Shown piece after piece: positions 1 to 64,000 of a DNA stretch of 64,000 nt (position 1 is its first letter; every line of letters starts with the position of its first letter). The notes beneath the pieces were generated by a model, which had not been told where the DNA came from, ran no database searches, and was given only the letters and a program-made list of their open reading frames with translations. The stretch comes from Thecamonas trahens ATCC 50062 (taxonomy: Eukaryota; Protista; Apusomonadida). The stretch is taken from assembly GCF_000142905.1 (NCBI RefSeq), contig NW_013657666.1, positions 258,631 to 322,630 on the forward strand. The letters run 5' to 3'. The position numbers and the translations under genes are program-made.

Positions 1-3000
1 GCCTCTGATGTCGTGGGGCTGGCCGGCGATGCCGACGCCGTCGAGGCATACATGCTCGCCAACTACAACACGACCCAGGCGGCGTACATCTTCGACTTTG
101 ACAACGTGACCCATGCCAACGCGCTCCCCACCACGGGGCCGTTCTACACCCTCATGGCCAATCTCTCCATCTACGAGGACGCATGCAGCGAGACCTCGGT
201 CTCTGATCGGTTCTACAACTGTCCGCAGCCGGCCTCGCACCTAGTCCTCCCCATGCAAAAGGCGCTGCATGAAGCTACAGTCGCCGAGCTCGGTCTTGCC
301 GCGACGCCTGCCTCTTTTGACGTTGCCTACGTCCAGTTTGCGCACCCGGTCATCATCGAGTCAGACCTTCGCGCCTCGGCTGTGGTGCTGTTCCTCGTCA
401 TCGCCGCCTGCATCCCGCTTGTTATGATCACCAACGCGCTTGTTGGCGAGAAAGAAGCCAGGCTGAAGCACATGCTGGACGTCGTCGGCGTCTCGAGCCT
501 CGCCCAGTTTGTCTCGTGGTGGATGACTCTGACGCTGCTCACCTTGCTCTCAGTCGTTGTCCTCATGATTGCACTCGCCGTCTTCCAGTTCCCCATCGTC
601 GTTCGCAACGATCCCGCCCTCCTCTTTGTCCTTCTCCTCATTCACGCTTTTGCCCTCGTCTCCACCGGCTTTGCACTCGCCGCCCCGTTCAACGCGGTCA
701 AGCCGGCGCGGACAGTTGGCCAGATCTACATTGCGCTCTTTGCCATCTCGGCCTCGGCCATCGCGCTTGTTCTCGAGCTCGACAATGACGTCGCAAAGCA
801 GTGGCGCCCCATCCTCAACTTTGTCCCGCCGGCCATGCTCGCCAAAGGCATCAACGACCTCGCGACCGCCGCCATGCAGCGCTCAACCACCTCGGGCCTC
901 TCGTGGGCTGATCGCACCTCCAACGCCACGTACTACCCGCTTGCAGACGTCTACGGCTGGCTCGTCCTCGACACCTTCCTCTACCTCATCCTCGCCTGGT
1001 TCCTCGCCAACGTTACGCCTGACGTCATCGGCGCACGCCGCCCGCCCTGGTTCTTCCTCACCCGCGAGTACTGGGGCTGTGGCGCGTCCACGCGCGTCGA
1101 CAGCCGCAGCCTCGAGCCGCCGTCGCTCGACTCGGACGCCGACTCGGACGTCGAGCGGCTTGCCGGTACCATCGTTCATGAGCCCGCGCCCGGATCGCTC
1201 CACGCCATCGGCATCTCCCGAGTCTTCCGCTCGATGTACGAGACCCTCACCTGCGCTTCTGGCTTCACCGCCGTCCACTCGGTCTCGCTCGAACTTCGGC
1301 CGAACCGTTGTTTTGCCCTCCTCGGGCCCAACGGATCCGGCAAGTCGACAACCATCAACATGCTCACTGGCGCCCTGGCCGCAACATCGGGCATCGTTGC
1401 CCTCGACGGCGTCGTTCTCTCGGAAGCCTCGCTCGTTTCCATCCGGCGCGCCCTCGGCGTCGCCCCGCAGTTTGACGTCGTGTGGGACCATCTCTCGGCC
1501 GCCGAAAACGTAGCCTTCTTTGCCCGCCTCAAGGGCGTACCCGAGTCAGCCGTCGCCGACGAGGTTGAGGAACGGTTGACCGAGGTCGAGCTTTGGGATC
1601 ACGCTAGCAGGCCCGTCGGTGGCTTTTCCGGCGGCATGCGCCGTCGCCTCTCGGTGGCTATGGCCCTCACCGGCTCGCCGCAAGTTGTGCTTCTCGACGA
1701 GCCATCGTCAGGTCTCGATCCGGTCTCGCGCCGAAAGCTCTGGGATGTCATCCAGCGCGCCTCGCTTGTCCCTGGCCGCATCGTCCTCCTCACCACCCAC
1801 TCGATGGAAGAGGCCGACGTGCTCGCCGACGACGTCGCCATTCTCGTCAACGGCCACCTCCGGGCCCTCGGCTCGCCGCTCCATCTCAAAACCAAGTTTG
1901 GTGAGGGCTATCGCGTCAAAATCGCTTGCCGCTCCAGCGACCGTGCCACGCTCCTTGCTGACCTCACCGCGGCGTGGCCCAAGTTTGTTCCACGCGCTGA
2001 TGGCGACCAGAACATCATTCTGGTTGTCTCGGCCCGCGCACGCGGCAAGCTCCTCCGTTTGCTCGAAGATCTCGAAGCCCGCGACGAGGTCCACGACGTG
2101 GCGCTCTCGCTCACCACTCTCGATGACGTCTTTCTCGACATTGCTGGCAAGTACCTCGATCCCGACCAGCTCCCCGACGCCACGCCGCTCGATGCCATGT
2201 CGGACGCTTCTGGTACCGAGTCGAGTGGCAATGAGTCGAGCACCGGCTCACGCTCCAAGTCGTCTTCTCGCTCGCTTTCGAGGCGCAAGACCGGTTCGGT
2301 TGCCAACCAGGCCGTGGCGCTAGGGGCCAAGACCTGGCACCTCATGCGGCGGCAGCGATCACAGCTCTGCTGCCAGATCCTCTTCCCAGCCGTCATCCTT
2401 GGCATTCTTGTTCTCATTCAGGTCCTCCTTGTCTCGTCGTCCGACTCGCTCTCTGATGTCGACCTCGATCCAAAGCCGTTCTCGCCCGCCAATCTCTTTA
2501 CCGTCCTCGCCAGTCCCGGCACCTGGCCGCATAGGCTCGGCACCGTCTTTGCTCCCACCACAAGCTACGGGTCGAGAGTAGCGCGCTCGATGCAAGGCAT
2601 CGCAGCCAACGCAAGCTTCAATCCGTTCAACTCGGTCCCGCTTGTCGCCGCTGGCTTCAAGGTTGAGACCTGGCCGAGCTACGCCGCGCTGCAGGCCGAC
2701 GCTTTTGCCTCGTGGGAGGTCCCTGCCGCGCAGTACCTCGGCGGCATTGTGTACAACTCGCTCGATCTAAGCTCGGGCTCGATGAGCGTCGACCTTCTCT
2801 TTAACCGAACCGATGAGAACAACTACCTCTCGCTCATTCCGCTCCACACGGCCTCGTTCACCTGGGCAGTCCAAGGCGCGCTCAACGCGAGCGCGCCGCT
2901 GGAGGTGCTTGTCTCGTCGACGCCGTCGCGCGGTGTCATCGACTCGGGCTTCTCCCTCATGTCGATTCTCGCGCTGCTTCTCTACCCGCTCCTGCTCTTT

Positions 3001-4938
3001 ATTCAGTTCCCGATGTACGTGGCCAACGTCGTGTACGACAAGGAGCGGAACCTCATTGCCATGATGAAGATCATGGGCCTCAAGACCTCGGTCTACTGGG
3101 CCATCAACCTTGCTATCAACTCGCTCCTCTACACTGCAGGAGTGGTGCTCCTGATTGTCCTCGGCCTCATCGCCGACATCGATTTTTTCACCGCCAATGC
3201 TGCGGGTGCCTACATCATTCTCTTCCTCCTCTTTGGCTTTGCCATGATCGGCTTTGCCGCTGCCTTCTCCACTCTCTTTGCCAAGGAGCAAGTTGCGTCG
3301 GTCGCCGCCTACGGCCTTGTCTGGCTCTCGTGGCTCACTGGCCTCATCCTGCTTGGCCAGATCGGAAGCGACGATGGCAAGCTGCGCCTCTTTTCGCTGC
3401 ATCCGTACTACGCGCTGCTCCGCGGTGTCGTTAATCTTGCAGCTGCAGCCGAGAACGGCGGCATCCGCATGGCCCAGCTCGACGAGTTCAAGCTCGACGA
3501 GATCTACGGTTTCCTTGCCGGCGAGGGTGTGGTGCTGTGGATCCTGGCCCTCTGGCTCGACGCGGTGTACCCTGCCGGCGATGGCGTGCGCAAGCCGTGG
3601 TTTTTCTTCCTCCAGCCCTCGTACTGGCGGACACACCGGGTGGCGCACTCGGACGAAGAGCGCTCGATGAGCGTGTCGTCGGTCTCGGACCTTGCCGCCA
3701 GCGACGAGGACTCGGACGTTGCCGCCGAGCGCATGGCCATGGTCTCTGCGAGCGCCTTTGACGATAACGCCATCATTCTGCGATCGCTGCGCAAGCGATT
3801 TGGCTCGTTTGATGCCGTCCGTGGCGTCTCGTTTGGTGTCCGCCGCAACGAGGTTCTTGCCCTGCTCGGGCCGTCGGGCGCGGGCAAAACGACGGTCGTC
3901 AACATGCTTGCCGGCCACCACGCCCCGAGCTCGGGAACAGCCTACGTTGACTCGCTCAACGTGGCAACGCAAATCGACGACATCCACGCCGTCCTCGGTG
4001 TCTGCCCGCAGCACGATGTCCACTGGGGCATGCTCACCGCATCGGAGCACCTTACCTTCTATGGCCGCCTCAAGGGCCTCTCGGGCTCTGCGCTGGCCAC
4101 CGAGGTCCGCGAGACCCTCGAGGCGCTCCAGCTTGCGCATGTAGCCAACAAGGCTGTCGGCTCGTTTTCAGGCGGCATGCGGAGGCGAGTCTCTCTCGGC
4201 ATGGCCATCATCGGCTCGCCACGCATCGTCATGCTCGACGAGCCGACAACCGGGCTCGATCCCGTAACCCGGCGTGGTATTTGGCGCATTATCCGCACCG
4301 CGTGTGCCCGCCGTGGCGCCACCGTTGTCCTCACCACTCACTCGATGGAGGAGGCCGAGGCTCTCGCTGATCGCGTTGCCATCATGACCGGCGGTACGCT
4401 CGCGTGCATCGGCACGACCGCTGAACTCAAGGCCAAGTTCGCATCGGGCTACCGGGTCACCGTCGCCCTCACTCCCGATGGCAAGCCTGTCCGCGCCCGC
4501 GCCGCTATCGAACGTGCGCTGCCGTCTGCCGTGTGGATGGCACACTCGCTCGGCTCGGTCCTGCACTTTGCCGTCCCCGGCGACGAGCTTCAGCTCTCGC
4601 AAGTCTTCGAGGCGGCCCAGGAGGCCGAGGCGAGCGCATCGCGCCACATCGCACACTTTGCCGTCGCACAGTCGACGCTCGAGGATGTGTTCATCAACCG
4701 CGCCGTCGCTGCCAACGGCTCTTCGCCCGCCACCGCCGCTACCAGCCGCCGTCAGCCCGGCCCGTCCTCGCCCCCGTCGTCGGCTTCGAATTCAACGTCG
4801 ACTTCGGAATCGACGCTGTCTCCCTCTAGTGGCGGATCCAAAGCAAGCACCGCCACCACCAGCTCAGGCTCTGAAGCAGAAGAGGAGGAGTACTATTCCT
4901 ACACCGAAGAATGGTACTCGTACTCGTACAACAAGTAA
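1..4938 (+). CDS. ABCA-subfamily full-size ABC transporter (5' end outside window)
   Basis: Two TMD-NBD halves. Walker A GPNGSGKST and GPSGAGKTT, signature FSGGMRRR twice, Walker B LLDEP/MLDEP, ABCA-typical EKE/DKE-M motifs and LTTHSMEEA. The frame is open from base 1. Confidence 0.95.
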   Translation, partial: ASDVVGLAGDADAVEAYMLANYNTTQAAYIFDFDNVTHANALPTTGPFYTLMANLSIYEDACSETSVSDRFYNCPQPASHLVLPMQKALHEATVAELGLAATPASFDVAYVQFAHPVIIESDLRASAVVLFLVIAACIPLVMITNALVGEKEARLKHMLDVVGVSSLAQFVSWWMTLTLLTLLSVVVLMIALAVFQFPIVVRNDPALLFVLLLIHAFALVSTGFALAAPFNAVKPARTVGQIYIALFAISASAIALVLELDNDVAKQWRPILNFVPPAMLAKGINDLATAAMQRSTTSGLSWADRTSNATYYPLADVYGWLVLDTFLYLILAWFLANVTPDVIGARRPPWFFLTREYWGCGASTRVDSRSLEPPSLDSDADSDVERLAGTIVHEPAPGSLHAIGISRVFRSMYETLTCASGFTAVHSVSLELRPNRCFALLGPNGSGKSTTINMLTGALAATSGIVALDGVVLSEASLVSIRRALGVAPQFDVVWDHLSAAENVAFFARLKGVPESAVADEVEERLTEVELWDHASRPVGGFSGGMRRRLSVAMALTGSPQVVLLDEPSSGLDPVSRRKLWDVIQRASLVPGRIVLLTTHSMEEADVLADDVAILVNGHLRALGSPLHLKTKFGEGYRVKIACRSSDRATLLADLTAAWPKFVPRADGDQNIILVVSARARGKLLRLLEDLEARDEVHDVALSLTTLDDVFLDIAGKYLDPDQLPDATPLDAMSDASGTESSGNESSTGSRSKSSSRSLSRRKTGSVANQAVALGAKTWHLMRRQRSQLCCQILFPAVILGILVLIQVLLVSSSDSLSDVDLDPKPFSPANLFTVLASPGTWPHRLGTVFAPTTSYGSRVARSMQGIAANASFNPFNSVPLVAAGFKVETWPSYAALQADAFASWEVPAAQYLGGIVYNSLDLSSGSMSVDLLFNRTDENNYLSLIPLHTASFTWAVQGALNASAPLEVLVSSTPSRGVIDSGFSLMSILALLLYPLLLFIQFPMYVANVVYDKERNLIAMMKIMGLKTSVYWAINLAINSLLYTAGVVLLIVLGLIADIDFFTANAAGAYIILFLLFGFAMIGFAAAFSTLFAKEQVASVAAYGLVWLSWLTGLILLGQIGSDDGKLRLFSLHPYYALLRGVVNLAAAAENGGIRMAQLDEFKLDEIYGFLAGEGVVLWILALWLDAVYPAGDGVRKPWFFFLQPSYWRTHRVAHSDEERSMSVSSVSDLAASDEDSDVAAERMAMVSASAFDDNAIILRSLRKRFGSFDAVRGVSFGVRRNEVLALLGPSGAGKTTVVNMLAGHHAPSSGTAYVDSLNVATQIDDIHAVLGVCPQHDVHWGMLTASEHLTFYGRLKGLSGSALATEVRETLEALQLAHVANKAVGSFSGGMRRRVSLGMAIIGSPRIVMLDEPTTGLDPVTRRGIWRIIRTACARRGATVVLTTHSMEEAEALADRVAIMTGGTLACIGTTAELKAKFASGYRVTVALTPDGKPVRARAAIERALPSAVWMAHSLGSVLHFAVPGDELQLSQVFEAAQEAEASASRHIAHFAVAQSTLEDVFINRAVAANGSSPATAATSRRQPGPSSPPSSASNSTSTSESTLSPSSGGSKASTATTSSGSEAEEEEYYSYTEEWYSYSYNK

Positions 4939-5099
4939 ACTCCAGATCTGTGCAAAGGAGAGCCACAGGTCGGGCCAATCAGCCACTTTTGCCATCGGGC
5001 CACAGCTTCAGGCCAGCAGCGGGCCATTGCCCCTCGCTCTTTCAGCCGATGTTCCGTCCCATCTTCCACCCCTCTCCCCCCCTTCCTCTCCACATCACC

Positions 5100-6406
5100 A
5101 TGGAGTACACTGGCGTCGGAGCTGCCGGCCCTGCCGCGTCTACCGCCGACAAGACTGCGGCTGACTACTACTTTGACTCGTACGTGATCCTATCAAGCGG
5201 GCGGTTCCCCCGGTGCCCTTCCCCCCCCCCCCCCCCCTTGCGAGGTGGATGCCTGCCCATCAGGATGGGGCAGTTTGCGGGCCAATTCCGGGGTGAGGGT
5301 GGGGGGGAGGGAGGGGGATGGAGGTTCTGAAGTCGGGTAGCAGACTTGGTCTGCAGCTCGAAGGAGGGGGGGGGGGAGGACGGAAGGGGGGAGGGAGAGG
5401 CGCTGCTCACGGAAGAAGGACGGCGGTGTGTGTGCGGTGCGTGTGCAGGTACGCCCACCATGGGATCCACGAGGAGATGCTCAAGGATACGGTGCGGACC
5501 GAGTCGTACCGCGACGCGATTCTCAAGAACCCGCATCTGCTGAAGGACAAGGTTGTGATGGATGTCGGGTGCGGCACGGGCATTCTTTCGATGTTCTGCG
5601 CACAGGCCGGAGCCAAGCATGTGTACGCCATGGAGTGCTCGGCCATTGTGGAGCAGGCGCGCAAGATCGCCGCCGCCAACGGGTTCGGCGACAAGATCAC
5701 CTTTATTCAGGGCAAGGTCGAGGAGGTCGAGCTGCCCGACGGAGTCGAGCAGATTGACGTCATTGTCTCCGAGTGGATGGGCTACTTTTTGCTCTACGAG
5801 TCGATGCTCAACACGGTCATCTTTGCCCGCGACAAGTGGCTTGCGCCCGACGGCGTCATCCTCCCGGACAAGGCCATCATGTACATTGCCGCGCTCGAGG
5901 ACGGTGAGTACAAGCGCGAGAAGCTCGACTTTTGGAACAACGTGTACGGCTTTGACATGTCGTGCATCCGCGAGCTCGCGCTCGTCGAGCCGCTCGTCGA
6001 CACGGTCGACCCGGCCGCGGTCGTCACCGAGGCCTTCCCCTTCAAGGTCCTCGACATGAAGACCGTGACCGTCGACGACCTCACCTTCTCCGCAGACTTT
6101 GCTCTCAAGGTCACCCGCGACGACTACTGCCACGGCTTTGTCTCGTGGTTCGACTGCGAGTTCTCCTCGTGCCACAAGCCGGTTGCCTTCTCCACCGGCC
6201 CGGACGCGCCCTACACCCACTGGAAGTCGACCGTCCTCTATGCCAACGCTGGCGAGATCATGGTCTCGACCGGAGAGATCATCACCGGCACCGTCTCGGT
6301 CGCGCCCAACGCGACTAACCCGCGCGACCTCGACATTGCCCTCTCCTTTGAGCACAAGGGCCGCTACCAGGAGACCGTCGAGACCATGGAGTACAAGATG
6401 CGCTGA
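5100..6406 (+). CDS. PRMT1: Type I protein arginine N-methyltransferase (PRMT1-like); intron 5180-5448
   Basis: Spliced DYYFDSYAHHGIHEEMLKD, SAM motif VMDVGCGTG, double-E loop SEWMGYFLLYESM, THW loop. Intron is GTACGT...CAG. Confidence 0.93.
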
Positions 6407-6473
6407 GTTGAGTGCACGACCTACGCGACATAAAATGGAAACACAAAGAAGAGGAAGAGTGAGCTCCCAGCAC

Positions 6474-7610
6474 TCACGCAACCTTGTCCGAGCTGCGATG
6501 CTCGATCGCCGCATGTTCGTCATTGTGCAGACTGTCTGCCCAGCCCGAGATGGCGGCGGCGGCGGTGTGCGAGGCGTTCGCCGCCTGGTTGTCGTATGCA
6601 GTGACCGACGCGCCCGGGACAGCGAGGTGAGTCTCGGACGCGACGCTGCCGTGCAGCGGGTGCGGCGGGGCGTCGAGTCGGTGGCGGGTCGCGCCGTACG
6701 TCCAATCGGTGATCTGGCGAGTGATGGCGTCGACGTCGAGAATGGTCGAGTGGAGGATGCGGGTCATGGGCACGGTCTCGTGAACGTGCAGAAAGTCGAG
6801 GTACGGCTCCTCCATGTGGACCGAGACGGCCCAGATGCCAAACATGGTGAAGGAGACAAAGGCCGAGACAACAGGTGTGGCCCAGCCGTAGTCTTCGACA
6901 AAGGCCATGGGCACCGTAAAGACGTAGAAGCAGAGCGAGACAAAGAAGATCTGAGCGTAGCAAAACGGCAGCGGCATGGCCTTGACCTTGGTGCACGCCA
7001 CAAACTCGGAGGTCATACTCTCCATGTACGCCATGATGTGCAGGTACTCACGCTCCGAGATAAAGGCCTTGGACTTGAGGACGGCGACCTCGATGGACAT
7101 CCAGCCGACGACCAACAGCGGCCGACGCTTGCGAGTCGCCAGGTACGTCAGCTCGTCGGGAGAGACGAGGGTGTGGACGAGCGAGCCGGGTGTGGTGATA
7201 TCGACCTCGCTCCGCAGGTGCATCATGACCAGGACCATAAAGAGCTTGGCGTAGCGAGTGAACCGCCCGACAAGGGCGTCGTCCTCGCCCACAGCGAGCA
7301 GCGCCACCTCGCGTGTCACGTTGCGGACGACTTTGCCGAGCGCGCCGAGCTGCGAGAAGCCCTCGGTATACCGCTGATACGAGATGCTTGTCCGCATGAC
7401 CAGCAGGAAGCCAAGGACAAAGCCAAAGGCCCTATGGGCAGAGTTGGGCACCGAGAGCGAGGCATCGGTTGTCTTGACCAGCACCGTCCAGAAGACCGAC
7501 AAGCCGACCGCCGCCACCATTTGCGGGAGGATGGAGAAGAGGATGGACTCGTGCCGCGGAAGCCATTGGTACAGCACCTGGTACCAGTTCTGCAGCTTGT
7601 GCGGCCTCAT
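6474..7610 (-). CDS. Bestrophin-family (UPF0187/RFP-TM-type) anion channel
   Basis: GFVLGFLLVMRTSISYQRYTEG, KVKAMPLPFCY and MEEPY patterns; four hydrophobic segments. Confidence 0.75.
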   Translation of the reverse strand: MRPHKLQNWYQVLYQWLPRHESILFSILPQMVAAVGLSVFWTVLVKTTDASLSVPNSAHRAFGFVLGFLLVMRTSISYQRYTEGFSQLGALGKVVRNVTREVALLAVGEDDALVGRFTRYAKLFMVLVMMHLRSEVDITTPGSLVHTLVSPDELTYLATRKRRPLLVVGWMSIEVAVLKSKAFISEREYLHIMAYMESMTSEFVACTKVKAMPLPFCYAQIFFVSLCFYVFTVPMAFVEDYGWATPVVSAFVSFTMFGIWAVSVHMEEPYLDFLHVHETVPMTRILHSTILDVDAITRQITDWTYGATRHRLDAPPHPLHGSVASETHLAVPGASVTAYDNQAANASHTAAAAISGWADSLHNDEHAAIEHRSSDKVA

Positions 7611-7831
7611 CCCTACCTACTGCTGTGTCACGCCTGCCTTGCGTCACGTCTTGCCGCTTGTCGTCTTGCCCGCCGGCACCTCTCGCGCCCGCCACACCCG
7701 GCGCCCGCAGCGCCACTCGCCACTCGCCACTCGCCACGAGGACCCGTCCTCCGCTAGGCTACAGGCTACATGCATCATGGGTACAGGTGGTTGGTTTAAC
7801 ACTAGTAAACATCAACTGTGTGCGTCAGGAC

Positions 7832-9610
7832 TTACTTGCGCCGCCGCCGTGACCGGTCGCTGCTGCGATCACGGTCGCTGCCACGAGCCTGCGACGACGG
7901 CGGCGGCAGCGAGCGCTCGAGCGACTTGGAGAGTGTCTCCTCGCGCTCGAGCTGGTCTTTGAACCGCGAGAGGCGGCCGGAGAGCGCGCGGATGATGCGC
8001 ATTTTGGACTCGAGCAGACCGTCGAGCTGGGCCACATACTCGTCGACGACCGAGCCGGGCTGGTCGACCGAGTGCAGGAGCCGCATCTCCTGCTTGACCA
8101 CCTCCATCATGTCATCGATTTGCTGGCGATGGGCAAGGATGAGGTCCTCCTTCTCTTGCAGGATCTGCGAGACGAGCTCGGCGTGGGTGTCGACGAGCTC
8201 CTCCACGTCGTGCGGTGGGCGGGCAGACGCGACGGCCGACGACGACGCCGCAGGCGCGCCACCGCCCGCCGACGTCCGTGCGACGGCGCCCTTGCCGGCG
8301 ACCGCCCGCCGCCCGCCGCCGGCTCCGCTCGAGCCACTGCCGCCGCCGCCCTTGCCGGAAGTGTACGGGTAGGTGGAGCGGTCGGCCGAGGGGCCCGATG
8401 GCCCGCCGCCCTTGGAGCGCAGCTCCTTGACGCGGTCAGCGTAGCGGAGCGTGTTGAGCGTGTTCTCGGCAGCATAGTTGGTGGGCGAGACAGTGGCAAT
8501 CATGACCGTCCGCGACGTCGAGCCGACAAACGAGTCCTTGAGCACCTGGGTGAGCTTGGACTGGCGGAACGGCGTGTGGACCTTTTCCATGTCGAGCGCG
8601 CGGATACACTCCTTGAGAGCCAGCAGTGACTTATTGATCTCGGCGCCCTCCATCCGGCGGCGGCGGTCGTTATTGGTGGTGTCTGCGGCGCGCTCCGAGC
8701 CGGCCAAGTCGATGAACGAGAGCTTGCCAACCGGCCGCTGGCCGTCGGGCGGCCCGGCCTTGAGCACAATCTGCAGGATGGCGTGCGAGCGAGACGAGTC
8801 GGCGTTGACGCCTGTTGCGCCCGTCGACCGCACCGCGTTGCCGTACGCCATTAGCTCAAGGAACTCGTCGACCGACTGCACTTCGTTCTCGTTGAGGCCG
8901 ACAATAACGACCCGCCGCTTGGCGTCCTCGCGCGCCACGAGCTTCTTGCGGTCGTTGAGCAAGTCGTACAGCACGCCGCCGTAGATCTCAAAAAACGAGA
9001 TCCAGAGGGTGTACTCGGACTTGGCCCGTGCCCCGCGGCTCTCAAGCTGAGCAAAAATGTCCTCGGCAGCGAGCATGTAAAGGCCGTCGTTGTTGGTGCC
9101 GGACATGGTGTAGGTCTTGCCTGACCCGGTCTGGCCGTAGGCAAAGCACGTCGCCTTTCCGCCGCCAAACATGGTCTTGACCAGCGGCTTGGCCGTCCGC
9201 GCGTACACGTCGGCGTTGGACGCGCCCTCGTAGAAGACCTCGTCGAAGCGGAACTCGTGATCCTCGATGTACTTGGTCATGTCAACCTTGACCTTGGGCT
9301 CGTGCACCACCACCACAGACTCGGACTCGAGCACAGACACAATGTCCTTCTCGCCGCGGCCCTCCTCGCCGCGGTTCATGGGCCGCTTGCGGACGCAGAC
9401 CGAGATGCGCGAGCCGACCGAGCCGCCGCCACTCCCGCCGCTCCCGCCGTCATCGCCACCACCACCACCATTCCCGCCACCGCGCCTTCCTCCATCCTCA
9501 CCACCAGCACGTCCCGACCTGCGGCTGGAGCTGCCACCGCTCCCGCGCTCCTCGCGCTCCCTATGCCGAGCCGACAGCGACTGTCGCGCCCGGTGCCTGC
9601 CCGACGACAT
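7832..9610 (-). CDS. Kinesin-13 family (KIF2/KIF24-like) microtubule depolymerase
   Basis: RISVCVRKRP, KVKVDMTKY, P-loop GQTGSGKT, NADSSRSH, DLAGSER, HTPFRQSKLTQVLKDSF; C-terminal coiled coil. Confidence 0.95.
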   Translation of the reverse strand: MSSGRHRARQSLSARHREREERGSGGSSSRRSGRAGGEDGGRRGGGNGGGGGDDGGSGGSGGGSVGSRISVCVRKRPMNRGEEGRGEKDIVSVLESESVVVVHEPKVKVDMTKYIEDHEFRFDEVFYEGASNADVYARTAKPLVKTMFGGGKATCFAYGQTGSGKTYTMSGTNNDGLYMLAAEDIFAQLESRGARAKSEYTLWISFFEIYGGVLYDLLNDRKKLVAREDAKRRVVIVGLNENEVQSVDEFLELMAYGNAVRSTGATGVNADSSRSHAILQIVLKAGPPDGQRPVGKLSFIDLAGSERAADTTNNDRRRRMEGAEINKSLLALKECIRALDMEKVHTPFRQSKLTQVLKDSFVGSTSRTVMIATVSPTNYAAENTLNTLRYADRVKELRSKGGGPSGPSADRSTYPYTSGKGGGGSGSSGAGGGRRAVAGKGAVARTSAGGGAPAASSSAVASARPPHDVEELVDTHAELVSQILQEKEDLILAHRQQIDDMMEVVKQEMRLLHSVDQPGSVVDEYVAQLDGLLESKMRIIRALSGRLSRFKDQLEREETLSKSLERSLPPPSSQARGSDRDRSSDRSRRRRK

Positions 9611-10037
9611 GCGAGCTGGTCGGGGGGGGGGGGGGGGGGGAATAGGGGGAGAGAGAGGCTGTATGTGCTGCAGTAGTCGGTGTCTGCAAGGGTATGGGGG
9701 GGTTCACGGGGGTACCTGTGGGTGGGAGAGGTGGAGAGTGGTGGAGAGGGGGGAGGGGAGGGAGGGGAGGAGGGAGGGGGGGAAGGAGGGGAGGACAAGG
9801 GAAAGGGGCCCGGCGGGAGTGAGTGGCGCGTTCTGCCACAGGCTGGACTTGGGCATGGGCAGCCACTCGGCTGTTCGCCGCCAACCCTCTGTCCTTCAGC
9901 CACCGCCCAGCCAGCCAGCCACCCAGCCACCCACCACCACCACCACCACCCTGCCACCCCTCTTTCTCCCTCCCTCCCCTCCCCACCACCACCAACACCA
10001 ACACCACCAACACCAACACCACCACCACCACATATAC

Positions 10038-11084
10038 ATGTCCGTCAGCCCGGTGCCTTCCCCCGTAGCGGTCGCCCGTGCCACCCCCTCGGCCGCCAAC
10101 TGCATGGCTGCCCTCGCCCACATCCGTCGCCACGAGCTGGCCCTCCCAGCAGACACCGTGGCCATGGCCCGGGTCGTCCTCCCCACCCTCTCCTCGGCTG
10201 CAAATGATCGTACGTGAGCAGGTGCTGCCGCAGTGCCGAGCGGTACCAGAGTGAGGGGCGTATGCAGCCCCGCATACCCCCCATCCCCCCCCCACCACAC
10301 ACACGGGCGACAGCCACTCACATCATCATCATCCGTATCCGTGGACACAGAGTGGGACGTGCTGGAGCAGGTGGCAGTCGCTGCACTGCAGACAAACGAG
10401 ATGGTGCTGGCGAGCCAGTGCATCCGGCGGCTGGCCAAGAAGTTCCGCGACTCGGATCGTGTCCGCATCCTCATCGCCATGAAGCACGAGGCCGAGGGCG
10501 ATGTCCAGGTGGCAGTGGAGATGTACAGGGAGATCATCGAGGCCAAGCCCAACTCGCCCATGGCTTACAAGCGCCTTGTTGCCGCCCACAAGGGCGCCGG
10601 CGACCTCACCGCCGCCGCCAATACCCTCGCCACCTACCTCGAGACGTACATGACCGACGCCGAGGCCTGGGCCGAGCTCGCCGAGCTCGCGCTGGAGAAC
10701 GGCAACTACGGTCGCGCCGCCTTTTGCTACGAGGAGCTCATTCTTCTCGAGCCGTACAACTACATCCACCATCTGCTGTATGCCGAGGTCATGTACACCG
10801 TCGGCACGCCCGAGAAACTCGACATCGCCCTCGCTTACTTTGCCCAGGCCGTCGAGCTCTCACCGCATGGCTCACCACGTGCCCTCACCGGCCTGCTCAT
10901 GGCTGCCGCCCGCCTCGGCGGCGCTTCCTCCACCGCTGCTGCATCCTCTGCCGAAGGCCCCAATCCGGCCGCCCTCTTCAAGCTCGCTCGCGACAAGCTC
11001 CGCCTCCTCTACACCGCCGACGCCCCGCAGATGCTGGACTCTTTCGAGACCATGATTTCCGGCCTCTCTGGCTCTGCTCAATAA
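10038..11084 (+). CDS. EMC2: ER membrane protein complex subunit 2 (TPR protein, TTC35-like); intron 10210-10350
   Basis: WDVLEQVAVAAL, F-x-D-S-x-RV, YLETYMTDAEAWAELAELxL, AAFCYEELIL match EMC2. The GTACGT...CAG intron restores the frame. Confidence 0.85.
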
Positions 11085-11315
11085 AGTCGCAACCGCACGC
11101 ATCTCGTCTTTGTGCCCACAAATCCGCCCCCCCCCCGTCTCCGCCGTCCCCCTCCCTCTCTCCCCGCCCGACCAACCGGCCTCCACCCGCCAACCACCAC
11201 CCACCCACTCGCCACACCTCTCCCGCCCCGCCACCGCAGCCACTGCAACGGCTGCCGGTCCCTCCACCCCCACCCCCACCCCCACCCCCACCCCATTCCC
11301 CCCACCCCCTCCCCC

Positions 11316-12953
11316 ATGCCACACACCCCACCATCCCCTTCCGCTGCTGCCCTCCCGCCTCCTGCCGCTGCCCCGCCCGCCGCCGTGGCGTACATGGCTG
11401 CGGTGGCGCCGCTGTGGCGCGGGGCACGGGCGGCGGCGGCCGAGGGCGACGCTGCTGCGCTCGCCGATGCCCTTGACGCCGCGCAGCGACGCGAGGAAGC
11501 GCTAGCGGTGAGAGTGGCCGAGCTGGAGGCGGCGCCGGCAGGCGCGGTGGTCCGAGCCCAGCTGGCGGTGCTGGAGGAGCGGGCTGGCGGGTATGCCGCA
11601 GACACCGATGCCATGCTCCGCGGGGCGGGCGCCTTGCACGCCCAGCTGGCTGCCGCAGACGCCGCTGTCGTCGCCCTGCGGGCAGAGGTGGTCGCCGCCT
11701 CGCAGCTACGCGCTGCCGCCCAGATCCGCGCTGCAGAGGCCGAGGCCGAGGCTGCTGATCTTGCTGCCGCCCGCGACAGCCTCGCCAGCCAGCACCAGCG
11801 GGTCCTCCTCGTCCTGGCCCACGCCATCGGCATCGAGCGCGAGCTCCTCGCCGACGAGGCCCGCCTCGAGACCGAGCTGGACAACGCAGATGCTATTGCC
11901 GCCGCCCTTGTCAAAGCCCGCCACGGCTTGCTCGACGACGTGGCGAGCCTCCGGTCCGCGCGCGATGCCGCCGTGGCCAAGGCAGCCGCCGTCATCGAGA
12001 CCAACGCCCGGCTCCGGTCCGAGCGAGATGACGCCGTTGCCACCGCCGCCGCCGCAGACGACGCCCGTGAGGTTGCCGAGGCTGCAGGCGCCGCCGCAGC
12101 CTCGGCACTCCTCGCTGCCAATCAGAAGCTGGCCGCCAAGCGGACTCTCATTGCAGGGCTCAAGGACCGGCTCAACGATGTCCGCAGCCAGCTTGACACT
12201 GCGCGGTCGATGCTCCGCTCACTCGACGCATCCCAAGGCGGGCTCGAGGCCGAGGTGGTCCTCCTCCGCGAAGAGTGCGCCCAGCTGCGGGCCGAAAACG
12301 AGGCGCTGTCCACGACGCTGGCGTCAGCGTCGGCCGAGGGCGCTGCCGCCGCTGACGACGCTGCCGCACTCCGTGACATCAACGACAAGCTCGAACGCGC
12401 ATTGATAGTCGAGCGCGAGACGCGCAGTACCGCGGTTGCTGCGTCGGCGCAGGCCGCCGCCGACGCCGCTGCCGCTGCCACCGCCGTCAGCAAGCTCGAG
12501 GCCACGGTAGCCGAGCGAGACGCCGAGGTCGAGTCGCTTCTGCACACCTCGCGCTCGCTGGAGGACGGACTCACATACCAGCACTTTCGCAGGCTCAAGG
12601 ACGCGCTCAAGGTCTCGCACAAGGCCCGCGACGAACTGCAGGCCAAGCTCGACGCCGCACAAGCCGCTGCCGCCGCTGTCGAGGCCGCCCGGGCAAGCGA
12701 CCAGTCCGAGATCTCGCGGCTTATGGATAAGAACGCAACAGCCAACGCCCGCGCCTCCTCGCTCGCCAAGCAGATGGAGGCTCTGCGGGCCGAAGCTGCC
12801 GGTGGCGTCTCGGCTGCGGAGCATGCGGCGCTGAAGGCGCGGCTCCAAGCCGAGTGCGAGGCCCGACTGCGCGTCGAGGCGCAGCTCGATGCCCAACCAA
12901 ACTCGCCACTCGCCACATCTCGTCTGCAAGAGAACAAAGGCCGAGCATCTTAG
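11316..12953 (+). CDS. Ala-rich long coiled-coil protein, unknown function (start uncertain)
   Basis: Long ORF with heptad-like Ala/Leu/Glu/Arg composition and host-like codon usage. Confidence 0.65.
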   Translation: MPHTPPSPSAAALPPPAAAPPAAVAYMAAVAPLWRGARAAAAEGDAAALADALDAAQRREEALAVRVAELEAAPAGAVVRAQLAVLEERAGGYAADTDAMLRGAGALHAQLAAADAAVVALRAEVVAASQLRAAAQIRAAEAEAEAADLAAARDSLASQHQRVLLVLAHAIGIERELLADEARLETELDNADAIAAALVKARHGLLDDVASLRSARDAAVAKAAAVIETNARLRSERDDAVATAAAADDAREVAEAAGAAAASALLAANQKLAAKRTLIAGLKDRLNDVRSQLDTARSMLRSLDASQGGLEAEVVLLREECAQLRAENEALSTTLASASAEGAAAADDAAALRDINDKLERALIVERETRSTAVAASAQAAADAAAAATAVSKLEATVAERDAEVESLLHTSRSLEDGLTYQHFRRLKDALKVSHKARDELQAKLDAAQAAAAAVEAARASDQSEISRLMDKNATANARASSLAKQMEALRAEAAGGVSAAEHAALKARLQAECEARLRVEAQLDAQPNSPLATSRLQENKGRAS

Positions 12954-13069
12954 CCGCGCGTCCATCTCGAGCTTCCAAGCAGCCGCCAGTCGGCGTGAGT
13001 AACATCAAACTGTGCCGCGCGTCGATCGCCGGCGGACACCAGCAGTTGACTCGCAACGGCTTACGGCAC

Positions 13070-13966
13070 ATGTCAGGAGCGTCGACGACCACGGTGGCAG
13101 CCGCGGTTCTCCTTGCGCTTGCGCACGCCGCAGCAAGCGCTCACGGACATGGGAGTTGGCAACAGACCGGTGAGGCCAAGGTGCCGTATGGGTGGTTTGG
13201 CTTCTCGCCGCAGGGCGTGGCGGTGGTGGGCGAAGATGGCGCTCCGGCGACAGGCGTCATCTTCTCGGGCAAGCATCTGCTGCGGCGGACGAGTCTGCCG
13301 GTGCCGGCGACAGGCAGCGAGATGGCGTACGCGACCGAGGTGGAGAACAGAAAGCCCATTCCGCCGGAGCTTGCTGTCGAGGGCTACGAGCACATCGGTG
13401 ATGTCGCCGCCGCCTTTGACACACTCTACGCGCCGATCGAGAAGCAGGCGACGTACACGGCGCCGGTCATTGCATTCTACGATCCGAACTCGCTCGACTA
13501 CGTCGGCCACTACACAACGGCGCAGCACCACTGCCCGTGGGTGGCGGTTGATGCAGCGCATGGAATCTTGTTCTCGTCCGAGTACTCGAATGTGAGCTCG
13601 CTGTATGCGTATGCGGTAGGCAACGGCACACCGCATACGCTCAGGCCGCTTGGTGCCGTCCCGCTGGCCGGCCTACCGCGCAGCCAGTGGCCAGACGGCA
13701 TCCAAGAAGCACAGGGAGGAGTTGTGGTGGCGCGCGGCAACAACACGCTGCTGATCATGTCGTCGTCGGCAAGCTTGCAGCCGGTCTTTACCTTTGACAT
13801 CAGCGGCGTGGCGAGCGGCGGCGCCGCGCAGCTTGTGGCAGCGCAAGCGACGGGCGTCGGTGGCGAGCCTGAAGGGGTGAGCTTTTTGGACGGGCACCTG
13901 CTCGCGGTGGTGCACACGCGCTCACTTCTCAGCAACGTGATCCTGCAGTACGGCAGCGGGCCGTGA
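13070..13966 (+). CDS. Putative secreted protein, possibly beta-propeller fold
   Basis: Signal-peptide-like N-terminus (VAAAVLLALAHAAASA); repeated PQG, HIGD, EAQG and EPEG beta-strand motifs. Confidence 0.55.
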   Translation: MSGASTTTVAAAVLLALAHAAASAHGHGSWQQTGEAKVPYGWFGFSPQGVAVVGEDGAPATGVIFSGKHLLRRTSLPVPATGSEMAYATEVENRKPIPPELAVEGYEHIGDVAAAFDTLYAPIEKQATYTAPVIAFYDPNSLDYVGHYTTAQHHCPWVAVDAAHGILFSSEYSNVSSLYAYAVGNGTPHTLRPLGAVPLAGLPRSQWPDGIQEAQGGVVVARGNNTLLIMSSSASLQPVFTFDISGVASGGAAQLVAAQATGVGGEPEGVSFLDGHLLAVVHTRSLLSNVILQYGSGP

Positions 13967-14074
13967 GGTGGCTAAGGTAGGTTTAAGCTGTGGCGCACGG
14001 TGCTTGCATCAGCGCAGGCATCGCGCGCAGCGCGCAAAGATGGAGAGGCGGCTAAGCGCGCCAGGGCGGCGCGC

Positions 14075-15730
14075 TCAGTGGAGGGCCTGGCCAGACGGGG
14101 CTACGGCCATGGTGGCACCGCCAAAGGCAGCGTTAAAGCTGGAGGCGGGCATGGGCGCGGCACCGCGCGACTGCTGGAGGGCGATTTCGCGGGCGAGAGC
14201 GGCCTGTTGCGGCGTGAGCGAGTACATCTGCTGCAACGCCGGCGCAGCCTGGGCGGCGACGGCACCTGAGACGCCGGGCGCCGCGGCGCTGCGGGCAACG
14301 GGGGCGGCTGCCTGTGTGCCGGGGAAAAGAACACGCTGGGCGGCGCTTGGGCCGTGCGGGCCGGCGACGAGCGGGAGCTGCAGCTGGCGCAGCTGATGCA
14401 GCTTCTGGATCTGCAGCGGGAGCGAGCCCGAGGGCGGCGAGCCGGCCAGAGCGGGTGCCGGCGGCGAGCTGGCGGCCGGAGCGGGTGCCGGCGGCGAGCT
14501 GTCCTCACTCGCGGACGGCGGCGCGGGTGGCGTCACGCCTGCGGCCTCCATCTGGGCCGGCGTCATCGGCGAGAGCTTGCGGTTGGTCTCAAGGATGTTC
14601 TCGATGAGCTCGGTGGTGGCAGGCTCGATGTTGTTCTGGGCGAGCTCGAGGTCGTGCAGCGTCTGGTTGCGTCGCATGGCTTTGGCCAGGATGACGCCGC
14701 CCTCGTCGGTCAGTTTGTTGTTGCGCAGATTGAGGGTGCGCAGCGAGGTGTTGCGCCGCAGGAGCTCGGCAACCGCCGCCGCGCCGTCCAAGCCCAGAAA
14801 GTTGACAGAGAGGTTGAGCTTGGTGAGGCAGGTGTTGTCGTGGAGGGCGGCCGCCACGGCACGCCCGCCGTCAGCGCCGAGCTTGTTCTTGGAAATGTCC
14901 AGCGTGGTGAGTGAGTTGTTGGCCGAGAGCGTCCGCGCAATGTGCTTGCCGCCCTCAGGCCCGAGGTAGTTGTTCCAGAGGTTGAGCGCCGTCAGCGTCG
15001 TGTTGTTCTCCAGGCACGCCGCAATGGCCAGTGCGCCCTCCGCCCCAAGCTCATTGCGCCGCAGATTGAGCACCTTGAGCGTCGTGTTCGACATCAGCGA
15101 CGCTGCAATCGCCCCGCCGCCCTCGGGCCCGAGCTTGTTGTTCCAGAGGTCGAGCGAGGTGAGCGTCGTGTTGCCGCGGAGCGCCTCGGCCACAGACTTG
15201 CCGCCCTTGGCGCCCAGCACCGTGTCTATCCCGGCCGCCCGCCAACGTCCCACGCATTCCCACCCGCATGTTCTCCCTCTGTGAGTCCCTGCAGCCTGCC
15301 CACACCCACACCCACGCCGACGTCTGCAAGCCTTCCGCGCCGCAAAAATACGCTCTGCCCCGCCTCGACAAGGGCCACCCGCACGGCAGCCGCCTCCGCA
15401 CCAGCTTCTGCAGCACCACCTCAGCTGCACACAGGGACCACTCTCCGCATAATGCCCTTCTGTGCCCCTCCTCCCGTCTCGCCCTCTCCCCTCTGCCCTC
15501 ACACCCTGCCCTTCCAAGCCGCCAGGCCTAGACCATGATCGATGGGTGGAAAAACGCGCGCAGCAGCATCAAGAGCGGGCAGGAGCAGGCCATGGCGAGG
15601 GGGGGGGGGGGGGGGATAGAGGGAGTCTGCTATTGCTATGGGTGCTCGTACAGTTGAGGTCTAGTGATGATGTTGAGTTGTTCTCCAGCTCGGCCACCGC
15701 AAGGGTGACATACGTCGACTTGTCCGCCAT
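14075..15730 (-). CDS. RNI-like (NLRC3/RanGAP-type) leucine-rich repeat protein; intron 15226-15651
   Basis: About eight 28-aa repeats NTTLTxLxLxxNxLGxEG. Exon 1 MADKSTY...LDLN joins YTVLGAKGG through a GTACGA...TAG intron. Pro/Gln-rich tail. Confidence 0.85.
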
Positions 15731-15991
15731 GCCGGAGTGGAGTGGCCTCTCCTTCTCTCGCTCCCAACCGGTCGGCAGCTGTCTTTGCCTTTGCCTCAAC
15801 AAGCAACAGAACCGGCCGGCTCGGCACGGTGGCCCCTTTGAGTGGAGGCAGCTGGTCGCCGACGAATGCCTCAGCCGGCCGCCGGTTGTTTGGGAGGGAG
15901 GGGGGTGGGGGGGAGGGGAGGAATGGGGGGGGGGGGATGGGGAGGGGGGGATACGTTCATTAGCGGTTGATGAACATCATCGGCATCGTAT

Positions 15992-17140
15992 TCACCGCCG
16001 CGGGCCGGGCGGCGGGCCTCGGTACATGCCTCGGCCGGGTGGCGGCGGGCCGCGCTGGCCGGGGCCCTGGAAACCTGGGCCACGCGGGCCGGGAAACTGC
16101 GGCGGCATGCCGCCGCCGTGCATGCCGGGCTGGTTGGGGAACATACCGGGGTGTGGAGCGCGCATACCGAGGGGCGGGCCTCGCATAGAAGGCGGCGGAC
16201 CACGCATGCCCGGATGCTGTGGCGGCGGCGGCATGCGGCCCATGACCATCGGAGTGGGGCCGGCGGTCGGCGGAACCTGCGGCAGGCCCGGGAAAGCTGG
16301 GGCGGCAGGGACCGATGGCAGGCCGCGGATGGTGGGCGGCATGCCGAGCGGCGCCGAGTTGGCGCCGGTCGCCTGGGCGCCGCCGGGGGCGGGCGCCGGG
16401 GCGGCAGGCGGGGCGGCAGGCAGCGGCGCGCCCGACGAGACCACGCCGCCCTCCGAGGCGGCAAACATAGTATTCGGCTGCAGGCCAGTTGGCCGCTGGG
16501 CAGCAAGCAGGCGCTCGGCGTACGAGCCGTGCCGCTCGCCTGGGGCGCCGTCCTTCTTGAACGCGTACTGAACACGGATCTGCGCGCCACAGAGGAACTG
16601 GCCATCCATCTCGGCAATGGCGCGGTCTGCGGCCTCAAACGAGTCAAATGAAACAAAGCCAAAGCCACGCGGCTCGCCGGTCTCTGGGTTGCGGGCGACG
16701 TTGACCGGGCGGGCGAGCGCACCAAAGGCCGAGAACGTGCCGCCCAGCGCGGCTTCGTCGACCTCGGGCGAGAGCCCGCCCACGTACAGGTTGGCACCAA
16801 TGTCGGCCTTGGACTTTTCCGATGCCCCGCGCGAGAGCCTGATCGGCGAGCCGTACAGCCGGACGCCGGTCATGATCTTGAGCGCGTACTCGGTGTCGAG
16901 GACCGACTTGAACTCGACAAAGCCAAAGCCCGAGTGCGCCGCCGTCGCCTTGTCGCGCGGCATGTAAACCGACGACACGGGTCCAGCCTGGGTAAACAGC
17001 TCCCACAGCAGGGCCTCGGTCACATCGTCGTGCAGGGATCCCACGAACAGCGTCGATTCCTTCAGGAGTGAGAGGGAGGAGTGAGTGGGGGGGGAGGGGG
17101 AGGGGGAGGGTGGCCTCTTGGTTGCGGTGCTGGTTGCCAG
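15992..17140 (-). CDS. SF3B4: Splicing factor 3B subunit 4 (two RRMs plus Pro/Gly-rich tail); 5' exon structure unresolved
   Basis: STLFVGSL...LLWELFTQAGPV, GFGFVEF, DIGANLYVG, YAFKKDG...ERHGSYAERLLAAQ. An upstream HRNQE peptide lies in another frame. Confidence 0.92.
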   Translation of the reverse strand: MATSTATKRPPSPSPSPPTHSSLSLLKESTLFVGSLHDDVTEALLWELFTQAGPVSSVYMPRDKATAAHSGFGFVEFKSVLDTEYALKIMTGVRLYGSPIRLSRGASEKSKADIGANLYVGGLSPEVDEAALGGTFSAFGALARPVNVARNPETGEPRGFGFVSFDSFEAADRAIAEMDGQFLCGAQIRVQYAFKKDGAPGERHGSYAERLLAAQRPTGLQPNTMFAASEGGVVSSGAPLPAAPPAAPAPAPGGAQATGANSAPLGMPPTIRGLPSVPAAPAFPGLPQVPPTAGPTPMVMGRMPPPPQHPGMRGPPPSMRGPPLGMRAPHPGMFPNQPGMHGGGMPPQFPGPRGPGFQGPGQRGPPPPGRGMYRGPPPGPRR

Positions 17141-17397
17141 CGTATGGAACGAGGGGTGGCGATGGCAATGGCTGGTGGGCAGAGTGGCTGGCGGTGGTGG
17201 TGCCACCGAGTGCGACTCGTTCGTTCGGTCGGACCAATGGATGGCCGGCTGGTGAGTGGTGGCAATGGGGGGGTGGCTGGCTGGCTGGGGCCAGGGCGTG
17301 GGCGGGCAGTCGGCGGGAGAGGAGGGAACTAGTCTTGCTTTGAGACACTTGTCGTCAGCAGGCGTCTAGACAAAGAGTGGGAACTTTGCCTGACAGC

Positions 17398-18981
<1,584 letters not shown>

Positions 18982-19106
18982 CTGCTGTGCACCGGCGCTG
19001 TCGCGACCAGTCATCGCGGCTATGCCTTGCTCAGTCCTCTCCATCTTAGTCTTCTCCTGTCGTCCTCTTCCCTCTTTGTGTAAAGTCGCGCTGCGTGCCT
19101 TGCCCT

Positions 19107-19973
19107 TCATGTCAGCGGATGGTCAGCTTCCCACGCTGCGTCGGCCTGGAACTCGGCGATGGCGGCAGCCACGTCGCCGTCAGCGCACGCCAAATATGCT
19201 ACAGCGTCCTCGCTCGACGCGCGAGTCGCCCGCACAAAGCTTGCCACTGCAGCGTCGATCTTGGAAGCCCGTGCCGGCGCAGCCGCCTGTGCCAGCGCTG
19301 ACGTGTCCTCGCTGCTCAACTCGCGGTAAGGGACGACGACGGTCGCCCGGGCCTGGAGCTGACTCGCGCGCAGCCCCGGGTTGAGAGCAACAAGCTCGCG
19401 ACGCGAGAGCCCAAACCGCAGCGCAATGCCACCGAATGTGTCGTCGATGCCGACCGGAACTCGCATCGTCGCCGCCGGCCGGCCTTGGCTCGCCCGAGGC
19501 GCATCGTTGTTCGGCACAGCTTGGAGGAGTGCACCGGGTGCATCCTCGGCGCGCGGCGAGAGCCGCCCCCTCGGCAGCGCGTCAGGCAGGAGCGGATCGA
19601 CGCGGACAGCGTCCAGCGTGGCATGGATTCGCTCCAGACGGTCCGCCATCGCCGCTTGCGCCTTCTCCTTGCCCTTCTCGCCGACTGCGGCCGGTAGCGG
19701 TGGCGGCGGATGCGCTTCATACGCCGGCGGCGGCGAGACTGGCCGCCCGGTAGCGACCGTGTAAGCAGGCGCAGGGCCAAGATCGCCATTTGCTTGCGAA
19801 TGCTGGCGATGCGGAGGCGGGGCGGGGCCGATAAGCTCCATCATCTCGACCACCGGATCGTGGTCGGCTACAGACCTGCCGCCGGGCTCAACGAGACCGG
19901 TCTCTCGGCTGCGGCGGCTGCGGCGGCTGCGGCATGCGGCAATGATCCCGTTGCGGGGCGGAGCGGATGCCAT
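19107..19973 (-). CDS. LysM-domain protein with C-terminal UBA-like helical domain
   Basis: DDTFGGIALRFGLSRRELVALNPGL...VVVP (LysM); FVRATRASSEDAVAYLACADGDVAAAI (UBA-like). Confidence 0.7.
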   Translation of the reverse strand: MASAPPRNGIIAACRSRRSRRSRETGLVEPGGRSVADHDPVVEMMELIGPAPPPHRQHSQANGDLGPAPAYTVATGRPVSPPPAYEAHPPPPLPAAVGEKGKEKAQAAMADRLERIHATLDAVRVDPLLPDALPRGRLSPRAEDAPGALLQAVPNNDAPRASQGRPAATMRVPVGIDDTFGGIALRFGLSRRELVALNPGLRASQLQARATVVVPYRELSSEDTSALAQAAAPARASKIDAAVASFVRATRASSEDAVAYLACADGDVAAAIAEFQADAAWEADHPLT

Positions 19974-20136
19974 GGACGCGGTCTGAGTGGCGGAGGGAGG
20001 GAGGGAGGGAGGGAGGAATGGGGCGCGTCGAGTGTGCAAGCTCTGCTCCGGTCCGGGCTACATGTGTGATCGATCACGGCTTCGATCGATCGGGCGCAGC
20101 CGGAAAGCGGCAGACTCGTCTGCAGGATCCGAGGCG

Positions 20137-20901
20137 ATGGCGCAGGAAGCAAAGAACGGGCAGCCGTGGGGTGGAGCAGCCAGCGAGGGCGAGGACTGCG
20201 GAGTGTGCGACGACAAGATGGAGGACATGCTGCGGTTTGTGCGACAGGGCGGGCGTGGCGCCGGCGCCGGCGGGCAGAGCAGCAGCGGCACCAGTGCCGC
20301 CGACGCNNNNNNNNNNNNNNNNNNNNNNNNNNNNNNNNNNNNNNNNNNNNNNNNNNNNNNNNNNNNNNNNNNNNNNNNNNNNNNNNNNNNNNNNNNNNNN
20401 NNNNNNTTTATTCATACGTGGTTGGTACGAAGAAATGTGTTCCCCCCAGAAAAAAAAAAAGGGCGGGAAACCCCCCAACAGAGAATAAAAAAAATTTGCG
20501 GAGCGGGGGCCGGGCAGACGAGGGGGCCACCGGGGCGGGCGGCGCTGGGGCGGGCGACATGGACGCTACTGCACACTGCGTCGGTGTACTATCCGGAGGA
20601 CCCGTCGGCCGGCGAGCAGGAAGACATGGCCGCCTTTCTCGCCTCGCTGGCCAAGGTCTATCCCTGCAAGGTCTGTGCTGAGGATCTACGCCAGCAGATC
20701 GAGCTCTTCCCGCCGGCGCTTGGCTCGCGCGCCGAGTACGCCCAGTGGATGTGCGACATGCACAACCGCATCAACTACAACCTCGGCAAGCCCGAGTTTG
20801 ACTGCTCGCGTGTCTTTGATCGCTGGCGCAAGGCGTCGGCCAAGGCGTCGGCCAAGGCGTCGGCCAAGGCGTCGGCCGCGTCCTCGTCGCCGACATCGTA
20901 G
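20137..20901 (+). CDS. ERV1: Erv1/ALR FAD-linked sulfhydryl oxidase (interrupted by assembly gap)
   Basis: N-terminal CGVC shuttle, LGRATWTLLHT, YPCKVCAEDL redox CxxC, WMCDMHN...LGKPEFDC. Confidence 0.9.
   Translation: MAQEAKNGQPWGGAASEGEDCGVCDDKMEDMLRFVRQGGRGAGAGGQSSSGTSAADXXXXXXXXXXXXXXXXXXXXXXXXXXXXXXXXXXFIHTWLVRRNVFPPEKKKGRETPQQRIKKICGAGAGQTRGPPGRAALGRATWTLLHTASVYYPEDPSAGEQEDMAAFLASLAKVYPCKVCAEDLRQQIELFPPALGSRAEYAQWMCDMHNRINYNLGKPEFDCSRVFDRWRKASAKASAKASAKASAASSSPTS
20307..20406. other. Assembly gap (others at 23158-23257, 47440-47563, 56810-56909, 58418-58517)
   Basis: Runs of N. Confidence 1.
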
Positions 20902-21400
20902 CCATGCCACTGTGCCACCCGCACCAGACGCATCGCCTGCGATCATCGCGTGCCTGCTCCAGACGTATCGACTGTGCTCACCTTTGCACCCGACCGATCT
21001 GCTCCAACCCTCATCGAGTGGATCCCCGTCAGCCGAGCCACCATCGGACTCGAGTCGTTGTCCCGACTGACGAGCTAGCAATGTACACACCGTATCGCTT
21101 GCGCATACCCCCCCACACACTCTCTCTCTCTTTCTCTCTCTCTCTCTCCCAACCACCTCTACGCAACATTGAGCCTCTCGGTCAACCTGGAGTAGACATG
21201 GATGCGGTGCCATAGCAAGCATCACACGGCATTTCGGTGATCACTGGTTTCCTCCCTCCGCCACTTGCTAGCCACCCATCGTCAACCTCCCCCACTCCCG
21301 TCTACGCCATTCTATCTCCCACACTAACACAGATTGATGAAAACGAACACGTTCAATGTCAAGCAAGCCTGCCGCAAATGAAGCGACAGAGATGATGGGC

Positions 21401-22447
21401 TTACTGGGTGATCACGAACGAGGCCGACGCAGTGCCGAGGGTGGCGGTGTGCGGGTGGGTGGCACCGCACTCACCGTTGCAGACAGCAGCCTCAACCTGG
21501 TAGGTACCGGGCGAGAAGGGCTCCTGCTCGGACGGCTTGGCCTGGAGCCGGAACGAGATGGCAATCGGGCCGACCGGGAAGCCGGGCACGAGCTGGCCGT
21601 CACCGAAGCCCTCACCGTTCGGCGGCTGAATGCCGAGGGCGACCTCGCCGGCGCCAGTGGCGTTGACGACGTTGAACGAAAAGTGCATGGAGAAGGTCGA
21701 GCCCTGCTGGCCGGAGGACGGCGCAACGATGAGCTTGACGTCATCAACCTTGGCGTTGTCGTGGATCGGGCAGATGCCGCCGAGGACCTGGCAGATGTAC
21801 ACTGCGTCCGGGTCGACCTCCTGGAGGATCTTGACGAACTCGGTAATACCAACGTAGTCACAGACAAGGTCGCAAGCAACCTGCTCCAGCTTGGCCGGGA
21901 GCTTGCCGCAAACGTCACCGCACGAGCCGACGACACCAACGTTGAGGATGATGTTGACGAGCTGGTCTGTTGTCCATGTCATACAAATTCACATTTCATG
22001 GAAAAAATGTTGCGCCTTCCGCCGTGAGTCGCTCGCCCCCCTTTTGCGCGCCATACAAAAAAAAGACCTCCCGCCCCACAACGTGGTTCCCTGCCCTCCC
22101 CGCCGCACCCGCAAGCGGATGCTACACCCGCCACCCGCTACCCGCCACCCGTGTACGGCCATGCTGCCACCACAACCCTCCCCTCCCCGCCCCTCCCCTT
22201 CCCCCTAGCCGTCTTGGGAAGCTGGCCGGGGTCGGGCATCGGGGGCCGGTCGGCCAGGAAAACGCGAGATCCACATCTCGCGGATGGCTTGTGAGCACGT
22301 GACCTACGCCCTCAACAACGTACCGAGAGCCTCGTTCATGAGCTGGAGGCAGATAGGGCAGAGGTCAGCCTCGGGCTTGGTGACCGGGGCAGCCTGCGAA
22401 GCAGCCACAAGGGCGAGCATGCAAAGAGCAACAATAGCGATCTTCAT
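21401..22447 (-). CDS. Countin-like secreted saposin-B-domain protein; intron 21967-22323
   Basis: Signal peptide; spliced CPICLQLMNEALDQLVNIILNVGVVGSCGDVC...CDLVCDYVGITEF...DPDAVYIC, followed by PSEQEPF...VCNGECGATHPH. This matches the Dictyostelium countin pattern as I recall it. Confidence 0.85.
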
Positions 22448-22709
22448 ATTGCAAATAGGGTTAAGTGTGTCGGACAACAGACGTCCTGTTTCAGCCAAAC
22501 GGCGCCGCTTGTTTGTCTCAGGTTTCCTTCGAAAGGAGCAAGCATTGCAAACCACTCCTCCAAACCCGTTCTTTTCGCACTGCCTGCCACTAACCCTGCC
22601 AGCCACCAGGCTCTGCAAGCTCTCCTCGACACTGCCGGCTGCCGAGTGGCTGCCGCAACCCCCCTCCCTCCTCCCCACCCCACCCCACCCCACCCCCCAC
22701 CCTCACACC

Positions 22710-23519
22710 ATGCAGCACGGAGGTCCCCGGGCCCGGGCCGAGCCGGGCTTTGCAGTCTCGTTGGGGCAACTCATTGATGAGTGCACCGAGGAGCTTCGTG
22801 GCGAGTGGCGGCCGGGCATGGTCCCGTCGTCGCTCCCGCGTGATGACCTTACTGCCGCCGTCCGCAGAATCAACAAGTCGGTGACCGTGGGCGCGAGCAA
22901 GGCCTTTGCGCCGGCCGCCCGCTCTGCGCTCGTCACCCACCTGACCGAGGCCTACACCGAAGCCGCCGCCGGCGCGGCTGCTGCTGCTCGATGGCCAACG
23001 TACACCGAGCCTTGCACGCCGGCAAGCCGCTTGTCGCCACCCTTGGATACTCCGTCGATGGAGCTAGCATCTATTACGGCATTGGAGCGTCCGATGGCGT
23101 TGGACGATCGATACCGACGTAAAAGTCCGACGGCAGCGCCTAACTACGCCTTCCCTCNNNNNNNNNNNNNNNNNNNNNNNNNNNNNNNNNNNNNNNNNNN
23201 NNNNNNNNNNNNNNNNNNNNNNNNNNNNNNNNNNNNNNNNNNNNNNNNNNNNNNNNNCGAGTCTGCCGTCTCGGCCCTCCGCGCCTCGGCCGCGCACCAC
23301 TCTGGCCTCGCCGCCCTTGTCGACGCGCTCGACCTCGACGCTCTCCGCGCTGCCCTCGCCCCGCACACGGGCCCCATGGCCGCAGAACTCGATCGCACCC
23401 GCGCCCTTGTCGCAGACCTGTATGCTGCTGTCAAGGCCGACCCACGACTCGCCGCCTCGCGCAAGCGCGCTGCAGACGAGCCGCCGTCGGCTACAAAGCG
23501 CCGCAAGACCCGCGCCTGA
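22710..23519 (+). CDS. Hypothetical protein spanning a gap; basic NLS-like C-terminus
   Basis: ORF on both sides of the N-gap with coding-like codon usage; ends KRRKTRA. Confidence 0.45.
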   Translation: MQHGGPRARAEPGFAVSLGQLIDECTEELRGEWRPGMVPSSLPRDDLTAAVRRINKSVTVGASKAFAPAARSALVTHLTEAYTEAAAGAAAAARWPTYTEPCTPASRLSPPLDTPSMELASITALERPMALDDRYRRKSPTAAPNYAFPXXXXXXXXXXXXXXXXXXXXXXXXXXXXXXXXXXESAVSALRASAAHHSGLAALVDALDLDALRAALAPHTGPMAAELDRTRALVADLYAAVKADPRLAASRKRAADEPPSATKRRKTRA

Positions 23520-23538
23520 TCCCGCCCTATCTTTACGT

Positions 23539-24666
23539 TCACACTGCGCTCCGCCCCGCAGGCCGCCCAGCCACATGAGACCCGCTCAGTCGCGCCCGCA
23601 CATTGCGCATCGCCTCGCCAAACGTCAGCACAAGGAGCGCCTGCCCGACCTCGGCCTCGGTCCACTGCCGTGACCGCTCGTACACCGTCGCGTTGAGAAC
23701 CAGTCCCTGGCCCTGGTCGTACAACAGAATCGAGATCCACGCCAGGATAAGCCCACACAGCATAACTACAAACACGCCATACACATGCACAGAGCACGTG
23801 TACCGCAACCATGCTACCGCTCCTGTTGGCGCAGCCTCGTCGAGCACAACGCCCGCGCCGGTCCACACCAACACCATGGCAACCGCAGCCTCCACACTCA
23901 CCACAAAGCCCAGAAACGGGATCAAGTTCCGCTCCCCCACGCAGTTGTTCAGCCACACACAGTGGTGGTCAAACCCGGTCACGCACACCTGGCACTTGGA
24001 GCAGTGGTGCGTCCGCGCCGGCCGATTCACCCCGCACACCGGGCACACGCTCCAACCCGGTTCCCTGCCCGCCAGCCCGCCCTGCTTGCCTTGTTCGGGC
24101 CGAATCCAGCCTGGATCCATCTGCCATGCCGCCACGTAGCACCCGATCTGGACCGCCACCATTGCCGCCACTGCCCACCCCATCCACGCCGATGGCAGCG
24201 CAGGCAGCGCCTCACCGTAGAACACGCCCAGCACAACCACCAGAATCACCGCATACGCCAGCGGAAAGCCCCATCCACTCCCTCCTTTCTCACCTCTCTT
24301 GCCATCCGCGCCTTCTATGCCATGCTCGTTGCCGCTCCCACCCCCATGCCCATGCCCATGCCCATCGCAGCACGCCCCGCCGCCGCGCATCGCCCGCAGC
24401 TCCGCGAGCGCTGCCCCGCGCCCCACCAGCGCCGCCTCCAGCCCAGGCGTCCGCCCCGCTGCGTCGCGGCTTGTCAGCGAGCAGCCTGCGTCCATGAGCA
24501 CACTTGCTGCTACCACGTGCCCACCTGCCAGTGCCGCATGCAGCAGCGTCCGTCCAGCCGTGTCGCGCAGCGTCGCCAGCGGCACGTCGCCGGCGGCCAA
24601 CGCCACCAGCGCCTCGCTCCGCCCGCTCGCCGCAGCTGCAAACGCCTCGGCCGCCACACTGCCCAT
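23539..24666 (-). CDS. Ankyrin-repeat DHHC palmitoyltransferase (Akr1/ZDHHC17-like)
   Basis: Ankyrin GRTLLHAAL and GRTP motifs; CPVCGVNRPARTHHCSKCQVCVTGFDHHCVWLNNCVG; four TM segments; NATVYE. Confidence 0.92.
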   Translation of the reverse strand: MGSVAAEAFAAAASGRSEALVALAAGDVPLATLRDTAGRTLLHAALAGGHVVAASVLMDAGCSLTSRDAAGRTPGLEAALVGRGAALAELRAMRGGGACCDGHGHGHGGGSGNEHGIEGADGKRGEKGGSGWGFPLAYAVILVVVLGVFYGEALPALPSAWMGWAVAAMVAVQIGCYVAAWQMDPGWIRPEQGKQGGLAGREPGWSVCPVCGVNRPARTHHCSKCQVCVTGFDHHCVWLNNCVGERNLIPFLGFVVSVEAAVAMVLVWTGAGVVLDEAAPTGAVAWLRYTCSVHVYGVFVVMLCGLILAWISILLYDQGQGLVLNATVYERSRQWTEAEVGQALLVLTFGEAMRNVRARLSGSHVAGRPAGRSAV

Positions 24667-24754
24667 GCCTCAAGCGTTTGTTACTATTACCCACGCCCTC
24701 CCCAGCGCTTGGCGGTGCTCTGCTTCACGTTGGCGTAGGCGTCCGAAAAAAGCG

Positions 24755-27700
24755 TCAAGCGTTGCGCAGCTTGAGCACAAGTCCCTCCACGCACAGGCCC
24801 GGGCCAAACGAGAGCGAGACAGCGAGCTGCCCATCGCCGCTCGCCCCGCTTGCCCGGCGCTCCTCGTCGAGTACGCAGATGACTGTGCCCGACGAAACGT
24901 TGCCCTGCCGCGCGAGGACCGCCCGCGACGATGCCGTGTGCTCCGCAGTGAGCCCGAGCGTCCGCTCGATGCCCTTGATGATGGCGATGCCGCCCGGGTG
25001 GAGCGGCCACCGCATCGACGCCAGCGGATACGGTCCGGCCCGGCCCGGCAGCGCCTTGGCCAGCAGCGAGTCGACAAAGTTGCCCACCGAGCCCTCAATC
25101 TGCGACGGGATGTCCGCCGAGAGCTCGACCACCATTCCGTCCGCAGACGCATTCCATGTCATCATGTCGCGCGTGCCCGGGATTGTGAACGCCTCGGTGG
25201 CGAGGATCTCGTACACCACCCGCTCTGACGCACGCACTCCTGCCGACGCCCCCACCACCGCCGCAGACGCGCCGTCGCCAAAAATTGCCGCCGCCACAAT
25301 GTTGTCCACCCGCGGATCGAGCTGCATGTGCAACGTGCACAGCTCGCAGCACACGCAGAGGATGCGGTACGACGGGTCCAGTGCCGCAATCGCCCGCGCT
25401 GTCTTGAGCGCAGAGTGCCCACCAAAGCATCCCATCATCAGCACGGACAACCTCTGCGTCGTCGGCTCGAGCCCGAGTTCCTGAATCACCTCGTACGCCA
25501 GCCCTGGATTGAGCATCCCGGTGCATGAGACTCCGATGACGTGGGTGATTTCTGAGAGCTCGCCGCCCCAGTCGGCCACCGCCGCCCGCGCCGCCCGCGC
25601 CGCAAGCTGAGGCGCGTGCGCCTTGTACAACGCCACGCGCTCCTCCACCTTGGCCGACGCCTCCTTCTCCAGGTTGTTGAAAAACGCTCGCCAGTCTGGA
25701 ATGACCGTGAACCGCCCCTCCACCGTAGAGTTGGCCACAATCCGCTTCAGCCGCGCCGCGTCCACGTCTGCCATCTCGAACAGCTCCACCACGTTCTCCA
25801 CAAACTCGTCGGCCGAAAAGTACGTCGTTGGCACCGCCCAGCCGAGGCCCATGATCGCCGACTCGCCGCAAATCTCAGCTTCAGCCTCGGCCTCAGCCTC
25901 GGCCTCGGCCTCAGCCTCAGCCTCGGCCTCAGCCTCAGCCTCGGCCTCAGCCTCAGCCTCAGCGTCAGCCTCAGCCTCGGCCTCAGCCTCAATTTCATCG
26001 CGACCGCTGTCCACAATCGGGTGTGCTGCTGAGGGCGATGTAGCCTGCGCGACCGTTGCCGCTGGCTCGGACTCCAGCTCATGCTCGTGCTCTGGCTCAT
26101 GCTCGGGCTTGTTGACCTCTATCCCCTTTTCTCCTGCCCGTCCGCCAGCGGCCGGCCGCGATCCAATGCTTGTCGCCCGCTCCCGCAGCTCCGCGAGCGT
26201 GACACCAGCAAGCTCCGCCAGGGGCGCGTCAACGCCAAACTGCTCAGACAGTACGCTCTGGAGCTCGGTCACCATTATCGAGTCGATGCCCAGCTCCTGC
26301 AGCGCCACATGCTCGTCGACTTGCGAGGCAGAGCTAAAGCCCAGAATCCGCGCAACCGCATCGCCGAGATCCTCGTCGCCGCGGCCGCTAGCAGCCTCCG
26401 ACACCACTACGTTAGGCACAAAGCATGCCGCAATCGTCGGCGCTGCACTCCGCCCCAGCACTTGCGCCACGCCCTCAAACACAGACTCGGCAGACTGCAA
26501 ACCCACGAGGAACCGCCCGGTGTCGGCCACCCCTCGAGCATGCCCACGCCGGCCACACCGCCGACCTGCATCGCAAGACCGGGCCATCCGGCTGCAACAC
26601 GCGCCGCCACAACCTCTTCCATCGCCGCATTGGCAAGCCCATACGCGCTCTGCCCGGCGTTGCCCAGCCCGGCCACCACAGATGAAAACGCAACGAAAAA
26701 GGCTGCGGTGCCTCCCACAGCCTCGCTCAGCACACGCGCTCCCTCAACCTTGGCCGCCCATGCTCCCTCGACCTGAGCTGCCCCAGTGTTGGCCAGCGCG
26801 CCATCAGCAAGCACGCCCGCAAGGTGGAACACGCCGTCGATCCCACTTGCCTCGCCCGCAATCAGCGCCTCAACCGCCTCCGCATCGGTCACGTCCACCG
26901 CCACTGCCGCCACGCTCGCTCCCAGTTCCTCAAGGCCCTGCACCGCCCGCACCTGCCACCGGCTCTGAACCCCACGTCGCGACAGCAAGACAAGCCGCCT
27001 CACCCCGCATCGCAACACCAGCCACCGCGCGAGCTCGAGGCCCACTCCGCCAAGCCCACCGGAGATCAGCACCGTGTTGGCGGTCGAGAGCACGCGCGGG
27101 AGCCCGGCAGTGACAGGCACGCCTCCGTTCGCCGCCTCGCTCACCTCCAGTAGCACCTTGCCCACATGCTTCCCACGCGCCATGTACCGAAAGGCAGCCT
27201 CGACCTCGCCGGCAGCAAACGTCGTTGCCGGCAGCGGGACCACCTCGCCGCTCGCCAGACCCTCGACCACCAGCGCGTGTACAGGCGCCCAAAGCGCCTC
27301 GTCGCTCATCACCTGGTCGAGGTCAATGCCATGGAACGCCGTGTTCCGCACAAATGCCCCGAGCCCGACTTGCGTGTCCATCATCAAGTCATACTTGCCG
27401 ATCTCCAAGAACGCGCCGTGCGGCGCTACAAGCCGCAGCGACGCAGCAAGCTTGTCGCCGGCAAGCGAGTTGAGAACCAGGTCAACTCCTCGCCCGTTCG
27501 TCGCCTCCAGCACCGCCCGCTCAAAAGCCGTCGACCGCGAGTGGAGAACGTGCTCCACAGCGAGCGCCGGGTAGCGCTCCAGCAGAAACGCCACCTTGGC
27601 GTTGTTACCCACAGAGGTAAAGACCTGCGCGCCACGCGCAAGGGCAATCCGGATAGCAGCCTGGCCCACTCCACCCGAGCCCGAGTGAATGAGCACGCTC

Positions 27701-30700
27701 TGGCCGGCTTTCAACCCCCGCGCACAACAAGCGCATAGTATGCCGTAGCATACACCACAGGCACCGTCGCCGCCTCTTCCAGACTCATCCCAGCAGGAAC
27801 CTCCCACACAAACCGCTCGTCGGTATCCACACGGCTCGCCAGCGCACGCCGCCCGAGTCCCATAACACGCCGCATGCCGCCGCCCGCAACCGTTCCGGAA
27901 AACTCAAATCCAAGCTCGCCGCCAGACAGCCCGTACCCGGCAACTTCTTTGCTCAGCTTACCCGACGCGAGCATCACATCCTTAAAGTTGAGCGCACCGT
28001 ACGCAACATCAACAGCAAGCCCCGAGGCAGGGCTGCTCTCGCTCTCTGGCGACTCAAACCACCCCAGCGATGAGAGTTGCCCGCGCGTCGCCACGTCAAC
28101 AACAGCCCGCACTCGCCCGTCGACAGCAGCCACCGGCACACAAGGCTCGGCGCTCTCGTCGAGCGGAATGTGCCGCCGCACGCATACACGGGCCTTGCTG
28201 TCGACTTCAACAACGCCGCGAGAGACACACGGCCCGCGATCAACGACCGCAAGTGCCTCCGCTGCGCTCATTTCGCTCGGCTTGACCACAAACAGCACCC
28301 GCGCCGCCCACCGCAACAGCCCAGCCTCCTTCAGCACGCAGCGTCCAAGCCCAACCCCACCGGCCTCGGCGTTGACAACAACTCGGACCACGCTCTCGCT
28401 CTCGGTACCCTCGGCCGCGCTCAGTAGCGACTCGCGCCACGACTCAAACTGGCCCAACTCCGCCAGCTCGGTACTCACGTCGACCGTAGCCGCAGGCTCG
28501 CCCACCCTCCGCGCCCATGCCCGCCACACCGTGCCATCGCTGCTAGCCAGTGCGCACAACAGACGCCAGTGCGCTAGCTCGTTCTCGCCAACACTGGCGG
28601 TTGTCAGAGCATACCCTGCGGCGCTATCGCACCCACTGAGCGCGTTCGCGTCCGAAACCCAGCAGACCGTCGTCTCGCCCGGCTCGGCCTCGGTCAACTT
28701 CGCCACCGGGCGGGCAACCACAAGGCCGTAGGTCAGCGCTGCACTCGCCACCTCGTCTCTGCTCACCTCAGGACACTCTTCATCCATCGCCACTGCCAGT
28801 ACCAGCGGGCGGCCACGCTCGCTCCCGGCATCCTGTGCCACCACGCTCAGCGCCAGCCCAAGACCGGCGGCGCTCGTGGTGCGTGAGCCTAGAGCTCCGT
28901 TGAGCGCCACTCGCACGACGCCGTCGACACGCGGTTGCTGGCCGCTCTTTCGCGGAGCGGAAGCCCAGCAAAAGCCGGCCATAGACATGCCGGGCGCGGT
29001 CGCACCACGCAAGACCTCGTCACGGGCCATCCGCCAGCCACCAGCAAGCATCGCCTCCGCCAAAGCGCTCGGGGCCACCCGCAGCTCTCGGACACGTGTT
29101 GGCACCCGCAGCTGCCGATCGCTCGACGCCAGCGCCACGAGCTGCAGCGCCGCATCCAAGCACACGGTGACGCCGCCAAAGACCGAGCCGCGCCACGGTT
29201 TGGTCATTCCGACAGTGCCGCCGCCCTCAGCCCGCGCCAGCGACACAAAGTCGCCGCTGTACTCGTAGCCCTTGAGCCGCAACTCGCGGTAGATGTCGCT
29301 CGCCTCGAGCCACTGGGACTCTTCAGCCTCGCCATTCGACACCTTTTCGCTTGCCTCATCTTCATCACTCTCGACCAGCGTCAGCACGCCCCTTGCCACA
29401 ACACCGGCCTCGGTCGCGATCTCAAACGCGCCCGACGCTTCCAGCACCGACACTCGGATCTTGACCTCGCCGCTGCTCGGCACAACTACCGGCCGGGCAA
29501 TGACAAAGTCCGAAAGCACAAAGCCCGGCACCTCGCATTGCGGACCGAGCGGAGCAGCCAGCGCCGGAACCAGTCCGTCGAGCCTCGCAGGCACAACGCT
29601 ACAGCCGCTGGCAGACCCGCGCCCGGCCCGCGCCAGCACCGCGGACCACGCCAGCGCAATGTAGCCCGAGGCTGGGAAAAGGACCCGCCCGTCGATGACA
29701 TGGCCAGCCACAAAGCCAAACGGCGAGTCGTCCGCGAGGCTGACAGTAAACTCGGGTGCGGCGCCCGGAAGCCGCTCGTTGCGGTGCCGGATGACGTGCC
29801 ACGGCTGCGCATCCCATGCCACAAGCGTCCTCAGCCGCGGCACACGCGCGTGTAGTGGCAGTCGGCGTGCAGCGTCGACCATCGCGCTGGCATCGCCACC
29901 CATCGCGCGAGGCAGTCGCTCCAGCAATGGCTGAGCATCCAACCCCGCTGCATACAGCTGTCCAACGCCAGTCAGCACCGCGCTGTCGCCACGGACGCCC
30001 TTGCGCGTGAGGCCGACAACTCGGCTCTCCCCCGCAGATGTCATGGCCTTGAGCAGCTTGACAAAGATCGACGACGGCCCGATCTCAATGACGCAGCAGC
30101 GGTCAGGAACCTGGGCTACCGCCGGCGCAAACGCCACTGGCGCCACAAAGTTGCGCACAAAGTACTCGGCGTCGGCAAACTCGCCAGCCTCTCCGCCAGA
30201 AGTAGAGATGAACGACGGCGCGAGTGCAGCCGGTGCCGAAAGCACGCTCACCAGCTTCTGCCGCAAGCTCTCGGCTGCACTCGCCACAAGTGGCGTGTGA
30301 AAGGCAACGCCCGACGAATTGACCTCGCGCACAAACACATCGTCGCTCCGCAGCAGCTCCAGGCACTGCGCCATTCCAGCGCAGGTGCCCGACAGCGTCA
30401 CCGACGTCGGTCCGTTGTGGCAGGCCAACCAGACTTGGCCGCTGAGCTCGTCGTGAGCGGCCAGAAACGCATTTGCGGCGTCCCAGGAGAGGCCGACCGC
30501 GGCCATGGCACCCGGCGCAGACAACGACGCCTCGGCCGCTGCCACGCCACGCCAGAACGCAACTTGCATCGCTTGCCTGACGTCCAAGCCCCCAGCAGCG
30601 GCAGCAGCGGCAATCTCGCCGGCCGAGTGGCCAAGCACCGCCGCCGGCGCGACCAGCCCGAGCTCCGCCAGCAGCGCAGTGAGCGCAAGCTGGCTAGCAG

Positions 30701-32719
30701 TCAGCGTGAGGTAGCCTATCACAGGATTGGCCAGTGCCTCCTCGTCCAGCGTGTCAAACAGCGCAACAAGGTCGGCCGCACCAGCCGGCACATGCACAGG
30801 CGCACTCGTCACTAGCGGCGCCACCGCTGACGAGGCCTCGGCCAGCACCGCCGCCACTGCCGGAAACGCTTGCGCAGTCCCGGCCATCATGCCTGCCCAC
30901 TGGGTGCCCATGCCGTTGAACACAAAAGCGTAGCGGGTGAGCGGCGAAGCAGGCGCCGGTGGTCGCAGCTTGACTGCGCCACCGGCGTCGCTCTCTTGCT
31001 GCGGCCATATGAGGCCAGTCCGGAACGGATACCGAGTCACTGGCGCGCTGCCAAACAGGCTGGCCAGCCGGTCGCTCAGTGCGGCCGGACGAGCGAGCTC
31101 GCCGGTGTAGCTCTGTAGGAGCTGGACGACCTCGGCTCTGAGCGCGGCAAGCCCATCCTGCGTCCGCGACGCCAGCGGATACATCATGTGGGGGGAGGCA
31201 CCGTCGATTGGTCGGCGCTGTCGTCAGCGGCTCGTGCGGGCTGCGGGGCGCGCACCAGAGCGTGTGCATTGGTGCCACCAAAGCCAAATGAGGAGATGGC
31301 AACCAGGCCGCCGCGCCATGGCGTCGGCTGGGTAACCACTCGCATGGTCCCTGAAAGTAGCGCTGGGATCTTGGGATTCGGCTGGGTGTAGTGAAGGTTA
31401 GGTGGAAGCACGCCGGCGCGGGCAGCGAGGCAGACCTTGATGATGCCGGCGAGACCAGAAACGTTCTCGCAGTGGCCCATGTTCGACTTGACCGATCCAA
31501 CGAGCAGCGGGTTCTCCGGCGAGCGGCTGAGCACGTGCTTGACAAACACTTCGTCGAGCGCGTTGGCCTCGACCGAGTCGCCGGCCTGGGTTCCGGTCCC
31601 GTGGGCCTCGACATAGACGACGTCTTCGGGCGTCGCGCCGGCGGCGGCGAGGCAAGATCGAATGAGTGCAACCTGCGCATCGCTGGATGGATAGGTGATG
31701 CCCTGCGGAGTATAGCCGTCGTTGTTGCATGCTGCAACAAGGAGGTCGAGGTAAGCGTTGCGGGCAGTGTCGGCAGCGTCAAGGACAATGGCAGCAATGC
31801 CCTCGGCGCGGACGTAGCCGTTGGCCGACGCATCAAACGTCTTGCAAGCTCCGTCGGGCGAGAGCATGTTGAGCTTGTCAAAGGCGACCGACCGGGTCGG
31901 GATGAGCTGGATGTTGACACCGCCCACAATTGCCCGCTCGCACTCGCCGGACCGCAGCGCGGCGAGCGCCATCGCCAGCGCCACCATGCCGGACGAGCAT
32001 GCCGTGTCCACCGTGAGCGACGGGCCGTGAAGGTCGTAAAAGTATGAAATGCGGTTGGAGAACATGTTGAGCAGACACCCGGTGTGCTCGTAGCCCGTGA
32101 TGGCGGTGGCATCCTCGAGCAGGTCAAAGTGCGAGTCCGAGAACGAACCTGCCACCCAGACTCCGGTTGAGCTTCCGGCCAGCTCGTCCAGCGTCCACCC
32201 AGCATCAGTCACAGCCTCATGGGTGGCGTGCAGCAGCAGCCGCAGCTGTGGGTCCATCTTGTCCGCCGCCTTGCCTGTCACCGCAAAGAACCTGGCGTCA
32301 AACTCGGCGATCGACGGCAGCTTGCCTGACCGCGCAGGCAGTGACCGCGCGTCCATTGTGTCCATGTCCTGTCCACCCGCCCGCCCACGTCATCACCACC
32401 ACCACCACCGCGACACAGAACTTGCATGAGTCTCTAACCTCTGCTCACCTCTGCTCTTCTCAGCGACTCTGTCCACGCCTTCACGCCCGACTCCATTGGG
32501 TCAGCGGGGGATGCCCCAGCCACTTCTTGGTGGCGTCAGCGAGCGACCTCGACCTTCCTCAGGGCCGGCAACAAGCCACCCGTCACCGCCGTCACGTACC
32601 CACCGGCGGTCGTCAGCGGTGACCATGTCAGTGCCAGCGACAAGGTTGGCAAAGAACGTCTCTGCATCTTCGGACTCTGGGAATCGGCATGAGAGGCCCG
32701 AGATCACGACCTTGGCCAT
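24755..32719 (-). CDS. Hybrid type I FAS/PKS - type III PKS ('Steely'-like) megasynthase, ~2,580 aa; intron 32369-32599; three probable homopolymer frameshifts
   Basis: KS DTACSS, EAHGTGT, SNMGH; AT GHSAG and AFH; [12 protein letters not shown] and LDAALQ; [12 protein letters not shown]; [11 protein letters not shown] and GQSAYGLAN; ACP LGIDSIM; (AE)n linker; type III triad MGCFGG, HPGG, GNVSS plus SFGPGL. The ORFs join by single-base changes in runs at 31190-31195, 27715-27719 and 26530-26533. Confidence 0.92.
25875..25990 (-). repeat. Hexanucleotide tandem repeat encoding the (Ala-Glu)n ACP-to-type III PKS linker
   Basis: (tcagcc/tcggcc)n on the + strand; translates as EAEAEA... Confidence 0.95.
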
Positions 32720-32933
32720 GTGACTCGGGGCGTGTCAATCGATAGTGCAGTGTCTCGACTCGGGAGTCGAGGCTGTCGCCGAGGCACAGTCGCGGCAGGC
32801 ATGGACGTCTGGCATCCATGCAGCTGCAGGTCGTCACGCGTCGTGGCGGCTGTGGTCGTTGGACGATGTATAATGTAGGCGATGTGAAATGCTCTTTCAT
32901 TTGCGTACGCTCGTGGCGGGAAGCGGCCAATGG

Positions 32934-35900
32934 CTACCGCGGAGCGTGCCATGTGGCGAGGACCGAGGCGAGGACCGCGTGTCGTTCGCTGGGCGCTACA
33001 TTTGAGGCGTCGATGAGCGAGCGGAGGTCGGCGACGAGAGCGTCGCGCGTGATCGAGGGTGTGGTGGTGAGCGATGCAGGTGGTGGCGTGATCGAGGAAG
33101 AAGAAAGGAACAAATCACAGGCAGCGTCGGCCTCTTCCTGCTCCTCGTCGTCGATGTAGCCCTCCGAGTACTCGTACGAGTACGTATACTCCCGGTTAGC
33201 AATGCCGGAAAGAACAGCAGGGCGTGTGATCGGTGTGTGGGGTGCGGAAATCGTGCGCGGCGTCGGGTCGGCGCGCTCCTTGTGTACGGTGCCGACGCCG
33301 GGGTTGACGCTGATGAGTTTGGCGTCGGGCGAGCCGGTGAGGCGGCCGCGGCGGTTGTGGAGCTCGCGGGCAATGACAAAGATGTACAGGCCCACGACAA
33401 CGGCGTTAGTGCCGATGACCAAGACCTCGAGGACGCCAGACGATGACGCGAGGTCGCGCTCGTGGATACGCGATGAGAAGACTTGCCCGGCCACAAAGGT
33501 GAAGAGGAGCTGGACAAGGGTGATGAGCTCCAGCTTGTTGAGCGTGGGAAAGATAAACGGCTCGGTGTAGATCTGGACGAGCATGGCGGCGACAATGGTG
33601 ATAAAGAAGCCCATGGGGACGGCGAGCGAGGTTGCAGGCACAATGGCGATGATGGCAATGGCCAGCCGCCGGGCCATGATGGCAAACTCGAACCAGTGGC
33701 AAGAGTCGTGATACGCGGCGTAGAACCACTGGAACCAGTGGCCGTCGACCTCGGCGATCTTGAGCGCTTTGAGCCTTTTGAGCTGAGATTTTCGGTTGCG
33801 CATGAGGACGAGGAAGACGAGCGGGACGCCGAGGCCGTACAAGACCGAAAACAGAGCGCCGATGACGACGAGACGAATCCAAGTCGCCGACGACGACGTG
33901 CACTCGATCCAAGGGGCAGCCCAGAGGTACGACTTGCCGTCGGCCGACTCACGGCACGGAAGGACCATGAGCATGCCGACCGTGATCGGCATGTACACCA
34001 GGTTGAGGACAGCAAGGCCCGAACGAATGCCACCGTACCGCCAGTGCTTTTCCGGCTTGCCAAACAGGCCGTTGAGCGAGACCTTGGTCAGGATGGCCAA
34101 AAGGCAGTAGGCAACCAAGCAGAAGATGACCAGGACCGGGACGGCGAGCGTCGACGCCACAAACGCCGTTTCCCACGAATTGTTTGAGCTTCCGAGGCAG
34201 GTCAGGATGTTGGCCGAGGCCGAAGTCCAGCCAAAGACACCCGAGAAGAATGTGGTGACCGAGGCCGGCCACACAAAGGCCGACGAGCGAGCAAAGAGCA
34301 GCGACGAGGTCTGCATAAAGATGAACATCGACTTGACGAGCGGCGCGAGGACGACTGACCGTACACCGGTCTGATTGAGGGCGTACCACACGCAGAACGC
34401 GATCGAGTACGCAATGGCCAGGATCGTCGGTAGGATGCGCGGGCAGCGGCGACAGCGGCGGCCCTGCGGGTAGTGGCCGCGAGCACATCGCGAACATAGC
34501 CGGTCCTCGTAGCCCTCGCTACAGGTGAACGGATAGCCAGCGCTCGGGTTGCATGCCGTCTCATCGACGCCGATCGGGTAGCATGGGTCAATGAGAGGCG
34601 CGCCCGAGGCGGCAGTAGAGGCCACAAAATACCCGGGATTGATGGTAAGATTGGCAGGGTAGACAAGCGCAGTGCCAGCGCCATCGACGTCGAGCAGGAC
34701 CCGGCCGCCGTGGCAGGTCACTGCAGGCGCAAGATGGGCACACGGGAGGCACACGCCGCTCGAGCCGTGGTAGTTGGGTAGACACTCGCAGAGCGAGGCC
34801 GAGTAGTAGCCCTCGTCGAGATAAAGAGTGAGCCTTCGAGTCACAGGATCGGTGAGCGACGGGCACTTGTATGGAATGGCCGGGTTCGGCTGAATGAGCG
34901 GATAAACGGCAATGGTGTTGTCCGGGAGCGAGAGACGGTCGGGCTCGCCAAGGCCGGCGTTGCCACGCAAGTCGAGGATGGAGACGCCGTCGTCGGTGAT
35001 GCGTGAGGCCGAGCCGGTGAGATTGTTGTTGGAGAGATCGACCTCGGAGATGTGCGGGAGGAGCGAGAAGACCGTGGGGATGAGCCCAGTAATGTCGTTG
35101 TCGTTGAGGAAGAGGCGAACCATGCCCTGAAGAAAGTGGTCATTGACGACATAGAAGAGCGAGTCTTGCAGGATGCCAGACAAGGCGTTGTGGGAAAAGT
35201 CGACGGTGGCCAACGTGGTGCCGTGCTTGAGCACGTCCAGATACGCCGAGACCGGGCCGGCCAGCGCGTTGTGAGAAAAGTCGACCGATTCAAGCGTGTC
35301 GTTGAGCTTTGCCCATGAGCTGGGAAGCAGGCCGCCGGAGAACTGGTTGTGCGAGGCCTTGAGTGTGACGAGGCCGTGGACGCGCTCGGCCGACGGGATG
35401 TCGCCAGTAAAGGCGTTGAACGCCATATTGAGCTCCTTAACATAGACATCGCAGGTGGTAGGAAAGGCAGAGATTGCATTCGACGAGACATCGACGGTCT
35501 GCAGCTGCGGCTTGTCGCACAACACATCGAGGCCGCCGGCCAAGCGGTTCTCCTCCAGCTTGAGCTTTGCGAGCAAAGGGAAGCCTGGGGGAATGGTGCC
35601 TTCGAGGTGATTCTTGCCAAGCTCGAGCTGGTACATGGCCGCCATGTCAGTGCCCCACGACGGAGGAATGGTTCCGGTCAGGTTATTGGCGAAGAGCTTG
35701 AGGACAGAGAGACCGGGCAGCTTGCCGAGCTCGGGCGGGAGGGTTCCAGAGAGGCCCGGGTTATTGTAGATCAGCAACTGGTACATGGAGGTCATGTCAC
35801 CAAGTTCAGGCGGAAGCGTGCCAGTGATGTCGGTAAAAGTGATGACAAAGAGCCAGAGCGCCTTGAGCTGCCCCAGCTCGGGCGGAATGGTGCCGGAGAG

Positions 35901-36911
35901 GCCGGTCTCGTAGATGACAAAGGTCTCGAGGGCAGCCATGCCTCCCCACTCGGGGTGCATGGTCCCGCGGAGATCGGGGTTGATGGAGAGGTCGAGGCCC
36001 GCGATCTTGTCCATCGCTCCAAGCTCGGGGTAGAACGAGCCGGTGAGGCCGGTGTTGGACAGAGAGAGCGAGCGGATGGCGGACCATTGCGGAAGCCAGC
36101 GCGGCAGCGGCATGTTGAGCGGGTTGTTGCGGATGTCAAAAATGGAGATGGTCGAGTCCTTGTACTCTTCGGGAAGGCCAGTAAAGGCGCAGTCGCGGAC
36201 GATGACCTCCTCGATGCCGACGATGCGGGCGAGGACGCTCGAGAGCGGCGAGCCGCCGAGGCCTGATTGCGAGGCAAAGACAACCTTGAGCGATGTCATG
36301 CCGCTCCACGACGGCGGAAAGTTACCTTCCAGGCCAGCACCCGACGCAGGGCCACCGGTGGTGAGGACAAGCCGGCGGAGCGAGGAGAGCGAGCCCCACT
36401 CGGGCGGGAGCGGCCCGGTCAGCAGGTTCGATGAGTACACCTTGGTGTGGAAAAAGTACTTTGCAATGAGCGACATCGACGCCCAGATGGCCTCGTCCGG
36501 TAGCGCCTCGCCGCCGACGTTGATTTCGACCAGCTTGGGCATGGCGCTCGCCCACACGCCTGGCAGCGTGCCCTCCATCCGGTTGGCCGAGAGGTCGAGG
36601 ACGAGCAGCTCGGGAAGAGCCCACGCTGCGGCCTCGCTCGGCAGGCTTCCGGTCAGCCCGTTGTTCGAGAGGCGCAGCTCGACAACGTGGACAGCGCCGT
36701 CGTCGGTCGTTGCGTTCCCGCACCGCACGCCGGCATACATGCACACGTCCGGCCCGTTCCACCCGCTTGCCTCAAGCCAGGAACTCCCGTGAGTGGTGAC
36801 GAACAGTGCGTCGAGCGCCGCCTTTTCAGCCATCAGCGGATTCGCACTCGCCGCACATCCAGAGAGTGCCACCAGCAGAGCGAGCACCGTCACAACAAAG
36901 ACTGGAAGCAT
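32934..36911 (-). CDS. Receptor-like protein: signal peptide, plant-type LRR ectodomain, Cys-rich stalk, ~7 TM segments, no kinase
   Basis: LRRNT cap (W...C.YAGVRC), many LxxLxLxxNxLxGxIPxELG repeats, Cys-rich region (CSEGYEDRLCSRCARGHY), multi-pass hydrophobic C-terminus. Confidence 0.85.
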   Translation of the reverse strand: MLPVFVVTVLALLVALSGCAASANPLMAEKAALDALFVTTHGSSWLEASGWNGPDVCMYAGVRCGNATTDDGAVHVVELRLSNNGLTGSLPSEAAAWALPELLVLDLSANRMEGTLPGVWASAMPKLVEINVGGEALPDEAIWASMSLIAKYFFHTKVYSSNLLTGPLPPEWGSLSSLRRLVLTTGGPASGAGLEGNFPPSWSGMTSLKVVFASQSGLGGSPLSSVLARIVGIEEVIVRDCAFTGLPEEYKDSTISIFDIRNNPLNMPLPRWLPQWSAIRSLSLSNTGLTGSFYPELGAMDKIAGLDLSINPDLRGTMHPEWGGMAALETFVIYETGLSGTIPPELGQLKALWLFVITFTDITGTLPPELGDMTSMYQLLIYNNPGLSGTLPPELGKLPGLSVLKLFANNLTGTIPPSWGTDMAAMYQLELGKNHLEGTIPPGFPLLAKLKLEENRLAGGLDVLCDKPQLQTVDVSSNAISAFPTTCDVYVKELNMAFNAFTGDIPSAERVHGLVTLKASHNQFSGGLLPSSWAKLNDTLESVDFSHNALAGPVSAYLDVLKHGTTLATVDFSHNALSGILQDSLFYVVNDHFLQGMVRLFLNDNDITGLIPTVFSLLPHISEVDLSNNNLTGSASRITDDGVSILDLRGNAGLGEPDRLSLPDNTIAVYPLIQPNPAIPYKCPSLTDPVTRRLTLYLDEGYYSASLCECLPNYHGSSGVCLPCAHLAPAVTCHGGRVLLDVDGAGTALVYPANLTINPGYFVASTAASGAPLIDPCYPIGVDETACNPSAGYPFTCSEGYEDRLCSRCARGHYPQGRRCRRCPRILPTILAIAYSIAFCVWYALNQTGVRSVVLAPLVKSMFIFMQTSSLLFARSSAFVWPASVTTFFSGVFGWTSASANILTCLGSSNNSWETAFVASTLAVPVLVIFCLVAYCLLAILTKVSLNGLFGKPEKHWRYGGIRSGLAVLNLVYMPITVGMLMVLPCRESADGKSYLWAAPWIECTSSSATWIRLVVIGALFSVLYGLGVPLVFLVLMRNRKSQLKRLKALKIAEVDGHWFQWFYAAYHDSCHWFEFAIMARRLAIAIIAIVPATSLAVPMGFFITIVAAMLVQIYTEPFIFPTLNKLELITLVQLLFTFVAGQVFSSRIHERDLASSSGVLEVLVIGTNAVVVGLYIFVIARELHNRRGRLTGSPDAKLISVNPGVGTVHKERADPTPRTISAPHTPITRPAVLSGIANREYTYSYEYSEGYIDDEEQEEADAACDLFLSSSSITPPPASLTTTPSITRDALVADLRSLIDASNVAPSERHAVLASVLATWHAPR

Positions 36912-36940
36912 GGCCGTGGTGAACGTGCACGTATGTGTGA

Positions 36941-36977
36941 GCGTGTGTGTGTGTGTGCGTGTGTGTGCGTGTGTGTG
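36941..36977. repeat. Imperfect (GT)n microsatellite between divergent genes
   Basis: gcgtgtgtgtgtgtgtgcgtgtgtgtgcgtgtgtgt visible directly. Confidence 0.85.
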
Positions 36978-37208
36978 GAAGCAGTCGAAAGTGGTGAGGA
37001 GTGAGTGTGAGAGCGAGCGACAAAGAGAGCTGCAGAGTCAGACTGGACGCGGTATTGATATTGGCAACGTTTCGTAGCATGTGGGGGTGGCATGGTGACA
37101 TATAGCGCATGTGCCGGGTCTAGTGCTGGTCGAAGCAACGTTTGGCGGGCTAAAAGCGAGAGGCCACCTGTCGCGAGTAGCGGCCGTGGCTCTCGTACGG
37201 CTGGTGGA

Positions 37209-38471
37209 ATGGCGTATTGGCTAGAGATGCAGATGTTTCTGGTGGTTGCGACTGTGCTGCTGGCGGTGGTGGTGTCAGGGACAGGCCAAAGGTGTGCAAG
37301 CACGCCTGCGCATGCGGTTTGCTCAGTGGTGGCGTTTGGGGCGCGAGGCGACGGCAAGACGGACGACACTGGGCCGATTCAGGAGGCGCTGGCGTGCGCG
37401 GCATGTGATGTGGTGGTGCTGCCATTTGGCGGCGTGTTTGTGGCGCGCGGGGTGAACTTGAGTTCGAACACGGAGCTCCGGGTCGAGACCGGGGCGGTGC
37501 TGATGGGCGCAGCGAGCGTGGCTGGGTGGCCTTTGGTCGACGCGCTACCGTCGTATCCGCTCTCGCGTGACCACAACTCGCAGCCGCGGTATCAGGCGCT
37601 TATTGCTGGGTATGATGTGGTCAATGTGAGCATTAGCGGCGGCGGGCGGATCGACGGGCGCGGAGAGATGTGGTGGCGTGCGGTCCGGAAGCACGAGTTG
37701 AGCATGCAGCGGCCGCCGCTCATCGAGATAGTGGGTGGCGTCGGTGTGCGGATCACCGAGCTCGAGCTCAAGGACTCACCGTACTACCACATCCATCCAT
37801 ACATGTGCCGCGGAGTAGTTGTCGACCGGGTCCGCATCGACGCGCCGCTCGGCTCGCCCAACACCGACGGCATCGACCCAGATTCTTCGTCGGACGTGCG
37901 CATCACGAGGTGCACCATAAGCTCCGGCGATGACCACATCTCGCTCAAAGCCGGCAAGGGCTGGGAGGGGTACGCGTGGGGCGTGCCGACAGAGCGGGTG
38001 CTCATTGCCGACAATATCTTTCATCACGGCGCCGGCATCGCCATCGGCTCCGAGACCGGCGGCGGCATCGCGGACGTAGTGGTGTCCAACGCAACTCTCG
38101 ATGCGTCGCAGAGCGCTGTTCGCTTCAAGACGTGCCCGACGTATGGCCGCGGAATGACTAACGTGACCTACGACGGGGTGGTCGGCATCGGGCTGCTCGA
38201 CGGCTTGTTTGTCGACATGGCATACGAGTGCGGAGCAGCGAACGCAAGCCTCCCCGCTCCGATCTTTGCCAGTGTCACGCTCCGCAACCTCCAGCTGGAC
38301 GGAATCGGTCGCGCCGGGGCGATCACGTGCCTGCCGAGCGGCTGCCGCAACTGGCGCCTGGCCGACGTGCATGTCGCGTCGATTGAGGGCTGGACCGTCA
38401 CGCCCGGTGGCATGGTAGAGACGACCACGACAAACGTCGAGCCGGAATGGCCAAGATCAAGACCGGGCTAG
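37209..38471 (+). CDS. Secreted glycoside hydrolase family 28 (polygalacturonase-like)
   Basis: FGARGDGKTDDT, catalytic NTDGID and GDD, HG..IAIGSE, VRFKT; signal-peptide-like N-terminus. Confidence 0.9.
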   Translation: MAYWLEMQMFLVVATVLLAVVVSGTGQRCASTPAHAVCSVVAFGARGDGKTDDTGPIQEALACAACDVVVLPFGGVFVARGVNLSSNTELRVETGAVLMGAASVAGWPLVDALPSYPLSRDHNSQPRYQALIAGYDVVNVSISGGGRIDGRGEMWWRAVRKHELSMQRPPLIEIVGGVGVRITELELKDSPYYHIHPYMCRGVVVDRVRIDAPLGSPNTDGIDPDSSSDVRITRCTISSGDDHISLKAGKGWEGYAWGVPTERVLIADNIFHHGAGIAIGSETGGGIADVVVSNATLDASQSAVRFKTCPTYGRGMTNVTYDGVVGIGLLDGLFVDMAYECGAANASLPAPIFASVTLRNLQLDGIGRAGAITCLPSGCRNWRLADVHVASIEGWTVTPGGMVETTTTNVEPEWPRSRPG

Positions 38472-38650
38472 ATGAGCGTCAGCGAGTGCGAGGTATTGTT
38501 AAACTTGTTGATCTGTGGTTGCCGTGCCCGGGACGGGGCTGGGGGTAGGTGGGCCCCGGGTCCCGGGTGAGCGGCGGCCGTGGCGGTGCCGTACCTCGCG
38601 GGAGAACGCCCAAGCAGACGTACACACGGCTCTCTTGGGCAAGACGAAGG

Positions 38651-39103
38651 ATGTGGCGCGGAATCCGGCAGCTTGTGTCGCGGTACCGCAAATATGGGCG
38701 GGAGGAGGAGGCACAGCTGGCGGTGCAGCGGGAAGAGAGCATGCGGCGGCTGGCCGAGGCCAAGGCGGCTCGGGCCCAGGTGGAGGAGATGAAGGGCGCC
38801 ATGGTGGCGCAGTTTACAGCCATGGGCCGCGAGATGGAGACCGTCACCGAGCGCATGAAGGTTGAGGAGCGCAGGCTGGAGGAGGGTATCGACTCGGTCT
38901 TTGCCGCTGCCCGCTCCTCCGCCCGCGCGCATGCCATCCGCCAGGCCGTCGACGAGCTTGATGCCAAGGAGCGCGAGCTCCTTGGCCAGCCACCGACAGC
39001 ACCGCCGGTGACACCCCCGACATCCACCGATGGCGCAGGCGCTGATGCCGCCGCCTCGGCCACCGTATCGGGCAAGGGCGACTTGCGCGGACGCCGCGGC
39101 TAG
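38651..39103 (+). CDS. Small coiled-coil hypothetical protein
   Basis: ATG-initiated ORF with Arg-rich N-terminus and helical E/K/R/A composition. Confidence 0.5.
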   Translation: MWRGIRQLVSRYRKYGREEEAQLAVQREESMRRLAEAKAARAQVEEMKGAMVAQFTAMGREMETVTERMKVEERRLEEGIDSVFAAARSSARAHAIRQAVDELDAKERELLGQPPTAPPVTPPTSTDGAGADAAASATVSGKGDLRGRRG

Positions 39104-39106
39104 CGT

Positions 39107-39994
39107 TCATTGCGACTCGACCGACGCTGCAGAGTCCCACAGCTGCGGAACATCATCGTCATCTGCCGAAGGCCATGCCTCGGGCCCATCAATCGCCAGG
39201 GACGTCGACGGGTCGGTAGTAGATGGCCATGTCTCGCTGTTGCTGGCAGGGGGCGGACGCGGGTCCGCGAGAGGCGGATCGCGAGCACGGGTAAACGCAG
39301 GAACTGTGAGGTCGTCAGCCACAGCAGTGTGGTCCGACGAGGGCTCGACAAGAGGAGCAGGCAATGGGAGCGTAGGCTCGGCCGGTGGAGGCGGGAGCGG
39401 CTCGCCTGCACCGGGAAGAGGCGGGAGGTCGTCGTTGCGATGGGCGTCCCACTCAAACGGCGGCGAGCGGCGTGGCGCTGGCCGACATGGCGAGCTTCCG
39501 CCTGGCCGAACCTTGCGCTTGCGGACTACGAGACCGCGAACCGAGTCGACCAGCAGCTCGACTGCCGCCACATACCGCTCGGTCAGCCTACGCTGCGACG
39601 AACGCGATCGACGTCGACGAGTGCCGGGAGAGCGGCGCCTCGGCGGTGAGCCGGAAGGGATGTCGACGCCGCGGCGAGCGATGGCCGTGTCCAGCGCATC
39701 TTCCGGCGAAGCAGCAGCCTGCAGTTGGGTAACTACCTCCCATGCGGCGTCTTCGGCCGCAAGCACCTGAAGGATGCCATTGTCGAGCGGCACGTTGTGC
39801 CGCGGAAGCGATGGCGGTCCTCGCTCCGGTGACGGTACCGGTGACGGTACCGGAGGACGAGCTGCAGCCGCGGCCGATCGGGCATTTGCCAGCGCCGCCA
39901 GATCCGCTGCTGCCGCTGCCACACTGTCGCTTGCGGCCGTCTGTGGGCGGTCGAGCAGCGGGGCATGGAGCGGGTAGAGCGGCAGTTCGTCCAT
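39107..39994 (-). CDS. Pro-rich hypothetical protein
   Basis: 295-aa ATG ORF filling the space between neighbours; no recognisable domain. Confidence 0.45.
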   Translation of the reverse strand: MDELPLYPLHAPLLDRPQTAASDSVAAAAADLAALANARSAAAAARPPVPSPVPSPERGPPSLPRHNVPLDNGILQVLAAEDAAWEVVTQLQAAASPEDALDTAIARRGVDIPSGSPPRRRSPGTRRRRSRSSQRRLTERYVAAVELLVDSVRGLVVRKRKVRPGGSSPCRPAPRRSPPFEWDAHRNDDLPPLPGAGEPLPPPPAEPTLPLPAPLVEPSSDHTAVADDLTVPAFTRARDPPLADPRPPPASNSETWPSTTDPSTSLAIDGPEAWPSADDDDVPQLWDSAASVESQ

Positions 39995-40240
39995 GGCCGG
40001 GTCTGCCGCACAGACAGAGCCCAGGCTCAGGCTTAGGCGAGGCGAGGTGAGGCGAGGCGGAGAGTTGAGGGAGGAGAGGGAGTATGCGAGAGGATGAGAA
40101 AAGAGCGAGATGGGTCTGGTTCTTCTGGGTTCCTTCCGTCACCGGTCCGCTGTGCTGTGAGTGCTGGTGGTTGTGACGGACCAAGGGCGGGTGGTGGGAT
40201 ACCTGACTTGCGGAAGTGGAAAGCCGAGCGATCAGAGGGA

Positions 40241-41437
40241 ATGAGCGGGCGAGCAGTCTCGTTTGTCTCGTCAGAGCTGTCGTACGACTACTCGTACTCG
40301 GTGGTGTATGTGGACGAGGTCGACATTGCCATGTCCGCCCTCTCGGACGAGTCGGACGAGGGCTGTCGGGGGCGTACCGGCGGGACACGGTCAGGCAGCG
40401 CCGCCTCGCCTCTGCGCTTGCCAGGCCGCAAGGCGTCACAAAGCGAGTCTTCATATGGAAGGAGGGCCTCGCCGCTACAGCCGCCGCCTGGCTCGCCTGG
40501 CTTGCAGCATGTTGGCGGACAGGCGGCCGGCGTGCCGCCCGGGCGCGGCGAGCGGCGGACAAAGCGGACGCGCGCCAAAAGCCCGCTGCCATCGACGCCA
40601 GCTGCTGGCGAGCGATTCAACACAAAGCTGGTGCGGGCGTTGGCAAGGAGCGGAGATGCGGCAGCTGGAAATGGCGAAGACGCAGAGACGGGCGAGGCAG
40701 CCGGTGATGACGCTGATGTCGACGAGGCGCGCTTGCCCGGGCTCCGCAAGACGGCGCTGCTGCTGCTGGTGGCATGGGCCGTCTCGCTCATCATGCTTTG
40801 GATCCTGGTGGTGGCGCTGTTTGATAGCTTCCTCTGGTCAATGGTAAGCCTGCTTGTGGGTGCGGCTCATGCTCTGCTCATTGCCGCGGTGGTGGCCAGT
40901 TTTGCGTCCGGACGAGAGGTGCTGGCCCAGCTTGCTCTGGTCTCGTTCCCGGGCATGGCGGTGCTTCGCATCGGCGCTGCACTCTTTCTCTGCATCACCG
41001 TCAACGTTCGCATCGATGCCTATTGCCGCCACGAGGGCACGCTCCTCTGCGGACCGAGCTCTCTCGGCGAGCCGCACACGCCATCGCGACACGAGCTGCG
41101 ACTCGGCTTTGTCGGCGCCACCTTTGGCATTGCCGCACTGGAGCTGCTTATCCTGGCAGTTTTGAGCAAGGCTGTGCTCAACTTTTTTGTCGCTGCAGGC
41201 CTGGCGACGCAGCAGCTTCCGCTCCGCCCGGTCTGGCGGAGCCTAGCCCGGATCGCCGAGCTTGTGGCGGCTTGCCTCGGCGGCGGCCGCAGTCACGCAG
41301 GCGAGGCCTGCATCTCGCTCACCTGGATGTGCTGCTGCTTTTTCTTTGGCGCCGCCGCACTCGCAGCTGCTGTGCTCTCCTCCCTTGTCGCCGATGCCTT
41401 TGGTATGGTCGTGTACGCCGGTGTTGACTCACTGTGA
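40241..41437 (+). CDS. Multi-pass membrane protein with disordered N-terminus
   Basis: About five hydrophobic segments (TALLLLVAWAVSLIMLWILVVAL and others). Confidence 0.6.
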   Translation: MSGRAVSFVSSELSYDYSYSVVYVDEVDIAMSALSDESDEGCRGRTGGTRSGSAASPLRLPGRKASQSESSYGRRASPLQPPPGSPGLQHVGGQAAGVPPGRGERRTKRTRAKSPLPSTPAAGERFNTKLVRALARSGDAAAGNGEDAETGEAAGDDADVDEARLPGLRKTALLLLVAWAVSLIMLWILVVALFDSFLWSMVSLLVGAAHALLIAAVVASFASGREVLAQLALVSFPGMAVLRIGAALFLCITVNVRIDAYCRHEGTLLCGPSSLGEPHTPSRHELRLGFVGATFGIAALELLILAVLSKAVLNFFVAAGLATQQLPLRPVWRSLARIAELVAACLGGGRSHAGEACISLTWMCCCFFFGAAALAAAVLSSLVADAFGMVVYAGVDSL

Positions 41438-42098
41438 GTCTGGTGTCGCCAATTGCAGCGCCGTTGCAGCTACTGCAACATAAAACCAGCATGCCCCACC
41501 ACAGCAATGCCTACAGTGGGGCAAGTCATACCCGTTTGACGCGCCACTGTCTGCAATCAAAGCCATGGATCTCAGCGGGACTCGGGAGTCGGCGACCATC
41601 TGCCCCGTCAGCCGCACAGTGCTCGGCTCGCACAACTTGTGACGCGGACGGCCAGGCACCACCCCGCCAGACGCTTCTCTCAACACTGCCCAAGGTAAGT
41701 AACACATGATGCCCATCCCCCCCTCCCCCCCCCTCCTCCTCTCCCCACTCCCTTCCCATACTCCCACCAACTACTGTCTCCACTTCCCTATCCCCTCCCC
41801 CATCGTCACCCGTGACTGTATGGGCACCAAGCGGAGCGGGGGAAGGGAGCCACTGCCGTTAGCTCGCAAATTTCAAATGTTTTAGCCACCGAAGGCGGGA
41901 GTGGCGCCAAGACAGGGACGGAAAGTGGGGTGGGGGGGGGGGGGGGGGAGGGGAGAAGGCTTCGTGGAAGAACAGGGAGAACCCGCAGCGTGGGGAGGTG
42001 CATGCGCCTATGGATGGTTGTCATGACTCGCGCGAGTGACTCATGGTGAGTGTGTATGGGCGTGCCTGCGCGTGTGTGTGTCGGGAGTGGGGGAGCAG

Positions 42099-43070
42099 AT
42101 GGAGATGGGCGGCATTGTCAACCAGTTCCGGACCCTGTCGGCCGAACCGGCCAACCGCGAGTTTATGGTCCACAAGCAGAACTGCCTCCCCGCGCTGGTC
42201 ACCTTCTTGCACGTCGACGATGCGAGTGTGGTGGCGGCAGCCATGCAGACGCTGTTCAATCTTGCACAGCATCCGGCCAACATCCAGCCCATCAAGACGT
42301 GGGACGGCCTGGTCGAGGCCATTGCGGCGTGGACCACTCGCGAGGGCACCACCGCACCCATCATCAAGCTCTCTGGCGAGATCATGGTGGCTCTGGGCCT
42401 CGCTGCCCCGCTCTCGGCTGGTGCTGCGGCTAATGCCGCTGCAGACGAGTCGGACGCCGAGTCCGAGTATGAGTCGGACGACGACGACGACGGTCCGCCC
42501 GAGCTTGTAGAGAACGACGGCCCGCCGCCGCTCACGCCGGTGGCACCTTCGCGGCTCAACTCACCGGCCAACGCTAAGACTGCGTCCAAGGCTGCGACCA
42601 AGACTGCCGGTCGACCGGCGGTGCCGCGGTCGGCGGCATACACGCTCTCGATCGAGGGCCTCTCGCACAACAACCGGTCGCTCATCGAGCGCAAGCTCCT
42701 GCAGCTGCAGGGTATCATCTCGTTCACCATGAACGTGGCGGCCAAGACGGCGGTGGTTCGCACAAGGGGCGCACCCGAGGACATTGTGGCTGCGCTCGAG
42801 GCGATCGGGTACCACGCGGCGGTGCTCGGCGACGAGTCGCAGGGCCTCGAGACCGTCCGCATCATGAGCGGCGGTGCCGTGGCCGGCAAGGAGAACTCGA
42901 TGCCGGCGTACGCGTCCGACGAGAAGTTTGTGGCTTCCAAGTTTACCGTCGTCAACAACTCGGGTGACCACACACTGGCCGGCCGCCGCCGGGCCCGTGA
43001 GCGCCGCGAGCGGCAGCAGGCGTCCAAGGTCAATTCGCTGCTCTCGCGCGTTGGCTCGTGGCTCTGGTAG
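42099..43070 (+). CDS. ARMC1: Armadillo repeat-containing protein 1 homologue (ARM plus HMA-like domain)
   Basis: VNQFRTLSAEPANR...CLPALVTFL; LSIEGL...LLQLQGIISFT...VVR; C-terminal LLSRVGSWLW. Confidence 0.8.
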   Translation: MEMGGIVNQFRTLSAEPANREFMVHKQNCLPALVTFLHVDDASVVAAAMQTLFNLAQHPANIQPIKTWDGLVEAIAAWTTREGTTAPIIKLSGEIMVALGLAAPLSAGAAANAAADESDAESEYESDDDDDGPPELVENDGPPPLTPVAPSRLNSPANAKTASKAATKTAGRPAVPRSAAYTLSIEGLSHNNRSLIERKLLQLQGIISFTMNVAAKTAVVRTRGAPEDIVAALEAIGYHAAVLGDESQGLETVRIMSGGAVAGKENSMPAYASDEKFVASKFTVVNNSGDHTLAGRRRARERRERQQASKVNSLLSRVGSWLW

Positions 43071-43158
43071 ACTGCCCGCACGTACCCTTACTGAAGACGC
43101 TGCACAGGACGTGGCGCCGAAAACCCGTAACATACACTCTAGACACCAAATCGTACCG

Positions 43159-44070
43159 CTACGCGTACTCCAGCTTGAGCGTCAGCCGATCCAGTGCATC
43201 GTCGAGGCCGTCGATGCCGCGCCCGAGCGCAGCGAGCCGGCGCATGAGGAATTGGATCTCCTCTGCCTTTGCAGCTTCTGCCTGTGCTGCGTGTGCATCA
43301 GCTGCGGCGTCGTCGCACTCTGCAGCGTTCTCACTGGCGGTGACCTCGTCCCGGCTGGCGTCGCCGCCGTCAGTGGCGGTGTCCGCAGCGAGCTGGGTGG
43401 CGACGTAGTCGGCGGCGACGTCGCCCCAGATCCGGAAGGCTTCGGCCGCCGACGAAAGCATGTACCGCTCCATTGGCGACTGGACAACAAACGAGCCGGC
43501 CCAGCCCACACGGGCGGTGATGGTGCAGCGCGTTGCTGGCGCGTCAGACGCGTCCGACACTGGCTCGGCAAGGTAGCATCCCTCCGAGGTGATGTAAGGC
43601 CCGATTGCACCACGGAAGCGGTTGACGACGTCGACACGAAAGGCCTCCAGCTCTGGCGGCAACTCGATCCCCGCTGCCTCATCGTCGGCCTGCAGCGCAG
43701 CGCAGCCGTCAGGCGGGAGTCGTCCGTCGGCCACGTTAGTGCCGGCGAGCGGCCAGGGCTCCTCCGGGAGAGCGGCGTCAGGCCGCCCAGCGGCACGCCA
43801 CGAGTACACCTGGGTCTCAACAACAGCAGTGGCAGAGCCGAGGTAGGCCTGCAGCAGCGCAGGAGCCTGGATGGGCGAGGCATACTCCAGAAGGCGCATC
43901 GACTGGCCAGTGGGCACGTCGGCTGGTGGCGGGCGCCACCCACCCACCGCCAGCGAGTGGTTGCTGATGGCGGTATGGAAGGCGCGGGCAAAGCCGTCGC
44001 CGCCAAACACGAGCTCGGCAAAGGTCTCTACCGTGCAGGGAAAGACAAACTCCAGTCGGAGGTCGCGCAT
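43159..44070 (-). CDS. VASt/StARkin-like lipid-binding domain protein (start uncertain)
   Basis: FPCTVETFAELVFG...F...W...R.LEY..PI...VETQ pattern typical of VASt; C-terminal coiled coil. Confidence 0.55.
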   Translation of the reverse strand: MRDLRLEFVFPCTVETFAELVFGGDGFARAFHTAISNHSLAVGGWRPPPADVPTGQSMRLLEYASPIQAPALLQAYLGSATAVVETQVYSWRAAGRPDAALPEEPWPLAGTNVADGRLPPDGCAALQADDEAAGIELPPELEAFRVDVVNRFRGAIGPYITSEGCYLAEPVSDASDAPATRCTITARVGWAGSFVVQSPMERYMLSSAAEAFRIWGDVAADYVATQLAADTATDGGDASRDEVTASENAAECDDAAADAHAAQAEAAKAEEIQFLMRRLAALGRGIDGLDDALDRLTLKLEYA

Positions 44071-44328
44071 GAGAGAGACGGACAAAAAGGGGGAGGGGAG
44101 AGAGAGAGGAGTCGCGTCGTGGACGTGGACGTGGCCGATGGTGCGAGTGGCTGCGGGTGGGAACGGGGCCGGGGATCAGGCTCGATACGGCAGGTAACTT
44201 GTGCCTGGTCTCGTGGTCTCGGCCTCTTGCGAATTTGTTGGTCCATGGCGCGGGCATTCCATGCGTGTCATCCGAACACAAAAGAAGCCGAGCAAGACAC
44301 AGGCGGGGGGAGGGGGGGGGGACCACGG

Positions 44329-45474
44329 ATGATGCCCGTGTCCATTCCCCAGCTTCCAGCTTGCGGATGGCGACGAGATCGCACTCGACTCAACACGACA
44401 CGTCATGGCAGATCAAGATGGAGGGCATGGTGTTCAGGAACACTGGTCCTCGACGCAGTTCTCGAGAGAGTTCGTTCCGTTCTGTCGCTGGAACCGCGAA
44501 GCGAAGCGGTGGCGGCGGCGTTTGTGCCGTATCCCAAGATTCCCACCGCGTTTAGCGGATCGGCCGACGATGCGCGCCGGGTGCGGACGATCGAGTGGGT
44601 GGCGACGGAGAAGATACATGGCGCCAACCTGACGCTGATGTGCGACGGCCAAGTTGTGGTACCAGCCAAGCGGCGCGGGGTGCTGGCCGACGACGAGGAC
44701 TTCTTCGGCCTGCGGTCGAGCGGCCTGCTTGCCTCCCTGGCTCGGCCGGCCATCGAGCTTGCTCAGGCACTGGGCGCGGGTAGCGGGACGTCAATTGCAG
44801 TCTCGGGCGAGCTGTTTGGTGCTGATGTCCAGCCCGGCATCGACTACGGGCCACAACTGCAGTTTGCGGTGTTTGACGTGGCGCTGCTCGCCGCTGATGG
44901 CGACCGCCGCTTCCTGGCACACGACGAGATGACAGCGGTTGCGACCGCCGCTGGCTTTACCGTTGTGCACGAGGTGGCGCGTGGGAGCTACACCAAGTTG
45001 CTCGACACCCCGATTGGCTTTGACTCGCACTGGCCGGCGCTGCTCGGGCTGGAGCCGCTGCCGCCGGCAGGTGCCAACACCGCCGAGGGTATTGTGCTCC
45101 GCCCGGCAACGACCGACGACCGGTTCCTGGTCAAGATCAAGGATCCGTCGTTTGCCGATGTCGAAGCCTCGGGTCGGGCACACAAGTCGATGATGGTGGC
45201 GGCCGACGGTAGCAGCAGCGCTGCGGCTGACGCGCAGAACATCTTCTACGAGCTGCAGCTGTACCTCACGCCGGCCCGGGCCCAATCCGCGCGCGGTAAG
45301 CTTGGCTCGGATGCAGGAAATGATGACGTGGTTGCCTACACACTTTCGGATGCCATTGTCGACCTTGCGGCCGACGACGCAGAGACTGGTGAGTCTATCG
45401 CTACTGCATCGAGCCCGGTCTTTGCGGCGCTCGTCGCGCTCGCGCAGCCAGTCATCGCCGACCTGCATGGCTAG
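44329..45474 (+). CDS. Rnl2-family ATP-dependent RNA ligase (start uncertain)
   Basis: FVPYPKI, motif I EWVATEKIHGAN, III GELFG, IIIa FAVFDV, IV EGIVLRP, V LVKIK. Confidence 0.85.
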   Translation: MMPVSIPQLPACGWRRDRTRLNTTRHGRSRWRAWCSGTLVLDAVLERVRSVLSLEPRSEAVAAAFVPYPKIPTAFSGSADDARRVRTIEWVATEKIHGANLTLMCDGQVVVPAKRRGVLADDEDFFGLRSSGLLASLARPAIELAQALGAGSGTSIAVSGELFGADVQPGIDYGPQLQFAVFDVALLAADGDRRFLAHDEMTAVATAAGFTVVHEVARGSYTKLLDTPIGFDSHWPALLGLEPLPPAGANTAEGIVLRPATTDDRFLVKIKDPSFADVEASGRAHKSMMVAADGSSSAAADAQNIFYELQLYLTPARAQSARGKLGSDAGNDDVVAYTLSDAIVDLAADDAETGESIATASSPVFAALVALAQPVIADLHG

Positions 45475-46505
45475 TCTTGGGCAGCCGAGAGAACGGCCGA
45501 GGCAAAGAGCACCATCGTGGTAACAGTATCAACGACAGCAAACACAAACGGGCGATCGGCGGTAAAGGTAAAGAGTTGGACCCGCTTGCGAGACTTGACA
45601 GCTGTAGCGGTTGCGGCGGCAGCGCGCGTGCCGGCCTCATCGACCTTGATCACCACCTTGTGGATGATGTTAGTGACGGCAATGCCAGGAGTCACGGAGA
45701 GCGCAGATAGATCGGCGGTGGTAAAGTCAAAGGCGGTGCGGACGCCGAGCTCCTTGAGGATGGGCACGAGCCCCGTTGTCGCCTCGACCGTAAACCGCGG
45801 AATGGCAAGCGCGACACTGACCTTTCGCCGGCGGCGAGCGGCAAGGACTTCAGAGAGGCCGGCGTCGACGCCGACAAGCCAGTCGGCGAGCGCAAGCGCA
45901 GCCGAGGCCGACGGCGGCTCGACCTCACTGGCACCGGGGAGGAGGAAGATGCCGAGAAACCGGCCCGATCCGTACGGCAGCGTCACGCCGCGACAATTGC
46001 GAAGCTCAACAAGTCCGATGTCGTCACCGACCGACTTCCGCTTGGCATGCATCATGGCGCACGGTACCGAGGCATCGGGCGCGGTGGCAAAGCTAGCGGC
46101 GGTGGTGAGCTCCGGATCAAAGGGACGGGCCCATGGCGCAGTGAGCGCAGTGACCGCCAGCAGGATGGCGACATGGGTCGAGTCAATCCTGTCGATGATG
46201 CTTGTGATGAGCCCACTCGACGCGTCGCGAACCCAGGCGTTGATCCCCGCTGCGCTGGACGGCATGGCCTTGCACGCCACCCGCGGGCCGCACGCCGACC
46301 TGAAGCCCTGCGCGAGCTCACCGCGGCAAAAGACCGCCAGCGACGACGAGAGCGCCACATCCGGGTCAGCAGCGGCAGCGTCATCCATGGCGGCTACGAG
46401 AGCCTGCAGCTGTGGGCCCGGGTTCTCCATTCGAAACACACGCTTCAGCTCGGCCTCGGTCTCTGAGCCCGGCCCGGCGGCGGCGGTGAGCATCAGCATG
46501 CCCAT
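45471..46505 (-). CDS. Serpin (N-terminus possibly incomplete)
   Basis: INAWV...GLI, W..PF.PELT, LPY, IPRF, hinge VDEAGTRAAAAT, FTADRPFVF. Confidence 0.9.
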   Translation of the reverse strand: MGMLMLTAAAGPGSETEAELKRVFRMENPGPQLQALVAAMDDAAAADPDVALSSSLAVFCRGELAQGFRSACGPRVACKAMPSSAAGINAWVRDASSGLITSIIDRIDSTHVAILLAVTALTAPWARPFDPELTTAASFATAPDASVPCAMMHAKRKSVGDDIGLVELRNCRGVTLPYGSGRFLGIFLLPGASEVEPPSASAALALADWLVGVDAGLSEVLAARRRRKVSVALAIPRFTVEATTGLVPILKELGVRTAFDFTTADLSALSVTPGIAVTNIIHKVVIKVDEAGTRAAAATATAVKSRKRVQLFTFTADRPFVFAVVDTVTTMVLFASAVLSAAQD

Positions 46506-46854
46506 CAGCAGGTTCGGGGCGAGACACCCCTGAGCAGCGGCGTCGAGTCAGCGGCGGCCGAGACGAGCGGGCGGATGGAGTCAAGGCCGAGGTCGCCAGA
46601 CGGAGCCTGCTCGGCAGCCATGTGTGCGAGAGCGTGGAGATGAGTATGGTGGGTTTCCGGGTCGATCGATCGGTTCAGGTGCAGCGCCGCGCGTGGCAGA
46701 TGCGACGAGTCGCTGTGGCGCCTTGTGGCTGAAGACTGTTTTTAATGTGACCAGATGAGAAATCGGTGCATATGTGCTTGAGTGAGAGATAGAGAGAGAG
46801 TGAGTGTGTGAGAGAGAGATCAGCAAGGTGCGAGCGGATGGCTGCATGGAGCGA

Positions 46855-47355
46855 TCAGTACTTGTTGCACTTTGCAGCCTCCTCGCCCTTTGCGGGATGG
46901 AAGAGGCAGTCGGAGACCGAGTAGTCAAAGGACGGACCAAAGCGGACCAGGTTCCACATGTTGCAAAAGTTAGTATCGTAGTCGTAAACCGAGACGGGCG
47001 TCGAGTGCGAGGAGCCGTCCATGACACAACCCGAGCCGGAGCCATGAGCAGAGAACTTGAAGGAGAGATCGTCGACATAGTGATGGACAGGCGAGGTGTG
47101 ATGGCCGGTCAGCGACTGCGGCGGGGTAGGATCGGCCGACACCAGCGTGTAGTTGTGCTCGCCCAGCTCTGGATGGTTGAACACCGTCAGTTCGTCCTTG
47201 ATCAGTCCGTATGCAGTCGCACACCCAGTACCAGCCCAAGTCACCGTCATGGAGCAATGCGCGTGCTGCCCGACCACCGGTCCAGCCAGCATAGTCACCG
47301 CCACCACGGCCACCAACAGCCCTGCCACCATGCACGACCCGGTCTTGTGTGTCAT
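46855..47355 (-). CDS. Small secreted Cys-containing protein, unknown function
   Basis: Signal peptide; HTSP..HYVDDLSF, C..DG.S.S, DYDTNFCNMWNL motifs and six mature Cys. Confidence 0.7.
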   Translation of the reverse strand: MTHKTGSCMVAGLLVAVVAVTMLAGPVVGQHAHCSMTVTWAGTGCATAYGLIKDELTVFNHPELGEHNYTLVSADPTPPQSLTGHHTSPVHHYVDDLSFKFSAHGSGSGCVMDGSSHSTPVSVYDYDTNFCNMWNLVRFGPSFDYSVSDCLFHPAKGEEAAKCNKY

Positions 47356-47701
47356 GTTGTCCTTGTTGCTGCTACGGATGTAGTGAGTCAAGCGTACTTG
47401 CCCTCGCCCTTGACTCTGCCTCGGGGTGGGGGGTGGGTGNNNNNNNNNNNNNNNNNNNNNNNNNNNNNNNNNNNNNNNNNNNNNNNNNNNNNNNNNNNNN
47501 NNNNNNNNNNNNNNNNNNNNNNNNNNNNNNNNNNNNNNNNNNNNNNNNNNNNNNNNNNNNNNNCGCCGATGCCGCTTCCCCCTCCCTCCCCCTCCCCCCC
47601 CCCCTCCTCCCAACTCACCTCCCGCTCCTCAGCGACGTCGCCTGCGCCACGTCCTCGCCTTCCACTTGCGCAATGTGTGTCTGGAGGCACCCGGCCCGCC
47701 C

Positions 47702-49321
47702 ATGCTCTCGCACTCGCCGTCGCCTGCGGGAGGGACTCTTGCGCTCGAGATGGCGGTCGGCCACGATGTGTCACCGTCGGGTATGTTTGCTGCAAGCGTC
47801 TCGCACATCTCCAACTCGATGCTGTACGCGTCGACGTCGTCGCTGGCGTCGTCGGCCGGAGCTGCCCACCGTCCACCGAAGGCGCAAGCACTGTGCGATC
47901 TGTGCGGCCGAGGCTCGCTGATGCCGGTGTGCGAGCTGACTCTGGCGCAGTCGACAGTCGGCGGCGGGACGCAGCGCAGCGTCAGTGAGATGGTCGACGA
48001 CGCCGACGCCGGCGACGGCCATGTTGTGCTGTTTTCGGCGCTTCACGCCGAGCCGTCGCTGCAGCCGTCGTGGACGTCGGGCGAGGGCAGAGACGAGGTG
48101 TTCTGCACGAGCCTGGCGGCAGCGGCAACACGGTTCTTTACCGCTACCGTCCGCGCCACGCTCTGCTGCGTGAGGTGCGCGGCGGCGAGCGCGGACCCGC
48201 CGGCGGTGGTGCTCACGGCGCAAGTTGATCTTGACGAGCTGTACTTTCTGGGCACGGACCTGCAGGCGCTGAGCCTGGGTCCCAACGTCGTCAACGTCTT
48301 CATCCTCGAGCTGCACGACGGGTACTACGCCCCGCGGTCGCTCGGGCGTGCGCTCGAGGCCTGCGGCGCGCTCACGCTTGATCGCCCGCTGCCGCTCTCG
48401 ATGGATGACATTGCCGACACAACATATGAGTGTCACACGCTAAGGGCTCTGCTGGAGCTGGATGCACAGCGCAAGGCGACGCTCTCTGAGGTGTGCAACC
48501 TGACCGAGTCAATCCGCACCACGCTAATCCAGACTGAGGGTCTCCGGGCTCGGATCACCGCCGCCAACAAGGTCGACGCCCGAGTGGCGGCGCTTCGCGC
48601 CAAGCTCGCCGCCCGCCGCGAGGCTACTACTGCAGCGAGAGACCGACTCGAGCGCCTGAAGGCCGGCCTTCTTCCGCGGGCCAAGTCGATTGTGGCGTCG
48701 CAGATTGAGCTCATGTCTGCGCGCAAGCGGCTCGCGGCATCAGAGGCTGTGCTCGAGGCCAACGAGCAGCGTGGCACCCGGCTACTCGACGCCCTTCTCG
48801 AGAGGCGGTGCGAGCTTGTCGGCGAGTTGTACAAGGCCTTCCCCATCACCGCCGGTGAGCACCCACGGCTTGGCACCAAGATCTACCGCATTCTCGGCCT
48901 CTGGCTCCCACCGCTGCGGACCGCGGCCATGGAGCCGCTCACCGAGGAGATGGCGTCGGCACTCGGCCACGTCTGCACCGTCCTTCACGCACTTTCCAAG
49001 TATCTCGCCACCCCGCTCCGCCATAGGGTCGTCCCCATGTCGTCGCGGTCGGTGGTTCTCGAAGCCGTCGACGGCTCGGCCGGCGTCGTCAAGTTCCCGC
49101 TGTACGTGGCCAAGGGCGCCGGGCGGCGCGAGGCCCAGCATGGCGTCGGCCTCCTCCACGCCAATATCCAGCAGCTGAGCCACACCTTTGGGCTCGGCAT
49201 CGATGCTGCCGACGCTGACCACCTCCTCCTCAACGTGCGTAACTTCATCGAGGCCTTTCTCCGTGGCGAAATTGGCGACCGCCCGGCGGACCGCGAGCAG
49301 GCAGGCACCTCGGTGGAGTAG
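47702..49321 (+). CDS. UVRAG: UVRAG/Vps38-like PI3K-III complex subunit (start uncertain, near gap)
   Basis: Coiled coil followed by RRCELVGELYKAFPI, ASALGHVC...SKYLATPLRH, FPLY, GVGLLHANIQQL. Confidence 0.8.
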   Translation: MLSHSPSPAGGTLALEMAVGHDVSPSGMFAASVSHISNSMLYASTSSLASSAGAAHRPPKAQALCDLCGRGSLMPVCELTLAQSTVGGGTQRSVSEMVDDADAGDGHVVLFSALHAEPSLQPSWTSGEGRDEVFCTSLAAAATRFFTATVRATLCCVRCAAASADPPAVVLTAQVDLDELYFLGTDLQALSLGPNVVNVFILELHDGYYAPRSLGRALEACGALTLDRPLPLSMDDIADTTYECHTLRALLELDAQRKATLSEVCNLTESIRTTLIQTEGLRARITAANKVDARVAALRAKLAARREATTAARDRLERLKAGLLPRAKSIVASQIELMSARKRLAASEAVLEANEQRGTRLLDALLERRCELVGELYKAFPITAGEHPRLGTKIYRILGLWLPPLRTAAMEPLTEEMASALGHVCTVLHALSKYLATPLRHRVVPMSSRSVVLEAVDGSAGVVKFPLYVAKGAGRREAQHGVGLLHANIQQLSHTFGLGIDAADADHLLLNVRNFIEAFLRGEIGDRPADREQAGTSVE

Positions 49322-49387
49322 ATGTGCGTCAGCGGGCAAGCCTGGGGTGTGGCATGTGCAACTTTATGGAGGCCATCGCCGGTGGTG

Positions 49388-50596
49388 CTACATCAGCGTG
49401 CAGCATCCGCCGCTCTTGTTGGCCTTGGCTTTCAGGTGGCTGAGGACCGCCTCGTTGCCGCCGCTCTCAAACTTGGGCGCAATGGTCTTGTCCTCAAACG
49501 GGTTGCCGTCGACCCGCAGCTCTTGCAGTGCCTCGAGCTTACCCAGCGCGACCGGAAGCGTGGTCAGCTGGTTGTTGGCCATGTTGAGCGCAGTGAGCGA
49601 GCGGAGCTCGGAGACCTTGGATGGGATCTCGGAAATGGCGTTGTTGTCGAGCGCGAGGTCCATCAGCGCCGCCAGCTTGAAGAACTCGTCGTTGAACTCT
49701 GTCAGCTTGTTGTCGCACAGATGGAGCTGCCGCAGCCGCAGCAGCCGCGAGATGTTGTCCGGTAGTGTGTCGAGACCAACCTGGTTGAGCACCAGGTGTG
49801 TCAAGTTGTCCATACACGCAATGGCAGACATCGAGCGTCCGAGGCTTGGGTTCTGCGACGCGTGCATGACCACCATGTTATACATGCCTGTCAGCTCGTC
49901 TGGAAGCCGCTCGAGCAAGTTTTGGGTGATGTCGAGGTAGGTGAGGGCAGACAAGTTGCGGATCTCCGACGGGATCTCGGTGATGAGGTTGTTGGCGAGC
50001 TTGAGGACTTGGACGCGCCGGACCTTGAAGACCTCGGGCGGGATTTCGCCCAGCGCGCGTTCCTCGAGATTGATCTCGGCCTGGCCGGATTGATTCTCGC
50101 GGCATGAGATGCTGTTCTTTGAGTTCATGCGCATGTCAAGCATCTCGGCCGTTGACAGCCGCTTGAGGCCCTTACCGGATATCGACGTCTGCTGCCGCCC
50201 ACGCAGCGCCAGCTTTGCGCCGAGCCCACCGGTTGCGTCGTGGAACTCGTCGGCGTCGTCGTCGGACGAGTCCGCGAGCGACTCGCGAGCATCGTGCATG
50301 GCGACGCCACCGCCACCGTCGGAGCCGCTGGACTCGTCGGAGTCGTCGTCGTCCGACACGTCGGCCGTGCCCGAGTCCGAGCCGTCGACCATGATGACCA
50401 CGGCCGGAACAACAACGGCGGGCGCCTTGCTCTCGCTGTCGTTGCTCTTCTCCGGCGAGGCGTCTGCAACAGCAGCAGCCTCAAAGCAGCCCGGCACCAC
50501 CTCAGCCTCTTCAGTCGAGCCGCCTTCAAAGTCCGAGTCCGAGTCTATGTCCCCCGTGCCCGGCTCTGACGAGAACGTGATGTCGATGGCAGCCAT
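49388..50596 (-). CDS. Leucine-rich repeat protein with acidic N-terminus and C-terminal CaaX-like motif
   Basis: About eight 23-aa LRRs (LxxLxLxxNxLxxLP); ends KAKANKSGGCCTLM. Confidence 0.85.
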   Translation of the reverse strand: MAAIDITFSSEPGTGDIDSDSDFEGGSTEEAEVVPGCFEAAAVADASPEKSNDSESKAPAVVVPAVVIMVDGSDSGTADVSDDDDSDESSGSDGGGGVAMHDARESLADSSDDDADEFHDATGGLGAKLALRGRQQTSISGKGLKRLSTAEMLDMRMNSKNSISCRENQSGQAEINLEERALGEIPPEVFKVRRVQVLKLANNLITEIPSEIRNLSALTYLDITQNLLERLPDELTGMYNMVVMHASQNPSLGRSMSAIACMDNLTHLVLNQVGLDTLPDNISRLLRLRQLHLCDNKLTEFNDEFFKLAALMDLALDNNAISEIPSKVSELRSLTALNMANNQLTTLPVALGKLEALQELRVDGNPFEDKTIAPKFESGGNEAVLSHLKAKANKSGGCCTLM

Positions 50597-51036
50597 TGCT
50601 CGTCACGGGCGCGTGCAGGTGTGTGAACGACGCGGGAGGGGGGGGGGGGGGGGGTTCGGGGGTATGGGGAAGAGGGAGGGAGGGGAGAGAGCAGAGGAGG
50701 GGTATGTGTGTGGGTGTGAGTGTGGGTGGGTGTAAAGGTATCGGTGTGGGGAGAGGCCTGACCGCCCGCGCACGCCACCCGCTCCCGCACTGTCTGCACC
50801 TCCCCTGCCCTCCACCTGTTCGCCACGTCGCCTGTCGCCGATTCGGGTGAAGACCACCAACGTGCGGTGACATGCGGCAACGGGGCAAAGAGCGACGGGA
50901 AAGGGAGGGGGGCATGTGGGGCAAAGGCCAATGAGCCGCTCAAGTGGCTTGAACATGGCGGGATTGATGTTGAAGTTGTACGCATGCAATCTTGCACCCT
51001 TGTCTTGTCACGGGTGGTGGTTGGGGTTGGCTGGCC

Positions 51037-51918
51037 ATGGCCAGCAAGGTAGCCGGAGTGACAGCGACGGGGTGTATGGCTGGTTTGGAGGTGGAGATGA
51101 TGGAGGTTGTGACGGTGACGGGCGCGGCTGGCTCCATTCCGCTGATTGTCGTCTTTGCGTCGGACACACACATGCGCCATGCTGAGCTTCCGTCGGTGGA
51201 AGAGGTGGCGACGGCGGCGGATGCCGTGCTGGGGCCAGATGCGCCTGTGGTGGTTGTCCACGGCGGCGACGCCACAAACTCGGGCGAGCTGGATGAGATC
51301 GCCGACGTGGTAGAGTGGCTCAACGCGCTCGGCGCAGTCTTTGGCCCGCGGCTGCGGCTTCTGGCCTGGCTGCCGGGCAACCACGATCGGACGCTCTCGG
51401 GGCCCGGCATCTACACGGTGAGCGATGATGACGCTGCCGCCGCCGACGCCTTTGTCACCCGCGCGTTTGATGGCGAGCTGCTGCGCGGCGCAGGCACGCA
51501 CTGCGTAGCGCTAGACGACGCTGGCACAGCCCAGCTGCGGGTGGTCTACGCCTCGATGTCACCGTCGATGCTTGGGCATACACTGCCGTCGCCGGCAGAC
51601 ATCGCTGCAGCGGCGGCAGAGGCAGCAGCAGCCGACGAGACCGAGGCGTCGACGACCACACTCTGGCTCTCACACGAGCCGCCGCATGGCACGCTCGATT
51701 GCACCGCACATGGACGGGCCATCGGCTCGCGGGCCATCGCTGATGCGATCGCCACCCTTTCACCGCATGCGGTGCTCTGCGGCCACGTCCACGACAGCCG
51801 CGGCGTAAGCACTACACCGTGCGGTGTTCCGGCCATCAACGCCAGCCTATCCCTCGCCATCATCGCTGTGATGCCCTCTACAGACCCCACGCCTCTACCT
51901 TCCACCGTAAACCAGTGA
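51037..51918 (+). CDS. Calcineurin-like metallophosphoesterase (MPPED/Icc-like)
   Basis: SDTH, HGGD, PGNHD, SHEPP and CGHVH metal-binding motifs. Confidence 0.88.
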   Translation: MASKVAGVTATGCMAGLEVEMMEVVTVTGAAGSIPLIVVFASDTHMRHAELPSVEEVATAADAVLGPDAPVVVVHGGDATNSGELDEIADVVEWLNALGAVFGPRLRLLAWLPGNHDRTLSGPGIYTVSDDDAAAADAFVTRAFDGELLRGAGTHCVALDDAGTAQLRVVYASMSPSMLGHTLPSPADIAAAAAEAAAADETEASTTTLWLSHEPPHGTLDCTAHGRAIGSRAIADAIATLSPHAVLCGHVHDSRGVSTTPCGVPAINASLSLAIIAVMPSTDPTPLPSTVNQ

Positions 51919-52097
51919 GTGCCTCCCCATCAATCCACTGCCCCTGATCGGTCGGTCGGTCGGTAGCCAACTCGCATGCCAGCCCTCCTCCTCCTCCTCC
52001 CCGATCCCTCCCGAGAACGATCCACCCCCTCCCCCGTCCCCCCTCCCCACCCCCCCCACCCCCACCCCTCGCTACCTCCGCTGCACCCCGTTTGACC

Positions 52098-53963
52098 ATG
52101 ACCGACGAACGACTGGTGTCGTCGTCGTCGTGGACCACGTCGTCCGACACCGGGACCGACACCAACGCTGTGAGTACGGCCTCGGAGCCGCCGGCCGCCA
52201 GCGGCTCTTGCTGCCCGGTGGGAGGACGGCGGCCGGGGGCGGGCAAGGCCTCCTTGACCGCCTCGTCCACCACCTCGTCGTCGTCATCTTCATCATCTTC
52301 ATCGTCTTCGTCGTCCTCGTCGTCTTCGTCCTCCTCATCCTCCTCGTCGTCGTCCTCCTACACTGCGCCGGTCTCTTTTGACGCTATCACCTCGACCGAG
52401 CCGTCGTACTCGCCGGTCCCGTCGTCGACCACCATCCTCTCGGAACATCTGCTCTCGACGTCGACGTCGTCGTGGCTTGAGCTCGCGCAGGAAGCTGGTG
52501 CCTCGGATCTGGTTGGGCTGAACGGGAGCCGGGCAAGCGTGCGGATTGTGGGCGGTGACGATGCGGCTGAGGTCGGAGCCGGCAAGGGAAACCTGCAATG
52601 GCACTGGGCTGGAGCCCGGTTCCCGCGCGGAAGTCGGCTTAGCGCCGGCAAGAGCGTCGAGTCGGACGACGAGAGTGAGCCGTCGGTAGCGGTGGGGAGC
52701 GAGCACGATGAGGGAGGGTGCAATGGTCAGGTCGACAGCGTGAGCGAGGCGCGGCGGCAAGCGCTGCTGTTTGTCTACGACGCGGTGGGCAAGCACAAGT
52801 GGCGCGAGGCCGTGGATGGCGGCGACCAGCGGTACGGCAAGGAGGTGTACGACAAGTGCCTGCATCACGGCAATGATGGGCGACCGGAGCCGGGCTTTAT
52901 GGCGTCTGTGGAGCAGGCGATGGAGCTTGTGCGGGAGACCCTGGACAAGCCGACGTTTGCCGCCGAGTATCTGGCCATGCACGCTGCCGTTTGCGCACAC
53001 TTTCAGTCGCGGCGTAAGACCGGGACCGACGGGCGGGCCATCGGTGGTGTGGTGAGGTCGCAGTTCCGCGAGCCGGTAGGTGGCATGTGGGGCCTCCCGC
53101 ACCTGGTCTCGAACCAGGCCAAGCGCGAGATTTGCCGCGCCAAGCCGCAGGTTGTCCGGCTGCAGCACGTCCGGCCGCCGTCGCAGACCAAGTCGCGGGC
53201 GGCGCGGCGGACCCGCAACGACTCGTCGTACTACTCGCTGACGCTGACGTCGTCCGAGGCGTCGTCGTCGTCGTCGCAGGGCTACCGGCTCTTCTTTCTG
53301 CCGATGAAGCGGGCGCGGCGGGTGGCGTACTTTGATGCGTACGGCCACAGGTTCTACCACGACATGCGCGCGCTGCTCAAGGAGGAGCTCTCGTGGCTGC
53401 TCCGGTTGGAGCGGTCGGTCGACGCCGCCGCGTTCTACGTCTCTCAGGGCCCGCTGGCCAAGCTGAAGGTTCCTATTGAGCACGCGCGCGCGCTCGCTGG
53501 CGTTCCGGACGAGCTTCGGGCGCTGACGCCCGACGACGCGCTGCTGCCGGCTGTCCATGTGCAGAAGGAGATGAACCGGATCCGGCGTGCCAAGCTCCAC
53601 GCCATCGTTGCCTACCACCAGGCCATGCAGCGGCTGCATGCCGCGCGCGATGGGACGCAGCGGACATCGGTCCTGCTCCTCAACAAGCATCTCACCGAGT
53701 TCGGCTTCCATCCCTGCACCCTTCGCGAGCCGCACCGCGCCGACATCAACTCTGTCGCCGAGTTTTCGGCCCAGGTAGAGTCGGGCATGCGCAAATGGTC
53801 GCGCTACGCCATCAAGGTCCGCAAGATCCGCGCACGTCGCGCTCGCAAGGCCAAGGCCAAGGCGCTCCGCGCCAAGGTCGCTGCAACTGCCGCCGCCACC
53901 GCCGCCGTCTCGGACGCCGCCGAGGCCGAGGCCGCCCTGACTGGCCTCACGTTGTCGTCTTGA
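52098..53963 (+). CDS. Fic/Fido-domain protein resembling bacterial effectors (AnkX-like), with a Ser-rich N-terminus
   Basis: WREAVDG...EPG N-terminal block and divergent Fic loop HAARDGTQRT followed by LLNKHL..FGFHPCTLREP. Confidence 0.6.
   Translation: MTDERLVSSSSWTTSSDTGTDTNAVSTASEPPAASGSCCPVGGRRPGAGKASLTASSTTSSSSSSSSSSSSSSSSSSSSSSSSSSSSYTAPVSFDAITSTEPSYSPVPSSTTILSEHLLSTSTSSWLELAQEAGASDLVGLNGSRASVRIVGGDDAAEVGAGKGNLQWHWAGARFPRGSRLSAGKSVESDDESEPSVAVGSEHDEGGCNGQVDSVSEARRQALLFVYDAVGKHKWREAVDGGDQRYGKEVYDKCLHHGNDGRPEPGFMASVEQAMELVRETLDKPTFAAEYLAMHAAVCAHFQSRRKTGTDGRAIGGVVRSQFREPVGGMWGLPHLVSNQAKREICRAKPQVVRLQHVRPPSQTKSRAARRTRNDSSYYSLTLTSSEASSSSSQGYRLFFLPMKRARRVAYFDAYGHRFYHDMRALLKEELSWLLRLERSVDAAAFYVSQGPLAKLKVPIEHARALAGVPDELRALTPDDALLPAVHVQKEMNRIRRAKLHAIVAYHQAMQRLHAARDGTQRTSVLLLNKHLTEFGFHPCTLREPHRADINSVAEFSAQVESGMRKWSRYAIKVRKIRARRARKAKAKALRAKVAATAAATAAVSDAAEAEAALTGLTLSS
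52276..52358 (+). repeat. TCN trinucleotide tract encoding poly-Ser
   Basis: (tcg/tca/tct/tcc)n visible directly. Confidence 0.9.
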
Positions 53964-54040
53964 GCGAGCGAGCGGCGGGGGATCATGAAGTAAATGGCTC
54001 GCGATGAAGCCTAGTGTAAGCCGAAATGAGTACGAATGGT

Positions 54041-54873
54041 TTACTCGGCCTTGCCTTGTGCGGCCTTGGCGTCCTCGGCGCGCTTGGCGTAGATCATAGC
54101 AGTGAACGGGCCCTCGATCGACTCGGCGATGGCGTAGACGATGGCGACGACGACGGTGAGGAAGACGCCTGCGGGCGAGCCGGTCCGCAGCGCCTGGCCG
54201 AGGAAGCACAAGGTGGCACCGGTGTACATCGGGTGCTCCATGACCGAGAACGGGAATGACTCGACTCGAGCCGGGAGGTAGATGCCCATGCGGTCACCGA
54301 GGTAGGTGCCGGTGATGCCGAGGCGGTAGTACGAGGAGAGAACGAGGATACCGCCCACAGCGATGCACGCCATGCCGGCGAGAGAAAGGGCCATCGGCGC
54401 CAGCTCGTACACCGTCGGCTGATCAGCCATAGCCCAGTCAAAGAGAAGATCGCGAATGGCCGAAAAGACAAAGATGCTCGCCGCCAGGAAGTAGCACGCC
54501 GCGTAGTTGCCGCCCAGAGCCTTGGTCAGGAACTTGTTGTGGTATTCCTACATGCCGCGAAGAGCCATGCATATCAGCCTCTGTGAGCTGCACCCCTTCT
54601 TCTCCACTCATCCTCCCACCTCTTCCCCTCCCTGTCTCTCCTTCCTCGCCTTCTCCAGCAAGAACCAGCTGTGCGAGGGTAGACGGCCGAGGGATCCCTT
54701 GCTGCCACCTCACCCCGCTCCCCCTCTCCGCCATTGCTGGCAACGTGACTACGGTCACTACCTCGGCAACGTACATAGTGGGAGACAATGTTCCAGTAGG
54801 TGGGAGGAAAGGCAATGCCGGCCACAGCGATCCACAGCGTCGGCTGGTCCCAAGCAATGTACTGATCGAGCAT
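54041..54873 (-). CDS. PEMT: Phospholipid N-methyltransferase (PEMT/Opi3); intron 54548-54774
   Basis: FPPTYWNIV-EYHNKFLT, LGITGTYLGD, FPFSVMEHPMYTG, EGPFTAMIY. Intron is GTACGT...TAG. Confidence 0.92.
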
Positions 54874-54943
54874 GGGGTGGGGGGGGGGGGTAGGGGGGGA
54901 AAGACGGGTGGCGGGCGCGCTGTTGCGGCAACTGGCGCTGAGC

Positions 54944-56188
54944 TCATGAGAACCGTGAGGGCGAGAACGGATCTGCTGAAGTGATGCCGACGTTGACAAT
55001 CCACGACGGGAGGGCCGAGCCGGTGGCAGTGGCGGCGACAACGGCGCCGGTTGCCGGTGCGGTCTGAATGCCGTAGCCGCCCATGCCAACGGCCCAGACA
55101 AACGATGGGTTGATGCCATCGGGCCCGAGCACAAAGTCGCTGTCAGGGGCAAAGGTACGGAGGCCGGCCCACGACGCGGTGAGTGTCTCGATGGAGAGGT
55201 CGGTGGCGGTCATGATGCGGTCGGCGCAGACGGCAACGTCCATGTCGTCGGCGTAGGCGTCGTGCGGCTCAACAGGGGTGGCGTCGGCCGGCGAAGCAAG
55301 CATCTGCCCAGCATCCGGCTTAAAGTAGAACTCTTCGTCGACGTCAAAAACCATGGGCCAGGCCGCCGGCGGCGCGTCGGCCGGATAGTCTGCGGCCGCG
55401 GGCGCTGGCCATGTCATGATCGTCCGCCGCTTGGGGACAAGGCCGAGCGGAGCGATGCCTGACCGCTCCGCGACGACATCTCCCCACGCGCCGGCGGCGT
55501 TGACCAGCATTCGGGCATGATGGACGCTACCAGTAGTGTCAGAGATCTCCCAAAGACCGGCGTGAGCGTCCCAGGCCGCCGCGAGCAGGCCTGCGCCGGT
55601 GCGAAAGTCGACGCTGGCGGCCTTTCCGCCGCGGATGAATGCCATGTGCAGTCCGTTGACGTCCATGTCCATGGCGTCGGGCTCGTAGACGCCTGCAGCG
55701 GCGTAGCCCGGTCGGATGGCCGGCATGATGGCGCGGAGCTCGGCCTCGTCCAGCCTCTTCAGCGAGGTGACGAGGCCCTCGGCGACGATGGCGTCGAGCA
55801 TGGCGTCCATGGTGTCCAGTTGATCTTGGCGGGCGACCCAGACCGTACCACGCGGGCGAAGGAACGGATCATCAGCCGGCGGCGCGCCGGCCTCTGCATC
55901 GCCGTGCAGTGCGAGCTTCGACGCGGTGGTCAGGGCCCGGGTCAGCGGCGAGCCATACGTCTCCGAGTACAGAGCCGCCGATCGGCCCGTCGAGTGGACC
56001 CCATGCGCATCCTCCATCTCCAGCACCATGACCGAGTCGGCACCGGCGCGCGCCAGACTGAACGCCGTCGAAGCGCCCACCATGCCCGAGCCCACCACCA
56101 GCGCATCGACCGTGACCAGCCGGCGGGCGGAGGCCAGCATTGCCCCTGCCGTCCGCCGCAAGCCCACAGACACACCAGCACAGAGCAT
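54944..56188 (-). CDS. FAD-dependent oxidoreductase, DAO family (D-arginine dehydrogenase DauA-like), possible mitochondrial presequence
   Basis: VVGSGMVGAS Rossmann motif, HSTGRSAA, VNAAGAWG, WAGLRTF, GGYGIQTAPA. Confidence 0.88.
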   Translation of the reverse strand: MLCAGVSVGLRRTAGAMLASARRLVTVDALVVGSGMVGASTAFSLARAGADSVMVLEMEDAHGVHSTGRSAALYSETYGSPLTRALTTASKLALHGDAEAGAPPADDPFLRPRGTVWVARQDQLDTMDAMLDAIVAEGLVTSLKRLDEAELRAIMPAIRPGYAAAGVYEPDAMDMDVNGLHMAFIRGGKAASVDFRTGAGLLAAAWDAHAGLWEISDTTGSVHHARMLVNAAGAWGDVVAERSGIAPLGLVPKRRTIMTWPAPAAADYPADAPPAAWPMVFDVDEEFYFKPDAGQMLASPADATPVEPHDAYADDMDVAVCADRIMTATDLSIETLTASWAGLRTFAPDSDFVLGPDGINPSFVWAVGMGGYGIQTAPATGAVVAATATGSALPSWIVNVGITSADPFSPSRFS

Positions 56189-56380
56189 GTTGAGAGCAGA
56201 GGAGGGGGGGGGGGGGGGGGGCAGTGTAGGAGACGAGTATGCCACTGTCCGGGGACTGGGGGGCCACACCTATGCCCACGCCCACGCCCACGTCTGTCAT
56301 GTCACACCAACGTGACCGCCATGCCACTCTCACCGCACACCACCCAGCATACCCTTGATCGATCGGGCGGTGATCGATCA

Positions 56381-56446
56381 GCCACCACCACCACCACCAC
56401 CACCACCACCACCACCACCACCACCACCACCACCACCACCACCACC
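56381..56446. repeat. (CCA)n trinucleotide microsatellite
   Basis: About 21 consecutive cca units. Confidence 0.95.
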
Positions 56447-56542
56447 CGTTGCCGCCTCACTCCACCTCCTTGCACCAACCTCCACCCCTCCTCCCCCACA
56501 CACCCACACCCACACACCCACACCCACACCCACACAAGCACC

Positions 56543-56791
56543 ATGGCTCGGTACGCTCCCCCCCCCCCGCCCTCGTCCGTCTCCACTCACCCACCCACCC
56601 ACCCTCACACAGCCCGGAGGAACAGAAGCACCACCTACTCAACAGATACATCACCATGCTCGAGACCGGCGGAGAGGCTCGCACCTCCCGACCGGCTATG
56701 GCTGCGTCGGTGGAGACACTTCAAGAGGCGCGACGCTGGCAGCGCGACGTCGAGCGCGAGATCAAAGCCGCCGTCACAGAGATCCAGAACC
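56543..56791 (+). CDS. ISY1-like splicing factor, first two exons only (rest lost in gap); intron 56551-56612
   Basis: Spliced MARPEEQKHHLLNRY...RP..A..V..L.EA.RW.R....EI...V.EIQN, then a GTACGC donor running into the N-gap. Confidence 0.7.
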
Positions 56792-56980
56792 GTACGCCCC
56801 TTCCCCTTANNNNNNNNNNNNNNNNNNNNNNNNNNNNNNNNNNNNNNNNNNNNNNNNNNNNNNNNNNNNNNNNNNNNNNNNNNNNNNNNNNNNNNNNNNN
56901 NNNNNNNNNCCCCCCCCCCCCCCCCCACTACCCCCCCCCTTTCAATACCCCACCACACTGCCACCACCTCACCACACACC

Positions 56981-59900
56981 ATGTCATCACCTCCACCCCC
57001 CTCGCCATGGTGCCACCTCCCGGCGTGGTGCTCCACGGCGTGGCAGGCCCATTGGCGAGCCATCACCATGACTCTGGCCGTCGCCATTGTCCTCCTCTCC
57101 GGCACGGTCACCTTTGTCTACGTGGAGGAGCTGACGGCTGTCGATGCTGCCTACCTCACCACTGTCACCGTAACCACCATCGGCTTTGGCGACATCGTCC
57201 CCACCACAGATAACGGCAAGGGCGCAGTCGGGGTCTTTGTCCTCATAGGTGTCGGCCTCGTCGGCTACGCCCTCTCAACCATCTCGCAGATCTCAGGCAA
57301 CCGTGTCAAGGATCTGGTGGCAAAGCTCCACTCGAAGGGTCTCTCAGACCCTTACGTCGTCCTCGGCCCGGCCGATCGTGCATCGTCATCGTTCTGCGCC
57401 TCGCGCTGCCGCTGCTTTGTCTACTTTCCCTGCTGCGCCCCCGGTGGCGCCTGGTTCTACACCCCCGTGGCAAACGGACTCTCAACCCGAGCTGGCCTCA
57501 CCCGCCTGTCTGGTCGCTCCCGGGCGAATACTCGGCGTCGGGCACTCTGTTCTTTGAAGTCTACGACTGGGACGCAAACACCGTCGACGACCTCATCGGC
57601 TCGGTCCTAGTCCCCATCCCGCCGCACATTCTCCACGCCTCTCCGCCAGACGCCGAACGCCCGCACGACGCCCAGAGCCCATACTCGGACGCCTACACCG
57701 GCATCGGCCCCTCGTCGGCCTTCTCGTCTGCACAGGACGTTCCCATCGAGCCGCTCTCCCAGACCCCACCCGATGCCTGGTACCCGATCAACGTCCCGCT
57801 CACGCTCTCTGACGACGCCGCAGACATGTACCTTCGCGCTCCACCGCCGTCGGCGTCGACGACTTCGTCGTCGGTCTCTTCCGCATCGTCGGCGCTCGAC
57901 TCGGACACGACCGCGCTTGTGCCCAACCCGCGTCTCAAAATCGCCATTCGCCGCCACGGCGACGCCATCGAGGTCAAGGTTCTCTCCGCCTCGGGCCTCC
58001 CGGTCATGGACATGTCCATGATCGGCAACGCGCTCCGCCGTGCGCTCAACAAGGACCTGCTCGAGGTCATCCTCGCCTTTGCCGTTCTTGGCGTTCTTGT
58101 CGTCGGCGGCACCCTCGCCTTTGCCCACATCGAGGACTGGCGCCTGCTCGACGCTTTCTACTGGGCCGTCATCACCCTCTTCACCATCGGCTACGGTGAC
58201 ATTACACCTTCCACAAAGACCGGCCGCATCGTCTTTATCCCCTACGCGTTTCTTCTCCTCGGCTTTGGCGCCTACGCCCTCTCGCTGCTCATGGACAAGT
58301 CGCTCGGCCTCCTCACCAAGTATGCGCTCGTTGCTGCCGCATCAAGCCATGCCCGATGCTGCAACAACTCGGCAGTCCCGCGACACCCACTGCTGGGCCT
58401 CGCTCCGCCAGAAGCTCNNNNNNNNNNNNNNNNNNNNNNNNNNNNNNNNNNNNNNNNNNNNNNNNNNNNNNNNNNNNNNNNNNNNNNNNNNNNNNNNNNN
58501 NNNNNNNNNNNNNNNNNGAACTAATTCTCTCTCCCAGACCCCACCCGATGCCTGGTACCCGATCAACGTCCCGCTCACGCTCTCTGACGACGCCGCAGAC
58601 ATGTACCTTCGCGCTCCACCGCCGTCGGCGTCGACGACTTCGTCGTCGGTCTCTTCCGCATCGTCGGCGCTCGACTCGGACACGACCGCGCTTGTGCCCA
58701 ACCCGCGTCTCAAAATCGCCATTCGCCGCCACGGCGACGCCATCGAGGTCAAGGTTCTCTCCGCCTCGGGCCTCCCGGTCATGGACATGTCCATGATCGG
58801 CAACGCGCTCCGCCGTGCGCTCAACAAGGACCTGCTCGAGGTCATCCTCGCCTTTGCCGTTCTTGGCGTTCTTGTCGTCGGCGGCACCCTCGCCTTTGCC
58901 CACATCGAGGACTGGCGCCTGCTCGACGCTTTCTACTGGGCCGTCATCACCCTCTTCACCATCGGCTACGGTGACATTGCACCTGCCACAAAGACCGGCC
59001 GCATCGTCTTTATCCCCTACGCGTTTCTTCTCCTCGGCTTTGGCGCCTACGCCCTCTCGCTGCTCATGGACAAGTCGCTCGGCCTCCTCACCAAGTATGC
59101 GCTCGTTGCTGCCGCATCCAAGCCAATGCCCGATGCTGCCAACAACTCGGCAAGTCCCGCCGACACCCACTGCTGGGCCTCGCTCCGCCACAAGCTCCGT
59201 GCTTGTGTCACCACCCGCCAGGGCAAGTTCCAGGTCCAGCTTGTCATCGCCCTCGCCCTTACAGTTGCACTCATCCTTGTGGGCGGCCTCATCTCGCTCC
59301 AGGAGGGCTGGACCTATCTCGCCGGCGTCGCCTTTGCCCTCGAGACCGCATCGACACTTGGTCTCGGCACCCGCGTCCCGAAGACCGACGTCGGAAAGAT
59401 TCTCACCATGGCCTTTGCCCTCTTTGCCGTCGGCGTCCTCTTCTCCGTCATCTCGGTCGTCGCTCAGCTCTCGGTGGAGCGCTCGCTTGTCTTCAAGCGT
59501 GAGCTCCTCCGCCGTAAGGCCGAGGCCCATGAGCTCGAGGCCCAGCTTGTCGCCCAAGCCTCAGGCCACGTTCTCGCCATTGATGCCCCGCACAGCCAGC
59601 CATCCATTGCAGCGCTCGCACCCGGCCTCTCCGCCGAGAGCCTGGCCCGCCCATCCAAGTCGCGTTACGCGGCCACCCGTGACTGGGTCAAGACCTCCTT
59701 TGCCGCCCAGGTCTTCCTCGGCCTCGTCGGCTTCTTTGCCATCAACTGCGCCGCTGCCGGTGGCCTTCGCTACACCGAGCGCGGCATCATCACCCGCTAC
59801 CGCGACGCCATGTACGCTTCGCTCATCGTCTCGTCATCCACGGGCTACGGCGACATTGTGCCCAAGACCGAAGAGGGCTTTGTCATCATCTACGCCCTCC

Positions 59901-60334
59901 TCCTCATCGCCTACACACTGCTTGTTTGGATCATCGACGTTGCCGACCGTGCCACCAATGAGGCCGTAGGTAACGATGTTGACAACACTCTCCTCGACTC
60001 GTCCCAAGTCATTGTTGGCTCTGCACTTACCAAGCGCGCCCGCAATCACCTCTCTACCTCGTCATCGTCGTCGTCGTCATCATCGTCATCACTCGCTTCG
60101 GACGCCGCAGGCACCCGCTCCCGCGGTCGCACCCCTGCCTCCCACCCCAACAGCCGCGGTCGTGGCCGAGGCCGTGGTCGCGGCCGCGGTCGTGGCGCCC
60201 GCGCTCCTCGCAACGTTCCTCGCGCTTCTCACCCAGCCCAGCGCAACGCTGCTCGCGACCGTCCTCGACGCGCCCCCGGCCGCGCCCCGCCGTCCACTCG
60301 CGGACGGCGCCCGCGGCCGACCGGCCCTCACTAA
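56981..60334 (+). CDS. Potassium channel with four 2TM/pore units and an inserted C2 domain (frameshift at ~57473, artefactual duplication across gap)
   Basis: Filters TTIGFGD, FTIGYGD, STLGLGT and SSTGYGD, each flanked by TM helices; C2 motifs SDPYV, TLNPSW, FEVYDWD, DDLIG. Confidence 0.8.
57754..59197 (+). repeat. ~660-bp direct duplication (57754-58417 vs 58529-59197) flanking an N-gap, probably an unmerged contig overlap
   Basis: Near-identical copies; the first accumulates indels toward the gap. Confidence 0.9.
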
Positions 60335-60361
60335 GCTCAGTGTCTGGCGCAGGAACTTTAC

Positions 60362-63300
60362 TCACTCTGCCAGCGAAAGCAGCAGCGCCGCGCCGCGCTT
60401 GATCCACCAGTCGGCATTCTTCGAGCACCGCAGGTCGACGTTGAGCAGGAAGCATCCGTCGGCTGCCCGCCACGGGTACACGTACACCGGGCACGGGTAG
60501 CTCTCCTTCTTCGACGCGCGCTTCTTGGTAATGACCGGCTTAAAGTGGACGAGCGGCATCGGCGAGACAAGCTGCATCGGCCGCGGCTCCACAAGCGAGC
60601 CCGTCGGATCCCATCCCGCACCCTCGAGCATGAGCCCCGAGATGTACGCGCCCTCGATCGGCGGCTCGAGCACCGCCGCAGAGTCGGCCGGTGAGAGGAC
60701 CACAAACTCCCACGAGAGCGCGTCAATTGCCACGTTGTTCTTGCGAGCAGACGTCTGCAGCAGCGCGGTGAGGAAGCCCGCTGGGAAGGTAAAGCCACCG
60801 AGCCAGAACGTCCGCGGCACCTCGCCGAGCGCCCAGTTCTGGAACATGGAGATCCGGTCGGCAAGATCGCGCGTCCATGACGCCAGCGGCTTGAGCGATG
60901 GGTACGCAAACGACCATGCCGGCGGCACACGCCCATCAAACATGTACGAGAACGTCTCATCCATCTCTGTCGACATGACCACCAGTCCGTTGATCCCGTC
61001 CACAAGCTCCTCCAGCGACGCGCGCATCACACGCAGCAGCTTGTTGTACCGGCCCACCTCTTGCACCAGCACCACCTCGAGCGGATGCGGCTCGCCAGAC
61101 ATGGTGGACGACACCGCGGCGTCTTCGATCACAATCTCCAGCGGAAGTCGCTCCAGGATGTCCTCCGCCATGTGGAGGACCACAGACTCGCGCGACGGTG
61201 CACCCGACACCGCCACCCGCGGCTGGAGCGAAACCAACGTCGCCAGTAGCTCTTCCGAGGTCTTGATCTGCGACGAGATGCCCGCGTTGGTGTGCTGCCC
61301 AAACGCCTCCGGGCGGTCGACGTGCGGCAGCGTCGCCACGTACTTGCGGTACGAGCTGAGCGGCCCATCTTCCGGCACGTAGTACAGCGAGAGGTGCGGC
61401 ACCAGCGGCGCCATCGGCTCGGTCAACACGTCCGGTCGGAACACCTCCTTCATGTAGACCCGCACCAGCCGCCGGTCGCGCGCGTCCGTGACACGCCCGC
61501 CGTAGTTGACTTCGGCAATGAGGTACTTGAGCGCATCCCAAGGCGTCGTCCCGGCCTTGGCCAGGTCCAGATACACAGAGAGCAGCTGTGCAGAGACGTG
61601 AAAGTCCGAGTCGTTAAAGTCGTACGGGATGTTGAAGCCGAGCGTAAGGAACTTGCGCCGCTCCAGGAGGAGCGAGTGGAACCAACAGAGCGCAAAGAGG
61701 AGCTTCTTGAACGAGCCCGACTTGGAGCAGCCCTCCAGCATCGACTCGGTCACCACGCCCGTCAGCAGCCGGTTGAGGTTCGCCTTGAGACCCTGTGGCG
61801 GCTCGGTCGTCATCTTGACAGACCGCTGCAGGACAGAAATCGGGAACCCGTCGCACGGCTTGGACGAGAGCCACAGCCTAAAGTCGGCGTGTGGCTCGGC
61901 TGCTTCCAGCGAGAGCACAATCTTCTCCAGTATCGGCAGCCAGTTGATCATCAGATGACAGTTGGCGAGGAAGACCCAGTGACCCTTGTCCATCGCTTGC
62001 GCAATTGCAGACGCCGCGTTGGCGTCCTGGCCCTGCCCGAGCGCAAGCGCCCGGAACTTACCCTTCATCCCGCGCTCCTCCACAAGCTGCTGCAGCGCAG
62101 ACGACGGGTCCACTCCCGGCGAGAGCACAAAGATGAGCGGGATCGTCGGCGACGAGTCCCGGAACGCCGCCGCGAGATCCAGCGTCGGTGGCTCCACGTA
62201 CTGGCCCTGCGACGAGAGCGATGCCGTGATGAACTTGGTCAGCGCAAAATTGAGCCGGTCCACACGCAGGCACCGCAAAATAATCATCGTTTGCAGATCG
62301 TTGAGGTTATGACCCCACTCGCCAGGCAGCGTCTCCTCCTCCGGCTCGGCAGACTCGTACCATCGCCGCCACTCGCGTCCGTGCTGCTCGAACGAGTGGA
62401 TAAGCCCCGCAAAGGCAGGCAGCTTGTCAAGCTCCGTAATGTGGTCCCACTTTTGCTCAGGCAGCCACTCGCGGCACCGGTTCGCCGGCTGGAGCTCCTT
62501 GTCAAGCACCTGGCCGCCGCGGAGGAGAAAGTCGTACTCGGGCAGCGAAATCTTCTCGTCGCCGCCAAGAATCCGTACCGTCATGTGGAACGAGAACAGG
62601 AGCTTGTGCTTCTCAAACAGCCCGCGGCACGTGTTGCAGTACACCGCGTACGTGTGGAACTCGTTAATCGCCTCCACCCGCTCGGCCACAGCCTCGGCAA
62701 TCTCGGCACGCGTCGCGCCGCCAAAGCCGCTCCCTGCGCCCGGCCCCTCGCCGCCGTCCGCCCCGGGCATCGCCATGACGTCCAGCCCGGCTCCCGACGC
62801 TGACTTGCCGGCTCCGCCGAGGAGACCCGAAGGCCCGCCGCCCAGCCCGCCACTCCCGCCTGTGCCCTCGCCGTCCGACGTCGATGCCTTTCGCGACGCG
62901 ACGATCGACTTGCAGAACAAGTCGATGTACGTGTCGAGCGAGAACTGATACATCGGATCGACCCGCGAGAGGTCGAGCAGGACAAAGAACAGAATAGCAG
63001 CACGCTTTGCAGACGGCCGGTACGCCTCACGGAGAACATCAATCCGGACTTCCGTCTCTTCAGACTCGGCAAGCTGGACCTTGATCGACTCGGCAGTCGT
63101 CTTTGATGACTGCAGCGCATCAACCAGCTTCTCGTCGTCGAGCAGCGAGCCCTTGGCGGTGTCCAGCAGCCGAAGAATCTCGTCTTCGAGCTCCTCCAGC
63201 CGCTTCCGTCCGGCAGCCGTGTTGATCACCACCCGCTCTTTCTGCTTCTCCAGCACGGGCTGCTCCGCACGCACAACATACCCGAGCAGCTGGTCCTCCA

Positions 63301-64000
63301 GCCCCTTGGCCTTCACCGCAAAGTTGACCATCGTCGTCTTGGCCGCCAGCTCGGGCGAGTACACCGGGTTCGGCAGCTTTGTCGTCATGTAAAACCTAAA
63401 GTCAGGGTTGTACTCCACCTCTGTGTCGCCGAGCTTGAGCGTCATTGACGCGCCGCGCTTGATGACATCGCGCGCGAGCACAGGGTCCAGCGCAGGGTCC
63501 AGCTCCGTCCCAATGTTCTCGAGCAGGACCGGCGTGCCCTGCTTGATGGCGTACTCAATCCGCGACATGTAATCGGACATCGAGAGGTCCAGCACAATGA
63601 GATGCGCCTTCTTCTCCAGGTTCTTAATCCACGCGTTGGCCTGGCCCTGCGGGTCAATCATGAGCGGCCACCGCCGCCCGCGCGTCACCAGCACTCCGTT
63701 CTCGGTCGAGAACGAGTCCGACGGAAGCTTGAAAATGTTCCACTGCCGCACCTCGGTGGCCTTGGAGAGAAAGTCCGCAAACGAAAAGTCGCCGCTCGCC
63801 GGAATCTTGGTTGCCGCCACAGACTTGGCCCATGACGCAAGCAGCGACTCACGGTAGTCCGAGGTAAACGGACCGGCGTACGCCAAAAAAGCAGACGCCA
63901 TGAGGCAGTCGCCAACCAGCAGCTGGATCTGCTCCTCGTAAGACGCAATCGCTGTCTCCCATCGCTCGCGCTCGCCAGAGAGTCCGTTCACCAGCTTGTC
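60362..64000 (-). CDS. Axonemal dynein heavy chain, C-terminal part (DNAH2 / inner-arm I1-beta-like); 5' end outside window
   Basis: RWPLMIDPQGQA, FRFYMTTKLPNP, PLIFVLSPGVDP, LGQGQ, YGGRVTD; ends WIKRGAALLLSL. Confidence 0.93.
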   Translation of the reverse strand, partial: DKLVNGLSGERERWETAIASYEEQIQLLVGDCLMASAFLAYAGPFTSDYRESLLASWAKSVAATKIPASGDFSFADFLSKATEVRQWNIFKLPSDSFSTENGVLVTRGRRWPLMIDPQGQANAWIKNLEKKAHLIVLDLSMSDYMSRIEYAIKQGTPVLLENIGTELDPALDPVLARDVIKRGASMTLKLGDTEVEYNPDFRFYMTTKLPNPVYSPELAAKTTMVNFAVKAKGLEDQLLGYVVRAEQPVLEKQKERVVINTAAGRKRLEELEDEILRLLDTAKGSLLDDEKLVDALQSSKTTAESIKVQLAESEETEVRIDVLREAYRPSAKRAAILFFVLLDLSRVDPMYQFSLDTYIDLFCKSIVASRKASTSDGEGTGGSGGLGGGPSGLLGGAGKSASGAGLDVMAMPGADGGEGPGAGSGFGGATRAEIAEAVAERVEAINEFHTYAVYCNTCRGLFEKHKLLFSFHMTVRILGGDEKISLPEYDFLLRGGQVLDKELQPANRCREWLPEQKWDHITELDKLPAFAGLIHSFEQHGREWRRWYESAEPEEETLPGEWGHNLNDLQTMIILRCLRVDRLNFALTKFITASLSSQGQYVEPPTLDLAAAFRDSSPTIPLIFVLSPGVDPSSALQQLVEERGMKGKFRALALGQGQDANAASAIAQAMDKGHWVFLANCHLMINWLPILEKIVLSLEAAEPHADFRLWLSSKPCDGFPISVLQRSVKMTTEPPQGLKANLNRLLTGVVTESMLEGCSKSGSFKKLLFALCWFHSLLLERRKFLTLGFNIPYDFNDSDFHVSAQLLSVYLDLAKAGTTPWDALKYLIAEVNYGGRVTDARDRRLVRVYMKEVFRPDVLTEPMAPLVPHLSLYYVPEDGPLSSYRKYVATLPHVDRPEAFGQHTNAGISSQIKTSEELLATLVSLQPRVAVSGAPSRESVVLHMAEDILERLPLEIVIEDAAVSSTMSGEPHPLEVVLVQEVGRYNKLLRVMRASLEELVDGINGLVVMSTEMDETFSYMFDGRVPPAWSFAYPSLKPLASWTRDLADRISMFQNWALGEVPRTFWLGGFTFPAGFLTALLQTSARKNNVAIDALSWEFVVLSPADSAAVLEPPIEGAYISGLMLEGAGWDPTGSLVEPRPMQLVSPMPLVHFKPVITKKRASKKESYPCPVYVYPWRAADGCFLLNVDLRCSKNADWWIKRGAALLLSLAE

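What the first reader, a model, noticed from the sequence alone, without database searches (positions are those of the whole stretch)
24755..32719. 'Steely'-type type I FAS/PKS - type III PKS fusion in a flagellated protist
Seen: one co-linear reading KS-AT-DH-ER-KR-ACP-(AE)n-type III PKS. All catalytic residues are present (KS Cys/His/His, AT Ser, DH His/Asp, KR Tyr, ACP Ser, type III Cys-His-Asn), and the ACP and type III domain share one uninterrupted ORF (26587-24755). Known: this architecture is the hallmark of the Dictyostelium Steely enzymes, StlA (alkylresorcinol MPBD) and StlB (phlorocaprophenone, the DIF-1 precursor). There the type III domain replaces the thioesterase and cyclises the acyl chain into a signalling molecule. 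Inference: this flagellate makes an uncharacterised alkyl-resorcinol, alkyl-pyrone or acylphloroglucinol for signalling or defence. Frameshifts and an intron split the gene into five ORFs, so automated annotation could easily miss the fusion.
Basis: partly seen in the sequence, partly recalled or inferred. Interest (0 to 1): 0.95.

Follow-up and report, generated by a model that had tools for sequence, protein, structure and literature searches.

The report
Animal-type fatty-acid synthase fused to chalcone-synthase-like enzyme
A marine, GC-rich flagellate carries one intact gene of about 2,578 codons that joins a complete animal-type fatty acid synthase to a type III polyketide synthase; this design is described in the literature only for the Dictyostelium 'Steely' enzymes, and here it seems to have arisen separately from different parent genes.

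Summary
On the minus strand (32719..24755), Pfam finds KS, AT, DH, ER, KR, ACP, an acidic (AE)n linker and a type III PKS, in that order, with all catalytic motifs present. ACP and the type III domain share one ORF.

The gene is not broken in nature. The only three indels in marine and estuary metagenome contigs 95-100% identical (most >=99%) are single bases. Each lengthens a C or G run at a frame break and restores one frame, so the breaks are probably assembly errors. The one intron (32599..32369) sits at the same codon in a 60-76% identical marine relative.

The architecture and probable mechanism are Steely-like, but this is not a Steely orthologue:
- The type I half is sister to metazoan FASN (support 100/100). 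Steely, Willaertia and Naegleria enzymes match Dictyostelium Pks16-type PKSs.
- The type III domain groups with a Rhodelphis enzyme. An AU test rejects one clade for all such fusions (p 0.0009).

The fusion is also not unique to dictyostelids. Databases hold unreported examples from Heterolobosea, Percolomonas, Physarum and metagenomes.

Other first-stage notes in this scan flagged the same stretch, with the FASN-like half and the homopolymer breaks. I tested both and they hold. The product is unknown.

The parts
32600..32719 (-). Exon 1: start codon and the first 40 codons of the KS domain, ending ...[10 protein letters not shown].
   Evidence: Translation. It aligns to the N-termini of metazoan FASN, which share the ...DMVTxDDRRW motif. 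The marine relative L013 ends its exon at the same Trp codon.
32369..32599 (-). Intron of 231 nt, phase 0, GTACGT...AG.
   Evidence: The frame through it holds stops. The donor and acceptor were read. The relative L013 has GTACGC straight after the same Trp codon and an AG just before the homologous D-x-x-x-x-D-A-R-S-L-P codons, while the intron sequence itself is unrelated. No RNA read was laid across it.
31388..32368 (-). Rest of the KS domain, with Cys 31999, His 31603 and His 31474.
   Evidence: Pfam ketoacyl-synt and Ketoacyl-synt_C, E 4.5e-60 and 6.3e-35. The best solved relatives are human, pig and mouse FASN at E 1e-116. Residue positions.
31190..31195 (.). Frame break 1 (KS-AT linker), at a run of six G on the + strand. 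The assembly lacks one base here.
   Evidence: Contigs of two independent metagenome runs, X1 and X9, carry one extra G behind 31189. The frame goes from mod-3 class 1 to 2, as a single missing base predicts.
29940..30926 (-). Acyltransferase (malonyl/acetyl transferase type), with GHSAG Ser at 30626 and the AFH motif at 30299.
   Evidence: Pfam Acyl_transf_1, E 5e-42. Alignment to human FASN. Positions.
28920..29756 (-). Dehydratase, with His 29702 in [10 protein letters not shown] and Asp 29156.
   Evidence: Pfam PKS_DH_N and PS-DH. Alignment to the human FASN DH domain. Positions.
27715..28439 (-). Structural (pseudo-KR-like) region and the N-terminal part of the enoyl reductase. The stretch between DH and this region is about 160 residues, against about 315 in human FASN (the pseudo-methyltransferase region).
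   Evidence: Third aligned stretch to human FASN: residues 917-1157 of the ORF match FASN 1456-1695.
27715..27719 (.). Frame break 2 (inside ER), at a run of five C on the + strand. The assembly lacks one base here.
   Evidence: A contig of run X1 carries one extra C behind 27714. The ER motif ...VVRG / [18 protein letters not shown] continues across the break in the next frame.
27139..27714 (-). Enoyl reductase, C-terminal part, with the GSGGVG nucleotide-binding motif.
   Evidence: Pfam ADH_zinc_N and ADH_zinc_N_2. Alignment to Drosophila and human FASN at E 1e-93.
26533..27075 (-). Ketoreductase, with the GGLGGVG motif and Tyr 26643.
   Evidence: Pfam KR, E 4.7e-40. Alignment to FASN. Positions.
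26530..26533 (.). Frame break 3 (end of KR), at a run of four C on the + strand. The assembly lacks one base here.
   Evidence: A contig of run X1 carries one extra C behind 26529. Frame class goes from 0 to 1.
26186..26368 (-). Acyl carrier protein, with the phosphopantetheine Ser at 26281 in LGIDSI.
   Evidence: Pfam PP-binding, E 5.5e-10. Position.
25874..26140 (-). Acidic low-complexity tether of about 90 residues: (EH/EP)n at 26107..26063, then (AE)15 at 25963..25874.
   Evidence: Translation. Coordinates.
24758..25870 (-). Type III polyketide synthase domain, with Cys 25429, His 25000 and Asn 24901. The stop codon is 24757..24755.
   Evidence: Pfam Chal_sti_synt_N (1.8e-37) and Chal_sti_synt_C (3.2e-24). 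The best solved relative is Steely1, 2H84, at E 4e-57. The triad is conserved in the family alignment.

Best explanation
The locus is one intact nuclear gene with two exons and about 2,578 codons. It encodes a homodimer-type megasynthase.

The first part is a complete metazoan-type fatty acid synthase (KS, AT, DH, ER, KR, ACP). Its terminal thioesterase has been replaced by an acidic flexible tether and a type III polyketide synthase.

Inferred mechanism:
1. The fully reducing type I part builds a saturated acyl chain on its own ACP from acetyl and malonyl units.
2. With no thioesterase, the chain leaves by transfer from the ACP to the active-site cysteine of the tethered type III domain.
3. 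That domain adds two or three more malonyl units and cyclises the product to an alkyl-resorcinol, alkyl-pyrone or acyl-phloroglucinol type lipid.

This works like the Dictyostelium Steely enzymes, but it was assembled separately. The chassis is an animal-type FASN rather than a Dictyostelium-type PKS, and the type III domain comes from a different branch of a protist clade whose sampled members are mostly fused behind carrier proteins.

The three frame breaks in the assembly are most likely homopolymer sequencing errors.

What is shown and what is inferred:
- Shown: architecture, motifs, continuity of the frame, and the family placement of both halves.
- Inferred: the hand-off, chain length, product and biological role.
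For: Architecture and motifs.

Intactness:
- The only three indels seen in 6 kb of contigs 95-100% identical (most >=99%), from metagenome runs X1 and X9, are +1 base in the homopolymers at 26529, 27714 and 31189.
- Each frame step is +1, as a missing base predicts, and the four segments hold no stop.
- The relative P0002/P0151, from two marine samples, has the whole KS...type III PKS (T3) region in one uninterrupted ORF. KS is 76% and the type III domain 74% identical to the window.

Intron: conserved in position in L013.

FASN descent of the type I half:
- The best solved relatives of all three type I pieces are animal FASN.
- P0002 scores 1024 bits against human FASN.
- The nearest full-length proteins are metazoan FASN with a thioesterase, at about 45% identity.
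- In the KS tree, window plus P0002 is sister to metazoan FASN with support 100/100.
- StlA, Willaertia and the environmental protein P0024 instead match Dictyostelium Pks16 best and form their own KS clade with support 97/90.

Type III domain:
- It lies in a well-supported clade that holds all the fused type III domains recovered.
- It is sister to the Rhodelphis enzyme with support 95/90.
- A single clade of all KS...ACP-T3 fusions is rejected, p-AU 0.00087.
- It shares the SCTG and GNxSSGTV signatures with the Rhodelphis type III PKS and with P0004, a FAAL (fatty acyl-AMP ligase)-ACP-T3 protein, not with Steely.

Cofactor and context:
- Phosphopantetheinyl transferases are present in the genome.
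- This is the only type III PKS locus and the only FASN-like KS in the genome.
- A weak hit to a Pfam family specific to fungal-type FAS (FAS_meander, 28.5 bits, E 2e-5) elsewhere hints at separate bulk lipid synthesis.

Steely mechanism as described: PMC9489281.
Against: - There is no biochemical or metabolite evidence.
- No read of the organism's own RNA or DNA was laid. The metagenome contigs have low depth (3-5), and only 26400..32399 was covered, so the ACP-to-type III part and the intron donor were not checked with reads.
- Expression evidence is limited to two short seawater metatranscriptome contigs, which could derive from DNA.
- The backbone of the type III tree is unresolved under the better model.
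- The AU group was defined after the first tree had been seen.
- KS sampling lacked other Dictyostelium PKSs, fungal PKSs and non-metazoan FASN.
- Steely1 is still the best solved match of the type III domain.
- No full-length joined protein was built or searched. The relative P0002 served as a proxy for full-length searches.
Confidence: 0.75

Rival explanations
1. Single origin. The fusion is an ancient relative of Steely, inherited or transferred from the same ancestral fusion. The FASN-like look of the type I half would then come from later replacement or rapid divergence.
For: All fused type III domains recovered fall in one supported clade. Steely1 is the best solved match of the type III domain. 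In the thin KS sample, the FASN clade and the Steely clade are neighbours with support 95/89. The backbone of the type III tree is a polytomy.
Against: Both halves disagree with a shared fusion. The KS groups with metazoan FASN at 100/100, apart from the Steely, Willaertia and environmental-protein clade. ER-KR and AT-DH give the same answer. StlA aligns end to end with Pks16 at 1728 bits, against 499 for FASN. One clade for the type III domains is rejected at p 0.00087.
Confidence: 0.13
2. Pseudogene. The three frameshifts are real in the sequenced strain, and the gene is dead there.
For: The assembly as given has three frame breaks.
Against: All three breaks are single-base shortenings of C or G runs. 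Near-identical environmental contigs carry the longer run at exactly these three places and show no other indel. The four segments, 7.6 kb in all, hold no stop codon. All catalytic motifs are intact. The runs from the same organism date from 2010 and are small; I take this as fitting an error-prone homopolymer chemistry, which is my inference.
Confidence: 0.05
3. No direct hand-off. The type III domain is cut off at the low-complexity linker, or acts on free acyl-CoA, and the type I part unloads its product by another route such as a trans-acting thioesterase or transferase.
For: The (AE)n and (EH/EP)n tether of about 90 residues could be a protease-accessible site. Processing of StlB is reported to change its product (PMC9489281). 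Classical type III PKSs use CoA esters (PMC12625978).
Against: There is no thioesterase in the protein. Fusion directly behind a carrier protein recurs in many members of this type III clade with quite different upstream modules, which argues for carrier-fed loading. Both KS and the type III domain are about 75% conserved with the relative in one ORF.
Confidence: 0.1

Closest known systems
Dictyostelium Steely enzymes StlA and StlB (hybrid type I FAS/PKS plus type III PKS; C-terminal domain structure 2H84)
   Same: One polypeptide with KS, AT, DH, ER, KR, ACP, then a type III PKS in place of a thioesterase. The Cys-His-Asn triad is intact. Steely1 is the best solved match of the type III domain, at E 4e-57. 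The likely logic is the same: an acyl chain made on the ACP is passed to the type III domain for extension and cyclisation (PMC9489281).
   Different: - The Steely type I half belongs to the Dictyostelium PKS family: StlA against Pks16 (9NJU) scores 1728 bits over residues 6-2665. Two of the three dictyostelid Steely proteins examined (Cavenderia P0036, D. discoideum P0155) also carry a methyltransferase domain.
- The window's half is metazoan-FASN-like, has no methyltransferase domain and is about 500 residues shorter.
- The type III domains are 31-33% identical and do not form one clade.
- The active-site neighbourhood reads SCTG here against S[ST]TG in Steely.
Metazoan fatty acid synthase (FASN)
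   Same: Co-linear from the first residues (…PESE…DMVTxDDRRW) through KS, AT, DH, structural region, ER, KR and ACP. It is sister to metazoan FASN in the KS tree at 100/100. The relative shows about 45% identity over the structural region, ER and KR. The same catalytic motifs are present.
   Different: The thioesterase is replaced by an acidic tether plus a type III PKS. The region between DH and ER is about half as long. None of the 119 other proteins listed in that search carries a type III domain.
Unreported type I to type III fusions of Heterolobosea (Willaertia magna KAL9644327.1, Naegleria lovaniensis XP_044550103.1) and the environmental protein P0024
   Same: Willaertia and P0024 have the same KS, AT, DH, ER, KR, ACP, T3 order; the Naegleria entry is a 1,591-residue ER-KR...T3 partial. 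All are found outside Dictyostelia.
   Different: Their type I halves match Pks16-type PKS best and group with Steely in the KS tree. Their type III domains grouped with Steely in the quick tree (support 97) but are unresolved in the careful tree. They look like true Steely relatives; the window's gene does not.
FAAL (fatty acyl-AMP ligase)-ACP-type III PKS and A-ACP-KS-AT-MT-ACP-type III PKS proteins of protists (Physarum P0020, Percolomonas P0154, marine contigs P0004/5/11/19)
   Same: The type III domain sits directly behind a carrier protein and belongs to the same clade. The window shares the SCTG and GNxSSGTV signatures with P0004, a member of this group, and with the Rhodelphis type III PKS.
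   Different: The upstream module activates a ready-made acid (AMP-binding domain) or is a non-reducing PKS module, rather than a complete reducing FAS.

Membership tests
Steely-type hybrid synthase (architecture class) | One polypeptide with KS, AT, DH, ER, KR, ACP followed by a C-terminal type III PKS in place of a thioesterase | tested here: met
   Pfam on the four ORF pieces. ACP and the type III domain lie in one ORF. The frame is restored by the three bases seen in environmental contigs. The relative P0002 has the whole KS...T3 region in one ORF.
Steely-type hybrid synthase (architecture class) | Catalytic residues of all domains intact | tested here: met
   Motifs located. Alignments to FASN and Steely1.
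Steely lineage (orthology with StlA/StlB) | Type I half belongs to the Dictyostelium-type PKS family, as in StlA | tested here: not met
   The window's KS scores 390 bits against FASN and 238 against Pks16. StlA scores 1728 bits against Pks16 and 499 against FASN. In the KS tree the window joins FASN at 100/100, while the Steely clade is separate at 97/90.
Steely lineage (orthology with StlA/StlB) | Type III domain groups with the Steely type III domains | tested here: not met
   It is sister to the Rhodelphis type III PKS at 95/90. The AU test rejects one clade of all KS...ACP-T3 fusions at p 0.00087. Caveats: the backbone is otherwise unresolved, and the group was chosen after the tree had been seen.
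Steely lineage (orthology with StlA/StlB) | Direct ACP to type III transfer, with an alkylresorcinol or acylphloroglucinol product | not testable with these tools
   This needs enzyme assays and metabolite analysis.
Metazoan-type FASN | Co-linear KS, AT, DH, structural region, ER, KR, ACP, with KS and ER-KR in the FASN clade | tested here: met
   The N-terminal motif is shared with FASN.
Metazoan-type FASN | C-terminal thioesterase that releases free fatty acid | tested here: not met
   No thioesterase hit in any piece. The position is taken by the type III PKS. Nearly all FASN relatives carry PF00975.
Type III PKS (chalcone/stilbene synthase superfamily) | Both Pfam halves above cut-off and the Cys-His-Asn triad | tested here: met
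   129 and 86 bits against cut-offs of 27. The triad is conserved.

The most novel reading that the evidence does not exclude
A second, independent invention of the 'fatty acid synthase feeds a type III polyketide synthase' megasynthase. It is built on a metazoan-type FASN chassis, in a marine flagellate that I guess to be an apusomonad. It belongs to a broader, undescribed protist clade of type III PKSs, most of whose sampled members are fused behind carrier proteins with several different upstream modules. If so, the Steely principle is a recurrent evolutionary solution rather than a dictyostelid peculiarity, and abundant marine bacterivores would make so far unknown alkyl-phenolic lipids.
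Probability: 0.6. Interest if true: 0.7.

Novelty: new variant of a known kind. Interest (0 to 1): 0.62.

Why it matters
Papers from 2022 and 2025 still describe the Steely fusions as unique to social amoebae and not reported elsewhere (PMC9489281, PMC12625978).

This locus, and the database relatives found while testing it, show three things:
- The design exists in at least three further eukaryotic lineages.
- The version here rests on a different parent synthase, an animal-type FASN.
- The fused type III domains recovered all fall in one clade, most of whose sampled members sit behind carrier proteins.

Possible consequences:
- It offers a natural comparison for how a type III PKS is made to accept an ACP-bound chain, which matters for engineering. 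StlB has already been used for cannabinoid precursors (PMC9489281).
- It gives a compact FASN-based scaffold, about 500 residues shorter than Steely.
- It points to unknown phenolic lipids in marine heterotrophic flagellates. The same gene was found in estuary and open-ocean metagenomes.

Practical point for annotators: three homopolymer errors and one intron split the gene in the assembly.

Tried and rejected
- A word-based search for full-length fusions with the type III region of P0002 returned only itself and D. discoideum StlA, so it is too insensitive to count fusions.
- The same tool with the KS region was swamped by multi-module bacterial PKSs and told nothing about kinship.
- Literature searches for Thecamonas plus polyketide or fatty acid synthase, Naegleria plus type III PKS, 'Steely-like', and fused type III PKS in protists found no report of such a fusion outside Dictyostelia. 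This covers only the open-access library. Shimizu et al. 2017 and Austin et al. 2006 could not be read.
- A 44-nt GT...AG 'mini-intron' at the KS/AT break would also restore the frame. I rejected it because it would delete the conserved linker residues and because environmental contigs simply carry one more G there.
- Synteny with the marine relative: its downstream gene has no match in the window.
- Naming the organism: the tools hide it. Thecamonas trahens is my guess. It rests on the marine habitat, the flagellar genes, GC of about 64%, the 28.7 Mb genome and the 2010 sequencing runs, and it is untested.
- The metatranscriptome contig of run X18 that joins 26912 to 30842 with 15 foreign letters has only 18-21 matching bases on each side. 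I treated it as unrelated.
All searches used the ORF pieces by reference or the natural relative P0002.

Full report
**What is in the sequence**

The minus strand between 32719 and 24755 carries four long overlapping ORFs in three frames, plus a short first exon. Pfam assigns them as follows:
- 32365..31187: KS.
- 31187..27714: AT and DH.
- 27807..26410: ER (ADH_zinc_N) and KR.
- 26587..24758: PP-binding, then Chal_sti_synt_N and Chal_sti_synt_C.

The ACP and the type III domain are therefore in one uninterrupted ORF. An acidic tether of about 90 residues separates them and ends in fifteen perfect Ala-Glu units.

All catalytic motifs are present, and I located each one:
- KS: Cys, His, His.
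- AT: GHSxG and the AFH motif.
- DH: HxxxGxxxxP and Asp.
- ER and KR: both nucleotide-binding motifs.
- KR: Tyr.
- ACP: Ser.
- Type III PKS: Cys, His, Asn.

**Exon 1 and the intron**

The start codon at 32719 opens 40 codons that end in ...[10 protein letters not shown] and are followed directly by GTACGT. The frame then holds stops until an AG at 32370..32369.

The N-terminal peptide matches the N-termini of metazoan FASN almost motif for motif.

A marine metagenome contig encodes a 60-76% identical relative (L013). It ends its exon at the same Trp codon, continues with GTACGC, and resumes after an AG just before the homologous codons. The intron sequence itself is unrelated. The intron model therefore rests on conservation rather than on RNA reads.

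**The frame breaks**

The frame class of the codons goes 1, 2, 0, 1 along the gene. Each step is what the loss of one base produces.

Each break lies at a run of C or G: four C at 26530, five C at 27715 and six G at 31190 on the + strand.

I laid contigs of three metagenome runs and one metatranscriptome run on 26400..32399, the 6,000 letters allowed. The contigs of estuary run X1 and marine run X9 are 95-100% identical to the window, most of them at 99% or more. The only three indels reported are one extra C behind 26529, one extra C behind 27714 and one extra G behind 31189, the last seen in two runs.

The four frame segments hold no stop codon. With the three bases the gene counts 2,578 codons.

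The relative P0002/P0151, from two separate marine samples, has the whole KS-to-type III region in one ORF.

The runs labelled with the same organism date from 2010 and 2020 and are very small. I infer an assembly from a chemistry prone to homopolymer errors.

I conclude that the breaks are assembly errors and that the gene is intact in nature.

Limits of this check:
- The contigs have depth 3-5.
- 24755..26399 and 32400..32719 were not covered.
- Everything was done on the pieces by reference, or on the natural relative P0002.

**Whose genome**

- The window and its contig (the window starts 258 kb into C14) carry ordinary eukaryotic genes: kinesin, a dynein heavy chain, an ABCA-type transporter, a DHHC palmitoyltransferase and ATG14.
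- Window GC is 0.59-0.69.
- The 28.7 Mb genome encodes radial spoke protein 3 and IFT57 at E 1e-92, so the organism builds a motile flagellum.
- The stretch occurs in estuary and marine metagenomes.

This rules out a dictyostelid or a chimeric contig. An apusomonad such as Thecamonas trahens is my untested guess.

**Is the architecture unique to Dictyostelium?**

Two recent papers say the Steely fusions are unique and unreported elsewhere (PMC9489281; PMC12625978). I found no contrary report in the open library.

An exhaustive HMMER search of 1.84 billion representatives with the ACP plus type III ORF, followed by Pfam scans and name look-ups, nevertheless shows the following:
- The same KS, AT, DH, ER, KR, ACP, T3 order in Willaertia magna and two uncultured lineages (P0002/P0151 and P0024), besides dictyostelids; Naegleria lovaniensis has an ER-KR...T3 partial entry.
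- A-ACP-KS-AT-MT-ACP-T3 in Percolomonas.
- FAAL (fatty acyl-AMP ligase)-ACP-T3 in Physarum and in several marine contigs.

In the tree of 155 type III domains, all the fused forms fall in one supported clade of 34 rows.

**Same lineage as Steely?**

Both halves say no.

Type I half:
- The best solved relatives of the window's KS, AT-DH and ER-KR pieces are human, pig, mouse and fly FASN, at E 1e-116, 1e-95 and 1e-93. Dictyostelium Pks16 lies far behind or is absent.
- P0002 scores 1024 bits against human FASN.
- Its nearest full-length proteins are metazoan FASN at about 45% identity; nearly all carry a thioesterase and none a type III domain.
- By contrast, StlA aligns end to end with Pks16 at 1728 bits against 499 for FASN. 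Willaertia and P0024 also match Pks16 best.
- In a mixture-model KS tree, window plus P0002 is sister to nine metazoan FASN at 100/100. Dictyostelids, Willaertia and P0024 form a separate clade at 97/90.

Type III half:
- In the careful tree, window plus P0002 is sister to a Rhodelphis marinus enzyme at 95/90, and the rest of the backbone is unresolved.
- Forcing all KS...ACP-T3 fusions into one clade costs 50.8 log-likelihood units, p-AU 0.00087. The group was defined after the first tree had been seen.
- Signature motifs (SCTG, GNxSSGTV) are shared with the Rhodelphis enzyme and with P0004, a FAAL-ACP-T3 protein, not with Steely.
- Steely1 remains the best solved structure match at E 4e-57, which reflects the shared wider clade.

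**How it most likely works**

The type I part has every reducing domain and a malonyl-type AT, so it should make a saturated acyl-ACP.

No thioesterase is present. The only catalytic domain downstream of the ACP is the tethered type III PKS. Transfer of the chain to its cysteine, two or three malonyl extensions and cyclisation would give an alkyl-resorcinol, alkyl-pyrone or acyl-phloroglucinol. This is the scheme proposed for StlB.

FASN and type III PKSs are both homodimers by established knowledge, so the fusion is geometrically plausible.

Supporting context from the genome:
- Phosphopantetheinyl transferases exist in the genome.
- This is the only type III PKS locus and the only FASN-like KS.
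- A weak hit to the fungal-type FAS 'meander' family (28.5 bits, E 2e-5), 8 kb from a transferase domain, hints that bulk fatty acid synthesis is done by another enzyme.

KS and the type III domain are each about 75% identical to the relative, while AT-DH is 42%. Both ends are therefore the most conserved parts.

Chain length, product and role are not determined. No tailoring gene stands next to the locus.

**Verdict**

This is a real, intact, Steely-like megasynthase in a marine flagellate. It works like Steely, probably, but it is not a member of the Steely lineage. The best reading is an independent fusion of an animal-type FASN with a type III PKS from a clade whose sampled members are mostly fused behind carrier proteins.

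It is a new variant of a known kind. It is of clear interest to polyketide and protist biologists but not categorically new, because the parts and the principle are known and similar unreported fusions already sit in public databases.

Other first-stage notes in this scan on the same stretch made the same two points, the FASN-like half and the homopolymer breaks. I tested both here and they hold.

Noticed in passing
G000:C21:314926-315243 and C21:323185-323400 (loci L009, L012): A hit to the fungal-type FAS 'meander' family lies 8 kb from a phosphopantetheinyl-transferase domain, on the same strand. This may be a fungal-type type I FAS that does the bulk fatty acid synthesis.
   Followed up: partly
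L008:166-8406 (G000:C5:327865-336105): An intronless 2,746-residue ORF with KS and AT at the N-terminus and a weak ACPS-like match near the C-terminus. About 1,800 residues have no Pfam match. It is the only other type I-like KS in the genome, at 36% identity.
   Followed up: partly
P0001 (Cymbomonas tetramitiformis KAK3233920.1): A 4,818-residue protein made of twelve tandem type III PKS domains of two alternating kinds. In the family alignment, related two-domain proteins (P0014, P0033) lack the catalytic Cys or His in their first domain.
   Followed up: no
P0020 (Physarum), P0004, P0005, P0011, P0019; P0154 (Percolomonas); P0030, P0038: There are whole families of AMP-ligase-ACP-type III PKS and A-ACP-KS-(AT)-MT-ACP-type III PKS proteins in protists and marine metagenomes. 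I found none of them described in the open literature searched.
   Followed up: partly
window 32937-36911 (-): The gene directly upstream is a 1,325-residue LRR protein with weak hits to families named after Dictyostelium proteins (ComC LRR, DUF7630). Another first-stage note calls it an LRR ectodomain on a multi-pass membrane body.
   Followed up: no
window 23542-24666 (-) and 37092-38468 (+): An ankyrin-DHHC palmitoyltransferase lies immediately downstream of the synthase on the same strand. A GH28 pectinase-like gene lies 4 kb upstream. No link to the synthase is shown.
   Followed up: no
window 26912 / 30842 (run X18): One seawater metatranscriptome contig touches both places with 18-21 bases each and has 15 foreign letters between them. 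It most likely comes from another organism or is an assembly chimera, not a splice.
   Followed up: no

Follow-up and report, generated by a model that had tools for sequence, protein, structure and literature searches.

The window, i.e. the whole analysed stretch of 64,000 nucleotides of Thecamonas trahens ATCC 50062 (contig NW_013657666.1), carries a hybrid synthase gene on its minus strand, and all features described below lie on this strand. As read from its ATG at 32719 to its TGA at 24755-24757 (whole gene 24755..32719), the gene comprises about 2,578 codons and encodes the order KS-AT-DH-(short spacer with a psiKR-like motif)-ER-KR-ACP-(EA)19 linker-type III PKS. The type I half (KS to ACP) spans 26180-32719 and is followed by the type III domain at 24770-25870, which is read in the same frame as the ACP, both sharing a single stop-free frame of 662 codons. 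Apart from one intron and three frame changes of a single base each, which fall within 7.7 kb and in every case inside a run of C or G, the gene is colinear throughout. Its GC content (0.66) compares with 0.65 for the window. The gene is single-copy; a second copy or allele was looked for in the genome and none was found.

Sequence searches were run on each stop-free piece of the gene separately. Pfam identified the KS, the KS-AT linker, AT, DH, ER, KR, ACP and both halves of the type III PKS, each well above what chance would give. The first exon (32600..32719, 40 codons) encodes the N-terminus of the KS, ends in DDRRW and is colinear with L009, L010 and L011, relatives that lack the intron. 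It is followed by an intron of 231 nt (32369..32599, GTACGT...CAG, GT..AG), which is divisible by three in length and contains stops, and by the remaining ketosynthase (31388..32368), which was assigned by Pfam, PDB matches, motifs and the tree. Here the catalytic Cys lies in DTACSS (31991-32008) and the two catalytic His in EAHGTGT (31589-31609) and KSNMGH (31472-31489). The KS-AT linker (Pfam KAsynt_C_assoc, 31214..31381) is succeeded by the first frame change in a run of six C (31190..31195), where the frame steps back one base, by the acyltransferase (29940..30926; GHSAGE at 30615-30632) and by the dehydratase (29031..29756; 14-residue motif at 29661-29702). The enoyl reductase (27139..28106; 14-residue motif at 27652-27693) includes the second frame change, a run of five G (27715..27719) between YYALVVRG and a 12-residue segment. 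Downstream of the ketoreductase (26554..27075; GGLGGVGLE at 27034-27060, GNAGQSAYG at 26638-26664) the third one is found in a run of four G (26530..26533), between GVGMLEG and another 12-residue segment. The acyl carrier protein (26186..26368) bears its phosphopantetheine serine in LGIDSI (26276-26293) and is joined by an (EA)n linker of 38 residues (25877..25990) to the type III PKS domain (24770..25870), which contains the Cys-His-Asn triad in SCTGM (25514-25528), LHPGG (24989-25003) and GNVSSGT (24884-24904). Thus, the catalytic residues are kept in every domain (KS Cys/His/His, AT GHSxG, DH HxxxGxxxxP, ACP DS), and the glycine motifs of ER and KR as well as the type III triad are intact.

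All eight peptides quoted in the original prediction are encoded where it had placed them. Besides the 14-residue motifs of the dehydratase and the enoyl reductase, these are a 14-residue peptide at 32669-32710, a 16-residue peptide at 32600-32647, LPARSGKL (32318-32341), MDPQLRLLL (32231-32257), a 16-residue peptide at 27717-27764 and the psiKR-like 12-residue peptide at 28326-28361. The last of these lies in the DH-ER interval (28107..29030, 309 residues), which had been described as short and devoid of a SAM-binding motif, its methyltransferase being putatively vestigial. The description as short and without a SAM motif holds: HMMER left 165 query residues of the interval unaligned versus about 315 in human FASN, and the sole GxGxG is the psiKR-like GVGLG. 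The first 165 residues are without a detectable relative, while the last part of the interval can be aligned with chain residues 1456-1550 of human FASN, its psiKR region. No Pfam family matched the interval, even at E<=10, and an AlphaFold2 model of it, computed without an alignment, reached a pLDDT of 32.6 and was unusable.

The claim that the type I half resembles animal FASN is borne out by phmmer comparison with the PDB, where every domain scores best with animal FASN. For the KS, the human and pig enzymes reached 384-393 bits, followed by the AFPK EcPKS1 (323), bacterial modular synthases (<=285), LovB (265) and Dictyostelium PKS16 (238). The AT-DH region gave 324 bits with animal FASN, 273 with EcPKS1 and 80 with PKS16, and for ER-KR the values were 311-318 (animal FASN), 219 (EcPKS1), 185 (MAS) and 66 (PKS16). 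The top matches of the ACP were the rat and human FASN ACPs. The placement of AT-DH, ER-KR and ACP is one from such scores, that of the KS one from a tree. In the database search, the KS came closest to fragments of animal FASN (47-51% identity; identity to animal FASN 47-53%), and in a careful, rooted maximum-likelihood analysis with IQ-TREE it fell, in line with the grouping proposed at the outset, into a clade with animal FAS and AFPK-like sequences (support 100/100). This clade also holds P0308, from a marine contig, and the pair P0304 and P0315. Within it, the Thecamonas KS is the first branch (95/84), and the 16 best bacterial or archaeal KSs among 185,579 GTDB genomes all lie outside. 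Judged from these sequence comparisons, the type I half, ACP included, diverged first within the clade of animal FAS and AFPK-like enzymes.

Since the ACP is also FASN-like, the type III domain behind it occupies the position of the thioesterase. No thioesterase family matched the hybrid gene in Pfam and NCBIfam scans, and the gene ends right behind the type III domain, so that the proposed replacement of the thioesterase by a type III PKS was recovered as well. The domain scored 129 bits with Chal_sti_synt_N and 86 bits with Chal_sti_synt_C (cut-offs 27), and the columns of the Cys-His-Asn triad are invariant in the type III alignment. In the careful type III tree it joins a 1-kb JGI contig (58% identity; 100/99), and this pair is sister, again at 100/99, to P0157, P0154 and P0155, which lie in eukaryotic contigs in the order AMP-binding, PP-binding and type III PKS. 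A GTATGT donor is present at a gap between reading frames of one such contig. The nearest type III relatives are eukaryotic genes with introns, which encode an AMP-ligase, an ACP and a type III PKS in this order, and the eukaryotic group is nested among type III PKSs from bacterial contigs (P0156, P0159, P0151), with which it makes up a small clade. Among solved structures, the type III domain of Steely1 is the best match from end to end (197 bits, the next one 179); it is also the best PDB match of P0154 and P0151, members of the same clade, with margins of 33-45 bits. Scores of the hybrid's domain with gammaproteobacterial enzymes were higher (227-253 bits).

Taken together, the locus probably harbours a genuine nuclear gene that encodes a hybrid synthase of the Steely type, in which a FAS/AFPK-family type I half and a carrier-fed type III PKS were fused, for the type I partner separately from Steely. 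Three one-base frame changes within 7.7 kb might also be expected of a decaying pseudogene, in which the changes are genuine and the full-length protein is no longer made. All three sites, however, are C6, G5 or G4 runs at which the frame is shifted in the same direction, conserved residues run on without loss on either side of every change, and there is no further stop and no damaged catalytic motif. Decay of the gene is thus unlikely, and the frame changes most likely stem from assembly errors in homopolymers. Still less credible, and in fact very improbable, is a recent transfer from an animal or a contamination with animal DNA. Although animal FASN fragments are the top database matches, their identity is just 47-53%, the KS lies outside all of the animal sequences in the tree, GC is uniform along the contig, which exceeds 320 kb, and the FASN-like part is fused to a non-animal domain. 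A bacterial source was considered as well. P0304, a member of the FAS/AFPK clade, resides on a bacterial-looking MAG contig and adjoins a phage-type integrase, and gene transfer is therefore possible. Together with the type III clade being nested among PKSs of bacterial context, this could mean that bacteria supplied the type I half, or else a ready-made pair of type I FAS and type III PKS as in the ars operon of Azotobacter, and that the fusion followed the transfer, in which case the likeness to FASN would say nothing about animal ancestry. But none of the 16 best KSs from bacterial and archaeal genomes enters the clade, and the closest relatives of the type III domain are the intron-bearing eukaryotic genes. 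A metagenome scan with the type III alignment yielded at least 80 loci, all with <=40% identity, and among the matches listed none (0 of 80) has type I domains nearby; at the bacterial loci examined, no KS of the FASN clade was found together with a type III PKS from the hybrid's clade. The host-like GC content and the intron likewise speak against import, which we consider improbable.

The relation to the Steely enzymes StlA and StlB requires a distinction between the two halves. Steely hybrids are regarded as a peculiarity of slime moulds (PMC9489281, PMC12625978), and in the papers searched dictyostelids are their sole source. As the trees contained sequences from organisms other than Dictyostelium, our comparison relies on the type III domain of Steely1 in the PDB, on PKS16 and on published trees. 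A common origin would mean that the whole hybrid, or at least the design along with its ACP-type III cassette, derives from the StlA/StlB fusion or from a transfer between amoeba and flagellate, the FASN-likeness having arisen by divergence or later replacement. The identical domain order and the Steely1 matches of the type III domain and of its two clade members agree with such an origin. Against it, the scores of every type I domain and of the ACP with animal FASN exceed those with PKS16 two- to five-fold, the KS is placed firmly inside the FAS/AFPK clade, and the type III domain is nearer to the AMP-ligase-ACP-type III genes and the gammaproteobacterial enzymes than to Steely1. Moreover, the two Steely type I halves of Dictyostelium itself are merely distant relatives of each other (PMC3188802), and amoeba PKSs have been placed with PKSs and not with AFPKs (PMC10764717). 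We therefore regard a common origin as decidedly unlikely. On the basis of one Dictyostelium PKS (PKS16) and the published trees (PMC3188802, PMC10764717), the type I halves of Thecamonas and Steely appear to be independent. Conversely, with Steely1 as the best PDB match of the type III domain and of two members of its clade, the type III halves may be homologous at the subfamily level. Because of this possible kinship, the independent origin of the design, as put forward in the original prediction, is secure for the type I partner only: the FASN-like type I half, to which the proxy PKS16 scores far lower, upholds it, whereas the type III half does not.

The domain content of the hybrid suggests how it may work. 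An iterative, fully reducing type I module of the FAS/AFPK family would build a saturated acyl chain tethered to its own ACP. As the thioesterase is absent, the chain would then cross the (EA)19 linker and reach the type III PKS at the C-terminus, which would add a few malonyl-CoA units and cyclise the product to an alkyl-resorcinol, an acyl-phloroglucinol or an alkyl-pyrone. The product, the chain length and the transfer from ACP to type III domain are thus predictions from sequence. The Thecamonas genome also encodes a fungal-type FAS alpha, a mitochondrial-type KAS and another PKS, and housekeeping fatty acids would likely be made by the separate fungal-type FAS. A type I half of the FAS/AFPK clade combined with a type III domain of the carrier type argues that the hybrid originated when a carrier-fed type III PKS was placed at the thioesterase position of a FASN-like synthase, and for the type I partner this fusion would have been an event separate from the Dictyostelium Steely fusions. 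The Steely design is now seen outside slime moulds and with a different type I partner, which bears on the accounts in PMC9489281 and PMC12625978; the same design with another partner implies that exchanging a thioesterase for a carrier-fed type III PKS is a repeatable route to alkyl-phenolic lipids.

According to a 2024 survey, the FAS/AFPK enzyme family is confined to animals, and animal-type FAS is said to be absent from all other lineages and to have arisen within animals (PMC10764717). The basal KS branch may reflect vertical descent in a unicellular animal relative, or else gene transfer. Tentatively, the FAS/AFPK megasynthase could even predate animals: it may have been a secondary-metabolite synthase beside a fungal-type FAS in the apusomonad-opisthokont ancestor, have disappeared from fungi, choanoflagellates, sponges and ctenophores, and have been recruited later as the housekeeping FAS of animals. 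The Thecamonas hybrid would then combine a surviving early branch with a second, separately assembled Steely design. With a basal, intron-bearing member of the FASN clade in a non-animal protist, the origin of animal FASN becomes directly testable, the alternatives being an ancient secondary-metabolite synthase or a transferred gene; this, too, touches on the view in PMC10764717.

Several known systems share parts of this architecture. In Azotobacter, the type I synthase ArsA/D passes an ACP-bound fatty acyl chain straight to the type III PKSs ArsB/C, type I FAS and type III PKS being separate proteins of one operon. The hybrid resembles this system in that a type I synthase would feed a type III PKS, but here both are encoded by one fused gene. 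With animal FASN and AFPK it has in common a KS of about 50% identity, the domain order, the psiKR-like segment, the ER and KR motifs and the FASN-like ACP. In contrast to animal FASN it has a type III PKS instead of the C-terminal thioesterase, and the spacer that holds the FASN pseudo-methyltransferase is about 150 residues shorter and without detectable similarity; its host is not an animal and additionally possesses a fungal-type FAS. The AMP-ligase (FAAL-like)-ACP-type III genes of uncultured eukaryotes (L006, L007, L100/L101), the nearest relatives of its type III domain, likewise carry the type III PKS directly behind a carrier protein and suggest that eukaryotes have a group of carrier-dependent type III PKSs not described so far. 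Their carrier, however, is loaded by an adenylating enzyme and that of the hybrid by a synthase, and their ACPs are less like the hybrid's ACP than FASN-type ACPs are. With StlA and StlB, finally, it shares the order KS-AT-DH-ER-KR-ACP-type III PKS on one polypeptide, the type III PKS at the thioesterase position and, in Steely1, the closest solved structure of that domain. It differs from them in its host, a free-living flagellate instead of a slime mould, in a type III domain closer to the AMP-ligase-ACP-type III genes, and in a type I half that belongs to the animal FAS/AFPK clade, unlike the Dictyostelium PKS family, for which PKS16 stands here as a proxy in place of StlA and StlB.

Six-frame reading together with Pfam revealed one large gene on the minus strand, running from an ATG at 32719 to a TGA at 24755–24757, which contains KS, KS-AT linker, AT, DH, ER, KR, ACP and both halves of a type III PKS; no thioesterase was found in it with Pfam and NCBIfam. 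The catalytic motifs were all located to exact coordinates, as was each of the eight motifs quoted in the original prediction, on the minus strand. Exon 1 (32719–32600) encodes the N-terminus of the KS and is followed by a 231-nt GT..AG intron (32599–32369) and one long exon, both KS parts being contiguous in three intron-less relatives, which supports the splice junction. ACP and type III PKS share a common stop-free frame of 662 codons and are connected by an (EA)19 linker.

The long exon exhibits three frame changes on the minus strand, located at a C6 run (31190–31195), a G5 run (27715–27719) and a G4 run (26530–26533), each of which sets the frame back by one base; each stop-free piece of the gene was searched separately, by reference. 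Every frame change lies within a homopolymer run and no conserved residues are lost on either side of any of them. From this sequence pattern we read all three as assembly errors. The frame changes may also be real, in which case the gene would be a young pseudogene. None of the five N runs of the window, which mark assembly gaps (20307–20406, 23158–23257, 47440–47563, 56810–56909 and 58418–58517), falls inside the gene.

The type I half was scored against all solved structures, and its proposed likeness to animal FASN was borne out for KS, AT-DH, ER-KR and ACP. For the KS, animal FASN (human, pig) reached 384–393 bits, followed by the AFPK EcPKS1 (323), bacterial modular enzymes (at most 285), LovB (265) and Dictyostelium PKS16 (238). 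The corresponding values were 324 (animal FASN), 273 (EcPKS1) and 80 (PKS16) for AT-DH, and 311–318 (animal FASN), 219 (EcPKS1), 185 (mycocerosic acid synthase) and 66 (PKS16) for ER-KR, while the ACP matched the rat and human FASN ACPs best. Among the proteins of 220–700 residues in a 5.8-billion-protein index, the closest KS relatives were animal FASN fragments of 47–51% identity from beetle, annelid, mollusc, moth, nematode and ticks, with bacterial PKSs beginning about 80 bits lower.

In a careful IQ-TREE analysis (LG+C20+F+G4; 45 rows, 373 columns) the KS grouped, as originally predicted, with animal FAS and AFPK-like sequences in a 100/100 clade, which further comprises P0308 from a marine contig, the pair P0304 and P0315 and, as the AFPK-like group, sequences from an animal-like contig. 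Within this FAS/AFPK clade the window KS forms the first branch (95/84), and the type I half is the deepest known branch of the animal FAS/AFPK family. A scan of bacteria and archaea with one genome per species (185,579 species) yielded KSs of 40–47% identity, and the best 16 all branched outside this clade, on the bacterial side. The sole bacterial-looking clade member, P0304, is located terminally on a 6-kb MAG contig, beside an integrase. Such a basal position may reflect vertical inheritance from the ancestor shared by apusomonads and opisthokonts, accompanied by several losses; likewise, it may result from gene transfer.

Several KS sequences deserve further mention. In a Candidatus Thiodiazotropha MAG (GCA_037382205.1, L009:5134–6350) a KS of the FAS/AFPK clade lies at the end of a contig of bacterial appearance, beside a phage-type integrase; this may be due to gene transfer or to mis-binning of the contig. 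A 6.2-kb marine contig (L010, JGI 3300021334), which carries a FASN-like KS-AT-DH-ER-KR with three broken frames, branches second-deepest in the clade. An animal-like contig (L011:10001–16443, ENA ERZ26694059), with Death, OTU and hAT genes as neighbours, encodes a KS and then AT-psiKR-KR-ACP, lacking DH and ER; it belongs to a tight ten-member group sister to animal FAS and looks AFPK-like. In the KS tree a protein with the name 'polyketide synthase, partial [Salmonella enterica]' (P0280) falls well inside the mollusc- and annelid-like animal FASN and probably stems from animal DNA that entered a Salmonella assembly.

The DH-ER interval, originally suggested to hold a vestigial methyltransferase, had been described as short and devoid of a SAM-binding motif, which agrees with its length of 309 residues and with the psiKR-like motif [12 protein letters not shown] as its only GxGxG. 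Compared to human FASN, 165 residues remain unaligned (the human counterpart has about 315), the part behind them, including this motif, aligning to the psiKR region, and no Pfam family matched the interval even at E ≤ 10. The DH-ER spacer of L010 is longer (about 430 residues).

In the careful tree of type III PKSs the window domain pairs with that of a 1-kb JGI contig (56–58% identity; 100/99), and this pair is sister to P0157, P0154 and P0155 (100/99); further relatives in the database, closer than Steely1, score 227–253 bits at 36–40% identity. This group nests in a clade (100/99) that also includes type III PKSs of one gammaproteobacterial and one Coxiellaceae MAG and of other bacterial-type contigs. 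The contigs of P0154 and P0155 carry TAFII55, RCC1 and hAT-transposase genes, and around P0154, P0155 and P0157 an AMP-binding enzyme, a PP-binding domain and the type III PKS follow one another on one strand. Carrier-fed eukaryotic type III PKSs are therefore the closest kin of the window domain, which comes from their clade. In uncultured eukaryotes the row of AMP-binding (FAAL-like) domain, ACP and type III PKS was located at L006:7113–11482, L007:7130–11551, L100:262–3295 and in L101. In L006 and L007 a single frame covers both carrier and type III PKS, and in L100 a GTATGT donor occurs where the reading frames are separated by a gap; the row is probably one intron-split gene. We know of no description of such a fusion. 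Unlike the carriers of these genes, the window ACP is FASN-like, which places the fusion point between ACP and type III domain, at the usual place of the thioesterase.

The hybrid gene is single-copy in the 28.7-Mb assembly (G000) and provides its only type III PKS and its only FASN-like KS. Since the assembly further contains genes for a fungal-type FAS alpha (Fas_alpha_ACP, FAS_I_H, KR, KS; C21:315351–322004, L096/L099), a mitochondrial-type KAS (C29, L097:3762–5471) and a second PKS (KS-AT-KR-DH, 2,771 stop-free codons; C5:327790–336102, L095/L098), the hybrid is unlikely to be the housekeeping FAS. Judging from domain content and from Steely, the type I half would produce a saturated acyl-ACP and pass the acyl group to the type III domain, which might yield an alkyl-phenolic or pyrone lipid. 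Among the immediate neighbours, an LRR membrane protein of 1,325 residues upstream (32934–36911, minus strand) and an ankyrin-repeat DHHC palmitoyltransferase (23539–24666, minus strand), whose ATG follows the stop of the hybrid at a distance of 88 nt, there is no obvious tailoring gene.

The gene is a Steely-type hybrid. Steely hybrids have been termed unique (PMC12625978, PMC3188802); our literature search found no paper joining Thecamonas with polyketide or fatty acid synthases, nor a mention of Thecamonas in the type III PKS papers found. The best solved structure for the type III domain is Steely1 (197 bits, end to end), followed by a plant enzyme (179), and Steely1 is also the top PDB match of the relatives P0154 (200 versus 155 bits) and P0151 (223 versus 190). 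The Steely type III domain thus probably belongs in or near the type III clade of the window, and both type III halves may share a source. The original proposal of an independent origin of the Steely design consequently probably holds for the type I partner, which is FASN-like and scores far lower with PKS16, and may not hold for the type III half. As the type I partner of Steely, compared here by way of PKS16, appears unrelated to the animal-FAS/AFPK-family half of the Thecamonas gene, the fusion events would differ.

What the first reader, a model, noticed from the sequence alone, without database searches (positions are those of the whole stretch)
57338..58012. Circularly permuted C2 domain wired into the channel through its Ca2+-binding loop
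Seen (after adding one A at 57472-57474): GLSDPYVVL ... TPVAKRTLNPSW ... LFFEVYDWDANTVDDLIG ... WYPI ... LKIAI, and only then IEVKVLSASGLPVMD. Known: in canonical C2 domains the V.V..A..L...D strand comes immediately before G.SDPYV, and together they form Ca2+-binding loop 1. Here that loop is cut: its two Asp-bearing halves are the domain termini, joined to the inner helix of pore unit 1 and the outer helix of unit 2. The Ca2+-ligand aspartates appear retained. Inference: Ca2+ or lipid binding could pull directly on the gate, a possibly undescribed gating mechanism.
Basis: partly seen in the sequence, partly recalled or inferred. Interest (0 to 1): 0.8.

Follow-up and report, generated by a model that had tools for sequence, protein, structure and literature searches.

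The report
Permuted C2 domain inside K+ channel
A potassium channel of the protist Thecamonas trahens carries, between its first two pore units, a genuine calcium-type C2 domain whose chain begins and ends inside its own calcium-binding loop; this strand order has not been described for C2 domains, and it may let calcium or lipids act directly on the channel, though that is untested.

Summary
Window 56981-60334 (+) encodes a single-chain, four-pore K+ channel of Thecamonas trahens. A C2 domain lies between pore units 1 and 2 (57338-58011).

- **Frame break.** The window lacks one base at 57474/57475.
- **Strand order.** The order is c-d-e-f-g-h-a-b. The two strands that open a synaptotagmin-type C2 come last, so the chain ends lie inside Ca2+-binding loop 1.
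- **Ca2+ ligands.** All five ligand aspartates are invariant.
- **Conservation.** Four paralogues in this genome share the layout, as do relatives from marine metagenomes and metatranscriptomes.
- **Rotation test.** Moving the last strand to the front raises the score against a canonical C2 profile by 11-20 bits (z 7-14).
- **Structure.** AlphaFold gives a compact eight-strand domain (pLDDT 85, pTM 0.82). It matches solved C2 structures at Z about 10, with the templates' first strand and the model's last strand left unaligned.
- **Literature.** The papers searched describe only topologies I and II, and no K+ channel with a C2 domain.

Ca2+ gating is inference only. The scan has already reported the same feature on two paralogues in this genome. 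I rate it a new variant of a known kind.

The parts
56981..57337 (+). N terminus, pore unit 1 (outer helix, filter T-T-I-G-F-G-D, inner helix) and the helical linker that runs into the C2 domain
   Evidence: Pfam Ion_trans_2, 55 bits, residues 34-103 of the piece = 57080-57289. Translation. In the AF2 model of the paralogue the inner helix continues as one helix to 5 residues before the D-P-Y-V strand.
57338..57364 (+). Strand c of the permuted C2: G-L-S-D-P-Y-V-V-L, the second half of Ca2+-binding loop 1, carrying the second ligand Asp
   Evidence: The Asp is invariant. It aligns to G-T-S-D-P-Y-V of synaptotagmin-1.
57474..57475 (+). Frame break: one base is missing between these positions relative to an independent contig
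   Evidence: Alignment of the window with L009: GCAAA-CGG against GCAAAGCGG. The product P0001 is in frame.
57365..57552 (+). Cys-rich insert, then strands d and e with T-L-N-P-S-W
   Evidence: Pfam C2 begins here on the window piece, at profile position 43.
57553..57600 (+). Strands f and g with Ca2+-binding loop 3: D-W-D-x(4)-D-D-L-I-G, carrying three ligand Asp
   Evidence: These residues are invariant columns.
57601..57930 (+). Strand h (W-Y-P-I at 57778-57789) flanked by two low-complexity loop inserts that are specific to this paralogue
   Evidence: The alignment shows these inserts are absent from the compact paralogue L004.
57931..58011 (+). Displaced strands a (R-L-K-I-A-I-R-R) and b (I-E-V-K-V-L-S-A-S-G-L-P-V-M-D), ending in the first ligand Asp of loop 1
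   Evidence: Aligns to strands 1-2 of synaptotagmin-1 C2B. Rotation test: +18 bits, z 12.4. The equivalent strands in the models have pLDDT 85-98.
58012..58418 (+). Linker and pore unit 2, first copy, with a degraded 3' end that runs into the gap
   Evidence: Pfam Ion_trans_2, 59 bits, = 58087-58293. Five one-base deletions relative to the second copy.
58419..58518 (.). Assembly gap (N)
58529..59198 (+). Second copy of 57754-58418 (end of the C2 plus pore unit 2): an unmerged assembly overlap, not a real duplication
   Evidence: Ion_trans_2 at 58862-59068.
59264..59470 (+). Pore unit 3 (filter T-L-G-L-G-T)
   Evidence: Pfam Ion_trans_2, 42 bits. Translation.
59795..59926 (+). Pore unit 4 (filter S-T-G-Y-G-D). 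The gene ends with the stop codon at 60332-60334.
   Evidence: Pfam Ion_trans_2, 32.4 bits. Translation.

Best explanation
The segment is a translated, conserved, Ca2+-type C2 domain in a third circular permutation. It sits in the cytoplasmic link between the inner helix of pore unit 1 and the outer helix of pore unit 2 of a single-chain, four-pore K+ channel of Thecamonas trahens.

**Shown**
- The strand order is c-d-e-f-g-h-a-b.
- The chain ends are the two halves of Ca2+-binding loop 1.
- All five ligand aspartates are kept.
- The two connectors to the membrane helices keep a constant length, while the loops inside the domain vary freely.

**Inferred**
- The cut puts both chain ends at the membrane-facing, Ca2+- and lipid-binding tip. 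The domain can therefore sit in a short link between two membrane helices, with its tip under the inner leaflet next to the gate.
- Ca2+ binding, probably together with anionic lipid, would clamp the two halves of loop 1 to loop 3 and dock the tip in the membrane. That would move the extension of the inner helix, the segment before the outer helix, or both, and so change the open probability.
- The permutation could have arisen in one step, by capture of an off-register piece of a tandem C2 array.
For: **Frame and translation**
- An independent contig reads through the break.
- The five base substitutions between the two sequences are 4 synonymous and 1 non-synonymous.
- Relatives occur in Tara metatranscriptome assemblies.

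**Conservation of the layout**
- Four paralogues in the same genome have it. Two of them are uninterrupted open frames of 952 and 954 aa.
- Relatives from other organisms have it too: P0003, P0010, P0011 and P0021.
- Identity is only 31-59%. Even so, the D of D-P-Y-V, D-x-D-x(4)-D-D and the D of L-P-x-M-D are invariant.

**Homology of the displaced strands**
- The family profile aligns from strand 4 of synaptotagmin-1 C2A straight into strands 1-2 of C2B.
- Moving the last 18 residues to the front raises the score against a profile of 36 canonical C2 units by 11-20 bits in seven sequences. Against 200 shuffles of the moved strand, z is 7-14. For L004 the rotated sequence aligns as one end-to-end match.

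**Fold**
- The C2-only AF2 model has pLDDT 85.1, pTM 0.82 and eight strands. The two last strands have pLDDT 93-98.
- VIA-align gives Z 9-10, rmsd 2.5-2.9 Å and 100-107 aligned residues to solved C2 domains. The match covers model residues 4-122 against each template from after its first strand to its C terminus. Model strand 124-133 and the templates' first strand stay unaligned.
- Foldseek's sequential alignment of this confident model finds only C2 domains, but with TM 0.36-0.53 and rmsd 7-17 Å. That is what a permutation should give.

**Coupling geometry**
- The distance from the filter Asp to the D-P-Y-V Asp is 51-52 residues in six sequences. From the L-P-x-M-D Asp to the conserved Trp after the next outer helix it is 40-43. 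The domain itself ranges from 131 to 227 aa (sequences).
- The inner helix is modelled as continuous up to 5 residues before strand c.
Against: - No functional data exist. Ca2+ binding, lipid binding and gating are all inferred.
- I could not inspect model coordinates, so the exact position of the last strand in the sandwich rests on indirect evidence. The split-domain docking test was not available.
- The linkers have low pLDDT (44-58) in the three-part model.
- In Corallochytrium a C2 with the same order has a free N terminus. A two-sided pull is therefore not needed for whatever the module does.
- In the window assembly itself the gene is broken, so a strain-specific pseudogene cannot be fully excluded.
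Confidence: 0.7

Rival explanations
1. The permuted C2 is real but does not gate the channel. It serves as a membrane or lipid anchor, a targeting or clustering module, or a fixed structural plug. The cut in loop 1 is then only the geometric price of inserting a beta-sandwich into a short link between two membrane helices.
For: - Many C2 domains act in targeting rather than allostery (general knowledge).
- The Corallochytrium relative carries the module at a free N terminus.
- The linkers are modelled with low confidence.
Against: - All five Ca2+-ligand Asp are invariant across sequences of 31-59% identity.
- Both connectors keep their length to within 1-3 residues while the internal loops vary by almost 100 residues.
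- These proteins have no other Ca2+ sensor in Pfam.
Confidence: 0.2
2. The trailing strands are not part of the C2 fold. They would be a vestige of a second, lost C2 domain, or simply a linker, leaving a six-strand remnant.
For: - HMMER scores the tail only weakly on its own in native order: 0.5-3.7 bits.
- Model coordinates could not be inspected.
Against: - The strands have the highest pLDDT of the model (93-98), and the 145-residue domain has pTM 0.82.
- The Asp at the end of strand b is invariant.
- The rotation test gains 11-20 bits, and shuffled controls do not.
- A C2 without these two strands would lack an essential part of both sheets.
Confidence: 0.05
3. The feature is an artefact of a poor assembly (mis-join or duplication), or the gene is dead.
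For: - The window has a frame break at 57474/57475, N gaps, and a duplicated stretch across a gap.
Against: - The same order occurs in an independent contig, in two uninterrupted paralogues and in relatives from other organisms.
- The duplicated stretch begins after strand h and does not create the order.
- The assembly demonstrably drops single bases: five such deletions lie in the degraded copy.
Confidence: 0.03

Closest known systems
Ca2+-dependent C2 domains of topology I (synaptotagmin-1 C2A/C2B) and topology II (cPLA2, PKC epsilon, PLC delta1)
   Same: - Eight-strand beta-sandwich.
- Pfam PF00168 scores above its cut-off.
- Five ligand Asp in loops 1 and 3.
- Structural Z of 9-10 to solved C2 domains.
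   Different: - The chain starts at strand 3 of type I (strand 2 of type II). It ends with strands 1-2 of type I.
- The termini therefore lie inside Ca2+-binding loop 1, not at the edge of the sandwich.
- The papers read describe only two topologies.
K+ channels with a fused cytosolic Ca2+ sensor: MthK and BK (RCK domains after the inner helix), plant TPK1/KCO1 (C-terminal EF hands)
   Same: - A Ca2+-binding domain is covalently tied to a pore helix by a short linker.
- NCBI even names one paralogue 'calcium-activated outward-rectifying potassium ion channel', by similarity only.
   Different: - The sensor is a C2 domain, not RCK or EF hand.
- It sits between two pore units of the same chain and is tied at both ends.
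- No EF hand or RCK is found in these proteins.
- Ca2+ dependence is untested.
Tandem-pore K+ channels (K2P, TPK, TOK; Pfam Ion_trans_2)
   Same: - Pore units of two membrane helices and a pore loop, with T-x-G-Y/F-G-D filters, repeated in one chain.
- The models match TREK-2, TASK and NaK pores.
   Different: - There are four pore units in one chain instead of two, so the chain could form a pore on its own.
- A folded domain is inserted in the link between units 1 and 2.
Corallochytrium limacisporum Clim_evm22s156 (P0107)
   Same: - A C2 that starts at D-P-Y-V (Pfam profile from position 19).
- It ends in a strand and an Asp directly before an outer helix.
   Different: - The domain is at the free N terminus of a two-pore channel with C-terminal EF hands.
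- The signal of its last strand is weak: +2.6 bits, z 3.6.

Membership tests
C2 domain (Pfam PF00168, Ca2+-dependent membrane-binding type) | Sequence match to the family profile above the curated cut-off | tested here: met
   28.6 bits on the window piece (cut-off 22). 31.9-47.2 bits on five C2 segments.
C2 domain (Pfam PF00168, Ca2+-dependent membrane-binding type) | Eight-strand antiparallel beta-sandwich | tested here: met
   The AF2 model has eight strands, pLDDT 85.1 and pTM 0.82. Z is 9-10 and rmsd 2.5-2.9 Å to solved C2 domains. These are models, not a solved structure.
C2 domain (Pfam PF00168, Ca2+-dependent membrane-binding type) | Five acidic Ca2+ ligands in loops 1 and 3 | tested here: met
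   The Asp of L-P-x-M-D, the Asp of D-P-Y-V, D-x-D and the Asp before L-I-G are invariant. Their correspondence to synaptotagmin-1 is shown. Actual Ca2+ binding cannot be tested with these tools.
C2 domain (Pfam PF00168, Ca2+-dependent membrane-binding type) | Strand order of topology I or topology II | tested here: not met
   - All Pfam matches start at profile position 20 or later.
- The first strand of the canonical profile is found at the C-terminal end.
- The templates' first strand and the model's last strand are left unaligned.
Tandem-pore K+ channel (K2P/TPK type, Ion_trans_2) | Pore units of two helices and a pore loop, with a K+ filter motif | tested here: met
   There are four Ion_trans_2 matches. 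The filters are T-I-G-F-G-D, T-I-G-Y-G-D, T-L-G-L-G-T and T-G-Y-G-D.
Tandem-pore K+ channel (K2P/TPK type, Ion_trans_2) | Two pore units per chain, with the channel formed as a dimer | tested here: not met
   There are four units per chain in the window gene and in its paralogues. The oligomeric state is not testable here.
Ca2+-activated K+ channel | Open probability raised by cytosolic Ca2+ | not testable with these tools
   Only the NCBI name of paralogue P0002 suggests it, and that name was given by similarity.

The most novel reading that the evidence does not exclude
Ca2+, together with anionic lipid, binds a site whose ligands sit on the two chain ends of a split C2 loop. It thereby pulls directly on the inner helix of one pore unit and the outer helix of the next. 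That would be a way of gating K+ channels by Ca2+ distinct from the RCK, EF-hand and calmodulin mechanisms, and a natural precedent for inserting sensor domains by circular permutation.
Probability: 0.4. Interest if true: 0.8.

Novelty: new variant of a known kind. Interest (0 to 1): 0.62.

Why it matters
- **C2 domains.** They are among the commonest membrane-binding domains, and the literature I read describes exactly two strand orders. A third order, cut inside the Ca2+ site itself, shows that the fold tolerates opening at its functional loop.
- **K+ channels.** It would add a fourth kind of built-in Ca2+ sensor, wired at both ends between two pore units of one chain. That makes the coupling between sensor and gate unusually easy to dissect with ligand mutants and linker-length changes.
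- **Protein design.** It is a natural example of the strategy used for engineered sensors, in which a circularly permuted domain is inserted into a loop of the host protein.
- **Limits.** The family is small (apusomonads and a few marine relatives), and nothing about its function has been measured.

Tried and rejected
- **Canonical intron instead of a frameshift.** There is no AG in 57380-57470, so no GT-AG intron can bridge the frames. Rejected.
- **Real tandem duplication of pore unit 2.** Rejected. The two copies flank the N gap, and they differ only by two substitutions and by one-base deletions in the last 215 nt or so of the first copy.
- **First word search with the C-terminal 604 aa.** It found only P0001. 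Low-complexity words probably filled the candidate list.
- **Word search with the Corallochytrium protein.** It gave no further C2-bearing channels. P0166 covers the region but has no C2.
- **Rhodelphis marinus P0103.** It has a similar layout, but the rotation gain (+1.6 bits) is within the range of shuffles. It is not counted as a member.
- **Foldseek on the three-part model.** The result was uninformative: mixed pore and C2 hits with high rmsd.
- **ESM Atlas.** Its feature scores were below 0.9. Its own model of P0002 matches C2 clusters (TM 0.77 by row), which only confirms the fold.
- **Nalefski and Falke 1996.** The paper is not held. I cite it through two papers that quote it.
- **Literature searches.** I searched for a C2-bearing K+ channel, for 'topology III', and for Thecamonas K+ channels. 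Nothing relevant turned up. The library is incomplete, so this is weak evidence of absence.
Full report
**What is in the window.** The window is GC-rich (65%) eukaryotic DNA. It lies at G000:C14:258631-322630 of a 28.7 Mb assembly. Exact protein matches identify the organism as Thecamonas trahens ATCC 50062, an apusomonad flagellate.

From 56981 to 60334 on the + strand there is one gene for a K+ channel with four pore units. Pfam Ion_trans_2 matches lie at 57080-57289, at 58087-58293 (repeated at 58862-59068), at 59264-59470 and at 59795-59926. The finding concerns the stretch between units 1 and 2.

**Checking the observation.**
- In the frame of pore unit 1 the protein continues with a short linker and G-L-S-D-P-Y-V-V-L (57338-57364). 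It then runs on without further C2 motifs and stops at 57608-57610.
- A second frame, open from 57340, carries K-R-T-L-N-P-S-W, F-E-V-Y-D-W-D-A-N-T-V-D-D-L-I-G (57553-57600), W-Y-P-I (57778-57789), R-L-K-I-A-I-R-R (57931-57954) and I-E-V-K-V-L-S-A-S-G-L-P-V-M-D (57967-58011). It runs directly into the outer helix of pore unit 2.
- No AG lies between 57380 and 57470, so a canonical intron cannot join the frames.

**The frame break.**
- A word search returned P0001, a 381-aa product of an independent SPAdes contig (ENA ERZ505273 NODE_26373, locus L009). It reads from pore unit 1 through the whole C2 into pore unit 2 in one frame.
- The DNA alignment shows 99.5% identity and one extra G in that contig: GCAAAGCGG against GCAAA-CGG at 57474/57475. 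Of the five substitutions, four are synonymous.
- I never joined the two frames of the window. All later work used P0001, L009 or intact paralogues by reference.
- The assembly is prone to such errors. Window 57754-58418 is repeated at 58529-59198 on the two sides of an N gap. The first copy has five one-base deletions, all in its last 215 nt or so. This is an unmerged overlap, not a real duplication.
- Two paralogues have similar frame breaks. One lies in a t-t-t-c-c-c run, which a relative from another organism (P0011) reads through.

**The layout is a conserved family trait.**
- A six-frame search of the genome found four paralogues with the same order: pore 1, then D-P-Y-V ... L-N-P-x-W ... 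D-x-D-x(4)-D-D-x-I-G ... W ..., then a strand, then h-x-V-x-V-x-x-A-x-x-L-P-x-M-D, then pores 2, 3 and 4.
- Two of them are uninterrupted open frames of 952 and 954 aa: L005 = P0002 and L006 = P0008.
- A full HMMER search with a profile of pore 1, C2 and pore 2 against 1.84 billion representative proteins returned further members from other organisms. These are P0003 and P0010 (Tara Oceans metagenomes), P0011 (a Logan assembly) and the P0021 cluster (Tara metatranscriptome assemblies).
- Among the best 150 hits, the only proteins with both a C2 match and pore motifs were these, plus Corallochytrium limacisporum P0107 and Rhodelphis marinus P0103. P0035 was set aside: it is a 4045-aa protein with 15 C2 units and a single chance match to the loose pore pattern. 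The remaining hits were multi-C2 proteins or channels without a C2.
- Identity among members is only 31-59%. Even so, the Asp of D-P-Y-V, D-x-D-x(4)-D-D and the Asp of L-P-x-M-D are invariant.

**Is it a circular permutation?** Four lines of evidence agree.
1. **Pfam.** The C2 model matches every member above its cut-off, but only from profile position 20 or later. The first strand of the model is always missing at the N terminus.
2. **Alignment to tandem C2 domains.** A profile of the five C2 segments, searched against PDB sequences, aligns as one stretch (profile 44-162) to tandem synaptotagmin-1. The stretch runs from strand 4 of C2A through the linker into strands 1-2 of C2B. The family's D-P-Y-V start aligns to the G-T-S-D-P-Y-V that follows. 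A permuted domain should behave like this against a tandem repeat of the normal one.
3. **Rotation test.** I built a profile from 36 canonical C2 units cut from multi-C2 proteins. I then scored each channel C2 in native order, with its last 18 residues moved to the front, and with that strand shuffled 200 times. The sequences were built from files inside the script and only scored.
   - Rotation raised the score by 11-20 bits in all seven apusomonad-type sequences. For the window gene it rose from 37.3 to 55.5, with z 12.4. Overall z was 7-14.
   - The compact paralogue L004 then aligned end to end as a single match.
   - Corallochytrium gained only 2.6 bits (z 3.6). Rhodelphis gained nothing significant.
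4. **Structure.**
   - AlphaFold2 on the 145-aa C2 of L004, with nine aligned sequences, gave pLDDT 85.1, pTM 0.82 and eight strands. The two last strands were the most confident part, at pLDDT 93-98.
   - VIA-align gave Z 9-10, rmsd 2.5-2.9 Å and 100-107 aligned residues to solved C2 domains. The templates included cPLA2, PKC epsilon, PLC delta1, Munc13-1 C2B, E-Syt and Trichomonas C2.
   - The match always runs from model residues 4-122 to the template from after its first strand up to its C terminus. The template's first strand and model strand 124-133 are left over.
   - Foldseek, which forces one sequential alignment, found only C2 domains, but with TM 0.36-0.53 and rmsd 7-17 Å despite the confident model.
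   - In the three-part model of L005 the same two strands have pLDDT 85-91.

I could not inspect coordinates, and the docking test of core against tail was not available. The exact seat of the last strand is therefore strongly implied, not shown.

[quoted passage not shown] They bind Ca2+ through five acidic residues (PMC8507603; PMC10369986; both cite Nalefski and Falke 1996, which is not held).
- In type I numbering the channel domain runs 3-4-5-6-7-8-1-2. Relative to type II it is the same chain with the first strand moved to the end.
- The new termini fall between the first ligand Asp (end of strand 2) and the second (the Asp of D-P-Y-V), that is, inside Ca2+-binding loop 1.
Two strands, not one, trail. 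And permutation as such is not new for this fold; the cut point is.

**How it probably works (inference).**
- The link after an inner helix is cytoplasmic, so the domain faces the cytosol.
- Loops 1 and 3 form the membrane-docking tip of Ca2+-dependent C2 domains (general knowledge). With both chain ends in loop 1, the tip must point at the inner leaflet, right under the pore.
- The connectors look constrained. The distance from the filter Asp of unit 1 to the Asp of D-P-Y-V is 51-52 residues in six sequences. From the Asp of L-P-x-M-D to the conserved Trp after the next outer helix it is 40-43 residues. The domain itself ranges from 131 to 227 aa because of loop inserts (counted).
- The inner helix is modelled as one helix reaching to 5 residues before strand c, although with low confidence.
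- The most likely mechanism is that Ca2+, with anionic lipid, closes the split site and docks the tip, and that this displaces the inner-helix extension and the pre-outer-helix segment. I put about 0.4 on real Ca2+ gating of this kind.
- The Corallochytrium protein has a C2 with the same order at a free N terminus, in front of a two-pore channel with EF hands. This suggests that the join of the last strand to the outer helix is the older, conserved link.
- The main rival is a role as anchor or targeting module without gating.

**Origin (inference).** A piece taken off-register from a tandem C2 array, from strand 3 of one unit to strand 2 of the next, is already this domain. The alignments to synaptotagmin-1 and to multi-C2 proteins (best stretches ending at the L-P-x-M-D position) show this. 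One capture event could have created it.

**Novelty.** NCBI and UniProt annotate the paralogues as 'C2 domain-containing protein', 'potassium channel' or, by similarity, 'calcium-activated outward-rectifying potassium ion channel'. The genes are therefore public, but the names say nothing about the strand order. Full-text searches found no description of a K+ channel with a C2 domain, of a third C2 topology, or of these Thecamonas channels. The library is incomplete. The scan itself has already reported the same feature on two paralogues of this genome, with the same reading. My tests were done independently of those notes. I rate it a new variant of a known kind, with interest 0.62.

Noticed in passing
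window 57754-58418 and 58529-59198, gap 58419-58518: The end of the C2 and pore unit 2 appear twice, on either side of an N gap. The first copy differs by 2 substitutions and 5 one-base deletions, all near the gap. This is an unmerged assembly overlap with a low-quality contig end.
   Followed up: yes
window 57365-57460; same loop in L004, L005, L006, L010, L011: There is a Cys-rich insert in the loop after the D-P-Y-V strand in every family member. One Cys is invariant and most members have a C-C pair. It is modelled with low confidence. It could be a metal site or a lipidation site.
   Followed up: no
window 56981-60334: Four pore units lie in one polypeptide, so a single chain could form a whole pore. 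The scan noted this separately as s1-751770. Pore unit 3 has the unusual filter T-L-G-L-G-T.
   Followed up: partly
P0107 (Corallochytrium limacisporum Clim_evm22s156): A C2 with the same strand order, starting at D-P-Y-V, sits at the free N terminus of a two-pore channel with C-terminal EF hands. The signal of its last strand is weak (z 3.6). Rhodelphis marinus P0103 has a similar but degenerate layout that did not pass the rotation test.
   Followed up: partly
L004:1200-1260 and L003/L008: Two paralogues have one-base frame breaks in the assembly. One lies in a t-t-t-c-c-c run just before S-S-D-P-Y-V. L004 also has a short intron inside pore unit 1. The NCBI model P0017 starts downstream of the break and so lacks pore unit 1.
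   Followed up: partly
window 57601-57930: The window paralogue alone has two long low-complexity inserts (Pro/Ser/Ala-rich) in loops of the C2. They stretch the domain to 227 aa, against 131-136 aa in the compact members.
   Followed up: no
window 56190-56540 and 56810-56925: Upstream of the gene lie homopolymer runs (G and C), a long (CCA)n microsatellite, CACAC-type repeats and another N gap. The true 5' end of the gene is therefore uncertain.
   Followed up: no
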